DNA of 31,556 nucleotides from Kiritimatiellia bacterium (lineage in GTDB: Bacteria; Verrucomicrobiota; Kiritimatiellia; RFP12; UBA1067). Under the pieces are notes generated by a model. It was not told the origin of the DNA and did no database searches. It saw nothing but the letters and a program-made list of their open reading frames with translations. This document shows positions 1 through 31,556 of the stretch, one piece after another. The position numbers were made by a program, and so were the translations under genes. Position 1 is the first letter of the stretch, and every line of letters starts with the position of its first letter. The stretch covers positions 1-31,556 of the forward strand of contig JAGDAE010000205.1 of assembly GCA_017959645.1 (NCBI GenBank), given 5' to 3'.

Positions 1-73
1 CATTCACTATGCAATTCGTGCCCGTGCGGGAGAGAGATGGCGTGGATGCGACGGTTGGGCGAAGAAAACGGTA

Positions 74-754
74 TTGGCATTGCTGATAACGGCATCGGTG
101 GTGTTGACGCTGCTTTCCCGGGTCGCCAATCGAGAAGATTCCGTTTGTGGGGATGTGTGCCAGGCGTATCTGACTTGGCTTGTGTGTTCTATGTATGCCA
201 TTCCATTTCTTCTTCCATGGATGTTCTGGGGCGGTGACAACAGTGCGAAATCCAGAAGCGGCGCGGCGAAAGTCTTTGTCATTGTTTTGTCGCTTTCCGC
301 GAATGCGGTGTTGCTTTTTTGCTGTGGCAGGATGTGGATCAACAATACGGTCGATGCGAGGCGCAGAGCGGAGGTGTGCCGCGGCGATACGGCAGGTCGG
401 CAATACATTGAATATGGAATGAAATGCCTTTGGCTCTCAGACGGTGCTGTCGTGTATGCCGCAGATCGCGATGGTGCGAATCTTGATTTTTTGCTCTATC
501 GGGAGTTGGGTGGAGACAAGATTGCGGTTTGGCAATTATCCAGATCTGATGTCGGCACGAATAGATATATCTGCAATTTCCAGTACGGCAATCTTTTGCT
601 GTCCTGCTTGCGCGAGGACGGAGGCGATTTTCATGAAACTTCTTTTTTGATGCAATACAACGGGCTTCCTGTGCTTCGGGTGGATTCCGACGGCGCAAAG
701 GAAGTCGAATCCATGGGCGAGATTTATATGTTCGAGAGGCGAAAGCTGTTCTGA
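74..754 (+). CDS. Hypothetical membrane protein, possibly 5'-truncated by the window edge
   Basis: 226-aa ORF with several hydrophobic segments, including VLSLSANAVLL. The frame has no stop back to position 2, so the true start may lie outside the window. A sampled 60-nt line is 52% GC. Confidence 0.6.
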   Translation: MALLITASVVLTLLSRVANREDSVCGDVCQAYLTWLVCSMYAIPFLLPWMFWGGDNSAKSRSGAAKVFVIVLSLSANAVLLFCCGRMWINNTVDARRRAEVCRGDTAGRQYIEYGMKCLWLSDGAVVYAADRDGANLDFLLYRELGGDKIAVWQLSRSDVGTNRYICNFQYGNLLLSCLREDGGDFHETSFLMQYNGLPVLRVDSDGAKEVESMGEIYMFERRKLF

Positions 755-755
755 A

Positions 756-1265
756 ATGAGTCGTAGCGCCGATATTCTGCTGGCCGTTTCGCTTGCCGCA
801 AATGCGATATTGATATCGCCGATTACGGCGTGGATATCCGGAGTGGTGGATTTGCAAGCGGAAATGAGTCGCGCTTGCAATCTAGACCGCCGTAGGACTG
901 CAAAATTTGGCGGCGACAAAAAGATGATGTTTTGCATACTTACAAACGATATTGGTTTTTGCGCTTTATCAAGAACCATGCCGGGCGGAGGAATGTTTGC
1001 TGGTTGTTTCCCCGTGTCAGACAAAGACAATGCGAGCCGAAGATTCCGGCTTCGGTTGGGTGCCGATGTCCTCGAATGGAGTCAGGACGATTTTGGCAAC
1101 CAGATGGATTTCAGATTTGAAAATTCGCATGGAGACGTGTGGCGGGACGTCCTTGGAGATGGGAATTGGTGTTTAAATAATGATTATGACCGGGAAACCG
1201 AACAATTCGCATGTCCGTCAATATCCGGGAAAGAGCGACCGGTGCGAAAGATTCCGATGCGATGA
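756..1265 (+). CDS. Hypothetical protein with N-terminal membrane anchor
   Basis: ATG lies 1 nt after the previous stop. N-terminal hydrophobic helix LLAVSLAANAILI is followed by a soluble domain. Confidence 0.6.
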   Translation: MSRSADILLAVSLAANAILISPITAWISGVVDLQAEMSRACNLDRRRTAKFGGDKKMMFCILTNDIGFCALSRTMPGGGMFAGCFPVSDKDNASRRFRLRLGADVLEWSQDDFGNQMDFRFENSHGDVWRDVLGDGNWCLNNDYDRETEQFACPSISGKERPVRKIPMR

Positions 1266-1281
1266 GGTTATGAGGTTGAAT

Positions 1282-1818
1282 ATGCGACGCTTGCTTTATA
1301 TCACGGCCTTTTTATCAGTTGTGCTAAATGTTTTAGCTGTGCGGATGTTTTACATAACTTGGCGTCGGACATATGCGCTTCATGAGCGCAGACGGTCTAT
1401 GTCAGAGCATCTAGGGGATGATGTCGAACGATTTGGATACCGCATCGTTTATGCTGACGATAAATTTACCATTGCGTGTGATCAAAGAGGGTCTTGTTTG
1501 TTTCATTCACAGTTGTGTCATGAGCCAGTGTCGTTGTCGATTGAAAATCAAGAAGATGAGTCTGTTTCAAAAGGAGATTGTCGATGTATTGTGTCAACCA
1601 GAAATTTTTTCGCGTCGTGGCGAATTGGAGCCGATAAATGCGATCGAGTTGTATTTCAGTATAATGACATAGGCAGAAAAGACGATACAAATGGGGATTG
1701 GAATATAAAAGGATTTGCCACCGATAGAAAGTTGTATTTCACCGAAAATTGGCAGGTAGATACCCAAGAAAGTGCCAAATTTAACAACGGTTCTCGGACA
1801 AGACAAAGAGAGAGATAG
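1282..1818 (+). CDS. Hypothetical protein with N-terminal membrane anchor
   Basis: Part of ORF 1180..1818. ATG 1282 follows GAGG (1272-1275) and opens MRRLLYITAFLSVVLNVLAV; ATG 1270 is an alternative. Two sampled lines are 37% and 43% GC. Confidence 0.6.
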   Translation: MRRLLYITAFLSVVLNVLAVRMFYITWRRTYALHERRRSMSEHLGDDVERFGYRIVYADDKFTIACDQRGSCLFHSQLCHEPVSLSIENQEDESVSKGDCRCIVSTRNFFASWRIGADKCDRVVFQYNDIGRKDDTNGDWNIKGFATDRKLYFTENWQVDTQESAKFNNGSRTRQRER

Positions 1819-1880
1819 GGCAGAAAAAGAATTGCTGTCGGAATAGTGGCCATTGCTTATAACAATTCCATAGAAGAAAG

Positions 1881-1906
1881 GAACACCACCCCGAGGGGTG
1901 GTGTTC
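1881..1906. repeat. Perfect 12-bp inverted repeat (hairpin), possible terminator or IS-internal structure
   Basis: GAACACCACCCC-GA-GGGGTGGTGTTC read directly. No clean poly-U tract follows on the + strand. Confidence 0.6.
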
Positions 1907-1955
1907 GGCGCCGGTTCGTGGTATTCTTTTGGTTCCACAACTGAAAGGAGACACC

Positions 1956-3566
<1,611 letters not shown>

Positions 3567-3567
<1 letters not shown>

Positions 3568-5462
3568 TGGCGCGCGGAATAACAGAAGCGGCAGTCGAAG
3601 AGATCAAATCCCGCATCGATCTCGCCGATCTGGCGGAGTCGTACGGCCTGCGGCTCAAACGCGCCGGTTCGAATGCGAAAGCGTGCTGTCCGTTCCACCA
3701 CGAGAAGACGCCGAGCTTCAACATCAATTCGGCCAAGGGCTTCTACCACTGTTTCGGCTGCGGAGAGTCGGGCGACGCGATAAAGTTCGTGCAGAAGCAG
3801 GAGGGGCTTTCGTTCGTCGAGGCGGTGAAGAAGCTGGCGGAGCGGTGCGGGATCAAGCTCGAAGAGACGGAAGATCGCGAATACGGCCGGCGCAACCGGC
3901 TTTACGCGCTGATGGCGGAGCTGGCGCAGTTCTACCGCCGGTGCCTAAAGAAGACGAAAGAGGCGCAGGCGGCGCGCGAATATCTCGCTTCGCGCGATCT
4001 TTCGGACGAGGTGCAGGAAGAGTTTCTGATCGGCTACGCGATGCAGGGGGCGTCGGCGATATTGAAGTGGGCGGAGAAGTACGGCTACGGCACGGAGGAG
4101 CTGGAGGCGGCCGGGGTGGTGAAGGCGCCCTCGCGCGCCGGCGGCGGCTGGTACCACCGGTTCGGCGGGCGGCTGATCTTCACGATCCGCGACCGCCAAG
4201 GGCGCGTGGTCGCGTTCTCCGGGCGCCAGCTGGTCGCGAGCAAAAACTCCGGCAAGTACGTCAATTCGCCGGAGACGGAGATATTCAAGAAGTCGAAGGT
4301 GCTTTTCGGGTTCGACAAGGCGGCGGCCAACATCGCGAAGTCACCGAACCGCGAAGCGATCGTCTGCGAGGGCCAGATCGACACGATACGTCTGCACTCG
4401 TGCGGCTTTCCGGTCGCGGTCGCTTCGCAGGGGACGGCGTTCACCGAAGAGCACGTGAAGGCGCTCAAGCGGGTCGCCGACGCGGCGGTTCTCGCCTTCG
4501 ACGACGACGCGGCCGGACACAAGGCGGCGATACACACGGCCGGGCTCATGCTCGCCGCGGAGATGCCGGTTCGGATCGCGCGGCTGCCGGACGGTGAAGA
4601 CCCGGATTCGTTTCTGCGCAAGCATGGGGCGGAAGGGTTCCGCAAGATTCTCGACGCCGCGGAATCAATCGTCCATTTCCAGTTCGGGGTCGAGCGCGGC
4701 AAGGAGCGCAACCCGGCATCCATCGACGCGGTAAACCGCATCTCGAAGGCTTTGTTGTCGACGATCGCGGCGTGTCCGAACGCGGTGATGCGCGCGAGCA
4801 TGGCGAACGAGGCGGCGAAGCTGCTGGGGCTGCCGGCTTCGGCTGTGAACGAGGAGCTTTCGCGCACGAAGCCGGAACGGCGCGATACGGCGCCGGAGGC
4901 GGAGACGGAGGAGGACGGCGGCGAGGCCGCAGCCGTGCCGGACGCGGAAAGCATGCCCGGCGGCGACGCGGCGGAGGCGATCGCGCCGCCGAAGGAGGAG
5001 ATGGCGTTTCTGCAGTTTCTGTCCGCGAACGTCCATTCGCCGGACGCCGGCGAGATACGCGGCATCGTGGACCGCTTCGTGCCGGATTCGGTTTTCGCGT
5101 GCGGTTTTTCGCAGCGTTTCGTGCAGGCGTGGCGCGAAGACTCGGCGAGCGGCTCGGATGGCGCGACGGAGAAGTTCGCGGCGGGGCTTTCCGCGCGCGA
5201 GCGCGGCTGGTACGACGCGACGCTGATAGGCGTCGACTGGCCGTCGTCGTGCGAGCTGGAGCCGGTCGAGATACTGCAGGACTGCGTGCGCGTGCTGTGG
5301 GCGCGGCGTTTGCGCAGGATGCAGGGCGAACTGCCGGCGAGAGGCGACGCCGGGGCGGACATGAAGAGGATAAAGATTTCGATGGAGCTGAAGCGCATCC
5401 GCCAGTCGGGATGGAGCGCGACGGCGAAGATCATAGAAGACATCATGAAAGGAGAATGCTGA
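3567..5462 (+). CDS. dnaG: DNA primase
   Basis: ATG 3567 overlaps the purB TGA and is in frame with ORF 3024..5462. CHC2 zinc finger CPFHHEKTPSF...CFGC, KYVNSPET, and TOPRIM motifs CEGQID and FDDDAAG. Confidence 0.96.
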
Positions 5463-5463
5463 A

Positions 5464-6426
<963 letters not shown>

Positions 6427-6454
6427 GCGCAGCCGCGCAGAAAGGAAAAGAGAA

Positions 6455-8779
6455 ATGACGACAAAAGCAACACTCGCGCTGTTTGCCGCCCTGGCGGCCG
6501 GTCTCGCCGTCGCGCAGGATATCGGCGCCGGCCTCAAGGACGCCGCAAGACCGTATTTCAGGTTCGGCACGACGCTCGACCGCCGGCTGATCCACCCCGA
6601 TACGCGCTCGGCCGCCGAACTCGAGGCGATAACCGGCACGTTCGACACGATCACGCCGGAGAACGAGCTCAAGCCCGAGCGTCTGCTGAAGGGGAATGGC
6701 GAGTACGATTTCTCCGACGCCGACCGCTTCGTCGAATTCGGCGAGAGCAACGCGATGAGGATCATCGGCCACTGCCTCGTCTGGCACATGCAGACGCCAG
6801 CGTGGATGCACACCGCCGCCGACGGAACGCCGCTGCCGCGCGAAGAGGCGATCGAAAACCTGCGCAGCCACATTATGACTGTCGTCGGCCGCTACCGGGG
6901 GCGGATATACGGCTGGGACGTCGTCAACGAAGCCTGGATGGAGGACGGCACGCTTCGCGACTGCGGGTGGAGGCGCGCCATCGGCGACGACTACATCGAG
7001 CTGGCGTTCCGCTTCGCGCACGAGGCCGACCCGGACTGCGAACTGTACTACAACGACTACGCGATGGCCGAGCGCGCGAAGTGCGACGCCATAATCGGGA
7101 TGGTCGGCGATCTGCGCGCGAAGGGGGTCAGGATCGACGCGGTCGGCTTCCAGACGCACGTGTCGCTCTGGTATCCGGATATTTCCGCCTACGCGAAGTC
7201 GATGGATGACATGATCGCCGCCGGGATACGCTTCAACGTCACCGAGATGGATGTCGGCGTGCTGCCCGATCCGGCCGGGGACGACCTCAAAAACCTGTAT
7301 CCGTCCGAGGGGTTGCCCGACGGCGTGCAAGCGCGCCTCACCGAGCGCTACACGGCTTTCTTCACGGAATTCCTGAAACGCCACGAATGGATCGACCGCG
7401 TGACGTTCTGGGGGGTTACCGACGCCCAGAGCTGGCTCAACTACTATCCGGTCAGAGGCAGGATCAACCATCCGCTTCTCTTCGACCGCCAGGCGAGAGC
7501 GAAGCCGGTCGTCGCCGCGCTGCACCGTCTTATGACGGGCTGGAAGAACCACGGGCCGGGAATGCGCGTGGCTGAGATGCCGAGAATAACCTCGCTCGAG
7601 GCGTTCGCCGAGCGCGCCCCAGCCGCGTTCACCGACAAGGCGATCGCGTACGCGAAAGACGCCGGCTACAACGCCGTCTTCGTCAACGGCGGGTGCGGAT
7701 TCGGCTCCGACGCGATGCCGCCGGAATCGCTGGCCGTCACCGGGGCGATTCCGGATCTGATGCCGTACACGGCCGAGCGCAACATACGCGAGCTCAAAGA
7801 GCGCATCCGCAGGCTGTCGGACGCGGGGATGAAGCCGTGGCTCTGCTGGTGGACCGGCGTCGGCACCGACGAGAAGGGCAATCTCACCGATCCGCCCAAC
7901 ATACGCAGCCGCCGCGAAATCTACGCCAAGTACCGCAAGAATCCCGAGCTGTTCGGCGCGGGGCCGTGGTGGCGCTGGCGCGGCAACCGTCCGCTGTGCA
8001 TATCCAACCCGAAGGTCAGGGAGTTCTACCGCGAACTGTTCAGCCGGTTGCCGAAGGACTTTCCCGAGCTGGAGGGGCTGTTCTTCTTCCCCGGCGACGC
8101 GGAACTGGAAAACTGCACCGACGAATGCGAGACGTGCCGCGCGAGCGGACTCGGCCGCGTCGGGCGCATGGTGCGCTTCGCGAACGAGATCTACGATGCG
8201 TGGAATTCCGCCGCCGACAAGAAGCGGGCGTTCTACTACGCGTTCTGGAATCTCGACCAGCCGGGCGGAGACGGGCAGATACTCTCGTCGGTTCTCGAAG
8301 AGACGCTCCCCAACCTCGCCGCAGGGATGGGAATCGCCATGTCGATATGCGACAACACCGTCGAACGCAGGGTAACCGGCGACATAATCCTCAACCAGCC
8401 GTGGGGAACCTGCAACTCGATCGGCTCGCTTTTCAGGGCCATGATCGACTCGCCGAACGCCAAGGGCCGTCCGGTGATGGCGGTCTCGGAGATAAGCCAG
8501 AGCGAGCTGTTCGATCCCGTGTGCGCGAACATGCCGTTCGCGGTGTCGACGCTCGAGCTGATGCACAACCTGCGCAAGATACCGAACTGCGACGCCGTGG
8601 TCGACTTCTGGGGGAACCGTCCCCCGTACGGGCTTTCCGACGCGTCGCACGAAGTCATGAAGGGGTTCATGGACGTCGAGATCTCCGGCGGGGAGTTCGA
8701 CGACGGGAAGATTCTGCTCGACGCGGCGGCCAGGCACTACGGCGACGCGGCGCTGGCCGAAAAGGGTGTGGCGGCGTGA
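6455..8779 (+). CDS. Secreted GH10 endo-beta-1,4-xylanase-like domain fused to an unassigned C-terminal domain
   Basis: Signal peptide, then GH10 motifs TPENELKP, GHCLVWH, WDVVNEA (acid/base), YYNDY, GFQTH, VTEMDV (nucleophile) and TFWGVTD up to ~7530. About 410 further residues follow. Confidence 0.88.
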   Translation: MTTKATLALFAALAAGLAVAQDIGAGLKDAARPYFRFGTTLDRRLIHPDTRSAAELEAITGTFDTITPENELKPERLLKGNGEYDFSDADRFVEFGESNAMRIIGHCLVWHMQTPAWMHTAADGTPLPREEAIENLRSHIMTVVGRYRGRIYGWDVVNEAWMEDGTLRDCGWRRAIGDDYIELAFRFAHEADPDCELYYNDYAMAERAKCDAIIGMVGDLRAKGVRIDAVGFQTHVSLWYPDISAYAKSMDDMIAAGIRFNVTEMDVGVLPDPAGDDLKNLYPSEGLPDGVQARLTERYTAFFTEFLKRHEWIDRVTFWGVTDAQSWLNYYPVRGRINHPLLFDRQARAKPVVAALHRLMTGWKNHGPGMRVAEMPRITSLEAFAERAPAAFTDKAIAYAKDAGYNAVFVNGGCGFGSDAMPPESLAVTGAIPDLMPYTAERNIRELKERIRRLSDAGMKPWLCWWTGVGTDEKGNLTDPPNIRSRREIYAKYRKNPELFGAGPWWRWRGNRPLCISNPKVREFYRELFSRLPKDFPELEGLFFFPGDAELENCTDECETCRASGLGRVGRMVRFANEIYDAWNSAADKKRAFYYAFWNLDQPGGDGQILSSVLEETLPNLAAGMGIAMSICDNTVERRVTGDIILNQPWGTCNSIGSLFRAMIDSPNAKGRPVMAVSEISQSELFDPVCANMPFAVSTLELMHNLRKIPNCDAVVDFWGNRPPYGLSDASHEVMKGFMDVEISGGEFDDGKILLDAAARHYGDAALAEKGVAA

Positions 8780-9358
8780 AAGAAGTTCGACCGGCTCTGC
8801 CGCGAATTTCCGCTGTGCGGCTGGGGCCAGCGCTTCAGCTTCGCCGTCGGGCGCACCGGCGCGCGCGGACCGCTCTACCTGCCTCTGGTTCCGCCGGCGA
8901 TGAAGTTCGGCGACTACACCTGGGCGAGACATCTTCTGTTCCAGGGCGACATGACCGCCGAGCGCTGCCACCGGCTGCAGCTGGAGGCGCTGCCCATGTA
9001 CGAAGAGTGCGCGAAGGCGTTTGACGAAATCGGAACCGTGCTCGCAAAGGACGAGGCGCTCAGGATACGGCTCGCCGGCAAGGTCAACGTCTCCATCGGC
9101 GCTTTCGTCCACGCGCAGGATCTCCACCGCGCCGGGCGTTTCGACGAACTCAGGAAAGTCGTCGAGGACGAATTGCGCAACCGCACCGACGAACTGATGA
9201 TGTCGTTCGACCTCCTGCCGGGATCGGGGGTGAACAACATCGCCGTCGAGGAGGACATAGAGAACATGGCGCTGTATCTCTCTGATCCGCAGTTCCCGGA
9301 TCCTCCGGACGAGCTTTTCAACTTCCAGCCGGATTTCGGCCACACCTACACGTTCTGA
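8780..9358 (+). pseudogene. In-frame continuation of the GH10 fusion beyond a single TGA (tracked only from ATG 8900)
   Basis: Same frame as 6455..8779 and open for 192 codons immediately after TGA 8777-8779. Codons in 8780-8899 end almost all in G/C, like the real genes. Confidence 0.7.
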
Positions 9359-9373
9359 CCGGAGGGCATCGGC

Positions 9374-10795
9374 ATGGATATCACCGGGTTTCGCGTTCTC
9401 GTTCTCGCTCTCGCCGTCCTGCCGGCGGCCGAATCGCCGGCGCTCGTCGCCAAGGTGTCCACTTTCGGCGAGCCGTGGTGCGACCTGCCGGCCGGCGAAT
9501 GCAAAGGCGGCGAGGCGACGGTGGAGATCGACGTTTCGCGCACGGAGCAGGAGATCGTCGGTTTCGGCTGCGCGGCGAGCGAACTCGGCTGGGAGGCGCT
9601 CGCGTGCCTTTCGGGTGCCGACCGCGCCGCAGTGTTCGATGAGCTGTGCCGGGATGGCGGCTTCACGGTGATTCGCACGCCGATCGGCGCGAGCGACTTC
9701 GCGCTCGACTACTATTCCCTCGACGACCACGACGGCGATTTCGCGATGGAGGGCTTTTCAATCGACGGCGATCGCCGGGCGCTGATACCGCTGCTCAAGG
9801 AATTCGCCGCCAGAATCCCGCCGGACGTTCTCAAGATATGGGCGTCGCCTTGGTGTCCGCCGAGATGGATGAAAAAGACGGGGTGCTATGCGTCGCGTCC
9901 GCCGTGGGACGGGGGCGAACCCAACGACTGCCTGGAAGAGTCGAGGGTGTACGAGGGCGAAGACGGTTTCAACTGCGACGAGGCGCATTTTCGCGCGTAT
10001 GCGCTGTATTTCCGCAAGTACGCGGACGCGATGCGCGCCGAGGGCCTGCCGATAGCGTGGGTGATGCCGCAGAACGAGCCGAACAGCGCCCAGCCGTATC
10101 CGAGCTGCACCTGGAAAAGCGCTTCGCTCGCGCGTTTTACTCTCGACTATCTGTGCCCGGCCATGGAGGGAAGCGGAACTTCGGTGATGCTGGGCACTAT
10201 CGAGCGGCGGTCGATGGAGCTTCCGGACGCGGTACTGTCCGATCCCGCCAACCGCGCGAAGATAGCCGGCGCCGGTTTCCAGTGGGAGGGCAAAGAGGCG
10301 CTCGTGCCGGTCAAAAAGCGCTATCCTGACGTGTTTCTCGTGGGCACGGAGCAGGAATGCGGCGACGGCGCCAACGACTACGCACACGCGCGCCACTGCT
10401 GGGAATTGATGTGCCATTATTTCGAACACGGCGTGTCGGTGTACGAATACTGGAACATCGCGCTGAAAACCGGCTCGGTCTCGCGCTGGGGCTGGAGGCA
10501 GAACTCTCTCGTCAGTGTCGACCCGGAAAATGCGAGTTTTTCGTTCAATTTCGAATACTACGTGCTTAAGCATCTGTCGGCTTTCGTCAAGCGCGGGGCC
10601 AGGCGGCTCGCCGCCGGCGGCGATTACGGCGACGCGCTCGCGTTCGTCAATCCCGACGGTTCGGTCGTGGTCGCGCTGGGCAACGATTCCGCCGGTTCCG
10701 TCGCCGTCGCGGTGTGCGGAAAGCGCGTCGATCTGCCGGCGAAGTCGATCGCCACCGTGGTTCTCGGAGAATGCGATCTGGCAGCTTGGAAATGA
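9374..10795 (+). CDS. Secreted GH30 glycoside hydrolase (glucosylceramidase/beta-xylosidase-like)
   Basis: Signal-like N-terminus, RTPIGASDFA, WASPWCPPRWMK, QNEP (acid/base), TEQECGDG (nucleophile), YEYWNIAL, YYVLKHLSAFVK. Confidence 0.9.
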   Translation: MDITGFRVLVLALAVLPAAESPALVAKVSTFGEPWCDLPAGECKGGEATVEIDVSRTEQEIVGFGCAASELGWEALACLSGADRAAVFDELCRDGGFTVIRTPIGASDFALDYYSLDDHDGDFAMEGFSIDGDRRALIPLLKEFAARIPPDVLKIWASPWCPPRWMKKTGCYASRPPWDGGEPNDCLEESRVYEGEDGFNCDEAHFRAYALYFRKYADAMRAEGLPIAWVMPQNEPNSAQPYPSCTWKSASLARFTLDYLCPAMEGSGTSVMLGTIERRSMELPDAVLSDPANRAKIAGAGFQWEGKEALVPVKKRYPDVFLVGTEQECGDGANDYAHARHCWELMCHYFEHGVSVYEYWNIALKTGSVSRWGWRQNSLVSVDPENASFSFNFEYYVLKHLSAFVKRGARRLAAGGDYGDALAFVNPDGSVVVALGNDSAGSVAVAVCGKRVDLPAKSIATVVLGECDLAAWK

Positions 10796-10818
10796 AACCG
10801 TAATAACAGGACAGGGTC

Positions 10819-12585
10819 ATGAAAAAAACGCTTCCGCTTTTCGCCGCAACGCTGCTGCCGCTCGCCGGTTTCGCGCTCGAGATGCCTTTCAGCGTGCGCG
10901 GCTCGTACATGGCGATATCCGCGCATTCGGAGAACGACTGGGGGGCGGAGCACCAGTCCGGAGTGTGGATACGCAACGTGTCCAACGCCGCGAACAGCCA
11001 GTATGTCGCGAGGATAATTCCGGTTTCCGGCGCCGGGCATCTCGAGGTCACGGACTTTGCCGAAAGCCCGGAGAAGCTTACCCTGAAGACCTCCGCCGGG
11101 GACATCGAAGTCGCGTTCGCCGACGAAGACACGATTCTCCTGCGGTCGGAAAACGTCGGCATCCGTCTCGACTTCTGGCACAAGACGTGGTGGCACTTCA
11201 TCTGGGAGAAGCCGTCCGCCGCCGGCAGGACCGTGGGTGTGGCGACGCTTTACGAGAACGGCGCCAAGATCGTAGTCGATGCGCGCCGGGGGGCGAAACG
11301 CGTCGACAGCAGCTGGATAGAGGGGCACGGAGCCGCCGGCGCGGCGTTCGAGGCCTGGAACGAGGGCGACGGCGTCGAGATCGCCCTCAAGGATTTCCGC
11401 TACGACTGGGACGGTTCGCTGCCCGGGACTTCCTTCGACGAGGCGCTCGCCAGGCAGCGCGCCTCTTTCGCTTCGTTCCTCGACGCGATGCCGACGGTTC
11501 CGGACGAGTTCGAAAACGCGCGCGTCCGCGCCGCGCGCCTGCTCTGGAGCTCGATCGTCGCGCCGCGCAACCAGCTCAAGCGCGAGGGCATGCTGATGTC
11601 CAAGAACTGGATGAACCACATATGGAGCTGGGACCACTGCTTCAACGCGATGGCGCTCGCCTACGGCGGCGAGAGCGAATGCGCCTGGGACCAGTTCATC
11701 GGAATGTTCGATTTCCAGGCTCCGAACGGGCAGCTGCCGGATTCGATGGACGCGTACACGTCGACCTACGCTTTCGTGAAACCGCCGGTCCACGGCTGGG
11801 CGTTCGCGCGCATGATGAAGACGATGCCGCTCGATCGCGACCGGCTGGCGGAGGCGTACGGCAAGCTTGCGAAATGGACGCAGTATTGGCTCGTCTGCCG
11901 CGACAGCGACCGCAACGGGCTTTGCGAATACGATCACGGCAACGATTCCGGCTGGGACAATTCGACCGTATTTCTGGAGATGCCGCCGCTCGAAACGCCG
12001 GAGCTCGCCGCCTACCTGACGGTCCAGATGGACGTTCTCGCCGATCTTGCCGCGCGGCTCGGTCTTGATGGCGAGGCCGCAGGATGGAAGGCAAAGGCCG
12101 ACGCCATGGCAGCGAAGGCGACAGAGATTCTCTTCGACGCCGACGGAGCCCCGCGCTTTCGCCGCATGCTCGACGGGAGTTTCCATACATGCGATTCGAT
12201 GCTCCTGCGCATGGGAATGATTCTCGGCGGGCGGCTGCCGGCGCACATCCGCGAAAAGCTGCTCGCCGAAGTGTCGTCGGAGAAATTCCTCACCAGGTTC
12301 GGCCTGGCCACCGAATCTCCGTCGAGCGGGCGCTACGATCCGGACGGATACTGGCGCGGCCCGATCTGGGCGCCGGAGATGATGATCGCGATCGACGGCG
12401 TTCGCGCCTGCGGCGACGAAGTTCTCGCCCGCGAACTGGCGCTCAGGTTCTGCCGGATGTGCGACAAGGGTGGTTTCGCCGAGAATTTCGACGCGCTCAC
12501 CGGCGCTCCGCTCCGCGACAAGGCGTATACCTGGACCGCATCCGCTTTTCTCGTCGTCGCCCACGAACTGGAAGGGCGGAAATGA
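10819..12585 (+). CDS. Secreted GH63/MGH1-like (alpha/alpha)6-barrel glycosidase
   Basis: Signal peptide MKKTLPLFAATLLPLAGFA. Motifs IWSWDHCF, NDSGWDNS, YWRGPIW and AENFDALTG are typical of GH63/trehalase-like inverting enzymes. Confidence 0.82.
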   Translation: MKKTLPLFAATLLPLAGFALEMPFSVRGSYMAISAHSENDWGAEHQSGVWIRNVSNAANSQYVARIIPVSGAGHLEVTDFAESPEKLTLKTSAGDIEVAFADEDTILLRSENVGIRLDFWHKTWWHFIWEKPSAAGRTVGVATLYENGAKIVVDARRGAKRVDSSWIEGHGAAGAAFEAWNEGDGVEIALKDFRYDWDGSLPGTSFDEALARQRASFASFLDAMPTVPDEFENARVRAARLLWSSIVAPRNQLKREGMLMSKNWMNHIWSWDHCFNAMALAYGGESECAWDQFIGMFDFQAPNGQLPDSMDAYTSTYAFVKPPVHGWAFARMMKTMPLDRDRLAEAYGKLAKWTQYWLVCRDSDRNGLCEYDHGNDSGWDNSTVFLEMPPLETPELAAYLTVQMDVLADLAARLGLDGEAAGWKAKADAMAAKATEILFDADGAPRFRRMLDGSFHTCDSMLLRMGMILGGRLPAHIREKLLAEVSSEKFLTRFGLATESPSSGRYDPDGYWRGPIWAPEMMIAIDGVRACGDEVLARELALRFCRMCDKGGFAENFDALTGAPLRDKAYTWTASAFLVVAHELEGRK

Positions 12586-12637
12586 CGCAACATGCAACCG
12601 GAACCCGGCGTCGCGCCGGGAAACGAAAGGAACGCAG

Positions 12638-13057
12638 ATGGGAAACTTCAAGACGATAGACGATGCGAGGGAGTATTTTTCGCGCGACCGTTTCGCGACG
12701 GAGAACGGCATCTCCCTCGATGAACTGGACGCGGAACGCTCCGTCGCGAGCATGACGATATGCGAGCGGCACCGCAATGCGTTCGGCGGCGTGATGGGCG
12801 GCGCGATATTCACGCTTGCCGATTTCGCGTTCGCCGCGCTCACCAACGACCGCGAACGGCTGACCGTCGCCCAGCAGACGAGCGTGAACTATCTCTCGCC
12901 GGCCAAAGGGGGGCGGCTGATCGCGACGGCCCGCTACAAAAAGGACGGACGGAATTCGTGCGTGGTCAACGTCGACGTGGCCGACGACACCGGCCGCGCG
13001 ATTGCCCAGTTCGTCGGCACCGGATTCAAACTCGATGCGAAAGGAGCGGATAGATGA
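12638..13057 (+). CDS. PaaI-family (hotdog-fold) thioesterase
   Basis: RBS AAAGGA before ATG 12638, within ORF 12470..13057. HRNAFGGVMGGAIFTLADFAFA motif; 139 aa. Confidence 0.88.
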   Translation: MGNFKTIDDAREYFSRDRFATENGISLDELDAERSVASMTICERHRNAFGGVMGGAIFTLADFAFAALTNDRERLTVAQQTSVNYLSPAKGGRLIATARYKKDGRNSCVVNVDVADDTGRAIAQFVGTGFKLDAKGADR

Positions 13058-13512
13058 AGATCGTGCAGACGATGGCGGTCGCCGCATTCGCGGCGGCGCT
13101 TGCCGGGTGCGCGTCGACCGGTCCGGCGTTCCGCGAACACAAAGGAGCGACGGAGGTTTCGGTTACCGAACTCGCGCGCACGTCGCAGAGTTGGGACGGC
13201 GTGGAACTGCCCGATTACCCGGCCGGACGCCCGGAACTCGTGATCAGGCGCTACGTGTTCCCCGGCGGCAGCAGGCTCGGCTGGCATCATCATCCCGTCA
13301 TGAACTACGGCATCGTGCAGCAGGGGGAACTGACGATCGTCGGACTGGATGGGAAGGAGAAGACCGTCAGGGCCGGCGAAGCGGTGGTAGAGATGGTCGG
13401 GACGATCCACCATGGGGAGAATCGCGGCGACAAGGCCGTCGTTCTGGACATGTTCTACATTTCGAGGAAGGACGAACCGCTCGCTGTCCAGCATCCAGAA
13501 ATCGGCCAATGA
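13054..13512 (+). CDS. Cupin-domain lipoprotein
   Basis: Lipobox LAG-C at Cys19. Cupin motifs GWHHHPVMNYG..QGEL and EMVGTIHHGEN. ATGA overlap with the upstream gene. Confidence 0.85.
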   Translation: MKIVQTMAVAAFAAALAGCASTGPAFREHKGATEVSVTELARTSQSWDGVELPDYPAGRPELVIRRYVFPGGSRLGWHHHPVMNYGIVQQGELTIVGLDGKEKTVRAGEAVVEMVGTIHHGENRGDKAVVLDMFYISRKDEPLAVQHPEIGQ

Positions 13513-13591
13513 CCGGGGCGTCGCGGCATGAATCGATGGTATAGGTTGAGGTTATGGGTCGGCTGAAAGATTTCCGATTGTCCTTTGGCCG

Positions 13592-13615
13592 GCGGGATGT
13601 GATACAATATCCCGC
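13592..13615 (+). promoter_or_regulatory. cysK promoter (extended -10 TGA-TACAAT) embedded in a 7-bp inverted repeat
   Basis: GCGGGAT-GTGATACAAT-ATCCCGC, with TACAAT at 13603-13608. RBS AAAGGAG precedes ATG 13657. Confidence 0.6.
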
Positions 13616-13656
13616 GTCAACCGAAAACGGCCGTCGGGCCGAGAAAGGAGCATAAA

Positions 13657-14580
13657 ATGGGCAAAGCTGCAAAGAATATTCTGGAGAAAGTGGGCGGAAC
13701 CCCGCTTGTCGAAATCTCCGGAAAACTGAACAAAGGCGGGGCGAAAGTTCTCGCCAAGGTCGAATTTTTCAATCCGGGCGGCAGCGTCAAGGACCGTATC
13801 GCGCTCGCGATGGTCGAGGCGGCGGAGAAGGACGGAACCCTGAAGCCCGGCGCGACGATCATCGAGCCGACCAGCGGCAACACCGGCGTGGGACTGGCGC
13901 TGGTCAGTGCGGTGAAGGGCTACCATCTCGTGCTGACGATGCCGGAGACGATGTCGATCGAGCGCCGCAAGCTCGCCGCGGCGTACGGTGCGGAAATCGT
14001 CCTCACGCCAGGCGCAGAGGGGATGAAGGGCGCGATCGCCAAGGCGGAGGCGCTTCGCGAGTCCACTCCTGGCGCGGTGATCCTGCAGCAGTTCGAGAAT
14101 CCGGCCAATCCGGCCAAGCACGAGGCGACGACGGGCCCGGAAATCTGGGCGGACACCGATGGCGAAGTCGCCGCTTTCGTGTCTGGCGTCGGAACCGGCG
14201 GCACGCTCTCCGGCGCGGGGCGCTACCTCAAGTCGAAGAATCCGGAAATCAAGATCTTCGCGGTCGAGCCGGATACCAGCCCGGTGCTCTCGGAAGGCAA
14301 GGCCGGTCCGCACAAGATACAGGGAATCGGCGCGGGGTTCGTGCCCAAGACTCTCGACACTTCCGTCTACGACGAAGTGGTCAAGGTCAGCGCCGAGAAC
14401 GCCGGCGCGGCCGCGCGCGCGGCGGCGGCGAACGACGGGCTGCTGGTCGGTATCTCGTCCGGAGCCGCCTTGTGGACCGCGCTGGAGCTTTCGAAGCGGC
14501 CGGAGTTCGCCGGCAAGACGATAGTCGCGCTTCTGCCCGACACCGGCGAGAGGTATCTATCGACCTGGCTGTTCGAATAG
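13657..14580 (+). CDS. cysK: Cysteine synthase A (O-acetylserine sulfhydrylase)
   Basis: PLP lysine motif NPGGSVKDRIA, EPTSGNTG, GVGTGGT, HKIQGIGAGF, PDTGERYLST. Confidence 0.97.
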   Translation: MGKAAKNILEKVGGTPLVEISGKLNKGGAKVLAKVEFFNPGGSVKDRIALAMVEAAEKDGTLKPGATIIEPTSGNTGVGLALVSAVKGYHLVLTMPETMSIERRKLAAAYGAEIVLTPGAEGMKGAIAKAEALRESTPGAVILQQFENPANPAKHEATTGPEIWADTDGEVAAFVSGVGTGGTLSGAGRYLKSKNPEIKIFAVEPDTSPVLSEGKAGPHKIQGIGAGFVPKTLDTSVYDEVVKVSAENAGAAARAAAANDGLLVGISSGAALWTALELSKRPEFAGKTIVALLPDTGERYLSTWLFE

Positions 14581-15656
14581 TGTCTCCGCTGCTGGAGAAG
14601 GCGGCCGCCAAGCCGCTCGCGCTGACGCGCCGGGAACTGGCCGGGATTCTGGCCTGGCCCGACGCGGAAGCCCTTTTTTCGGCAGCATATGCGGTGAAAA
14701 TCCGCGAAATCGGGCGCGCCGTATCCTTCAGAGGCCTGATAGAGTTCTCCAACATCTGCGCCAAAGACTGCTTCTACTGCGGAATCAGAAAAAGCAATGC
14801 CGGGACGAACCGCTACCGGATGGACGCGGACGAGATCGTGCGCGAGGCTAGATGGGCGTTCGACGCCGGGTACGGCAGCATTGTTCTGCAGTCGGGGGAG
14901 ATCGAGAGCGAGGAGAATACGGAATTCGTCGAGAACGTCCTCAGGCGCATACGGGCGTTCGGCGGCGACGGGTTCGGGGTTACTGCGAGCCTCGGCGAAC
15001 AGACGGAAGAAACCTACCGCCGCTGGCGCGAGGCGGGAGCGCACCGGTATCTGCTCAGGATCGAGACGTCGAATCCCGCGCTTTACGCGAAACTGCATCC
15101 TGCCAGCCATTCGTGGGAACGGCGCCGCGATTGCCTTCGCGCGCTGAGGCGCTGCGGATACCAGGTCGGAAGCGGGGTGATGGCCGGGCTGCCCGGGCAG
15201 ACGCTGGACGATCTTGCCGCAGATATCGAATTCTTCGCCGCCGAAGATCTGGACATGATCGGAATGGGGCCGTACGTACCCCACTCCGGAACGCCGCTCG
15301 GCAAAGACGCGCCATGGACGCCGCAGGTGCGTAAAGAGCGGCTGGAACTCGGGTTGCGGATGATCGCGGCGACCCGGCTCTATCTGCACGACGTCAACAT
15401 CGCGGCGGCAACCGCATTGCAGGCAATCGACCCGGAGGGACGCGAGAAGGGGCTTCTCGCCGGAGCCAACGTGATCATGCCGAACATGACCGGCGCGCGC
15501 TATCGCGCAGACTACCGGCTCTACGACGGCAAGCCGTGCGTCGGGGAAGACGCGGAGACGTGCCGAGACTGCATCGGACGGCGCATTGCCGCTCTCGGCG
15601 AGACGGTGCTTACGAACGCGAGAGGCGATTCTCCGCATTGGAGGAAACGATGGTGA
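14580..15656 (+). CDS. hydE: [FeFe]-hydrogenase maturase HydE-like radical SAM enzyme
   Basis: GTG 14580 overlaps the cysK stop. RGLIEFSNIC, CxxxCxxC (CAKDCFYC), YLLRIET, DMIGMGPY, GANVIMPN, YRLYDGK, and a C-terminal CX7CX2C (CVGEDAETCRDC). Confidence 0.85.
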   Translation: MSPLLEKAAAKPLALTRRELAGILAWPDAEALFSAAYAVKIREIGRAVSFRGLIEFSNICAKDCFYCGIRKSNAGTNRYRMDADEIVREARWAFDAGYGSIVLQSGEIESEENTEFVENVLRRIRAFGGDGFGVTASLGEQTEETYRRWREAGAHRYLLRIETSNPALYAKLHPASHSWERRRDCLRALRRCGYQVGSGVMAGLPGQTLDDLAADIEFFAAEDLDMIGMGPYVPHSGTPLGKDAPWTPQVRKERLELGLRMIAATRLYLHDVNIAAATALQAIDPEGREKGLLAGANVIMPNMTGARYRADYRLYDGKPCVGEDAETCRDCIGRRIAALGETVLTNARGDSPHWRKRW

Positions 15657-17386
15657 ACGAGGAAGGAATATCCCGAGAGGAGGCACTGGCGCTGCTGAAG
15701 CCGGAGCGCCGGGCGGAACTGCGCGAACGGGCGCACGCGACGACGCTCGCCTGCGTCGAAAAACGGTTCGATTTCTGTTCGATAATCAATGCGCGATCGG
15801 GAGGCTGCACCGAAGACTGCAAATGGTGCGCACAGTCCGCACGCTGGAAAACCGGCTGCGAAACCTACGGCTGGGTCGGCGCCAAGGCGTGCGTAGAGGC
15901 GGCCAGGGCGGCAGAAGCGAACGGCGCCGATAGGATAGGCATCGTCACTTCCGGACGGCGCCTTTCGCCCGGCGACGTCGAAAAAGTCTGCGAGGCGCTG
16001 CGCGAAATGCGCAAGGCGACGGATATCGGCCTTTGCGGTTCGCTGGGTCTGCTCTCCGAAGAGGATCTCGTCCGGTTCAAGGCGGCTGGGTTGCAGCGCG
16101 TGCATTGCAACATCGAGACCGCGCCGTCGCTTTTTCCGTCGCTCTGCTCCACGCATGCGACTGGGGACAAGCTCAAGACGATCCGGGCGGCGAAGCGGCT
16201 AGGGTTCCAGATATGCTGCGGCGGCATAATCGGCATGGGCGAAAGCGACGAGCAGCTGGTCGAATTCGCATTTGCCCTCAAAGAGATCGCGCCTGATTCG
16301 ATTCCGGTGAACGTTCTGCATCCGGTAGAGGGAACACCGCTCGGGAACAATGGTATTCCAGACCCCGAGCGCGTAATCGATTCGGTGGCCATTCTGCGGC
16401 TCGTAAACCCATCGACGCCGCTGCGTTTCGCGGGCGGCAGGCGGGACATGTCGGACGAAACGGCGGCGAAGTGCGTCTACGTTGGAATGTCGGCCGGCAT
16501 CGCAGGTCCGCTGCTGACGACGCCGGGCGCCGATTTCGACGACGACCGGGAACTAGCCGTGCGCGCTGGCTATGCCGTCGGCGGAGGGAGCGCGGCCAAA
16601 CTTGAACGCCTGCGCGCCGCATTGCGCGAAGCGGGCAGCGCCGTCGTCGCATTCTCGGCCGGCGTCGATTCGACTTTCCTCCTGCGCGTCGCCAAAGACG
16701 AGCTCGCAGACCGCGTCGTCGCCGCGACAATACGCTCGCCAGCGATGCCGGCACGGGAGATTGAAGAGGCGGTTGCATTCTGCCGCGCGGAGAAGATACG
16801 CCATGAAATCGTCGATATCGACGAGCTTGCGGTGCCAGGATTCGCGGAGAATACGCCGGAGCGATGCTATTTCTGCAAGAAGGCGGTGTTCGAAAGGATT
16901 CTCGAACTTGCGAGACGGAACGGAATCGGAAAGGTGCTGGAGGGGTCGAATCTCGACGACGATCGCGACTGGCGTCCAGGCCGGCGCGCGATCGCAGAGC
17001 TTGGCATCGGAAGCCCGCTCCGCGATGCGAGACTGACGAAAGCGGAAATCCGCCAACTTTCAAAGCGGCTCGGGCTTGCGACCGCCGGTAAGCCGTCGTT
17101 CGCCTGTCTCGCCTCGCGTTTTCCGTATGGCGAACGCATAACCGCGGCCGGACTTGAACGGGTGGAAAAGGCGGAGCGATGGCTCCTCGGCGCCGGGTTC
17201 GGACTTTCCCAGTTGCGCGTGCGTTCGCACGGGAACATGGCCCGTATAGAAGTTCCGACTCCGGACATTCCGCGTCTCGCTGCCAAAGCGGGCGAAATCG
17301 CCGTCGCGCTGGAGAGATTGGGGTTCGCATATGTTTCGCTCGATCTGCGGGGCTATCGCTCTGGCAGCATGAACGAGACGCTGTAG
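15650..17386 (+). CDS. bioB: Biotin synthase BioB (aa ~1-310) fused to LarE-type ATP-dependent sulfur transferase (aa ~317-578)
   Basis: BioB half: SIINARSGGCTEDCKWCAQS, LCGSLG, CCGGIIGMGE, SIPVN, LRFAGGR, LLTT. LarE half: PP-loop AFSAGVDS, RCYFCK, GSNLDD..DWRPG, KPSFACLASRFPYG, QLRVRSH, GYRSGSMN. No stop lies between the halves. Confidence 0.92.
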   Translation: MVNEEGISREEALALLKPERRAELRERAHATTLACVEKRFDFCSIINARSGGCTEDCKWCAQSARWKTGCETYGWVGAKACVEAARAAEANGADRIGIVTSGRRLSPGDVEKVCEALREMRKATDIGLCGSLGLLSEEDLVRFKAAGLQRVHCNIETAPSLFPSLCSTHATGDKLKTIRAAKRLGFQICCGGIIGMGESDEQLVEFAFALKEIAPDSIPVNVLHPVEGTPLGNNGIPDPERVIDSVAILRLVNPSTPLRFAGGRRDMSDETAAKCVYVGMSAGIAGPLLTTPGADFDDDRELAVRAGYAVGGGSAAKLERLRAALREAGSAVVAFSAGVDSTFLLRVAKDELADRVVAATIRSPAMPAREIEEAVAFCRAEKIRHEIVDIDELAVPGFAENTPERCYFCKKAVFERILELARRNGIGKVLEGSNLDDDRDWRPGRRAIAELGIGSPLRDARLTKAEIRQLSKRLGLATAGKPSFACLASRFPYGERITAAGLERVEKAERWLLGAGFGLSQLRVRSHGNMARIEVPTPDIPRLAAKAGEIAVALERLGFAYVSLDLRGYRSGSMNETL

Positions 17387-17413
17387 CCAATCCGTCGTGG
17401 ATCCGGGAAGACG

Positions 17414-18877
17414 ATGAAACGGTTTTGCGAGGTGGAGAAGATGCTGGCGGCGCGCAAGCCCGACGGAGCGCCGCGCGGCAGGTTCTCGCCCGGCGATACG
17501 GTCGGCGAATGGAGCATATGCGCTTTTCTCGGGCGCGGACTTTCCGCCGAAGTCTACCGCGTCGTCAATCTGCGCTTCGGACAGGAGGGCGCGCTCAAGC
17601 TGCTTGTCGACGGCTCGCGCGGACTTCGCGAGCGGTTTGAGACCGAGTCGGACGCGATACGCTTTCTGTCGATGAGGACCTTGCCGCGGTTCATGGGGTC
17701 CGGCGAGGTCGGCGGCGCGCCGTACTATGTGATGGAATATCTCCGCCCGCTCCCCGATCCGATGCCGCGCCGCGAGATTCCGAAATTCATGAATGGGGTC
17801 GCGAAGGCGCTGCAGATGCTTCACGACGCGGGATATATCCACCGCGATCTCAAGCCCGGCAACGTTCTGGTGAGGGCGAACGGAGAGCCGGTTCTGATCG
17901 ATCTCGGACTGATCAAGCGGCGCGGCGAGGCGGTCGGCGATCCGATAGTCAGGCACGGACGCAATATCTCCATAATCGACGGCAAGCCGGTCGGCGTCGG
18001 CACGCTGGACTACGCCGCGCCCGAACAGCTTCTGCGTGGCGAAGCATCGGTGCAGAGCGACGTGTTCGCGCTGGGAAAGATGCTGATGGCGCTCTACGGC
18101 GGCAGACCTCCGCGCAGCGTCAGGCCAGTAATCAGATGCGCGACGAGGGAGCATCCGTCCGACCGGTACTGTTCGGCGGACGAATTCGCGACGGCGCTCC
18201 GGCACCGCAACTATTCGCGCATGGCTTTCGCGCTGATGGGCGCTACCGCGCTCGCCGCCGCCGCGCTTTTCCCGCTCTTCTGGCCGCATGTCGCCAGATT
18301 TCTGGTTCCGCTGCTCAATTCTCCGGAGCAGGTCCTCACGATCAGACAAAGGCCGGACGAGTCGGAAGCGGCGTATTTCTCGCGGATGCTCTCCCGCGCT
18401 CGGAATGGCGATTCCCAAGCGCAGATCGCGGTCGCCGAGGCGCATTTCTACGGGCGCGGCACGCCGACGAACCGCGTCGCCGCGGTAGAGTGGTACCGAA
18501 CGGCGGCGGAAGCCGGCGAAACCGATGCGCAGGCGTCGCTTGGGCTTTGCCTGTTTAGGGGGATTGGCTGCGAAAAGAACTCCGTACAGGCGGTGAAGTG
18601 GTGGAAAGCCGCCGCTGAGAAAGGCAATCTCAGCGCGATGAACGACTACGCATTCTGTCTGATGCACGGCTTCGGAGTCGGCAGAGACGTCGATGCGGCG
18701 TTCAAGTGGGCGCTGTCCGCGGCGGTGCGCGGACACGCGCCGTCGCAGACATTTGTCGGCGAATGCTATATCGACGGCCGCGGCGTGGAAAAAGACATCG
18801 ATCGCGGCGAAACATGGCTCTATCGCGCCGCCAGACAGGGCAACAAGAGAGCGCAGACGCTGCTCGAAACGAGATAA
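17414..18877 (+). CDS. Hanks-type Ser/Thr kinase with transmembrane helix and four Sel1-like repeats
   Basis: LGRGLSAEVY, ALK, HRDLKPGNV, IDLG, GTLDYAAPEQ, SDVFALG; hydrophobic ALMGATALAAAALFPLFW; four repeats of the A-x5-G-x-G-x6-A-x-x-W-x3-AA-x-x-G type. Confidence 0.9.
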   Translation: MKRFCEVEKMLAARKPDGAPRGRFSPGDTVGEWSICAFLGRGLSAEVYRVVNLRFGQEGALKLLVDGSRGLRERFETESDAIRFLSMRTLPRFMGSGEVGGAPYYVMEYLRPLPDPMPRREIPKFMNGVAKALQMLHDAGYIHRDLKPGNVLVRANGEPVLIDLGLIKRRGEAVGDPIVRHGRNISIIDGKPVGVGTLDYAAPEQLLRGEASVQSDVFALGKMLMALYGGRPPRSVRPVIRCATREHPSDRYCSADEFATALRHRNYSRMAFALMGATALAAAALFPLFWPHVARFLVPLLNSPEQVLTIRQRPDESEAAYFSRMLSRARNGDSQAQIAVAEAHFYGRGTPTNRVAAVEWYRTAAEAGETDAQASLGLCLFRGIGCEKNSVQAVKWWKAAAEKGNLSAMNDYAFCLMHGFGVGRDVDAAFKWALSAAVRGHAPSQTFVGECYIDGRGVEKDIDRGETWLYRAARQGNKRAQTLLETR

Positions 18878-18908
18878 TCGTCGAAGCGGTGCGGACGTTT
18901 GCCGCAGT

Positions 18909-18945
18909 TTCCCGCCCACGCAGGCGGCAAAATATGATACAATAC
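18909..18945 (+). promoter_or_regulatory. Putative sigma70 promoter of thrS (extended -10 TGA-TACAAT)
   Basis: AAATATGATACAATAC; 31/37 ungapped identity to the purB upstream segment. RBS AAGGAG precedes ATG 18964. Confidence 0.7.
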
Positions 18946-18963
18946 ACGCTTTCAAGGAGATTT

Positions 18964-20703
18964 ATGGCGGAAATTACAGAAGAAATGAGAAGGCACTCGG
19001 CGGCGCATCTGACTGCGCGCGCCGTGCAGAACGTTTTCGAGAACGTGCAGGTCGACATCGGACCCGCCACGGAGGACGGATTCTACTACGATTTCGATCT
19101 GGAGCATCGAATTTCACCCGAGGATTTCCCGAAGATCGAGGCGGAGATCGCGCGGCTTGTTGCGCTCGTCGAGCCGTTCGTGCGCAAGACCGTCTCCCGC
19201 GACGAATGCGCGAAACTGCTCGAGGGCCAGAAGTACAAACTCGAACGCCTCGGCGACATTCCGGAAGGCGAGGACATCTCGATCTACACCGTCGGCGACT
19301 ATGTCGAGATGTGCCGCGGTCCGCATGTGGAACACTCCGCCCAGATCGGGGTCGTCAAGCTTACGCGTGTAGCCGGCAGCTACTACCGCGGCGACGAGAA
19401 GAACAAGATGCTCCAGCGCGTGTACGGGATCGTCGCGAAGGACAAGGCCGAACTGGATGCGATAATGGCCCGCGAGGAAGAAGCCAGAAAACGCGACCAT
19501 CGCGTGCTCGGCAGACAGCTTGAACTTTTTGCGATAACCGAAAGCGTCGGACCGGGTCTCGCGCACTGGCTGCCGAAGGGCGCTCGCATCCGCGTGGCGA
19601 TCGAAGAATACTGGCGGCGCAAGCACTACGAGGCCGGCTACGAGATCGTGTACACTCCGCACGTCGGGCGCTCCAACCTCTGGCAGACGTCGGGGCATCT
19701 CGGTTTCTACCGGGAGGGGATGTTCCCGAGCATGAAAGTGCAGGAGGGGTCGGGGAACGACGCGTACATAGAAGAGTACTACGTCAAGCCGATGAACTGT
19801 CCGTTCCACATCCAGATATACCAGTTCAAGAAGCGCTCGTACAGGGATCTGCCGATGCGCCTTGCCGAGCTGGGGACGGTGTATCGCTACGAGAAGGACG
19901 GCGTCAGGCACGGACTGTTCCGCGTGCGCGGCTTCACCCAGGACGACGCGCACATTTTCTGCACGCCCGGGCAGATCGTGCAGGAGATAAGGGATACGGT
20001 CAGGTTCGCGAAGGGGATGCTCGGCAAATTCGGCTTCAGCGAGATCCAGGCGTATCTTTCGACGAAGCCGGAGAAGGCAGTCGGCGACCCCGAACGTTGG
20101 GAGCAGGCGACGCAGTCGCTGCGCGACGCGCTCGAGCAGGAGGGGATGTCCTACGAAGTCGACGAAGGCGGCGGGGCTTTCTACGGGCCGAAGATCGACA
20201 TGAAGATCAAGGATGCTCTCGGGCGGCCGTGGCAGCTGGGGACGGTGCAGTTCGATTTCAATCTGCCCGAGAGGTTCGATCTCTCGTACGTCGGCGCGGA
20301 CGGCAAGGAGCACCGGCCGTACATGGTGCACCGCGCGCTGCTCGGGTCGATAGAAAGGTTTTTCGGAATCTTGATCGAGCACTATGCCGGTGCGTTTCCG
20401 CTCTGGCTGGCGCCGGAGCAGGTCAGGATACTGCCGATTTCGGACAAGGCGCTCGACTATGCGCGGAAAGTCCAGTCGGGTCTGCGCGAGGCGGGTCTGC
20501 GGGTCGATATCGACCTGTCGGCCGAGAAACTCGGCGCGAAGATCCGCGAAGCATCTCTTCAGAAGATACCGTATCAAGTCGTGGTGGGTCCGCGCGACGA
20601 GGCGGCGGAGACGGTCTCCGTCAGATCCCGGAGCGAGGGCGACCTCGGCGCCATGAAGCTTCCCGAATTCGTCGCGAAGCTGCGGGCGGAGACGGCCTTG
20701 TGA
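18964..20703 (+). CDS. thrS: Threonyl-tRNA synthetase (579 aa, no N-terminal TGS domain)
   Basis: Editing motifs RHSAAHL and MCRGPHV; KPMNCPFH, RVRGFTQDDAH, YGPKID, QFDFNLPERF, HRALLGSIERF; anticodon-binding domain. Confidence 0.97.
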   Translation: MAEITEEMRRHSAAHLTARAVQNVFENVQVDIGPATEDGFYYDFDLEHRISPEDFPKIEAEIARLVALVEPFVRKTVSRDECAKLLEGQKYKLERLGDIPEGEDISIYTVGDYVEMCRGPHVEHSAQIGVVKLTRVAGSYYRGDEKNKMLQRVYGIVAKDKAELDAIMAREEEARKRDHRVLGRQLELFAITESVGPGLAHWLPKGARIRVAIEEYWRRKHYEAGYEIVYTPHVGRSNLWQTSGHLGFYREGMFPSMKVQEGSGNDAYIEEYYVKPMNCPFHIQIYQFKKRSYRDLPMRLAELGTVYRYEKDGVRHGLFRVRGFTQDDAHIFCTPGQIVQEIRDTVRFAKGMLGKFGFSEIQAYLSTKPEKAVGDPERWEQATQSLRDALEQEGMSYEVDEGGGAFYGPKIDMKIKDALGRPWQLGTVQFDFNLPERFDLSYVGADGKEHRPYMVHRALLGSIERFFGILIEHYAGAFPLWLAPEQVRILPISDKALDYARKVQSGLREAGLRVDIDLSAEKLGAKIREASLQKIPYQVVVGPRDEAAETVSVRSRSEGDLGAMKLPEFVAKLRAETAL

Positions 20704-20735
20704 GGAACCGATAAACTCTGACAGGAAAGGAAGAA

Positions 20736-21902
20736 ATGAACTACAAATACAGCTGCCTCAATCCGATAGCGGAGGTGGGGCTTAAAAATCTCGACGAGCG
20801 CTACGTGCGCACCGAAAAATTCGAAGAGGCGGACGCAGTGTTCGTGCGCAGCGCGAAGATGGACGAACTCAAGCCCGGCGACGGCCTGCTGGCGGTTGCG
20901 CGGGCGGGAGCAGGGGTGAACAACATTCCCCACGCCGAATACGCGAAACGCGGAATCGTCGTCTTCAACACCCCGGGAGCTAACGCCAACGGCGTCAAGG
21001 AACTGGTGATCGCGGCGATGCTGATCGCCAGCCGCGACATTGTCGGCGGAATCGGCTGGGTTCGCGATAACGCCTCCGATCCCGCAATCGGCAAGAGCGC
21101 CGAAAAGGCGAAGAAGGCGTTCGCCGGAACCGAAATCATGGGCAAGAAGCTCGGCGTGATCGGGCTCGGCGCGATCGGGCAGAAAGTCGCCAACGCCGCC
21201 GTCGGGCTGGGCATGGAAGTGTACGGGTACGATCCGTATCTGTCGATCGACGCGGCGTGGAACCTGTCCAGGGCGGTCCGGCACTGCAAGAACGTCGAGA
21301 CGATCTACAAGGAGTGCGACTACATAACGATCCACGTTCCCGCGCTGGATTCCACGAAGGGCATGATCAACGCCGAAGCCATCGCGATGATGAAGAACGG
21401 GGTCATCGTGATTAACGCCGCGCGCGACGCGCTGGTGAACGAAGAGGACATGATCGCCGCGCTCGAGTCGGGCAAAGTGCGCAAGTACGTCAGCGACTTC
21501 CCGAACGCGACCACCGCCGGAAAGCGCGGCTGCATCGTGATTCCGCATCTCGGCGCTTCGACCGAGGAGGCCGAGGACAACTGCGCGGTCATGGCGGTCA
21601 GGCAGATGCGCGACTATCTCGAGAACGGCAATATCGTCAATTCGGTGAACTATCCGGCCTGCTCGCTCGGCGTCGCGTCCCGCGCCGGACGCGTCGCGAT
21701 CTGCCACAAGAACGAGGCGAACATGATCGGAACGTTCACGTCGATTCTCGGCAAGGCGAAGGTCAACATCGACGCCATCGCCAACAAGTCGCGCGGCGAC
21801 TTCGCGTACACGCTGATCGACACCGATTCCCCGATTCCCGCTGACGTCGTGCGCGATCTAGCGGCGAGCGAGGCGGTGATAAGGGCGCGTCTGATCAAGT
21901 AA
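20736..21902 (+). CDS. serA: D-3-phosphoglycerate dehydrogenase with C-terminal ACT domain
   Basis: RAGAGVNNI, NTPGANANGVKEL, Rossmann motif GVIGLGAIG, PHLGASTEEAEDNCA, ACT-like HKNEANMIG. Confidence 0.9.
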   Translation: MNYKYSCLNPIAEVGLKNLDERYVRTEKFEEADAVFVRSAKMDELKPGDGLLAVARAGAGVNNIPHAEYAKRGIVVFNTPGANANGVKELVIAAMLIASRDIVGGIGWVRDNASDPAIGKSAEKAKKAFAGTEIMGKKLGVIGLGAIGQKVANAAVGLGMEVYGYDPYLSIDAAWNLSRAVRHCKNVETIYKECDYITIHVPALDSTKGMINAEAIAMMKNGVIVINAARDALVNEEDMIAALESGKVRKYVSDFPNATTAGKRGCIVIPHLGASTEEAEDNCAVMAVRQMRDYLENGNIVNSVNYPACSLGVASRAGRVAICHKNEANMIGTFTSILGKAKVNIDAIANKSRGDFAYTLIDTDSPIPADVVRDLAASEAVIRARLIK

Positions 21903-21911
21903 AGGCGCCCG

Positions 21912-23093
21912 ATGGGATACGCCAGAAGACCGGTCGCGGCGCCGGCGGCGGCAAATCCGCCGCCGGCTCCTTCCGCCTCCGCCGGAGTGAAGCCGGCGAA
22001 GGCGAAGTCTGGTTCTATCTGGCAGATGCAGATCGGCGGAGGAAAGCGCAAGACGCACATGAAGAGCGTCGAGGTTCTGCTTTTCACTTCGGAGCTCGCC
22101 GATCTGATCGAGGCCGGGATGACGCTCGGGGCGGCGCTGCAGGCGCTCGCGAGCCAGGGAGAAGAGGGCAGCGGCCAGCGTTACGTATGCCAGGATCTGT
22201 GCGACCGCATCGTGCGCGGCGAAACCTTTTCCGACGCGTGCGCTGCGCATCCGAAGACGTTCGAGCCGATATATTCCAACATGATCCGCGCCGGCGAGGC
22301 GTCGGGGGCGCTGGTCGAAGTGCTCCGGCGCCTTGCCGACCACTACGAGCGGTTCGACAATATGCGCGGAAAGATCAAAAGCGCGATGTCGTATCCGGTG
22401 ATAGTCCTGTGTTTCGGCGTTCTGGCGGTCATCGGCGCGCTGGTCTGGATAATTCCCCAGTTCAAGAAGGTTTTCGAGTCGATGGGCGCCGCGCTGCCGC
22501 TGCCGACGCGCATACTCATCGGGATGTCGGAGTTTCTCATCCACTACGGCTGGGCGCTCGCGCTCGCTGCGGTCGCGTTCGCCGTGTGGTTCGGCAGATG
22601 GAGGAAGTCCCCGCCGGGACGGCTGAGGATCGACGGCTGGAAGCTCAAGATGCCGCTGATAAAAGGCATTGTCGCCGCCGGCGCCTATTCGTCGCTCGCT
22701 TATACGCTCAAAACGCTTCTCGTTAACGGCGTGAACATCCTGCAGGCGCTGAAGATCGCCGAGGAGACGTGCGGGAACGCGGTTATCGCGCAGGCGCTGA
22801 ACACGGCGCGCAAGCGCGTGACCGACGGAACCACAATCTCGGGTCCGCTCGCAGCGTCCGGGGTTTTTCCGCGCATGATGACCGACATGCTCGCGGTCGG
22901 CGAGCAGGCGGGCGACATGCCTTCGTCGCTGGAGCATATCGGCAAGCGCTACCAGAAGGATATGGATCGCAACATAACCTCTTTCACCAATGCGCTCGAA
23001 CCGATTCTGATCGTGTTCATCGCCGGCGCGGTCGGCTTCGTCGCGATCGCGATTCTCACCGCCGTGTTCAAGGTGTCGTCTTCTCTGGGCTGA
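21912..23093 (+). CDS. Type II secretion / type IV pilus platform protein (GspF/PilC family)
   Basis: FTSELADLIEAG, MIRAGEASGAL, AMSYP, LPLPTRIL, VGEQAG and LEPILIV, with three hydrophobic segments. Confidence 0.93.
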   Translation: MGYARRPVAAPAAANPPPAPSASAGVKPAKAKSGSIWQMQIGGGKRKTHMKSVEVLLFTSELADLIEAGMTLGAALQALASQGEEGSGQRYVCQDLCDRIVRGETFSDACAAHPKTFEPIYSNMIRAGEASGALVEVLRRLADHYERFDNMRGKIKSAMSYPVIVLCFGVLAVIGALVWIIPQFKKVFESMGAALPLPTRILIGMSEFLIHYGWALALAAVAFAVWFGRWRKSPPGRLRIDGWKLKMPLIKGIVAAGAYSSLAYTLKTLLVNGVNILQALKIAEETCGNAVIAQALNTARKRVTDGTTISGPLAASGVFPRMMTDMLAVGEQAGDMPSSLEHIGKRYQKDMDRNITSFTNALEPILIVFIAGAVGFVAIAILTAVFKVSSSLG

Positions 23094-23094
23094 C

Positions 23095-23994
23095 GTGGAG
23101 CGCACCGTCGAGAGCATCGGCGCGAAGATGGACGCGCTCGGAATGTGGAACGCCGCCAAGCGCTACAACTGGGCGGTGAAGCCCAGGGGTTCGGCGTTTC
23201 CCTATTTTTGTTCGATGGTCGACGGCGACCGCGCGCGCGTCAAGCTGCGCTTTTTGATGATCGACGGCTGGGAGACGTTCGGGATGTACGTCAGAACCAG
23301 GATAGATCCCGAGTTCGGTTTCTATTCGACGCCGATCGAAATGCCCCATCTGGAGCTGGTGTTTCTCGAGGCCGGAGGCGTCGCGCTTCTGCGCTACGAT
23401 ACCGGCTACATTCCCCGCGAGGCGACCGGGGTCGAGAAAGAGCTTTGCGCGAAGATACTCTGGGAGTCGTACGGAATCATGCTGCGGCTGGAGACCGACG
23501 GGAGTCTGCCGATGAAGTTCGCGTCCGAAAAGGCGATGTTCGCGAGGGTGGAGGATGGCGACGGGTGGCGCGATGCGGCGCTTCCGATTCCTCCGCCGCG
23601 GCCGTATGTCGAGAGCGTGCAGTTGCGCAAGGACGCCGTCGCCAAGGCGAACGATCTGCCGTTCGACGCGGGGAAGGCGATCGAGGCCGATTTCGGGATG
23701 GAGACGGGGATATCCACGAGCGAGAACCGCCCGCGCGCCGTCTACCGCCTTCGCACGTTCGATGCGGAAACCGGCGCGAGAAAGATTTTCGAACGCGTTT
23801 CGCTCTCGCCCGATTTCGGGCTCAAGCAGATGTGGGAGAGCGTGCCGGCGCGTCTGCTCGCGCATTTCATCGCCGAGGGGAGGATCCCGGGCGAGATACG
23901 GGTACGCTCCGGGCGGCTTTTCCGCATGCTGCGCCCGCTTTGCGCCAACATCCCGGTAAAACTGACGTTCAGCGCCAAGCTCGCGCACGTCTGA
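23095..23994 (+). CDS. Conserved hypothetical protein (resembles the DUF7309/DUF6930 type, tentative)
   Basis: GTG start 1 nt after the gspF stop and coding-like GC3. The C-terminal GRIPGEIRVRSGRLFRMLRPLC recalls DUF6930 from memory; this is unverified. Confidence 0.7.
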   Translation: MERTVESIGAKMDALGMWNAAKRYNWAVKPRGSAFPYFCSMVDGDRARVKLRFLMIDGWETFGMYVRTRIDPEFGFYSTPIEMPHLELVFLEAGGVALLRYDTGYIPREATGVEKELCAKILWESYGIMLRLETDGSLPMKFASEKAMFARVEDGDGWRDAALPIPPPRPYVESVQLRKDAVAKANDLPFDAGKAIEADFGMETGISTSENRPRAVYRLRTFDAETGARKIFERVSLSPDFGLKQMWESVPARLLAHFIAEGRIPGEIRVRSGRLFRMLRPLCANIPVKLTFSAKLAHV

Positions 23995-24023
23995 CGTCCG
24001 GCAAACAAGGAAGGAACCAGAAA

Positions 24024-25028
24024 ATGCTCACTTGGATGGATTCTCTGAAAGGCCGCTCGATGATGCGGCTGGCGTCGTTCTCCGACGAGGAGATGCTGAA
24101 CATCATCGACCTCGCGGCCCAGTTGAAGGCTCGCCGCCGCGCCGGCGTGCGCGGCGATCTGCTGCACCGCAAAAACATCGCGCTCATTTTCGAGAAATCG
24201 TCGACGCGTACGCGCAACTCCACCCTGATCGCCGTACGCGACGAAGGCGGCAACGGCGAATATCTCACGCGCCCGGACATCCATTTCGGCAAGAAGGAGT
24301 CGGTGAAGGATACCGCCAGGGTGCTCGGGCGGATATACGACGGAATCCTTTTCCGCGGCTTCAGACAGTCCGATTGCGAAGATCTCGCGAAGTATTCGGG
24401 CGTGCCGGTATGGAACGGCCTTACTGACGACTACCATCCGACGCAGATTTTCGCCGATCTGCTCACCGTGCGCGAGACGTTCGGTTCGCTCGAAGGCGTG
24501 ACGGTGGCCTATGTTGGCGACGGACGCAACAATGTCGCCAATTCGCTGATGATGGGCTGCGCCAAGTGCGCGATCGACTACGTCTGCTGCTGTCCGCGCG
24601 AACTGGAGTCGGATGCGGCGGTTCTGGCCGAGGCGGAGGAGGTCGCGAAGCGCAATGGCGTTTCGATAAGAGTGTGCAACGATCCGTTCGATGGCGTGAA
24701 GGGGGCGAACGTGCTCTATACCGACGTCTGGGTCTCCATGGGCGAAGAGGCGAAGACGGCCGAGCGCATCGCGCTTTTGCGTCCATACCAGATAAACATG
24801 GATCTCATGAAGGCGACGGGAAACCTTGGCGGAAAACTGATGTTCCTGCACTGTCTGCCGGCGTTCCACGATTTCAACACCGAAGTCACCCGCGAATGCG
24901 GCGCGCTCGAGGTATCCGACGAAGTGTTCGAGTCGGAATACTCCAAGGTTTTCGAGGAGTCCGAGAACAGGATGCACACCATCAAGGCGCTGCTGGTCTC
25001 GGCGCTGTGCGACCGCGGGGAAATATGA
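24024..25028 (+). CDS. argF: Ornithine carbamoyltransferase
   Basis: RBS AAGGAAGGA before ATG 24024. FEKSSTRTR, WNGLTDDYHPTQ, GDGRNNVANSL, TDVWVSMG (SMG loop), HCLP, ENRMH. Confidence 0.93.
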   Translation: MLTWMDSLKGRSMMRLASFSDEEMLNIIDLAAQLKARRRAGVRGDLLHRKNIALIFEKSSTRTRNSTLIAVRDEGGNGEYLTRPDIHFGKKESVKDTARVLGRIYDGILFRGFRQSDCEDLAKYSGVPVWNGLTDDYHPTQIFADLLTVRETFGSLEGVTVAYVGDGRNNVANSLMMGCAKCAIDYVCCCPRELESDAAVLAEAEEVAKRNGVSIRVCNDPFDGVKGANVLYTDVWVSMGEEAKTAERIALLRPYQINMDLMKATGNLGGKLMFLHCLPAFHDFNTEVTRECGALEVSDEVFESEYSKVFEESENRMHTIKALLVSALCDRGEI

Positions 25029-26833
25029 CGGCCGACGCGATCGACTGGGCGGCGCTGACGCCTGAAAGCGCGGCCGGCCGGCTGCCCTTGCTGCTCGAAG
25101 AGGCCGAACGCGGCGTCGCCGCGCTCGAAAAGGAGGCACCCGGCGGCTACGAGGCGCTGTTCTGGGGGCTGGACGACGCGACGCGCGGACTATGGCGCGA
25201 GTGGGGCGCAATCTCGCACATGCTGCACGTGATGAATTCGCCCGGCTGGCGCGAACTCGACGAAAAGTTCCGTCCGCAGATTGTCGCCTTTTCACAGCGC
25301 GTGGCCCAGTCGAGGATACTCTACGAAGCGTCGAAAAAGGCGCTGGCGTCCGAAAAAGATCCGGTGCGCCGGCGGATAATGTCCGAAAGCGTCAAAGGCG
25401 CCGAACTGTCTGGCGTCGGACTCGACGGCGAGAAGAAAACGGAATTCAACACCGTGCAGAAGCGGCTGGCGCAGCTCGGAATGGAATACGCCAACGCGGT
25501 CATCGACGCCACCGGCGAGGAAATCTCCGACGCCGTGTATCCCGAGAAGATGAAGCACTGTCCGGACGAAAAGGAGCGCGAGCGCCTGTACCGTCTGCGC
25601 GTCTCCCGCGCGCCGGAGAACGCCGTCCGCGTCGTCGAGACGCTGGCGCTCAGGCGGCGGCTGGCGGAGATTCTCGGATACGAGAACTACGCGGCGCTTT
25701 CGCTTTCGCGCAAGTGCGCCGGTTCCGCCGGGGCGGTGATGAAGATGATCGACGATCTGGATCTCGCGACGGAAGCGAAAGCCGCGGCCGAAGACGCCGA
25801 ACTCGGAGAGAATCCGGCGCCGTGGAACCGCGCATATCTCGCCGAACGCATCCGCGAAAAGCGCTATTGCTACAGCGAGGAGGAGCTCAAGCGCCATTTC
25901 GAACTCGAAAGCGTGCTCGAAGGTCTTTTCAGGATTGCGGACTTTCTCTTCGGCGTCGAGATAGTCGAGCGGACCGCGTCGGCGGGGCCGGCGTGGCATG
26001 GCGACGTCAGGTATTTTTCGGTGCTGGAGAAAGGCGAGGAGATCGCCGGATTCTATTTCGATCCGTACGTCCGCCCGGGGCTGAAGTCGGGCGGGGCGTG
26101 GATGAACGAGTTCGAGAACCGTTGCGACCGGCGTGGAACGAAGCCGCTCGCCGCGATTGTGACGAATTTCCCGGAGCCGGACGAAGAGGGCAGGTGTTTT
26201 CTGCCGCTGCGGGAAGTCGAGACGCTTTTCCACGAATTCGGACATGCGCTGCAATGCATGCTGACGAAAGTCGGCGAAGAGGCGGCGGCCGGAATCAATC
26301 TTGTCGAATGGGACGCGGTCGAGGTTGCGAGCCAGTTCATGGAGAACTGGTGCCTCGACGACCGCACCGGAATTTCTATACCCGAAGAGCTCAAGAAGAA
26401 AGTGCGCTCGGCGAAGAACTTCCGCGAGGCGTCGGCGTGCAGACGGCAGTTGGCGTTCTCCCGCCTCGATCTCAAGCTCCATCTCGGCGAAGCCGGCGAC
26501 CCGAACGCGCTGAAGGAATGCGAATTCGGGCATTTCGGGCTCGCCTGCATTCCGGAAGACGGCTTTCTCAACGCGTTCACCCATGTTTTCGCCGGCGGAT
26601 ACGCTGCCGGATACTACGGATACAAGTGGGCCGAGGTCATGAGCGCCGACTGCTACGGGGCGTTCGAGGAGCGGATGGCCGAAGGCGACGATGCGTTGCG
26701 CGAAGAGGGGCGCAGATTCCGCGATACCGTGCTCGCCCTAGGCGGCTCGAAGAGCGCGATCGAGACGTTTCGCGAATTTCGCGGACGCGACCCCGAAATC
26801 GGCGCGCTGCTCAGGCAGCGGGATCTGGCATGA
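25025..26833 (+). CDS. prlC: M3-family oligopeptidase (oligopeptidase A / PrlC-like)
   Basis: ATGA overlap with argF. KSGGAWM, HEXXH (FHEFGHALQ), WDAVEVASQFMENW, GYAAGYYGYKWAEV. Confidence 0.9.
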   Translation: MTADAIDWAALTPESAAGRLPLLLEEAERGVAALEKEAPGGYEALFWGLDDATRGLWREWGAISHMLHVMNSPGWRELDEKFRPQIVAFSQRVAQSRILYEASKKALASEKDPVRRRIMSESVKGAELSGVGLDGEKKTEFNTVQKRLAQLGMEYANAVIDATGEEISDAVYPEKMKHCPDEKERERLYRLRVSRAPENAVRVVETLALRRRLAEILGYENYAALSLSRKCAGSAGAVMKMIDDLDLATEAKAAAEDAELGENPAPWNRAYLAERIREKRYCYSEEELKRHFELESVLEGLFRIADFLFGVEIVERTASAGPAWHGDVRYFSVLEKGEEIAGFYFDPYVRPGLKSGGAWMNEFENRCDRRGTKPLAAIVTNFPEPDEEGRCFLPLREVETLFHEFGHALQCMLTKVGEEAAAGINLVEWDAVEVASQFMENWCLDDRTGISIPEELKKKVRSAKNFREASACRRQLAFSRLDLKLHLGEAGDPNALKECEFGHFGLACIPEDGFLNAFTHVFAGGYAAGYYGYKWAEVMSADCYGAFEERMAEGDDALREEGRRFRDTVLALGGSKSAIETFREFRGRDPEIGALLRQRDLA

Positions 26834-27465
26834 GCGGACCGTGCAAAGCGAGCATCGGCGCGATCGCCCCGTACGCGGCATGGATGGCGATGATGCTGGC
26901 GCTGCCGCCGACTTCGGTCTGCTACGCCATACGCACTTTCGCATGCCTCGCGCTGCTCGTTTTCCTTTCCGTCAGGTGGTATGGAACGCCGAGGGCCGAT
27001 TCACGTTCGCTGGCGTGGGGGCTTGCGGCTGGTTTGACGGTTCTTGCCGTCTGGGTGTTCCCTGAGCGCTGGGAGTGGTACCGGCGGTTCTGCACGATCG
27101 GCGACGGCGGGACCGTCGAGATCGACGGCAGCGCCGCGTATCTGAAGGCGATACGGCTTTTCGGCAGCGCGTTCGTTATCGCTCCCGCAGAGGAGTTGTT
27201 CTTCCGCTCGTTTCTGTACAGGTGGATACGCGACAGGAACTGGACTTCGGTTCCGTTGCGCGAATTCGACATGGGCGCGTTTCTCTGGTCGACGGCGCTG
27301 TTTGCGCTCGAACACGACCGCATCCTCGTTGGCGCCATCGCCGGCGCGATCTACGCTCTCGTCGCGATACGCGTCAATCTCGCCGCGGCGATCGTCGCGC
27401 ACGCGACTACCAATCTGGCTTTGGGCGTCTACGTTCTCGCATCCGGGAACTGGACTTTCTGGTGA
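26830..27465 (+). CDS. CPBP (CAAX protease-like) intramembrane metalloprotease
   Basis: ATGA overlap with the upstream gene; multiple TM segments; motifs EELFFR, FALEH and AHATTN (EExxxR / FxxxH / HxxxN). Confidence 0.9.
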   Translation: MSGPCKASIGAIAPYAAWMAMMLALPPTSVCYAIRTFACLALLVFLSVRWYGTPRADSRSLAWGLAAGLTVLAVWVFPERWEWYRRFCTIGDGGTVEIDGSAAYLKAIRLFGSAFVIAPAEELFFRSFLYRWIRDRNWTSVPLREFDMGAFLWSTALFALEHDRILVGAIAGAIYALVAIRVNLAAAIVAHATTNLALGVYVLASGNWTFW

Positions 27466-27488
27466 ACGCAATGCAGAAGGAGGGAAAC

Positions 27489-28121
27489 ATGAAATACGCA
27501 AAAACCATTCTTGCCGCGCTCGCGCTTTGCGCTCTGCCGGCGGCGGCCGAGCTCGACAACCAGCCGTGGATTTCTTCGCCGGGAGAAATCTTCGGCTGCC
27601 GGTTCGGCGAGAAGATTCCGGGCGGCAAACGGATATATCTGCAGAACGGATTCAATTTCGTCTACTACACGCCGCAGTCGAAATTCCGCGGCAAATACAC
27701 CAAGTACCACCGTCTCGTCGACGAACCGACGCGCCAGACGATCGGCGTCGAATGCCAGACGCCTGCGGATGGAAAGGATGCCGCGAAGAAGGAGGTCGCC
27801 GAGGCGCTGGCGGATCTGGCGAAGCTTTTCCCGAAGGCGAACGTGAAGAAAGACCGCCTTCTGGTCGGCTACGGCGAAGGCGGCGCCGGATGGGATCTGG
27901 CCGGATGCTGGGAGATCGTCATGTCGTACGAGCTTGATCCGAAGCACCCCGACTTCGACGACCCGATACTTCCCGAGTCGGAGAAGGGGTATGTCGTCTT
28001 CCTGCGCGCGGTCGACGAACATCTGAAGACGAAGAAGGCCGAGGACGTGGACGAGGATACCGACGCGCGCAGACGGGCGAAGAAACGCCGCGAGCGCATG
28101 CGCCGCAAAAGCGAAGAGTAA
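27489..28121 (+). CDS. Secreted hypothetical protein with highly charged C-terminal tail
   Basis: RBS-like AGGAGGG; signal peptide MKYAKTILAALALCALPAAA; tail EDVDEDTDARRRAKKRRERMRRKSEE. Confidence 0.8.
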   Translation: MKYAKTILAALALCALPAAAELDNQPWISSPGEIFGCRFGEKIPGGKRIYLQNGFNFVYYTPQSKFRGKYTKYHRLVDEPTRQTIGVECQTPADGKDAAKKEVAEALADLAKLFPKANVKKDRLLVGYGEGGAGWDLAGCWEIVMSYELDPKHPDFDDPILPESEKGYVVFLRAVDEHLKTKKAEDVDEDTDARRRAKKRRERMRRKSEE

Positions 28122-28144
28122 CGCCGGCGAAAGGACGCGCGGGA

Positions 28145-29044
28145 ATGCCGGCGGATGAAGGTGGACGCGGCTCCGTCTTTGCGGAGCCGAAGCGCGGGCT
28201 GGTGCTGGAGGGCGGCGGCATGAGGGGACTGTTCACCGCCGGCGTGCTAGACGTTTTCATGGAAAACGGCGTGAGGTTCGACGGTGTGATCGGCGTCTCG
28301 GCCGGCGCCTGTTTCGGATGCAACTACAAGAGCGGACAGATCGGGCGCGTCATCCGCTACAATACCCGTTTCGCGCGCGATCCGCGCTACTGTTCATGGT
28401 CGTCGCTTGCGCGGACAGGCGACCTTTTCGGCGCCGATTTCTGCTACCGGGAGCTTCCGGAGACGCTCGACCCGTTCGACACCGGGGCATACGGGAAAAG
28501 TCCGGTGCGCTTCCATGTCGTCGCCACCGACTGCGATACCGGCGAGGCCGTCTACCGCCGTCTCGACCGCGCCGACGCGGATGCCTTTCGGTGGATTCGC
28601 GCCTCTGCGTCGATGCCGCTCGTTTCGCGTCCGGTCGAGATCGACGGCCGGCGCTATCTTGACGGAGGGCTTTCGGACGGCATTCCGCTCGGCTATTTCG
28701 AATCGATCGGCTATTCCCACAACGTGGTCGTCGCCACCCGTCCGCACGGATACCGCAAGTCTCCCTCCTGGCGCCTGTGTCTCGTCAAGCCGTTCTTGCG
28801 CAGTTGTCCGGCGGTCTACGATGCGCTCGCATCGCGCCATGTCCGGTACAACGCCACCCTCGAATACATAGACCGCCGCGCCGGATCCGGCGACGCCTTT
28901 TTGATCGCCCCGGAAGAACCTTTGCGCATAGCGCGCGTCTGCCACGATCCTTCGGTCATGCGCATGATCTACGAAACCGGTCGCCGTGCCTGCGTCAAGG
29001 TGCTTGATGGGGTGAGGGCATTTCTTTCGCCGGCAGGCGCCTGA
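28145..29044 (+). CDS. Patatin-like phospholipase
   Basis: Gly-rich LEGGGMRG, nucleophile elbow GVSAG, ASASMP, catalytic DGG. Confidence 0.93.
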   Translation: MPADEGGRGSVFAEPKRGLVLEGGGMRGLFTAGVLDVFMENGVRFDGVIGVSAGACFGCNYKSGQIGRVIRYNTRFARDPRYCSWSSLARTGDLFGADFCYRELPETLDPFDTGAYGKSPVRFHVVATDCDTGEAVYRRLDRADADAFRWIRASASMPLVSRPVEIDGRRYLDGGLSDGIPLGYFESIGYSHNVVVATRPHGYRKSPSWRLCLVKPFLRSCPAVYDALASRHVRYNATLEYIDRRAGSGDAFLIAPEEPLRIARVCHDPSVMRMIYETGRRACVKVLDGVRAFLSPAGA

Positions 29045-29130
29045 ACGCGTTTGCCATCCTCACCATTCAGAGCGATGCAATCGCGAATGCCGGTATGGGC
29101 GGAAATATTGCCTATAATGGGGTTTGTTGC

Positions 29131-29276
29131 AACTGCCGTCAGTTCGCTATTGAACTGACGGCAGATTGGGTGTGAACTGACGGCAGTTGCTATGTGTTCT
29201 GCCGTCAGTTTGTATGTCAACTGCCGTCAGTTTGGGTGCGAACTGCCGTCAGTTGGAGGTGCATCTGCCGTCAGTT
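29131..29276. repeat. Array of seven 14-bp quasi-palindromic boxes (AACTG-CCGT-CAGTT) with 8-bp variable spacers, exact 22-bp period
   Basis: Boxes start at 29131, 29153, 29175, 29197, 29219, 29241 and 29263. Copies 2 and 3 are in reverse orientation. Confidence 0.95.
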
Positions 29277-29394
29277 GAAAATATGCGCGCAGTGGCAAGT
29301 TGAAAACGGCTCCAGACCCGGTGATTGCCTAGTGCCTATTCTACCTCAATGCGCATTGACACCACCCGGCCATCCGCATTCCTTAAATTCGCAC

Positions 29395-29424
29395 TTGATT
29401 TCGGGCGAAGAGAAATGGTATACT
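29395..29424 (+). promoter_or_regulatory. Putative sigma70 promoter (TTGATT - 18 nt - TATACT, with TG extension)
   Basis: -35 TTGATT 29395-29400; TG 29416-29417; -10 TATACT 29419-29424. Predicted start near 29431. Confidence 0.65.
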
Positions 29425-29430
29425 ATCTGC

Positions 29431-29651
29431 GTTCGGTCGAGGAGCAATCTGCTTCGAGGCTGGATACCAGAATTCCCGCGCGGGAGAGGCGTGTCGCCGA
29501 ACCGCGTTTGGGATGCGTCACGAGAAAGCTTAGGAACCTTGCTCTAAGGGGGCAACAATGAGGACACTGCTGTCCATGGCAGTTTCGCCTCCTTCGTTGT
29601 GTTCTTTAAGGTAATCCTAAGCACCTCTCGTGATGCACCGGAGGAGGTGCT
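29431..29651 (+). ncRNA. Candidate structured 5' leader or ncRNA (four-way junction plus long rod hairpin)
   Basis: Complementary segments read by eye (see findings). It matches no RNA family I can recognise. Confidence 0.4.
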
Positions 29652-29711
29652 ATCCATGTCTGCCGTCTCCGGTTGCGGAATCCGACGTGGAAAAAAACGG
29701 GAGGGATGGGT

Positions 29712-31556
29712 ATGGTTTCAAAGTTGCAGAAGATGGCTGGCGCCATCAAGATCGGATGGCGAACGCGCTGTTCGATCTCCATTGCGGCAGCAGTGCTTTC
29801 TACGGCGTTTCAGATCCAGGCCGCCGAGGTCGCGCCGGAGCAGGCGCAGACCGCTGTCGGCAACTGGCTCAGACTCGGTTCGCGGCGGGCAGGCGCGTCG
29901 TTCCGGTCGAAAGACGCCGCGAGCGTGAGGACGGTTCGCGGCAAAACGGGGCGGGCGGTCTACCATGCGGTGGACATCAAAGGGGGAGGTTTCGTCGTCA
30001 CATCCGGCGACACGAGGCTGCCGCCGGTTATTGCGTTTTCCGACGAAGGCCGATTCGCCGATGACGGGACGGGCGCATTCCATGCGCTGCTCAGCAAGAG
30101 CCTCGCTCCGGCGACGGAAGCGCTTGAGCGTTCCGACCGACAGGCGGCGTCGTCGTCCGCCGGCGTGCGCAAAGCCGGAGATTCCGGTTCCGCGGTTGCG
30201 GAATGGGCCGAATTGCTGGCGCCGTCCGACGGCCGGCAGGCAAGGACAGGCGGGAGCCGCAAGGACTTGCTCGCCGACGTGCGCGTCGACAAACTGCTCA
30301 AGACGGAGTGGGGCCAGAGCGGAATCTCCATCTGGAACTGGAACGACGCCATAAACGATTGGGAAGAGACGTACTATCCGTCGTTCGACTATTATATGCC
30401 CAAATCCGGCGAGGATAGTTATCCTTGCGGCTGCGTCGCCACGGTCGGCGCGCAAATAATGAAATACTGGCGGATGCCTTCTGGCGCTGTTGCGTCGTTC
30501 TCCAACACGTGCAGTGTCGAAGGGGTGCCGGTCGTGAAGGATTCCATTCCCGGCGCTTTCGACTGGGATGCCATGTATCTGAAATGGGACGTGGACGATC
30601 CGGTTCCGTCCGAAGTGGCACGGGAGGCGGTCGGCAAGCTTACGTACAATGTCGCCGTCGCGGTTGGAATGGAGTGGGGCAAATGGTACGGCAGTTCCTC
30701 GCCGATCGATCTGATGGATGCCTTGAAGGACAAGTTCGGCTACGCATCGGGAACGTTCGTCTGGCATGATCAAACGGCGTTCGACATGCCTGGCTCGATT
30801 GACATCCCGGACTTCGCCGAGCGGATGTATGATTTCTACAGTGCGCTGTACGCGAGTCTGGATGCGAAGATGCCGGTGATTCTGTCGATCGACGGCGACT
30901 TCGGCGGCCACGCCGTCATCGCCGACGGCTACGGCTACAGCGGCGGCAAACGCTACACCCACTTGAATTTCGGGTGGTACGGCGGAGACGATGCCTGGTA
31001 TTTTCTGCCCGACGAGACGCTACTTGTCAGCGACGACAAGGAGACCTATTCGGTGTTTGAAGGCATCGGCTTCAATATTCATCCGGACAAAGTCGGCGAC
31101 GTCCTCTCGGGCAGGGTGATTGACGCCAATAAATTCGCGGTGGCGGGCGCCACGGTCGGGCTATACGACTCGGCGGACAATTTAATAGAGGAAACGACCT
31201 CGGACGCCAGAGGGATATATTCGTTCAGAATCACCGCCTCAGGCGACTACACGGTAAAGGCTTCGCACGCCGCCTCGGCCGAAACGCCATCGAAGTCCGT
31301 CAGCATGGCAAGTCCGAGCAAGAGCGGATCGTTCAGTGCAGGCAAGTCGGAATCATGGGCTGGATGGAGCGGCAACAATTGGGGCGTCGAATTGAAATTC
31401 CCAACGGTCATTCCAAGTACCACGCCAAGCGGGCCCGACAAGTTCACCGTCACGTTTGACGGCAACGGCGGCAGCGTTTCGCCGGCGTCGATCGAGGTCG
31501 TTTCCGGCGAGAAGGTGGGCGACGCTTTGCCGGTTGCGACGCGCACGGGCTACGAG
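29712..31556 (+). CDS. Secreted C10-family cysteine protease (streptopain-like) with propeptide, carboxypeptidase-regulatory-like domain and InlB B-type repeat; 3'-truncated by the window
   Basis: Absent from the ORF track because no stop occurs in the window. Hand translation gives a signal peptide, propeptide GGGFVVTSGDTRLPPVIAFS, LLKTEWGQ, catalytic YPCGCVATVGAQIMKYW (Cys codon 30432-30434), GGHAVIADGY (His codon 30909-30911), HLNFGW, and FTVTFDGNGG...LPVATRTGYE. ATG 29706 is an alternative start. Confidence 0.9.
   Translation, partial: MVSKLQKMAGAIKIGWRTRCSISIAAAVLSTAFQIQAAEVAPEQAQTAVGNWLRLGSRRAGASFRSKDAASVRTVRGKTGRAVYHAVDIKGGGFVVTSGDTRLPPVIAFSDEGRFADDGTGAFHALLSKSLAPATEALERSDRQAASSSAGVRKAGDSGSAVAEWAELLAPSDGRQARTGGSRKDLLADVRVDKLLKTEWGQSGISIWNWNDAINDWEETYYPSFDYYMPKSGEDSYPCGCVATVGAQIMKYWRMPSGAVASFSNTCSVEGVPVVKDSIPGAFDWDAMYLKWDVDDPVPSEVAREAVGKLTYNVAVAVGMEWGKWYGSSSPIDLMDALKDKFGYASGTFVWHDQTAFDMPGSIDIPDFAERMYDFYSALYASLDAKMPVILSIDGDFGGHAVIADGYGYSGGKRYTHLNFGWYGGDDAWYFLPDETLLVSDDKETYSVFEGIGFNIHPDKVGDVLSGRVIDANKFAVAGATVGLYDSADNLIEETTSDARGIYSFRITASGDYTVKASHAASAETPSKSVSMASPSKSGSFSAGKSESWAGWSGNNWGVELKFPTVIPSTTPSGPDKFTVTFDGNGGSVSPASIEVVSGEKVGDALPVATRTGYE

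Follow-up and report, generated by a model that had tools for sequence, protein, structure and literature searches.

The gene arrangements closest to the one reported here are the Rrf2/CymR-controlled cysK operons, which are cysteine-regulon clusters, and yrvO-mnmA of Bacillus subtilis, a desulfurase-acceptor pair. The encoded enzymes have described counterparts in three further systems. The first is the HydE of Thermotoga maritima (3CIW/3IIZ): the substrate of the HydG/HydE steps contains cysteine (PMC8855341). The second is the Type II biotin synthase of Blautia obeum and Veillonella parvula (8VCW, 8VDW): this type is defined by a Ser at the position of E. coli residue 97, while a Gly there marks the uncharacterised ‘Type G’ motif; its discoverers left open where Type II BioB obtains its sulfur, published neighbourhood searches having failed (PMC10813225). 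The third is LarE, known as the sacrificial enzyme of L. plantarum (5UDQ) and as the [4Fe-4S] enzyme of T. maritima, which is recharged from cysteine via a desulfurase (PMC9283937).

Here we describe a locus from an uncultured rumen Kiritimatiellia bacterium (a MAG, 76% complete) in which cysK, hydE and a fused bioB::larE gene overlap on one strand. It is probably a lineage-specific, co-expressed, sulfur-themed housekeeping operon, in which each enzyme would have its canonical role.

Layout of the cysK-hydE-bioB::larE locus

The window, i.e. the whole stretch of DNA that was analysed (31,556 nucleotides), holds the following features of the locus:

13578..13608, + strand: candidate promoter before cysK, read by eye and from alignment with loci L035 and L087
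13657..14580, + strand: cysK, 307 aa (TIGR01139, PALP domain)
14580..15656, + strand: hydE, 358 aa (TIGR03956, match to 3CIW)
15650..16597, + strand: BioB domain of the fusion, residues 1-316 (TIGR00433, Type II BioB structures)
16598..17386, + strand: LarE domain of the fusion, residues 317-578 (TIGR00268, 5UDQ/6B2O)

The cysK reading frame runs from an ATG at 13657, with the Shine-Dalgarno sequence AAGGAG on its 5' side, to a TAG at 14578-14580. A preliminary description of this DNA had claimed overlaps at both gene junctions, and these are present at the coordinates it gave: in the TAGTG junction the hydE GTG at 14580 overlaps the cysK stop by 1 nt, and in the ATGGTGA junction the bioB ATG at 15650 and the hydE TGA at 15654-15656 give an overlap of 7 nt, with a GGAGGA 5 nt 5' of this ATG. 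Its statement that the window lacks hydF, hydG and hydrogenase genes is likewise correct, as none was found there. The flanking genes code for a thioesterase and a cupin upstream, and for a Ser/Thr kinase and ThrS downstream. The fusion gene (15650-17386) is a single uninterrupted frame of 578 aa, with a linker of about eight residues (AVGGGSAA) between the two domains. An assembly or frameshift artefact is ruled out for it: the frame is unbroken, and at least ten BioB/LarE fusion clusters come from independent samples.

That all the genes lie behind one promoter, as was also claimed, could not be shown: a sigma-70 consensus scan called no promoter upstream of cysK. By eye, a TTGTCC is followed after a 19-nt spacer by TG-n-TACAAT at 13600-13608, and a block at about 13556-13600 is partly conserved in an alignment with the cysK upstream regions of L035 and L087. 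Within the genes there is one terminator-like match (14160-14173, stem of 5 bp), in a region where shuffled sequence yields more such matches than were observed. The window contains no tRNA and no riboswitch or other RNA recognized by Rfam at gathering thresholds, and no Rrf2 gene adjoins the operon. We infer that the genes are co-transcribed, and that the operon may be controlled by sulfur or cysteine status.

The enzymes and their partners in the genome

CysK scores 438.5 bits against TIGR01139 (cut-off 351), and its translation holds the PLP-lysine motif SVKDR. It could be ruled out as a dedicated paralogue: the window copy is the single match in its own genome and hence the sole cysK of the assembly.

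HydE exceeds the cut-off of the TIGR03956 equivalog (322.5 versus 254.6 bits) and matches T. maritima HydE (3CIW) over residues 29-341 with 278 bits (E 8.6e-82). The radical SAM motif CX3CX2C is found at C60/C64/C67; the C-terminal CX7CX2C that the preliminary description had noted, a site optional in HydE, is indeed there (C320/C328/C331) and aligns with the second-cluster cysteines of the Thermotoga enzyme. The gene is the only HydE-class match of its genome. The proposed search of that genome for hydF, hydG and hydA recovered the first two above cut-off, namely HydF at C97 (412.8 bits summed) and HydG at C111 (409.5 bits), but not HydA (PF02906), in a MAG that is 76% complete. HydA is present in 19/24 congeners and in 34 of the 41 relatives compared; four others of these relatives (G001, G011, G022, G038) have HydE without a detected HydA, and G009 and G015 (86-93% complete) have neither. 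As judged from its sequence and partners, the HydE of this locus is an ordinary maturase rather than an orphan enzyme.

The BioB domain matches TIGR00433 above the curated cut-off (335.9 bits, residues 7-308), and among solved structures it fits best with the Type II enzymes 8VDW and 8VCW (about 217 bits), the E. coli enzyme 1R30 scoring 150 bits. The radical SAM cysteines C53/C57/C60 lie in the motif CTEDCKWC; alignments to 8VDW/8VCW place the auxiliary-cluster ligands at C43, C129 and C189; and H152 and S131 are as in Type II, where they correspond to His161/Ser140 in B. obeum numbering. The ligand and His/Ser columns are invariant or nearly so in our BioB alignment (A3). Position 97, however, is a Gly (RIGIVTSG) instead of the Ser of Type II, and the domain is hence filed as Type II-like (‘Type G’), not as Type II. 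Taken together, these residues mark it as a predicted anaerobe-type biotin synthase of ‘Type G’, which would probably carry an auxiliary [4Fe-4S] cluster with an extra sulfide, as in Type II. Genes for BioA and BioF are detected by tblastn at C170 of the same genome.

The LarE domain scores 313.4 bits against TIGR00268 (cut-off 150; residues 317-575) and aligns over its whole length with the LarE of L. plantarum (5UDQ/6B2O). Its PP-loop reads SAGVDS (the pattern tested was SGGxDS), and the cluster motif CxxC...C, as defined for [4Fe-4S] LarE in PMC9283937, consists of C90/C93/C170 of the domain (residues 406/409/486 of the fusion). The columns of both motifs are invariant across 53 LarEs, as are R207 and R209. 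The equivalents of the P2CMN phosphate-binding residues S180, R212 and R214 of L. plantarum are the Ser in CLASR and the Arg-x-Arg in LRVRSHG. By these motifs the domain is a putative [4Fe-4S]-type ATP-dependent sulfur transferase. It is the sole LarE of the genome, which encodes larB-larC above cut-off on another contig (C175:8336-10131); LarA (Lar_N) was not found in this MAG, and 20/41 relatives have Lar_N. Across the 41 relatives LarE tracks LarC, not BioB: all 18 LarC-positive genomes have LarE, and three of the 21 LarE-positive genomes are without LarC.

A recurrent sulfur-gene neighbourhood in the order

The preliminary description had regarded a gene order unique to this genome as a sign of chance juxtaposition. 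The exact order cysK-hydE-bioB::larE does occur nowhere else among the 41 relatives and about ten metagenomic fusion contigs, but its pairwise adjacencies recur in relatives: cysK and hydE abut in G022; larE and hydE are neighbours in G018 (pdxT-hydE-larE), G035 (larE-hydE), G036 (mnmA-larE-hydE) and G026 (mnmA-larE-hydE-metY-cysK, all on the same strand); and hydE lies beside mnmA in G003, G006, G013, G019, G032 and G039. The order metY-x-cysK-x-larE-x-bioB is seen in G003, where the small ORFs between cysK, larE and bioB (L035:6130-7056, 7994-8719, 4168-5055) have no NCBIfam match. In a sample of 80 LarE loci, larE and bioB are adjacent in all seven of the Kiritimatiellia type (L087-L093), and this adjacency is seen in five further relatives. 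The recurrent set comprises cysK, metY, mnmA, larE, hydE and bioB, with pdxT near and sometimes an Rrf2 regulator; no fewer than four families of the order have it beside hydE or larE, in varied arrangements. Of 36 hydE loci, 13 have one or more of these sulfur genes within about 7 kb, and two have hydG. Outside Kiritimatiellia, the 73 LarE loci have within 8 kb CysK in about 11, MetY in about 12, the C-S lyase PatB in four and BioB in one; a PatB::LarE fusion is also on record.

The fusion has its own distribution. The clusters, at least ten in number, comprise both domain orders: LarE-BioB in nine, and BioB-LarE in this locus and P0009. In the BioB tree the fusions fall at scattered positions between unfused BioBs; as this is a quick tree (with SH-aLRT support), it leaves uncertain how many times fusion took place independently. 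P0009 shares the junction position of the present locus, which may reflect one event or merely the natural domain ends. At P0012 cysK is directly upstream of the fusion, and at P0011 Rrf2/cysK-metY-DUF3034-RidA is upstream. Neither cysK nor hydE lies near the fusion at P0005, P0007, P0009 and P0013, and on the short contig P0004 no recognizable sulfur gene adjoins the fusion. We found no paper on a LarE-biotin synthase fusion in the open-access literature, which is not proof of novelty. The recurrence of the fusion in both orders hints at more than shared regulation.

Since each enzyme appears to be ordinary, the likeliest effect of the arrangement is to couple cofactor enzymes that consume sulfur with the cysteine supply, with no new pathway. 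CysK would make cysteine, and all four functions, each single-copy, would draw on cysteine-derived sulfur. HydE, with HydG and HydF, would process the HydG product [Fe(CN)(CO)2(cysteinate)], whose cysteinate sulfur would pass into the H-cluster of [FeFe]-hydrogenase. The BioB domain would insert sulfur into dethiobiotin, probably from an auxiliary [4Fe-4S] cluster with extra sulfide as in Type II. The LarE domain, with ATP and a [4Fe-4S]-plus-sulfide cluster of its own, would thiolate the LarB product, a precursor of the nickel-pincer cofactor, and LarC would finish the cofactor. Translational coupling and gene fusion would link co-expression to the cysteine supply, the operon being a reshuffled form of the sulfur-themed neighbourhood of this Kiritimatiellia order. 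In the preliminary description these genes formed a co-regulated sulfur-cofactor maturation module: comparative genomics, with recurrent neighbours in several families, supports the module, while the co-regulation itself we infer. Counting against the housekeeping-operon reading are the lack of a confident promoter or operator and of an adjoining Rrf2 gene, as well as the unique exact order and the HydA not found in the MAG.

It is unlikely that four unrelated housekeeping genes were instead brought together neutrally, by chance rearrangement of a small, streamlined genome from the rumen, with the fusion a tolerated accident and neither shared regulation nor benefit. The unique order, the unrelated flanking genes and the absence of a regulatory element in the Rfam and sigma-70/terminator scans are all compatible with such an origin, as are the four fusion loci without nearby cysK or hydE and the fifth, whose short contig carries unassigned genes. 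In view of these loci, part of the arrangement may be neutral shuffling. Against it stand a small sulfur gene set that accompanies hydE or larE, variously arranged, across four or more families, and the 13/36 hydE loci with a sulfur gene, versus a few percent expected by chance on a rough estimate (about five such genes in 2.5 Mb, with a window of 15 kb) that is no formal test, the kin not being independent. Moreover, stop and start codons that overlap, as they do at both junctions, are a usual mark of translational coupling under selection, and the cysK-hydE abutment recurs in G022.

A possible LarE-BioB coupling, and comparison with known systems

A further alternative is that LarE is functionally coupled to BioB as the physiological donor or recharger of sulfide for the Type II/Type G auxiliary cluster, with cysK as the feed: the [4Fe-4S] cluster of LarE would take cysteine-derived sulfane sulfur and pass it on as the extra sulfide of BioB, directly or via a thiocarboxylate. 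LarE would then be the ‘missing sulfur donor’ that eluded Lachowicz et al., the failed neighbourhood searches (PMC10813225) leaving room for it. In its favour are also the larE-bioB adjacencies (7/7 Kiritimatiellia-type loci and five further relatives), the scattered fusions in both orders, and the fact that each of the two proteins binds an additional sulfide at a [4Fe-4S] site with three Cys ligands (PMC10813225, PMC9283937). The phyletic data point the other way: BioBs of the same type (59-82% identical in the BioB domain) occur without detectable LarE in G004, G007, G009, G013 and G022, of which G009 and G013 are 93% and 92% complete; G034 (98% complete) has a more distant BioB (42% identical) and no detectable LarE; and ten genomes have LarE without BioB. 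An obligate role of LarE for BioB is thus unlikely. LarE instead keeps company with nickel-pincer cofactor genes: LarC is present in 18 of the 21 LarE genomes, the present genome retains larB-larC with the fused LarE as its only one, the genome with the P0013 fusion carries LarB too, and the residues that bind the cofactor precursor are kept, invariant whether larE adjoins larBC, bioB or hydE. BioB within 8 kb at just 1/73 non-Kiritimatiellia LarE loci is a further point against a donor role. Intergenic gaps of 4-11 nt mean that LarE-BioB fusions can form trivially; BioB is also fused with BioA, BioF and BioC, and LarE with many different partners. A complex prediction for BioB (A3) against LarE (A2) gave a score of 0.00, which, being without controls, speaks neither for nor against. 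On this evidence we regard the sulfide-donor role as decidedly improbable. If it were true, the origin of the fifth sulfide of the [4Fe-5S] cluster would be answered in at least one lineage, and, as a weaker add-on, HydE, often beside larE or mnmA, would also use a sulfur-trafficking hub.

The preliminary description also offered an orphan HydE-like radical SAM enzyme with a new, non-H-cluster substrate and BioB/LarE as partners, and the undetected HydA here and in G001, G011, G022 and G038, with hydE adjoining mnmA, larE, cysK or metY oftener than hydG in the order, could be read that way, but this is hardly credible given a full HydE equivalog with 278 bits to a solved HydE and both cluster motifs, a single HydE-class gene, the HydG and HydF elsewhere in the genome that the same description had named as contrary evidence, HydA in 34/41 relatives and its absence along with HydE in G009 and G015, and a MAG just 76% complete.

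Under the housekeeping-operon reading, no new chemistry is needed for the locus, all four enzymes being ordinary. Its interest would lie elsewhere: in one bacterial order hydE, larE, mnmA, bioB, cysK and metY form a mobile yet persistent neighbourhood, which suggests that sulfur or cysteine status governs these genes jointly; H-cluster maturation appears genetically linked to the cysteine supply, consistent with the cysteine-containing HydG/HydE intermediate; and the natural BioB-LarE and LarE-BioB fusions are ready constructs for asking whether a [4Fe-4S] LarE can sustain multiple turnovers by an anaerobe-type BioB.

Compared with the known systems, the HydE is like that of T. maritima (3CIW/3IIZ) in its full-length match, its CX3CX2C and C-terminal CX7CX2C, and the HydG/HydF in its genome; unlike there, hydE sits between cysK and bioB::larE, away from the other hyd genes. 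The BioB domain shares with Type II (8VCW, 8VDW) the Cys at E. coli position 43, the equivalents of C128/C188, the His/Ser pair beside the extra sulfide and an anaerobic host, and differs in Gly97, a CC doublet at 189-190 and the fusion to LarE. The LarE domain resembles the T. maritima [4Fe-4S] enzyme (PMC9283937) and the sacrificial L. plantarum LarE (5UDQ) in its PP-loop, its conserved phosphate-binding Ser/Arg/Arg, the larB and larC of its genome and a CxxC...C cluster motif that shows the one-residue shift relative to L. plantarum Cys176; unlike either, it is the C-terminal domain of a biotin synthase, apart from larB-larC. As in the Rrf2/CymR-controlled cysK operons and yrvO-mnmA, cysteine synthesis genes stand beside consumers of activated sulfur, and an Rrf2 gene lies beside the related P0011 locus. 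Unlike those clusters, this operon has no regulator or desulfurase within it, and its sulfur consumers serve cofactor maturation (H-cluster, biotin and NPN), two of them fused.

Gene layout and the identity of HydE

Contig C184, which makes up the window, belongs to a metagenome-assembled genome of 1.97 Mb in 306 contigs that is 76% complete. Its region 13657-17386 is taken up by three plus-strand genes, for which the preliminary description was correct in coordinates, overlaps and all other details visible in the sequence:

13657-14580, plus strand: cysK, stop TAG
14580 (GTG) to 15654-15656 (TGA), plus strand: hydE, whose start shares the last G of the cysK TAG
15650 (ATG) onward, plus strand: bioB::larE, 578 codons, with the hydE stop inside ATGGTGA

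All four functions score above the curated equivalog cut-offs of the NCBIfam models: CysK at 438.5 bits; HydE at 322.5 bits (cut-off 254.6); BioB at 335.9 bits over residues 7-308 of the fusion; LarE at 313.4 bits over its residues 317-575. The flanking genes bear no relation to these functions: a thioesterase-fold protein and a cupin are encoded upstream, a Ser/Thr kinase with Sel1 repeats and then thrS downstream. The kinase gene (17414-18877; four Sel1 repeats) starts 27 nt past the larE stop, a gap devoid of a terminator-like site, and may be co-transcribed with the operon. Positions 1-2000 have a GC content of 0.45-0.51 versus ~0.63 in the rest of the window, and none of the three ORFs found there (2-754, 756-1265 and 1180-1818) has a Pfam match; this contig end may be foreign or mobile DNA.

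Ahead of cysK lie the operon's sole regulatory hints, a TG-n-TACAAT element and a partly conserved block. This block (GTCGGC...GATT.GTCCTT..GC, 13556-13608) shows partial conservation with the region upstream of cysK in the relative G003 (locus L035) and in locus L087. It overlaps a possible promoter, TTGTCC / TG-n-TACAAT, and could itself be a promoter or operator.

Residues 29-341 of HydE align with Thermotoga maritima HydE (278 bits), and both cysteine sets of that alignment are present: the radical SAM C60/C64/C67 and the C-terminal CX7CX2C (C320/C328/C331). No other HydE-class gene occurs in the assembly, and a genome search recovered both hydF (contig C97, 412.8 bits) and hydG (contig C111, 409.5 bits) above cut-off. 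The hydrogenase large-subunit domain PF02906 (HydA) was not found in this 76%-complete genome. However, 34 of 41 relatives and 19 of 24 congeners have it, and the two fairly complete relatives without HydE, G009 and G015, lack it as well; hence, its absence is most simply a gap in the assembly. The window protein is thus a normal HydE, and the match to the T. maritima enzyme, the presence of HydG and HydF and the occurrence of HydA in most relatives give no support to the earlier suggestion of an orphan enzyme with a new substrate. Elsewhere in the genome, contig C160 (337-1233 and 6443-7492) presents a further neighbourhood of a radical SAM enzyme and a PP-loop sulfur transferase: a HydG/ThiH-like gene, scoring 177.8 bits against HydG (under the cut-off), is ~5 kb away from one of the genome's two mnmA-like genes.

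The BioB and LarE domains

The BioB domain, whose homologues bear Kiritimatiellia names, matches the solved Type II structures 8VDW and 8VCW at ~217 bits versus 150 bits for E. coli BioB. As judged by alignment, it possesses the Type II ligand set, comprising Cys43, Cys129, Cys189 and the His152/Ser131 pair by the extra sulfide. The Type II Ser97, however, is replaced by Gly (RIGIVTSG), a motif that Lachowicz et al. named the uncharacterised 'Type G' (PMC10813225). As bioA and bioF are present on contig C170, dethiobiotin is the expected substrate. Four metagenomic Type II-like BioBs (P0264, P0271, P0302 and P0375) have N-terminal extensions of 200-260 aa that have no NCBIfam match and are not LarE, BioA, BioC or BioF.

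Over its whole length the LarE domain aligns with Lactiplantibacillus plantarum LarE; it contains the PP-loop and the CxxC...C motif known from the [4Fe-4S]-dependent LarE of T. maritima (PMC9283937). It also retains the Ser/Arg/Arg triad that binds the phosphate of the nickel-pincer cofactor precursor. All three features are invariant in 53 LarEs, irrespective of neighbouring genes. The LarE loci closest to it are from genomes of rumen or gut origin labelled Kiritimatiellae, Lentisphaerae or Verrucomicrobia. The fusion domain is the only LarE of this genome and larB-larC lie together on contig C175; therefore, the nickel-pincer cofactor pathway would need the fused domain.

Gene neighbourhoods and fusions in relatives

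LarE and HydE were located in 40 species of the same order and their flanks searched with the proteins of the window's own genome. The exact order cysK-hydE-bioB::larE was found in no other locus examined, but its pairwise links recur. Within the order larE has three kinds of homes: the canonical larE-larB-larC operon (G008, G012, G016, G032); beside bioB, often with cysK, metY or pdxT (G003, G006, G011, G021, G040); and beside hydE, as follows:

G018: pdxT-hydE-larE
G035: larE beside hydE
G026: mnmA-larE-hydE-metY-cysK, on one strand
G036: mnmA-larE-hydE

hydE abuts cysK as in the window in G022, mnmA (in both orders) in G003, G006, G013, G019, G032 and G039, and hydG in G028 and G031 alone. 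One of these sulfur genes is carried by 13 of 36 hydE loci, the chance level being about a few percent by a rough inference in which related genomes are not independent. hydE lies beside mnmA at 8/36 loci (L056, L058, L060, L063, L070 and L043, with mnmA-larE-hydE at L049 and L050) versus 2/36 beside hydG; we are aware of nothing that would explain a tie between hydE and PP-loop sulfur transferases. In G040 (L039 on C107, 3168-9862) two Fe-hydrogenase-like (PF02906) genes lie within 3-5 kb downstream of larE-bioB, a case in which sulfur cluster and hydrogenase-family genes are indeed neighbours.

When sampling was widened to 80 LarE loci across many phyla, larE and bioB proved adjacent in all seven Kiritimatiellia-type loci, three with cysK upstream. 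The other 73 feature LarB/LarC (20), MetY (~12), CysK (~11), MnmA (4), a PatB C-S lyase (4), HydE (3) and BioB (1). These counts, along with a PatB::LarE fusion, show that LarE is broadly tied to cysteine metabolism genes, which fits the recharging of T. maritima LarE from cysteine via a desulfurase (PMC9283937).

BioB and LarE are joined in ~10 protein clusters from independent metagenomes. Domain mapping places LarE N-terminal in nine clusters, as expected from larE-bioB neighbours 4-11 nt apart; the BioB(N)-LarE(C) order is confined to the window and P0009, whose fusions are colinear, with 68% identity and a common junction. A quick, weakly resolved BioB tree intersperses the fusions with free BioBs and puts these two in different families; hence, fusion probably occurred several times. 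P0012 has cysK directly upstream and P0011 has Rrf2/cysK-metY-DUF3034-RidA; cysK and hydE were not found near P0005, P0007, P0009 or P0013, nor any recognisable sulfur gene next to P0004 on its short contig.

Could LarE supply sulfide to the Type II-like BioB? Published helper-gene searches have failed to find the donor of the fifth sulfide (PMC10813225), which makes this reading attractive, but we consider LarE an improbable candidate. Of 41 genomes, 18 have LarC, each of them together with LarE, and just three have LarE without LarC. LarE was not detected in G004, G007, G009 (93% complete), G013 (92% complete) and G022, which have BioB of the same type, nor in G034 (98% complete), which has a more distant one (42% identical); ten genomes have LarE without BioB. 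LarB is kept in a second fusion-bearing genome. Nor is BioB the only fusion partner of LarE, which is also joined to LarB, LarC, HAD, ThiF/TcdA, MnmA-like, TIGR04100 radical SAM and PatB domains, while BioB also fuses with BioA, BioF and BioC. The phyletic data thus argue against an obligate role of LarE for BioB. Among these fusions, P0124 (689 aa) combines LarE with a PatB-family C-S lyase and P0125 (478 aa) with the TIGR04100 'rSAM_pair_X' protein; at L019 (6951-7559) of a relative, a small radical SAM gene as in P0125 overlaps the stop of an unfused bioB.

A proposed sulfur-themed operon

We propose that the operon comprises co-expressed, translationally coupled single-copy housekeeping enzymes with cysteine-derived sulfur as a common input: CysK would supply cysteine; HydE would use up HydG's product, an iron synthon that carries cysteine (PMC8855341); BioB and LarE would each need sulfide loaded on a [4Fe-4S] cluster. 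The neighbourhood seems to have been reshuffled repeatedly in this order with its theme retained, which suggests shared control; one related locus has an Rrf2-type regulator. The previously proposed sulfur-cofactor module thus gains partial support: its pairwise links recur in relatives, its exact order was found in the window alone among the loci examined, and we infer its co-transcription and regulation.

The main value of the locus is that it provides a natural construct with which to probe how an anaerobe-type biotin synthase obtains its sulfur. Nothing is unusual in its enzymes; what is new is how these known parts are arranged, in the operon as in the BioB-LarE fusion.

Follow-up and report, generated by a model that had tools for sequence, protein, structure and literature searches.

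Biotin synthases of the Type II class, described from Blautia obeum (boBioB) and Veillonella parvula, present a problem of sulfur supply: the source of their fifth sulfide is unknown, sulfide gave no multiple turnovers in assays, and several comparative-genomic searches for a helper gene came up empty (PMC10813225). In that work Ser106 of boBioB is not given as a cluster ligand, and enzymes with glycine at the position of E. coli C97 are set apart as "Type G", a biochemically uncharacterised class (Lachowicz 2024, PMC10813225). LarE, a sulfur transferase of nickel-pincer cofactor synthesis, has a [4Fe-4S]-dependent class defined by three conserved cysteines, a CxxC pair plus the equivalent of Cys176, and the Thermotoga maritima enzyme is loaded with sulfane sulfur by the cysteine desulfurase IscS, which gives a [4Fe-5S] species (PMC9283937).

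Here we analysed a window of 31,556 nucleotides from a Kiritimatiellia genome (76% complete, 306 contigs) built from ruminant gut metagenomes, in which BioB and LarE are joined in one protein. The first-pass annotation had not recognised this architecture as a described one, and a literature search likewise found no publication on a BioB-LarE fusion. No protein matching both halves was present among the best 150 matches from a representative library of 1.84 billion proteins, which is clustered at 50% identity and may therefore hold fused proteins under single-domain representatives. The features of the locus are as follows.

13657-14580, + strand: cysK-like PLP enzyme of the cysteine synthase family (Pfam PALP, 245.8 bits)
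14580-15656, + strand: hydE, [FeFe]-hydrogenase maturase radical SAM enzyme (TIGR03956, 322 bits, cut-off 254.6)
15650-17386, + strand: bioB::larE fusion gene, a single open frame of 578 aa plus stop
15650-16579, + strand: biotin synthase domain, radical SAM and BATS (TIGR00433)
16580-16597, + strand: linker GGGSAA, six residues (311-316 of the translation)
16598-17383, + strand: LarE domain, a PP-loop ATP pyrophosphatase (TIGR00268)

The ORF list and translation place the ATG of the fusion gene at 15650 and its stop at 17384-17386, and a Shine-Dalgarno sequence, GGAGGA, lies 4 nt 5' of the ATG. The gene closes an overlapping array, cysK-hydE-bioB::larE, that opens with cysK. The start of hydE is likely the GTG at 14580, which has one base in common with the cysK stop (TAGTG), and the hydE stop overlaps the start of the fusion gene (ATGGTGA, 15650-15656). 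The Rfam scan of the whole window returned no riboswitch or other RNA family, and a promoter and terminator scan of 12800-19000 gave nothing above shuffled expectation. Because hydG and hydF are present elsewhere in the host genome, we dropped the idea of a HydE-like enzyme lacking a hydrogenase system; no HydA was detected in the host genome, which is incomplete.

The N-terminal half (residues 7-308) matched the curated equivalog TIGR00433 bioB with 335.9 bits (cut-off 225), as well as Pfam Radical_SAM (59 bits) and BATS (65 bits), and carries the radical-SAM CxxxCxxC motif as C53/C57/C60. Its best solved relatives were PDB 8vdw and 8vcw, at about 215 bits, compared with 150 bits for E. coli BioB (1r30). 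Alignment to 8vcw, the numbering of which agrees with the boBioB numbering of PMC10813225, mapped C43, C129, C189 and R259 onto boBioB C52, C138, C198 and R268, so that all the auxiliary ligands of Type II enzymes are present, and all four residues were invariant in 39 relatives. C43 (in FDFCSII), the counterpart of boBioB C52, is the ligand that replaces C97; the first-pass annotation had passed over it. At the C97 position itself, the alignment to 1r30 placed G97, which is neither the cysteine of Type I ([2Fe-2S]) enzymes nor the serine that defines Type II, but the glycine of Type G. The first-pass annotation was thus right that this half has no equivalent of C97, while its counting of the ICCGG motif among extra cysteines failed for the first C, since this residue is C189, equivalent to E. 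coli C188 and boBioB C198, and therefore a ligand. Based on these matches, the N-terminal domain is predicted to be an anaerobe-type biotin synthase with a radical-SAM [4Fe-4S] cluster and an auxiliary site like that of Type II enzymes, formed by three cysteines and an arginine.

Residues 317-575 matched TIGR00268 LarE with 313.4 bits (cut-off 150) over model positions 2-259 of 259, and the LarE half aligned end to end with the Lactiplantibacillus plantarum LarE structures 5udq/6b2o. The PP-loop reads S336-A-G-V-D-S341, with S, G, D and S invariant in 61 relatives, in which C406, C409 and C486 were also invariant. These three cysteines are those that define the [4Fe-4S]-dependent class, to which the C-terminal domain would accordingly be assigned by its residues. 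Profile matches and alignments together confirmed the initial view of two complete halves with their catalytic motifs retained.

The window contains no lar gene or other bio gene, as had been noted at the outset; both sets are elsewhere in the host genome. larB and larC are adjacent on one contig (C175; LarB 277.5 bits, LarC 206.5 bits), bioA (498 bits) and bioD (146 bits) are on another (C170), and a cysteine-desulfurase-like gene is on a third (C126). No LarE and no BioB other than those of the fusion were found in the genome. No LarA-family (PF09861) match was found in the host genome at its 76% completeness, and the family is present in the relatives G003, G006 and G011. Across 61 related genomes, LarC occurred in 27/31 of those with LarE and 0/30 of those without it, LarE occurred in 27/27 of those with LarC, and BioD accompanied BioB in 21/24. 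The suggestion that LarE had been repurposed for another substrate is not supported, given larB-larC in the genome and the tracking of LarC by LarE among relatives. Each domain would thus serve its own pathway, with the partner genes encoded at a distance.

We found that larE and bioB travel together in this bacterial order, often with cysK, and have been joined repeatedly and in both orders. The two genes lie within 2.3 kb of each other in G003, G006, G011, G021 and G052. Nine protein clusters (P0003-P0007 and P0009-P0012) carry the reverse fusion, LarE-BioB, with unrelated linkers, and the BioB-LarE order occurs, besides the window's protein, in P0008 only. Domain trees placed the window's protein inside its genus clade and P0008 with the unfused G052; because these placements differ and the linkers of the fused proteins are not homologous, the BioB-LarE order arose twice, independently. 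In G003, G021, P0010, P0011 and the window, the two enzymes have a cysK or PALP-family gene as a neighbour: in G003 and G021 a CysK 85-87% identical to that of the window adjoins larE/bioB, and in P0011 the LarE::BioB fusion is preceded, at a distance of 13 nt, by a PALP-family gene.

Taken together, these data point to a Kiritimatiellia bacterium of the ruminant gut that makes a true bifunctional protein, probably composed of two independent sulfur insertases with a common sulfur supply; we give this explanation as a whole a probability of about 0.62. In solved relatives the auxiliary site is occupied by a [4Fe-5S] cluster, the extra sulfide of which is inserted into dethiobiotin, and both enzymes here would likewise spend a non-core sulfide, with no new chemistry implied. 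Joining them would likely bring co-expression and let both draw on one sulfur donor, derived from cysteine or sulfide, and on the same Fe-S maintenance. There is no evident reason to produce enzymes of unrelated pathways in a 1:1 ratio, so co-expression explains repeated fusion in two orders weakly and leaves room for physical or functional coupling.

Since the genome is a fragmented assembly from metagenomes and many relatives encode the two enzymes separately, the fusion might be an artefact of sequencing or assembly, the real genome having two genes. At the sequence level, however, neither a stop nor a Met was seen near the junction in the DNA or its translation, and Logan contigs (not raw reads) from four runs of four studies, independently assembled and aligned to 15600-17450, showed no inserted or deleted letters and no stop at the junction. 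The stretch 16560-16620, for which the first-pass annotation had proposed a check of raw reads, was bridged by contigs in X2 (record 9), X3 (record 23) and X1 (record 7), with X2 record 9 covering all of 15600-17450 with 4 substitutions; X7 record 30 begins at 16553. The same annotation had held that separate genes in close relatives would count against a true fusion. Separate genes were indeed found in many relatives, but they do not show an artefact, because other relatives carry fusions, ten further clusters of which are known. An artefact is thereby largely refuted and can be given almost no credence, while the proposed in-frame fusion with its GGGSAA linker was borne out by the single frame, the full domains, the translation and the intact junction. 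It is also very improbable that the radical SAM half, as a BioB-like enzyme, inserts sulfur into a different substrate and works with LarE in an uncharted pathway. Such a role would fit the glycine of the uncharacterised Type G and the lack of adjacent bio genes, and certain BioB-annotated proteins are lipoyl synthases LipS1/LipS2 (PMC9585515). Against this, the half scored 336 bits with the BioB equivalog (cut-off 225) but 40 bits with LipS2 and 17.5 bits with LipS1, it is the sole BioB found in a genome that holds bioA and bioD, and the presence of BioB tracks that of BioD in relatives.

A closer coupling is conceivable, akin to the sulfur or Fe-S reloading across domains that the first-pass annotation had raised, in which LarE, fused or separate, would receive sulfane sulfur or sulfide on its three-Cys [4Fe-4S] cluster and, in addition to its nickel-pincer role, physiologically reload the auxiliary [4Fe-4S] of a Type II-like BioB to [4Fe-5S] at each turnover. 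Independent fusions in both domain orders with unrelated short linkers, a neighbourhood kept through rearrangements, the acceptance of IscS sulfur by T. maritima LarE with formation of [4Fe-5S] (PMC9283937), and the missing sulfur source of Type II BioB, for which comparative genomics identified no helper gene (PMC10813225), are all in keeping with such a relay. Nevertheless, we consider it rather unlikely: no LarE was found in three genomes of the host's genus (G009, G013 and G032, 91-93% complete) that have BioB and BioD, LarE tracks LarC and not BioB, BioB lies within 6 kb at only 1/80 LarE loci from other phyla, and Type II BioB is near-universal in obligate anaerobes (PMC10813225), well beyond this lineage. 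At the other extreme, small indels may have joined neighbouring genes without any selective gain, the fusions drifting in and out. The interleaving of fused and unfused forms among very close relatives would agree with this (fused P0003 stands beside P0013 and P0018, both of single-domain length, in the BioB tree), as would a BioB of about 318 aa in most close relatives and the many unrelated partners to which LarE is joined in other lineages. Neutral joining is nonetheless improbable, in that the BioB-LarE order requires a change of gene order as well as a junction and yet arose twice, several fusions recur in numerous samples and contigs (24 contigs for P0012, 5 for P0011), and the pair is linked in several differing genomic settings.

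Whichever of these explains the joining, the repeated association of anaerobe-type BioB with LarE, as fused proteins of either order and as neighbouring genes, provides a testable lead on the BioB sulfur source. If the relay were true, the fusions would point to LarE as the supplier from which anaerobic biotin synthases get their sulfur, and even with no more than a common donor, as in our preferred reading, the fusion would be a ready construct for testing whether a nearby [4Fe-5S] enzyme, or the donor of that enzyme, allows BioB multiple turnover. If the coupling were co-expression alone, it would represent a rare domain architecture limited to one lineage. In each case the protein is also a representative of the Type G class.

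Compared with described systems, the BioB half resembles Type II BioB of B. obeum and V. parvula (PMC10813225) in its radical SAM and BATS fold, its anaerobic host, its auxiliary-ligand positions (C52, C138, C198 and R268) and the lack of Cys at the C97 position. It differs in having Gly where those enzymes have Ser (C97/S106), in extra invariant cysteines at 81 and 153, and in being joined to LarE. The related Kiritimatiellia fusions (P0003-P0007, P0009-P0012) and gene neighbours (G003, G006, G011, G021, G052) combine these two enzymes, with 60-85% identity in each domain and often near cysK, but in the opposite domain order or as separate genes, P0008 alone having the order seen here. The LarE half shares with T. 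maritima LarE (PMC9283937) the PP-loop, the three cysteines (CxxC and the Cys of CLASR) and the presence of LarB and LarC in the host genome, whereas here it forms a domain of a larger protein and lies away from larB/larC, in a cluster with hydE and cysK. Against the sacrificial LarE of L. plantarum (5udq), residues 315-578 align to 5-267 with 156 bits and C486 aligns with the sacrificial Cys176. The L. plantarum enzyme, which gives up its own cysteine sulfur, has W and A in place of the CxxC pair in this alignment; unlike it, the LarE half of the fusion should be catalytic through a cluster.

The fusion gene (15650-17386, + strand) formed one open frame of 578 codons plus stop, as established by ORF listing and translation, with a GGAGGA ribosome-binding site 4 nt 5' of its ATG. 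The two halves of the protein matched the following families:

BioB half, residues 7-308: TIGR00433 biotin synthase equivalog (NCBIfam), 335.9 bits, cut-off 225
LarE half, residues 317-575: TIGR00268 LarE equivalog over the full model length, 313.4 bits, cut-off 150

The BioB half also matched Pfam Radical_SAM and BATS, and the six-residue linker joining the halves (GGGSAA) was free of a stop or nearby Met. This stretch was present in many public cattle and sheep gut metagenome runs, and contigs from four runs of four studies (assembler contigs, not raw reads, and independent of the assembly that yielded the window) were aligned to 15600-17450. They differed only by substitutions and showed no indels; one contig covered the whole interval and the others bridged the BioB/LarE junction. 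The in-frame fusion proposed in the first-pass annotation was thus upheld by the single frame, by both equivalog scores and by an indel-free junction.

The closest solved structures to the BioB half were 8vdw and 8vcw (~215 bits), with E. coli BioB (1r30) at 150 bits. Blautia obeum BioB (boBioB) is a Type II enzyme whose auxiliary [4Fe-5S] cluster is ligated by Cys52, Cys138, Cys198 and Arg268, with Ser106 in place of the E. coli ligand Cys97 (Lachowicz et al., PMC10813225). Alignment to 8vcw, whose numbering agrees with the boBioB numbering of that paper, placed these four ligands at C43, C129, C189 and R259 of the window BioB half, all invariant across 39 relatives. At the C97/S106 position the window protein carried Gly, in contrast to Cys in E. 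coli and Ser in boBioB, confirming the first-pass observation that the C97 equivalent is missing; this variant has been named 'Type G', an uncharacterised class (PMC10813225). The same annotation had listed a CC pair as extra cysteines, which did not hold for the first Cys, a ligand equivalent in the 8vcw alignment, and it had overlooked C43, the equivalent of the Cys52 ligand. The LarE half aligned with L. plantarum LarE along its entire length and contained a PP-loop (S336 to S341); its cysteines C406, C409 and C486 did not vary among 61 relatives. In T. maritima LarE the same three cysteines bind a [4Fe-4S] cluster that receives sulfane sulfur from IscS and acts catalytically (Chatterjee et al., PMC9283937).

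The fusion and its surroundings in the window were as follows:

6455-12585 (+), glycoside hydrolase run: GH10 xylanase-like (774 aa), GH30 and MGH1-like
13657-17386, overlapping array: cysK, hydE, then bioB::larE as third gene
17414-18877, same strand and 28 nt 3' of the fusion: Ser/Thr protein kinase domain, then four Sel1 repeats

The glycoside hydrolase run fits a plant-fibre-degrading gut bacterium. Within the array, the cysK stop and the hydE GTG start had one base in common (TAGTG, 14578-14582) and the hydE stop overlapped the fusion ATG (ATGGTGA, 15650-15656). This array puts cysteine synthase with enzymes of three sulfur- or Fe-S-dependent cofactors, namely the H-cluster, biotin and the nickel-pincer nucleotide. 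The hydE product exceeded the HydE equivalog cut-off, and hydG and hydF were located elsewhere in the host genome of this contig, C184 (1.97 Mb, 306 contigs). Further lar and bio genes were found there, with larB adjoining larC (contig C175) and bioA adjoining bioD (contig C170), together with a cysteine-desulfurase-like gene (contig C126); no LarE or BioB was found beyond those of the fusion. Neither HydA nor a LarA-family gene was found in this 76% complete genome.

A whole-protein search recovered ten other fused protein clusters (582-641 aa) and hundreds of single-domain BioBs (~318 aa, 76-85% identity). Mapping of the halves placed LarE first in nine of the ten clusters (P0003-P0007 and P0009-P0012), and the window's BioB-LarE order recurred only in P0008. 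Unfused genes lay with larE before bioB, 50 bp to 2.3 kb apart, in five genomes (G003, G006, G011, G021 and G052), including the settings cysK-x-larE-x-bioB (G003) and cysK-pdxS-pdxT-larE-x-bioB (G021), while larE adjoined larC instead in G008, G012, G016, G053, G057 and G058. The ORF between larE and bioB in G003 (L010, 4937-5716) had a C-terminal motif resembling Amidohydro_2, judged by eye.

The BioB-domain and LarE-domain trees were mutually consistent. Both placed the window protein inside the genus clade. P0008 fell outside it in both trees with strong support, beside G052, which has separate genes with larE preceding bioB; LarE-BioB fusions were dispersed among unfused relatives. Linkers bore no relation to one another in sequence or length (GGGSAA, TPPPARA, HGII, TTREK/TMSEK, KRAE, a ~47-residue stretch and others). 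Based on these tree placements and unrelated linkers, the BioB-LarE order is read as having at least two origins and the LarE-BioB order about five or more. The ~47-residue linker, that of P0009 (residues about 279-325), included a 17-residue peptide that is directly repeated.

Five of the fused clusters had these gene settings:

P0004: between glnA and gltB
P0008: after a heavy-metal P-type ATPase
P0010: in an Rrf2 / PALP-family / Cys-Met-PLP enzyme cluster
P0011: directly after a PALP-family (cysK-like) gene
P0012: near hypA and cobW

At the P0012 loci (L106/L107), hypA and a cobW/hypB-like GTPase gene lay upstream and a cation-efflux gene downstream; at the P0008 locus (L018), the ATPase was accompanied upstream by a DsbD_2/FtrD-like protein. 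These metal-handling genes may link the two fusions to nickel supply for the pincer cofactor. The P0008 contig also carried an Amidohydro_2-family gene (Pfam; 1020-1742), about 5.4 kb upstream of the fusion.

Gene co-occurrence was evaluated in 61 genomes, the host plus 60 relatives (36 of the same genus, 24 from other families of the order); these are related and often incomplete, so that the counts are descriptive of this sample and do not amount to a statistical test. LarE was present in 31 genomes, 27 of which also had LarC; LarC occurred in none of the 30 genomes without LarE, and the first-pass suggestion of a repurposed LarE gained no support from this pattern. BioB was found in 24 genomes and BioD in 23, with both in 21. 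Sixteen genomes had LarE and BioB, 15 LarE only and 8 BioB only, the last including G009, G013 and G032 (91-93% complete). Neither LarE nor BioB depends on the presence of the other.

The best-supported reading, with a probability of roughly 0.6, is a bifunctional protein in which two sulfur insertases each perform their normal reaction. Both are predicted to draw on a sulfide bound to the free iron of a three-Cys [4Fe-4S] cluster, and the fusion would provide shared expression, a common cysteine- or sulfide-derived donor and joint Fe-S upkeep. Such a benefit agrees with the repeated presence of cysK nearby. A neutral accident appears improbable. Reloading of the BioB auxiliary cluster by LarE is a rather unlikely alternative, favoured by LarE biochemistry and by repeated fusion in both orders, but opposed as a general rule by genomes with BioB in which LarE was not found, by the near-universality of Type II BioB among obligate anaerobes and by restriction of the linkage to one lineage. 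LarE tracked LarC and BioB tracked BioD across the 61 genomes, so that each domain goes with its own pathway. Action of the radical SAM half on another substrate is very improbable, and an artefact is scarcely credible. P0012 was represented by 24 contigs and P0011 by 5; these fused genes are therefore not one-off errors.

Linkage of larE to bioB was not general: of 80 LarE loci sampled across many other phyla, 23 had LarB within 6 kb, 19 LarC, 11 CysK and 1 BioB. The CysK occurrences, in unrelated phyla, suggest a wider cysK-larE link. These 11 homologues (L038, L039, L041, L046, L050, L061, L064, L070, L074, L100 and L105) were 55-61% identical to that of the window, and lay directly upstream of LarE in L061, L070 and L100. 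None of the best 150 hits among 1.84 billion representatives (50% identity) matched both halves. Given this result and the single BioB-adjacent locus, the BioB/LarE architecture is rare and, within the scope of these searches, limited to this order. Three longer proteins (P0268, P0274 and P0343; 754-783 aa) represent other BioB fusions, with an N-terminal BioB domain about 41-42% identical and the rest not matching LarE. Other fusion partners of LarE were LarB (AIRC), LarC, MnmA-like tRNA thiolase domains with or without rhodanese, HAD phosphatases, ThiF, MOSC and DUF4186 (proteins P0123-P0234), and in a close relative (P0126, 689 aa) a class I/II aminotransferase, of the Pfam family that includes BioF. 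No description of a BioB-LarE fusion was found in the literature searched; both enzyme families are known, and their fusion is a new domain architecture.

Follow-up and report, generated by a model that had tools for sequence, protein, structure and literature searches.

Seven short boxes, spaced at exactly 22 bp and set in both orientations, lie in front of a C10 peptidase gene of a Kiritimatiellia bacterium, and the question raised by this locus is what the boxes are for and what, if anything, binds them. We analyzed the whole stretch of 31,556 nucleotides that contains them (here called the window; contig C184 in the numbering of its source genome, G000). The source is a metagenome-assembled genome (MAG) of 306 contigs that is 76% complete and has a GC content of 62%. 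Its ThrRS is nearest to that of ruminant-gut Kiritimatiellae MAGs, and the organism was found in many ruminant gut DNA sequencing runs. An initial annotation, made from the letters alone, had proposed either a cooperative protein-loading platform or a repeat noncoding RNA (ncRNA) at an accessory-region junction.

The box array and its cassette

The seven exact 10-bp cores, CTGCCGTCAG or its reverse complement CTGACGGCAG, start at positions 29133, 29155, 29177, 29199, 29221, 29243, and 29265 and follow the strand order + - - + + + +. In 100 versions of the window shuffled by dinucleotide, this core count was never reached, and TRF also reported a 22-bp array, which bears out the initial description of seven boxes with an invariant core and an exact period. 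The six 8-nt spacers described there were confirmed when the array was reread, as were a TATAAT 12 nt before box 1 and the lack of a rep, par, cas, or recombinase gene near the array in the window, where Pfam assigned the neighbors to patatin-like proteins and C10 peptidases. The full box is a 14-bp quasi-palindrome, AACTG-N4-CAGTT (AACTG-CCGT/ACGG-CAGTT), which is followed by an 8-nt spacer. The features of this part of the window are as follows.

28145-29044, + strand: upstream gene, patatin-like phospholipase with DUF6363 (Pfam)
29064-29130, + strand: promoter module P1, with the -10 element TATAAT at 29113-29118 and AAATATTGCC before it, without a TTGACA-type -35 element
29131-29276, + strand: seven-box array, second module of the cassette, after P1
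29131-29144 (+), 29153-29166 (-), 29175-29188 (-), 29197-29210 (+), 29219-29232 (+), 29241-29254 (+), 29263-29276 (+): the seven 14-bp boxes, with 8-nt G+T-rich spacers between them
29277-29361, + strand: cassette tail, 89% mean pairwise identity, ending in the palindrome TCAATGCGCATTGA
29395-29424, + strand: second promoter-like site P2 (TTGATT, 18 nt, TATACT, with TG), outside the cassette
29673-31556, + strand: downstream gene, secreted-type C10 (streptopain-like) peptidase (Pfam), cut by the end of the window

Blastn and alignment delimited a cassette of ~300 bp (29064 to 29361), in which the array is preceded by a promoter module of 67 bp and followed by a tail of 85 bp. The cassette begins 20 bp past the stop codon of the patatin-like gene. 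The P1 module, with a mean pairwise identity of 87% among six copies, shares an AAAT..TG..TATAAT style with the purB and thrS promoters of the window; it was not listed by a generic sigma-70 scan of the window because it has no -35 element. The start codon of a small open reading frame in the tail was not conserved among the copies (alignment, by eye), and the 14-bp perfect palindrome at the end of the tail (29346 to 29359) is a member of a second dispersed box family. P2 begins a leader of ~230 nt that is common to another locus: positions 29356 to 29653 are 84.5% identical to G000:C256:2160-2462, a module of ~300 nt with a TTGATT-18-TATACT promoter and a long leader. Therefore, the regulatory region of the window is a mosaic of two repeat modules. 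On C256, the module that here fronts the C10 peptidase gene stands before an unrelated signal-peptide gene. The peptidase gene encodes an I69 propeptide (inhibitor), CarboxypepD_reg, and Flg_new repeats (Pfam) and has a single distant paralogue in the MAG, on C208. As a candidate target, it might be reached by read-through from P1; judged from the sequence, regulation of this gene by the window copy is possible but falls somewhat short of probable.

The initial annotation had taken the array for a one-off at an accessory-region junction, an assumption that did not hold. Searching the genome, as had been suggested, identified 50 exact cores, 47 of which lie within arrays on C41, C105, C163, C184 (window), C196, C207, and C262. 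An eighth array is truncated by the end of contig C29, which brings the number of cassette copies in the MAG to at least eight. Six of the arrays comprise seven boxes and one comprises six; read on the majority strand, the orientation patterns are +-+++++ (three arrays), +--++++ (window), +-+--++, +++++++, and ++++++. Beyond the cassette, the sequences of the copies are unrelated, except for ~260 bp common to C105 and C262 (81% identity). All eight cassettes sit behind a co-oriented gene, and tabulation of these genes revealed unrelated functions (patatin, MacB/FtsX, LicD, glycogen debranching enzyme [glgX-like], PanC, SASA esterase, Pta, and GH127). Co-orientation also holds for the three downstream genes that are known (C10 peptidase, DUF4153 membrane protein, and an HU+Ig gene on C163), and the loci include chromosomal contexts with dnaG and thrS. 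In two independent metagenomes (DNA runs), the contig depth on the cassette was ~10 times that of the unique flanks. Blastn against 116 other genomes of the same genus gave no real match to the cassette. A search for the exact two-box pattern across the genome, metagenome, and viral contigs yielded only chance singletons and unrelated perfect 22-bp minisatellites, which differ from the array in that their spacers are identical from unit to unit.

This distribution might be that of a selfish element, an intergenic repeat dispersed in the manner of BOX, REP/BIME, or MITE sequences, with no host function and with the HU-Ig gene as its part or target. Many intergenic copies (at least eight, with ~10-fold read depth) are a trait of REP, BIME, and MITE elements, the copies occupy neutral-looking spots after unrelated genes, and many contigs break there. 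The absence of the cassette from the other genomes searched and the presence in G000 of ~30 loci of several phased-box families also agree with such spread. However, no convincing terminal inverted repeats or target duplications were found at the ends of the G000 cassette, the 76%-complete MAG contained no match to the Y1/RAYT transposase (PF01797), and the boxes are conserved far above the spacers, promoter, and tail (see below). We regard a purely selfish repeat as quite improbable; a repeat that spreads selfishly may also be bound by a protein.

Conservation and orientation of the boxes

Over 47 units, box positions 3 to 5, 7, 8, 10, 11, and 14 were invariant, and the spacer positions carried 0.05 to 0.75 bits. 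The mean pairwise identity of six close copies was 0.955 for the boxes, 0.888 for the tail, 0.869 for the promoter, and 0.762 for the spacers. A flip, described initially as the turning of individual boxes, changes only box positions 6 and 9. These two positions covary perfectly (39 units with C..T, 8 with A..G, and none mixed), and a flip is therefore a concerted two-base change. The flanking AA/AT/TT variants of the boxes stay put when the center flips, and no perfect-palindrome intermediates of the box center were found among the 47 units. The best reading is that a flipped box is the same duplex turned by 180 degrees. Because the arms are palindromic and a flipped box equals a rotated duplex, flips would be cheap, and a box can be aligned with any other box in either orientation.

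A check for orientation heterogeneity had also been proposed initially, and such heterogeneity was found. Logan contig L192, from another sample, is the orthologue of the C163 copy (the encoded proteins are 99% identical). The two differ at 14 positions over 1,124 bp, and six of these differences are clustered inside 17 bp. In L192, this 17-bp patch turns box 2 from - to + and changes the spacer, and its sequence matches that of other boxes in the genome. The comparison points to short-tract gene conversion, not independent point mutations, as the origin of the flip. More generally, the genome has more than 50 boxes, and flips would result from conversion of short patches between them. Two paired changes that correspond to a flip of box 3, 29180 A>C and 29183 G>T, were seen in run contigs and may stem from paralogous copies; flipped centers were also present in G003, G047, G050, G055, and G072. 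The spacers of arrays with unrelated boxes (G000, G047, and G072:C55) share a T(G/A)TATG-like, G+T-rich flavor. Either a TA step that lets the DNA bend between sites or inheritance of the scaffold from one ancestral array might account for this likeness.

Transcription from P1 would turn the array into RNA, and the function might then reside in a leader or small RNA of seven hairpins (5-bp stem and 4-nt loop) that serves as a protein sponge or a structured 5′ UTR. The array lies ~5 nt past the predicted start site, the spacers are 70% G+T on the sense strand, and each box could form a small hairpin. However, + and - boxes pair as 14-bp helices, so the predicted folds of the copies differ radically: the window copy forms long helices (-103 kcal/mol, z of -5.5), whereas the copy on C196, whose boxes are all plus, is no more stable than its shuffled versions (-79 kcal/mol, z of -0.06). 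A multihairpin sponge RNA of the CsrB/RsmZ kind was rejected, as the structure is not conserved across copies. Rfam gave no real match, and the single hit, to mir-192, was spurious, below threshold, and produced by the hairpin between inverted boxes. Moreover, the homologous array of a relative often overlaps the core promoter (-35/-10) or precedes it and is then outside the transcribed region. Two sequencing runs labeled RNA are probably DNA. The proposed repeat ncRNA thus found no support, and an RNA-level element is very improbable. Taken at the level of sequence, the array is probably a DNA-level binding array.

An HU-Ig protein as candidate binder

The C163 copy is the most divergent one (78% identity to the others), with the same promoter and seven boxes; C163 and the window contig are joined only by MAG binning and the shared repeat. 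Its layout is promoter, 12 nt, seven boxes, ribosome-binding site (RBS), and ATG. An extended -10 element, the RBS, and the ATG fall within ~40 bp after the array and introduce the following gene.

G000:C163:4246-4968: HU+Ig gene, 240 aa, outside the window, directly behind the C163 array

The 240-aa protein matched Pfam HU-HIG (PF18291) below threshold (E of 0.006; 17 bits versus a gathering cutoff of 26.2), as it did TIGR01201 (E of 0.017), and a search with PF14734 gave no match; relatives P0003 to P0005 have weak PF14734 matches. A family profile built from the C163 protein and 11 relatives matched PDB entry 4FMR (BVU_2165) with an E of 3.3e-11 over 200 positions (hmmsearch) and classical HU/IHF chains with E values of 3e-4 to 1e-2. 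With an AF2 model (pLDDT of 85.7) as the query, Foldseek listed 4FMR first (E of 4e-14 over 241 columns); the N-terminal half matched HU proteins (TM [target] of 0.7 to 0.89) and the C-terminal half matched Ig-like folds. On the strength of these profile, AF2, and Foldseek matches, the predicted product combines an HU domain with an Ig-like domain, as in the HU-HIG clade. The Ig-fused subclade of HU-HIG (4FMR; PF18291/PF14848 plus PF14734) likewise combines an HU fold with a C-terminal Ig-like domain in ~240 aa and shows the same lineage-specific expansion, fast divergence, and tandem pairs as the Kiritimatiellae family. It has been described as a Bacteroidetes radiation with no DNA target given (PMC5499826), whereas the family studied here is from Kiritimatiellae, and its genes are associated with phased box arrays of their own. 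Apart from that study by Burroughs et al. (2017), the only mention of the HU-Ig family that we found in the literature was TDE_2259 of T. denticola, an uncharacterized gene of this kind (PMC12724145). A tandem pair of further HU-Ig paralogues lies at G000:C109:1-2122 (minus strand); the first is cut by the contig end, and the second (344 aa) has an extra C-terminal domain.

Of the 117 genomes of the genus, 46 contain HU-Ig genes, and a single genome may have as many as 11 copies. In a large protein library, the profile matched 2,192 clusters at 50% identity (805 at an E of ≤1e-10). The upstream 450 bp were scored for a chain of at least three exact 9-mers, on either strand, spaced by 20 to 25 bp or double that distance. 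Phased boxes were found in 27 of 40 HU-Ig upstream regions of the same genus (17/26 plus 10/14 for further paralogues), compared to less than 1% of the controls (9/2,000 random G000 windows and 2/230 windows from other parts of those loci); about one-third of the family members have no array under this strict criterion. Phased boxes are therefore associated with HU-Ig genes across the family. The same layout was present in five informative metagenomic relatives (34 to 37% identity or a profile E of ~1e-24 to 1e-29). G047 (seven boxes) and the metagenomic contig L269 have the order found in G000, i.e., promoter, six or seven boxes, RBS, and gene, and the HU-Ig gene's own promoter has, in many relatives, boxes on either side of its -35 and -10 elements. 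The 14 + 8 = 22 bp geometry recurs in G009 (AAGTG-N4-CACTT), G053 (AACTG-GCGG-CAGTT), and L269.

The (quasi-)palindrome of the box differs by lineage and by paralogue, with five kinds for five paralogues in G079 and three in G072. HU-Ig proteins that are at least 78% identical share a box; at 63 to 70% identity, the boxes differ by one to three bases, and at ~36% they range from unrelated to nearly the same. The G053 box is near-identical to that of G000, yet the protein is just 36% identical, and covariation of protein and box is therefore not strict. This recurrence of one architecture, in which dozens of homologous genes have different boxes but a constant register of boxes and promoter, argues further against a selfish repeat.

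Arrays with the HU-Ig gene's own box also occur apart from the gene. Such orphans number three or four in G047, two in G055, and one each in G009 and G053, and those in relatives lie behind gyrA, priA, an SNF2 gene, and mutL. In G000, the window copy and at least six others are orphan duplicates of the putative promoter-operator unit behind unrelated genes. No functional theme was found among the genes beside orphans (the G000 copies; gyrA, mutL, and priA in relatives). Therefore, any regulon role for the orphans is hypothetical, and titration, chromosome structuring, or purely selfish spread are possible roles. One orphan array with the G055 box (L225 [G055:C10], ~30090 to 30260 in contig coordinates) is bounded by near-identical, MITE-like inverted repeats of ~30 bp, which speaks for a selfish element and hints at how orphan arrays might move.

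The candidate binder at C163 and the family-wide association of boxes with HU-Ig genes favor the proposal of a cooperative protein-loading platform. We consider it fairly probable, on present sequence evidence, that the binder is the HU-Ig protein encoded at G000:C163:4246-4968. The array would then constitute an operator on which seven dimers of this protein could dock in a row, one on each 14-bp box. The 22-bp spacing of about two helical turns would place neighboring dimers on one face of the helix and allow cooperative binding. Lying ~5 nt past the predicted start site, a filled array could block initiation or elongation from P1. The C163 gene would thereby regulate itself, and the orphans, as copies of its promoter-operator unit spread around the genome, would be read out under control or would titrate the protein.

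The array might instead be bound by another factor, such as a global regulator or nucleoid protein, with the HU-Ig gene merely one regulated target. Burroughs et al. argued that the Ig domain narrows the HU clasp in 4FMR, which would leave it occluded, and that members of the family are unlikely to be sequence-specific factors (PMC5499826). This argument and the subthreshold Pfam scores count against HU-Ig as the binder, and an acidic D-x-D-P motif at the predicted arm tip of the HU-Ig protein is a further point in favor of another factor. However, a different regulator would be needed for each lineage and paralogue box (five in G079 and three in G072), whereas the adjacent HU-Ig gene is the one component that varies in step with the box. 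A separate binding factor appears distinctly unlikely to us.

Comparison with known arrays and further box families

The gamma origin of R6K contains seven 22-bp iterons, which are direct repeats at a single origin beside a rep gene. The window array agrees with iterons in its seven units and 22-bp period and differs in its mixed orientation, its occurrence at no fewer than eight loci, the promoter in front, and the absence of a rep gene. A plasmid replication origin was therefore rejected: no rep partner is adjacent (the neighbors are patatin and C10 peptidase genes), and the loci are chromosomal.

The omega heptads of pSM19035 and the ParR-parC systems of R1 and pSK41 comprise 7 to 10 short sites over a promoter, bound cooperatively by dimers in either orientation with autoregulation as a result. 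Their binders are ribbon-helix-helix proteins that have a ParA or ParM partner and are plasmid borne. The array resembles them as a row of short sites, direct or inverted, that abuts a promoter (TATAAT 12 nt before box 1), and cooperative dimer binding is predicted here as well. It differs by a predicted HU-like fold of the binder, chromosomal loci, a 22-bp period, and the lack of a partition partner. The initial analogy to omega sites was thus apt for arrays bound in either orientation but did not extend to membership: neither a parA/parM-type NTPase nor a centromere-binding gene was found by Pfam among the genes flanking three complete and five upstream contexts, and a partition centromere (parC/parS or omega sites) was rejected. 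A CRISPR array was rejected as well, since the box has 14 nt and the spacers have 8 nt and are shared between copies, in contrast to repeats of 23 to 50 nt with unique spacers and cas genes.

Pneumococcal BOX elements, E. coli REP/BIME, and "mobile promoters" are dispersed, modular intergenic cassettes, some of which carry promoters or IHF sites. The cassette likewise consists of a head, tandem internal units, and a tail behind unrelated genes. Unlike in those elements, the box is identical to those fronting a specific DNA-binding-protein gene (a putative operator), the internal units are fixed at seven (six in one array), and there is no link to a transposase or RAYT. With regard to the predicted fold, IHF and TF1 of phage SPO1 are HU-fold proteins that read specific DNA at single, bent sites of ~30 bp, and IHF sites are asymmetric, which resembles the CCGT center of the boxes. 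Neither phased arrays nor an Ig domain is a feature of IHF or TF1.

The HU+Ig family is large and has a solved structure (4FMR), and the sole published analysis argued against sequence-specific reading of DNA. If the rule holds that each HU-Ig gene has its own phased boxes in promoter register, the family would gain a testable DNA target and a mechanism, and its members would supply, ready-made by nature, many orthogonal pairs of protein and operator. The case described here adds that a putative operator unit, promoter included, can disperse around the chromosome. It also adds that quasi-palindromic sites flip between strains by local conversion, which would be a simple account of "flip-flopping" arrays. 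In its broadest form, which we put forward tentatively and hold to be rather unlikely as a whole, HU-Ig proteins would make up a very large natural collection of array binders that are sequence specific, orthogonal to one another, and fast evolving. One unit would here have been copied to at least eight loci, placing arbitrary genes such as that of the secreted C10 protease under its control, and the box orientation would be reshuffled between strains by short-patch conversion.

Further arrays were observed in G000 and in relatives. A scan of G000 for phased (20 to 25 bp) exact 9-mers returned ~30 loci of several families (CATCGGGATGG, CATATGAGGG, CCGGATGGGGGCTATTTTGACAC, and others), one of them at G000:C256:1990-2130, and the genome is unusually rich in phased box arrays. 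The 14- to 16-bp palindrome (G)TCAATGCGCATTGA(C) occurs 19 times at ~15 loci, among them the cassette tail in the window, C62, C77, C136, and C256, often in two or three copies at a distance of 23 bp with G- or C-rich spacers. This family may be the operator of another HU-Ig paralogue, namely, the C109 pair, whose upstream region is off the contig. Some HU-Ig genes have two different box types in a nested, symmetric order, as on L194 (positions 1 to 400) and upstream on L198 (G009:C66), where the outer boxes point inward and the inner boxes surround the -10 element; judged by this arrangement, the two types suggest control by two proteins. In G009, an array of CACCAAAT with an 11-bp period lies ~300 bp upstream of the HU-Ig gene.
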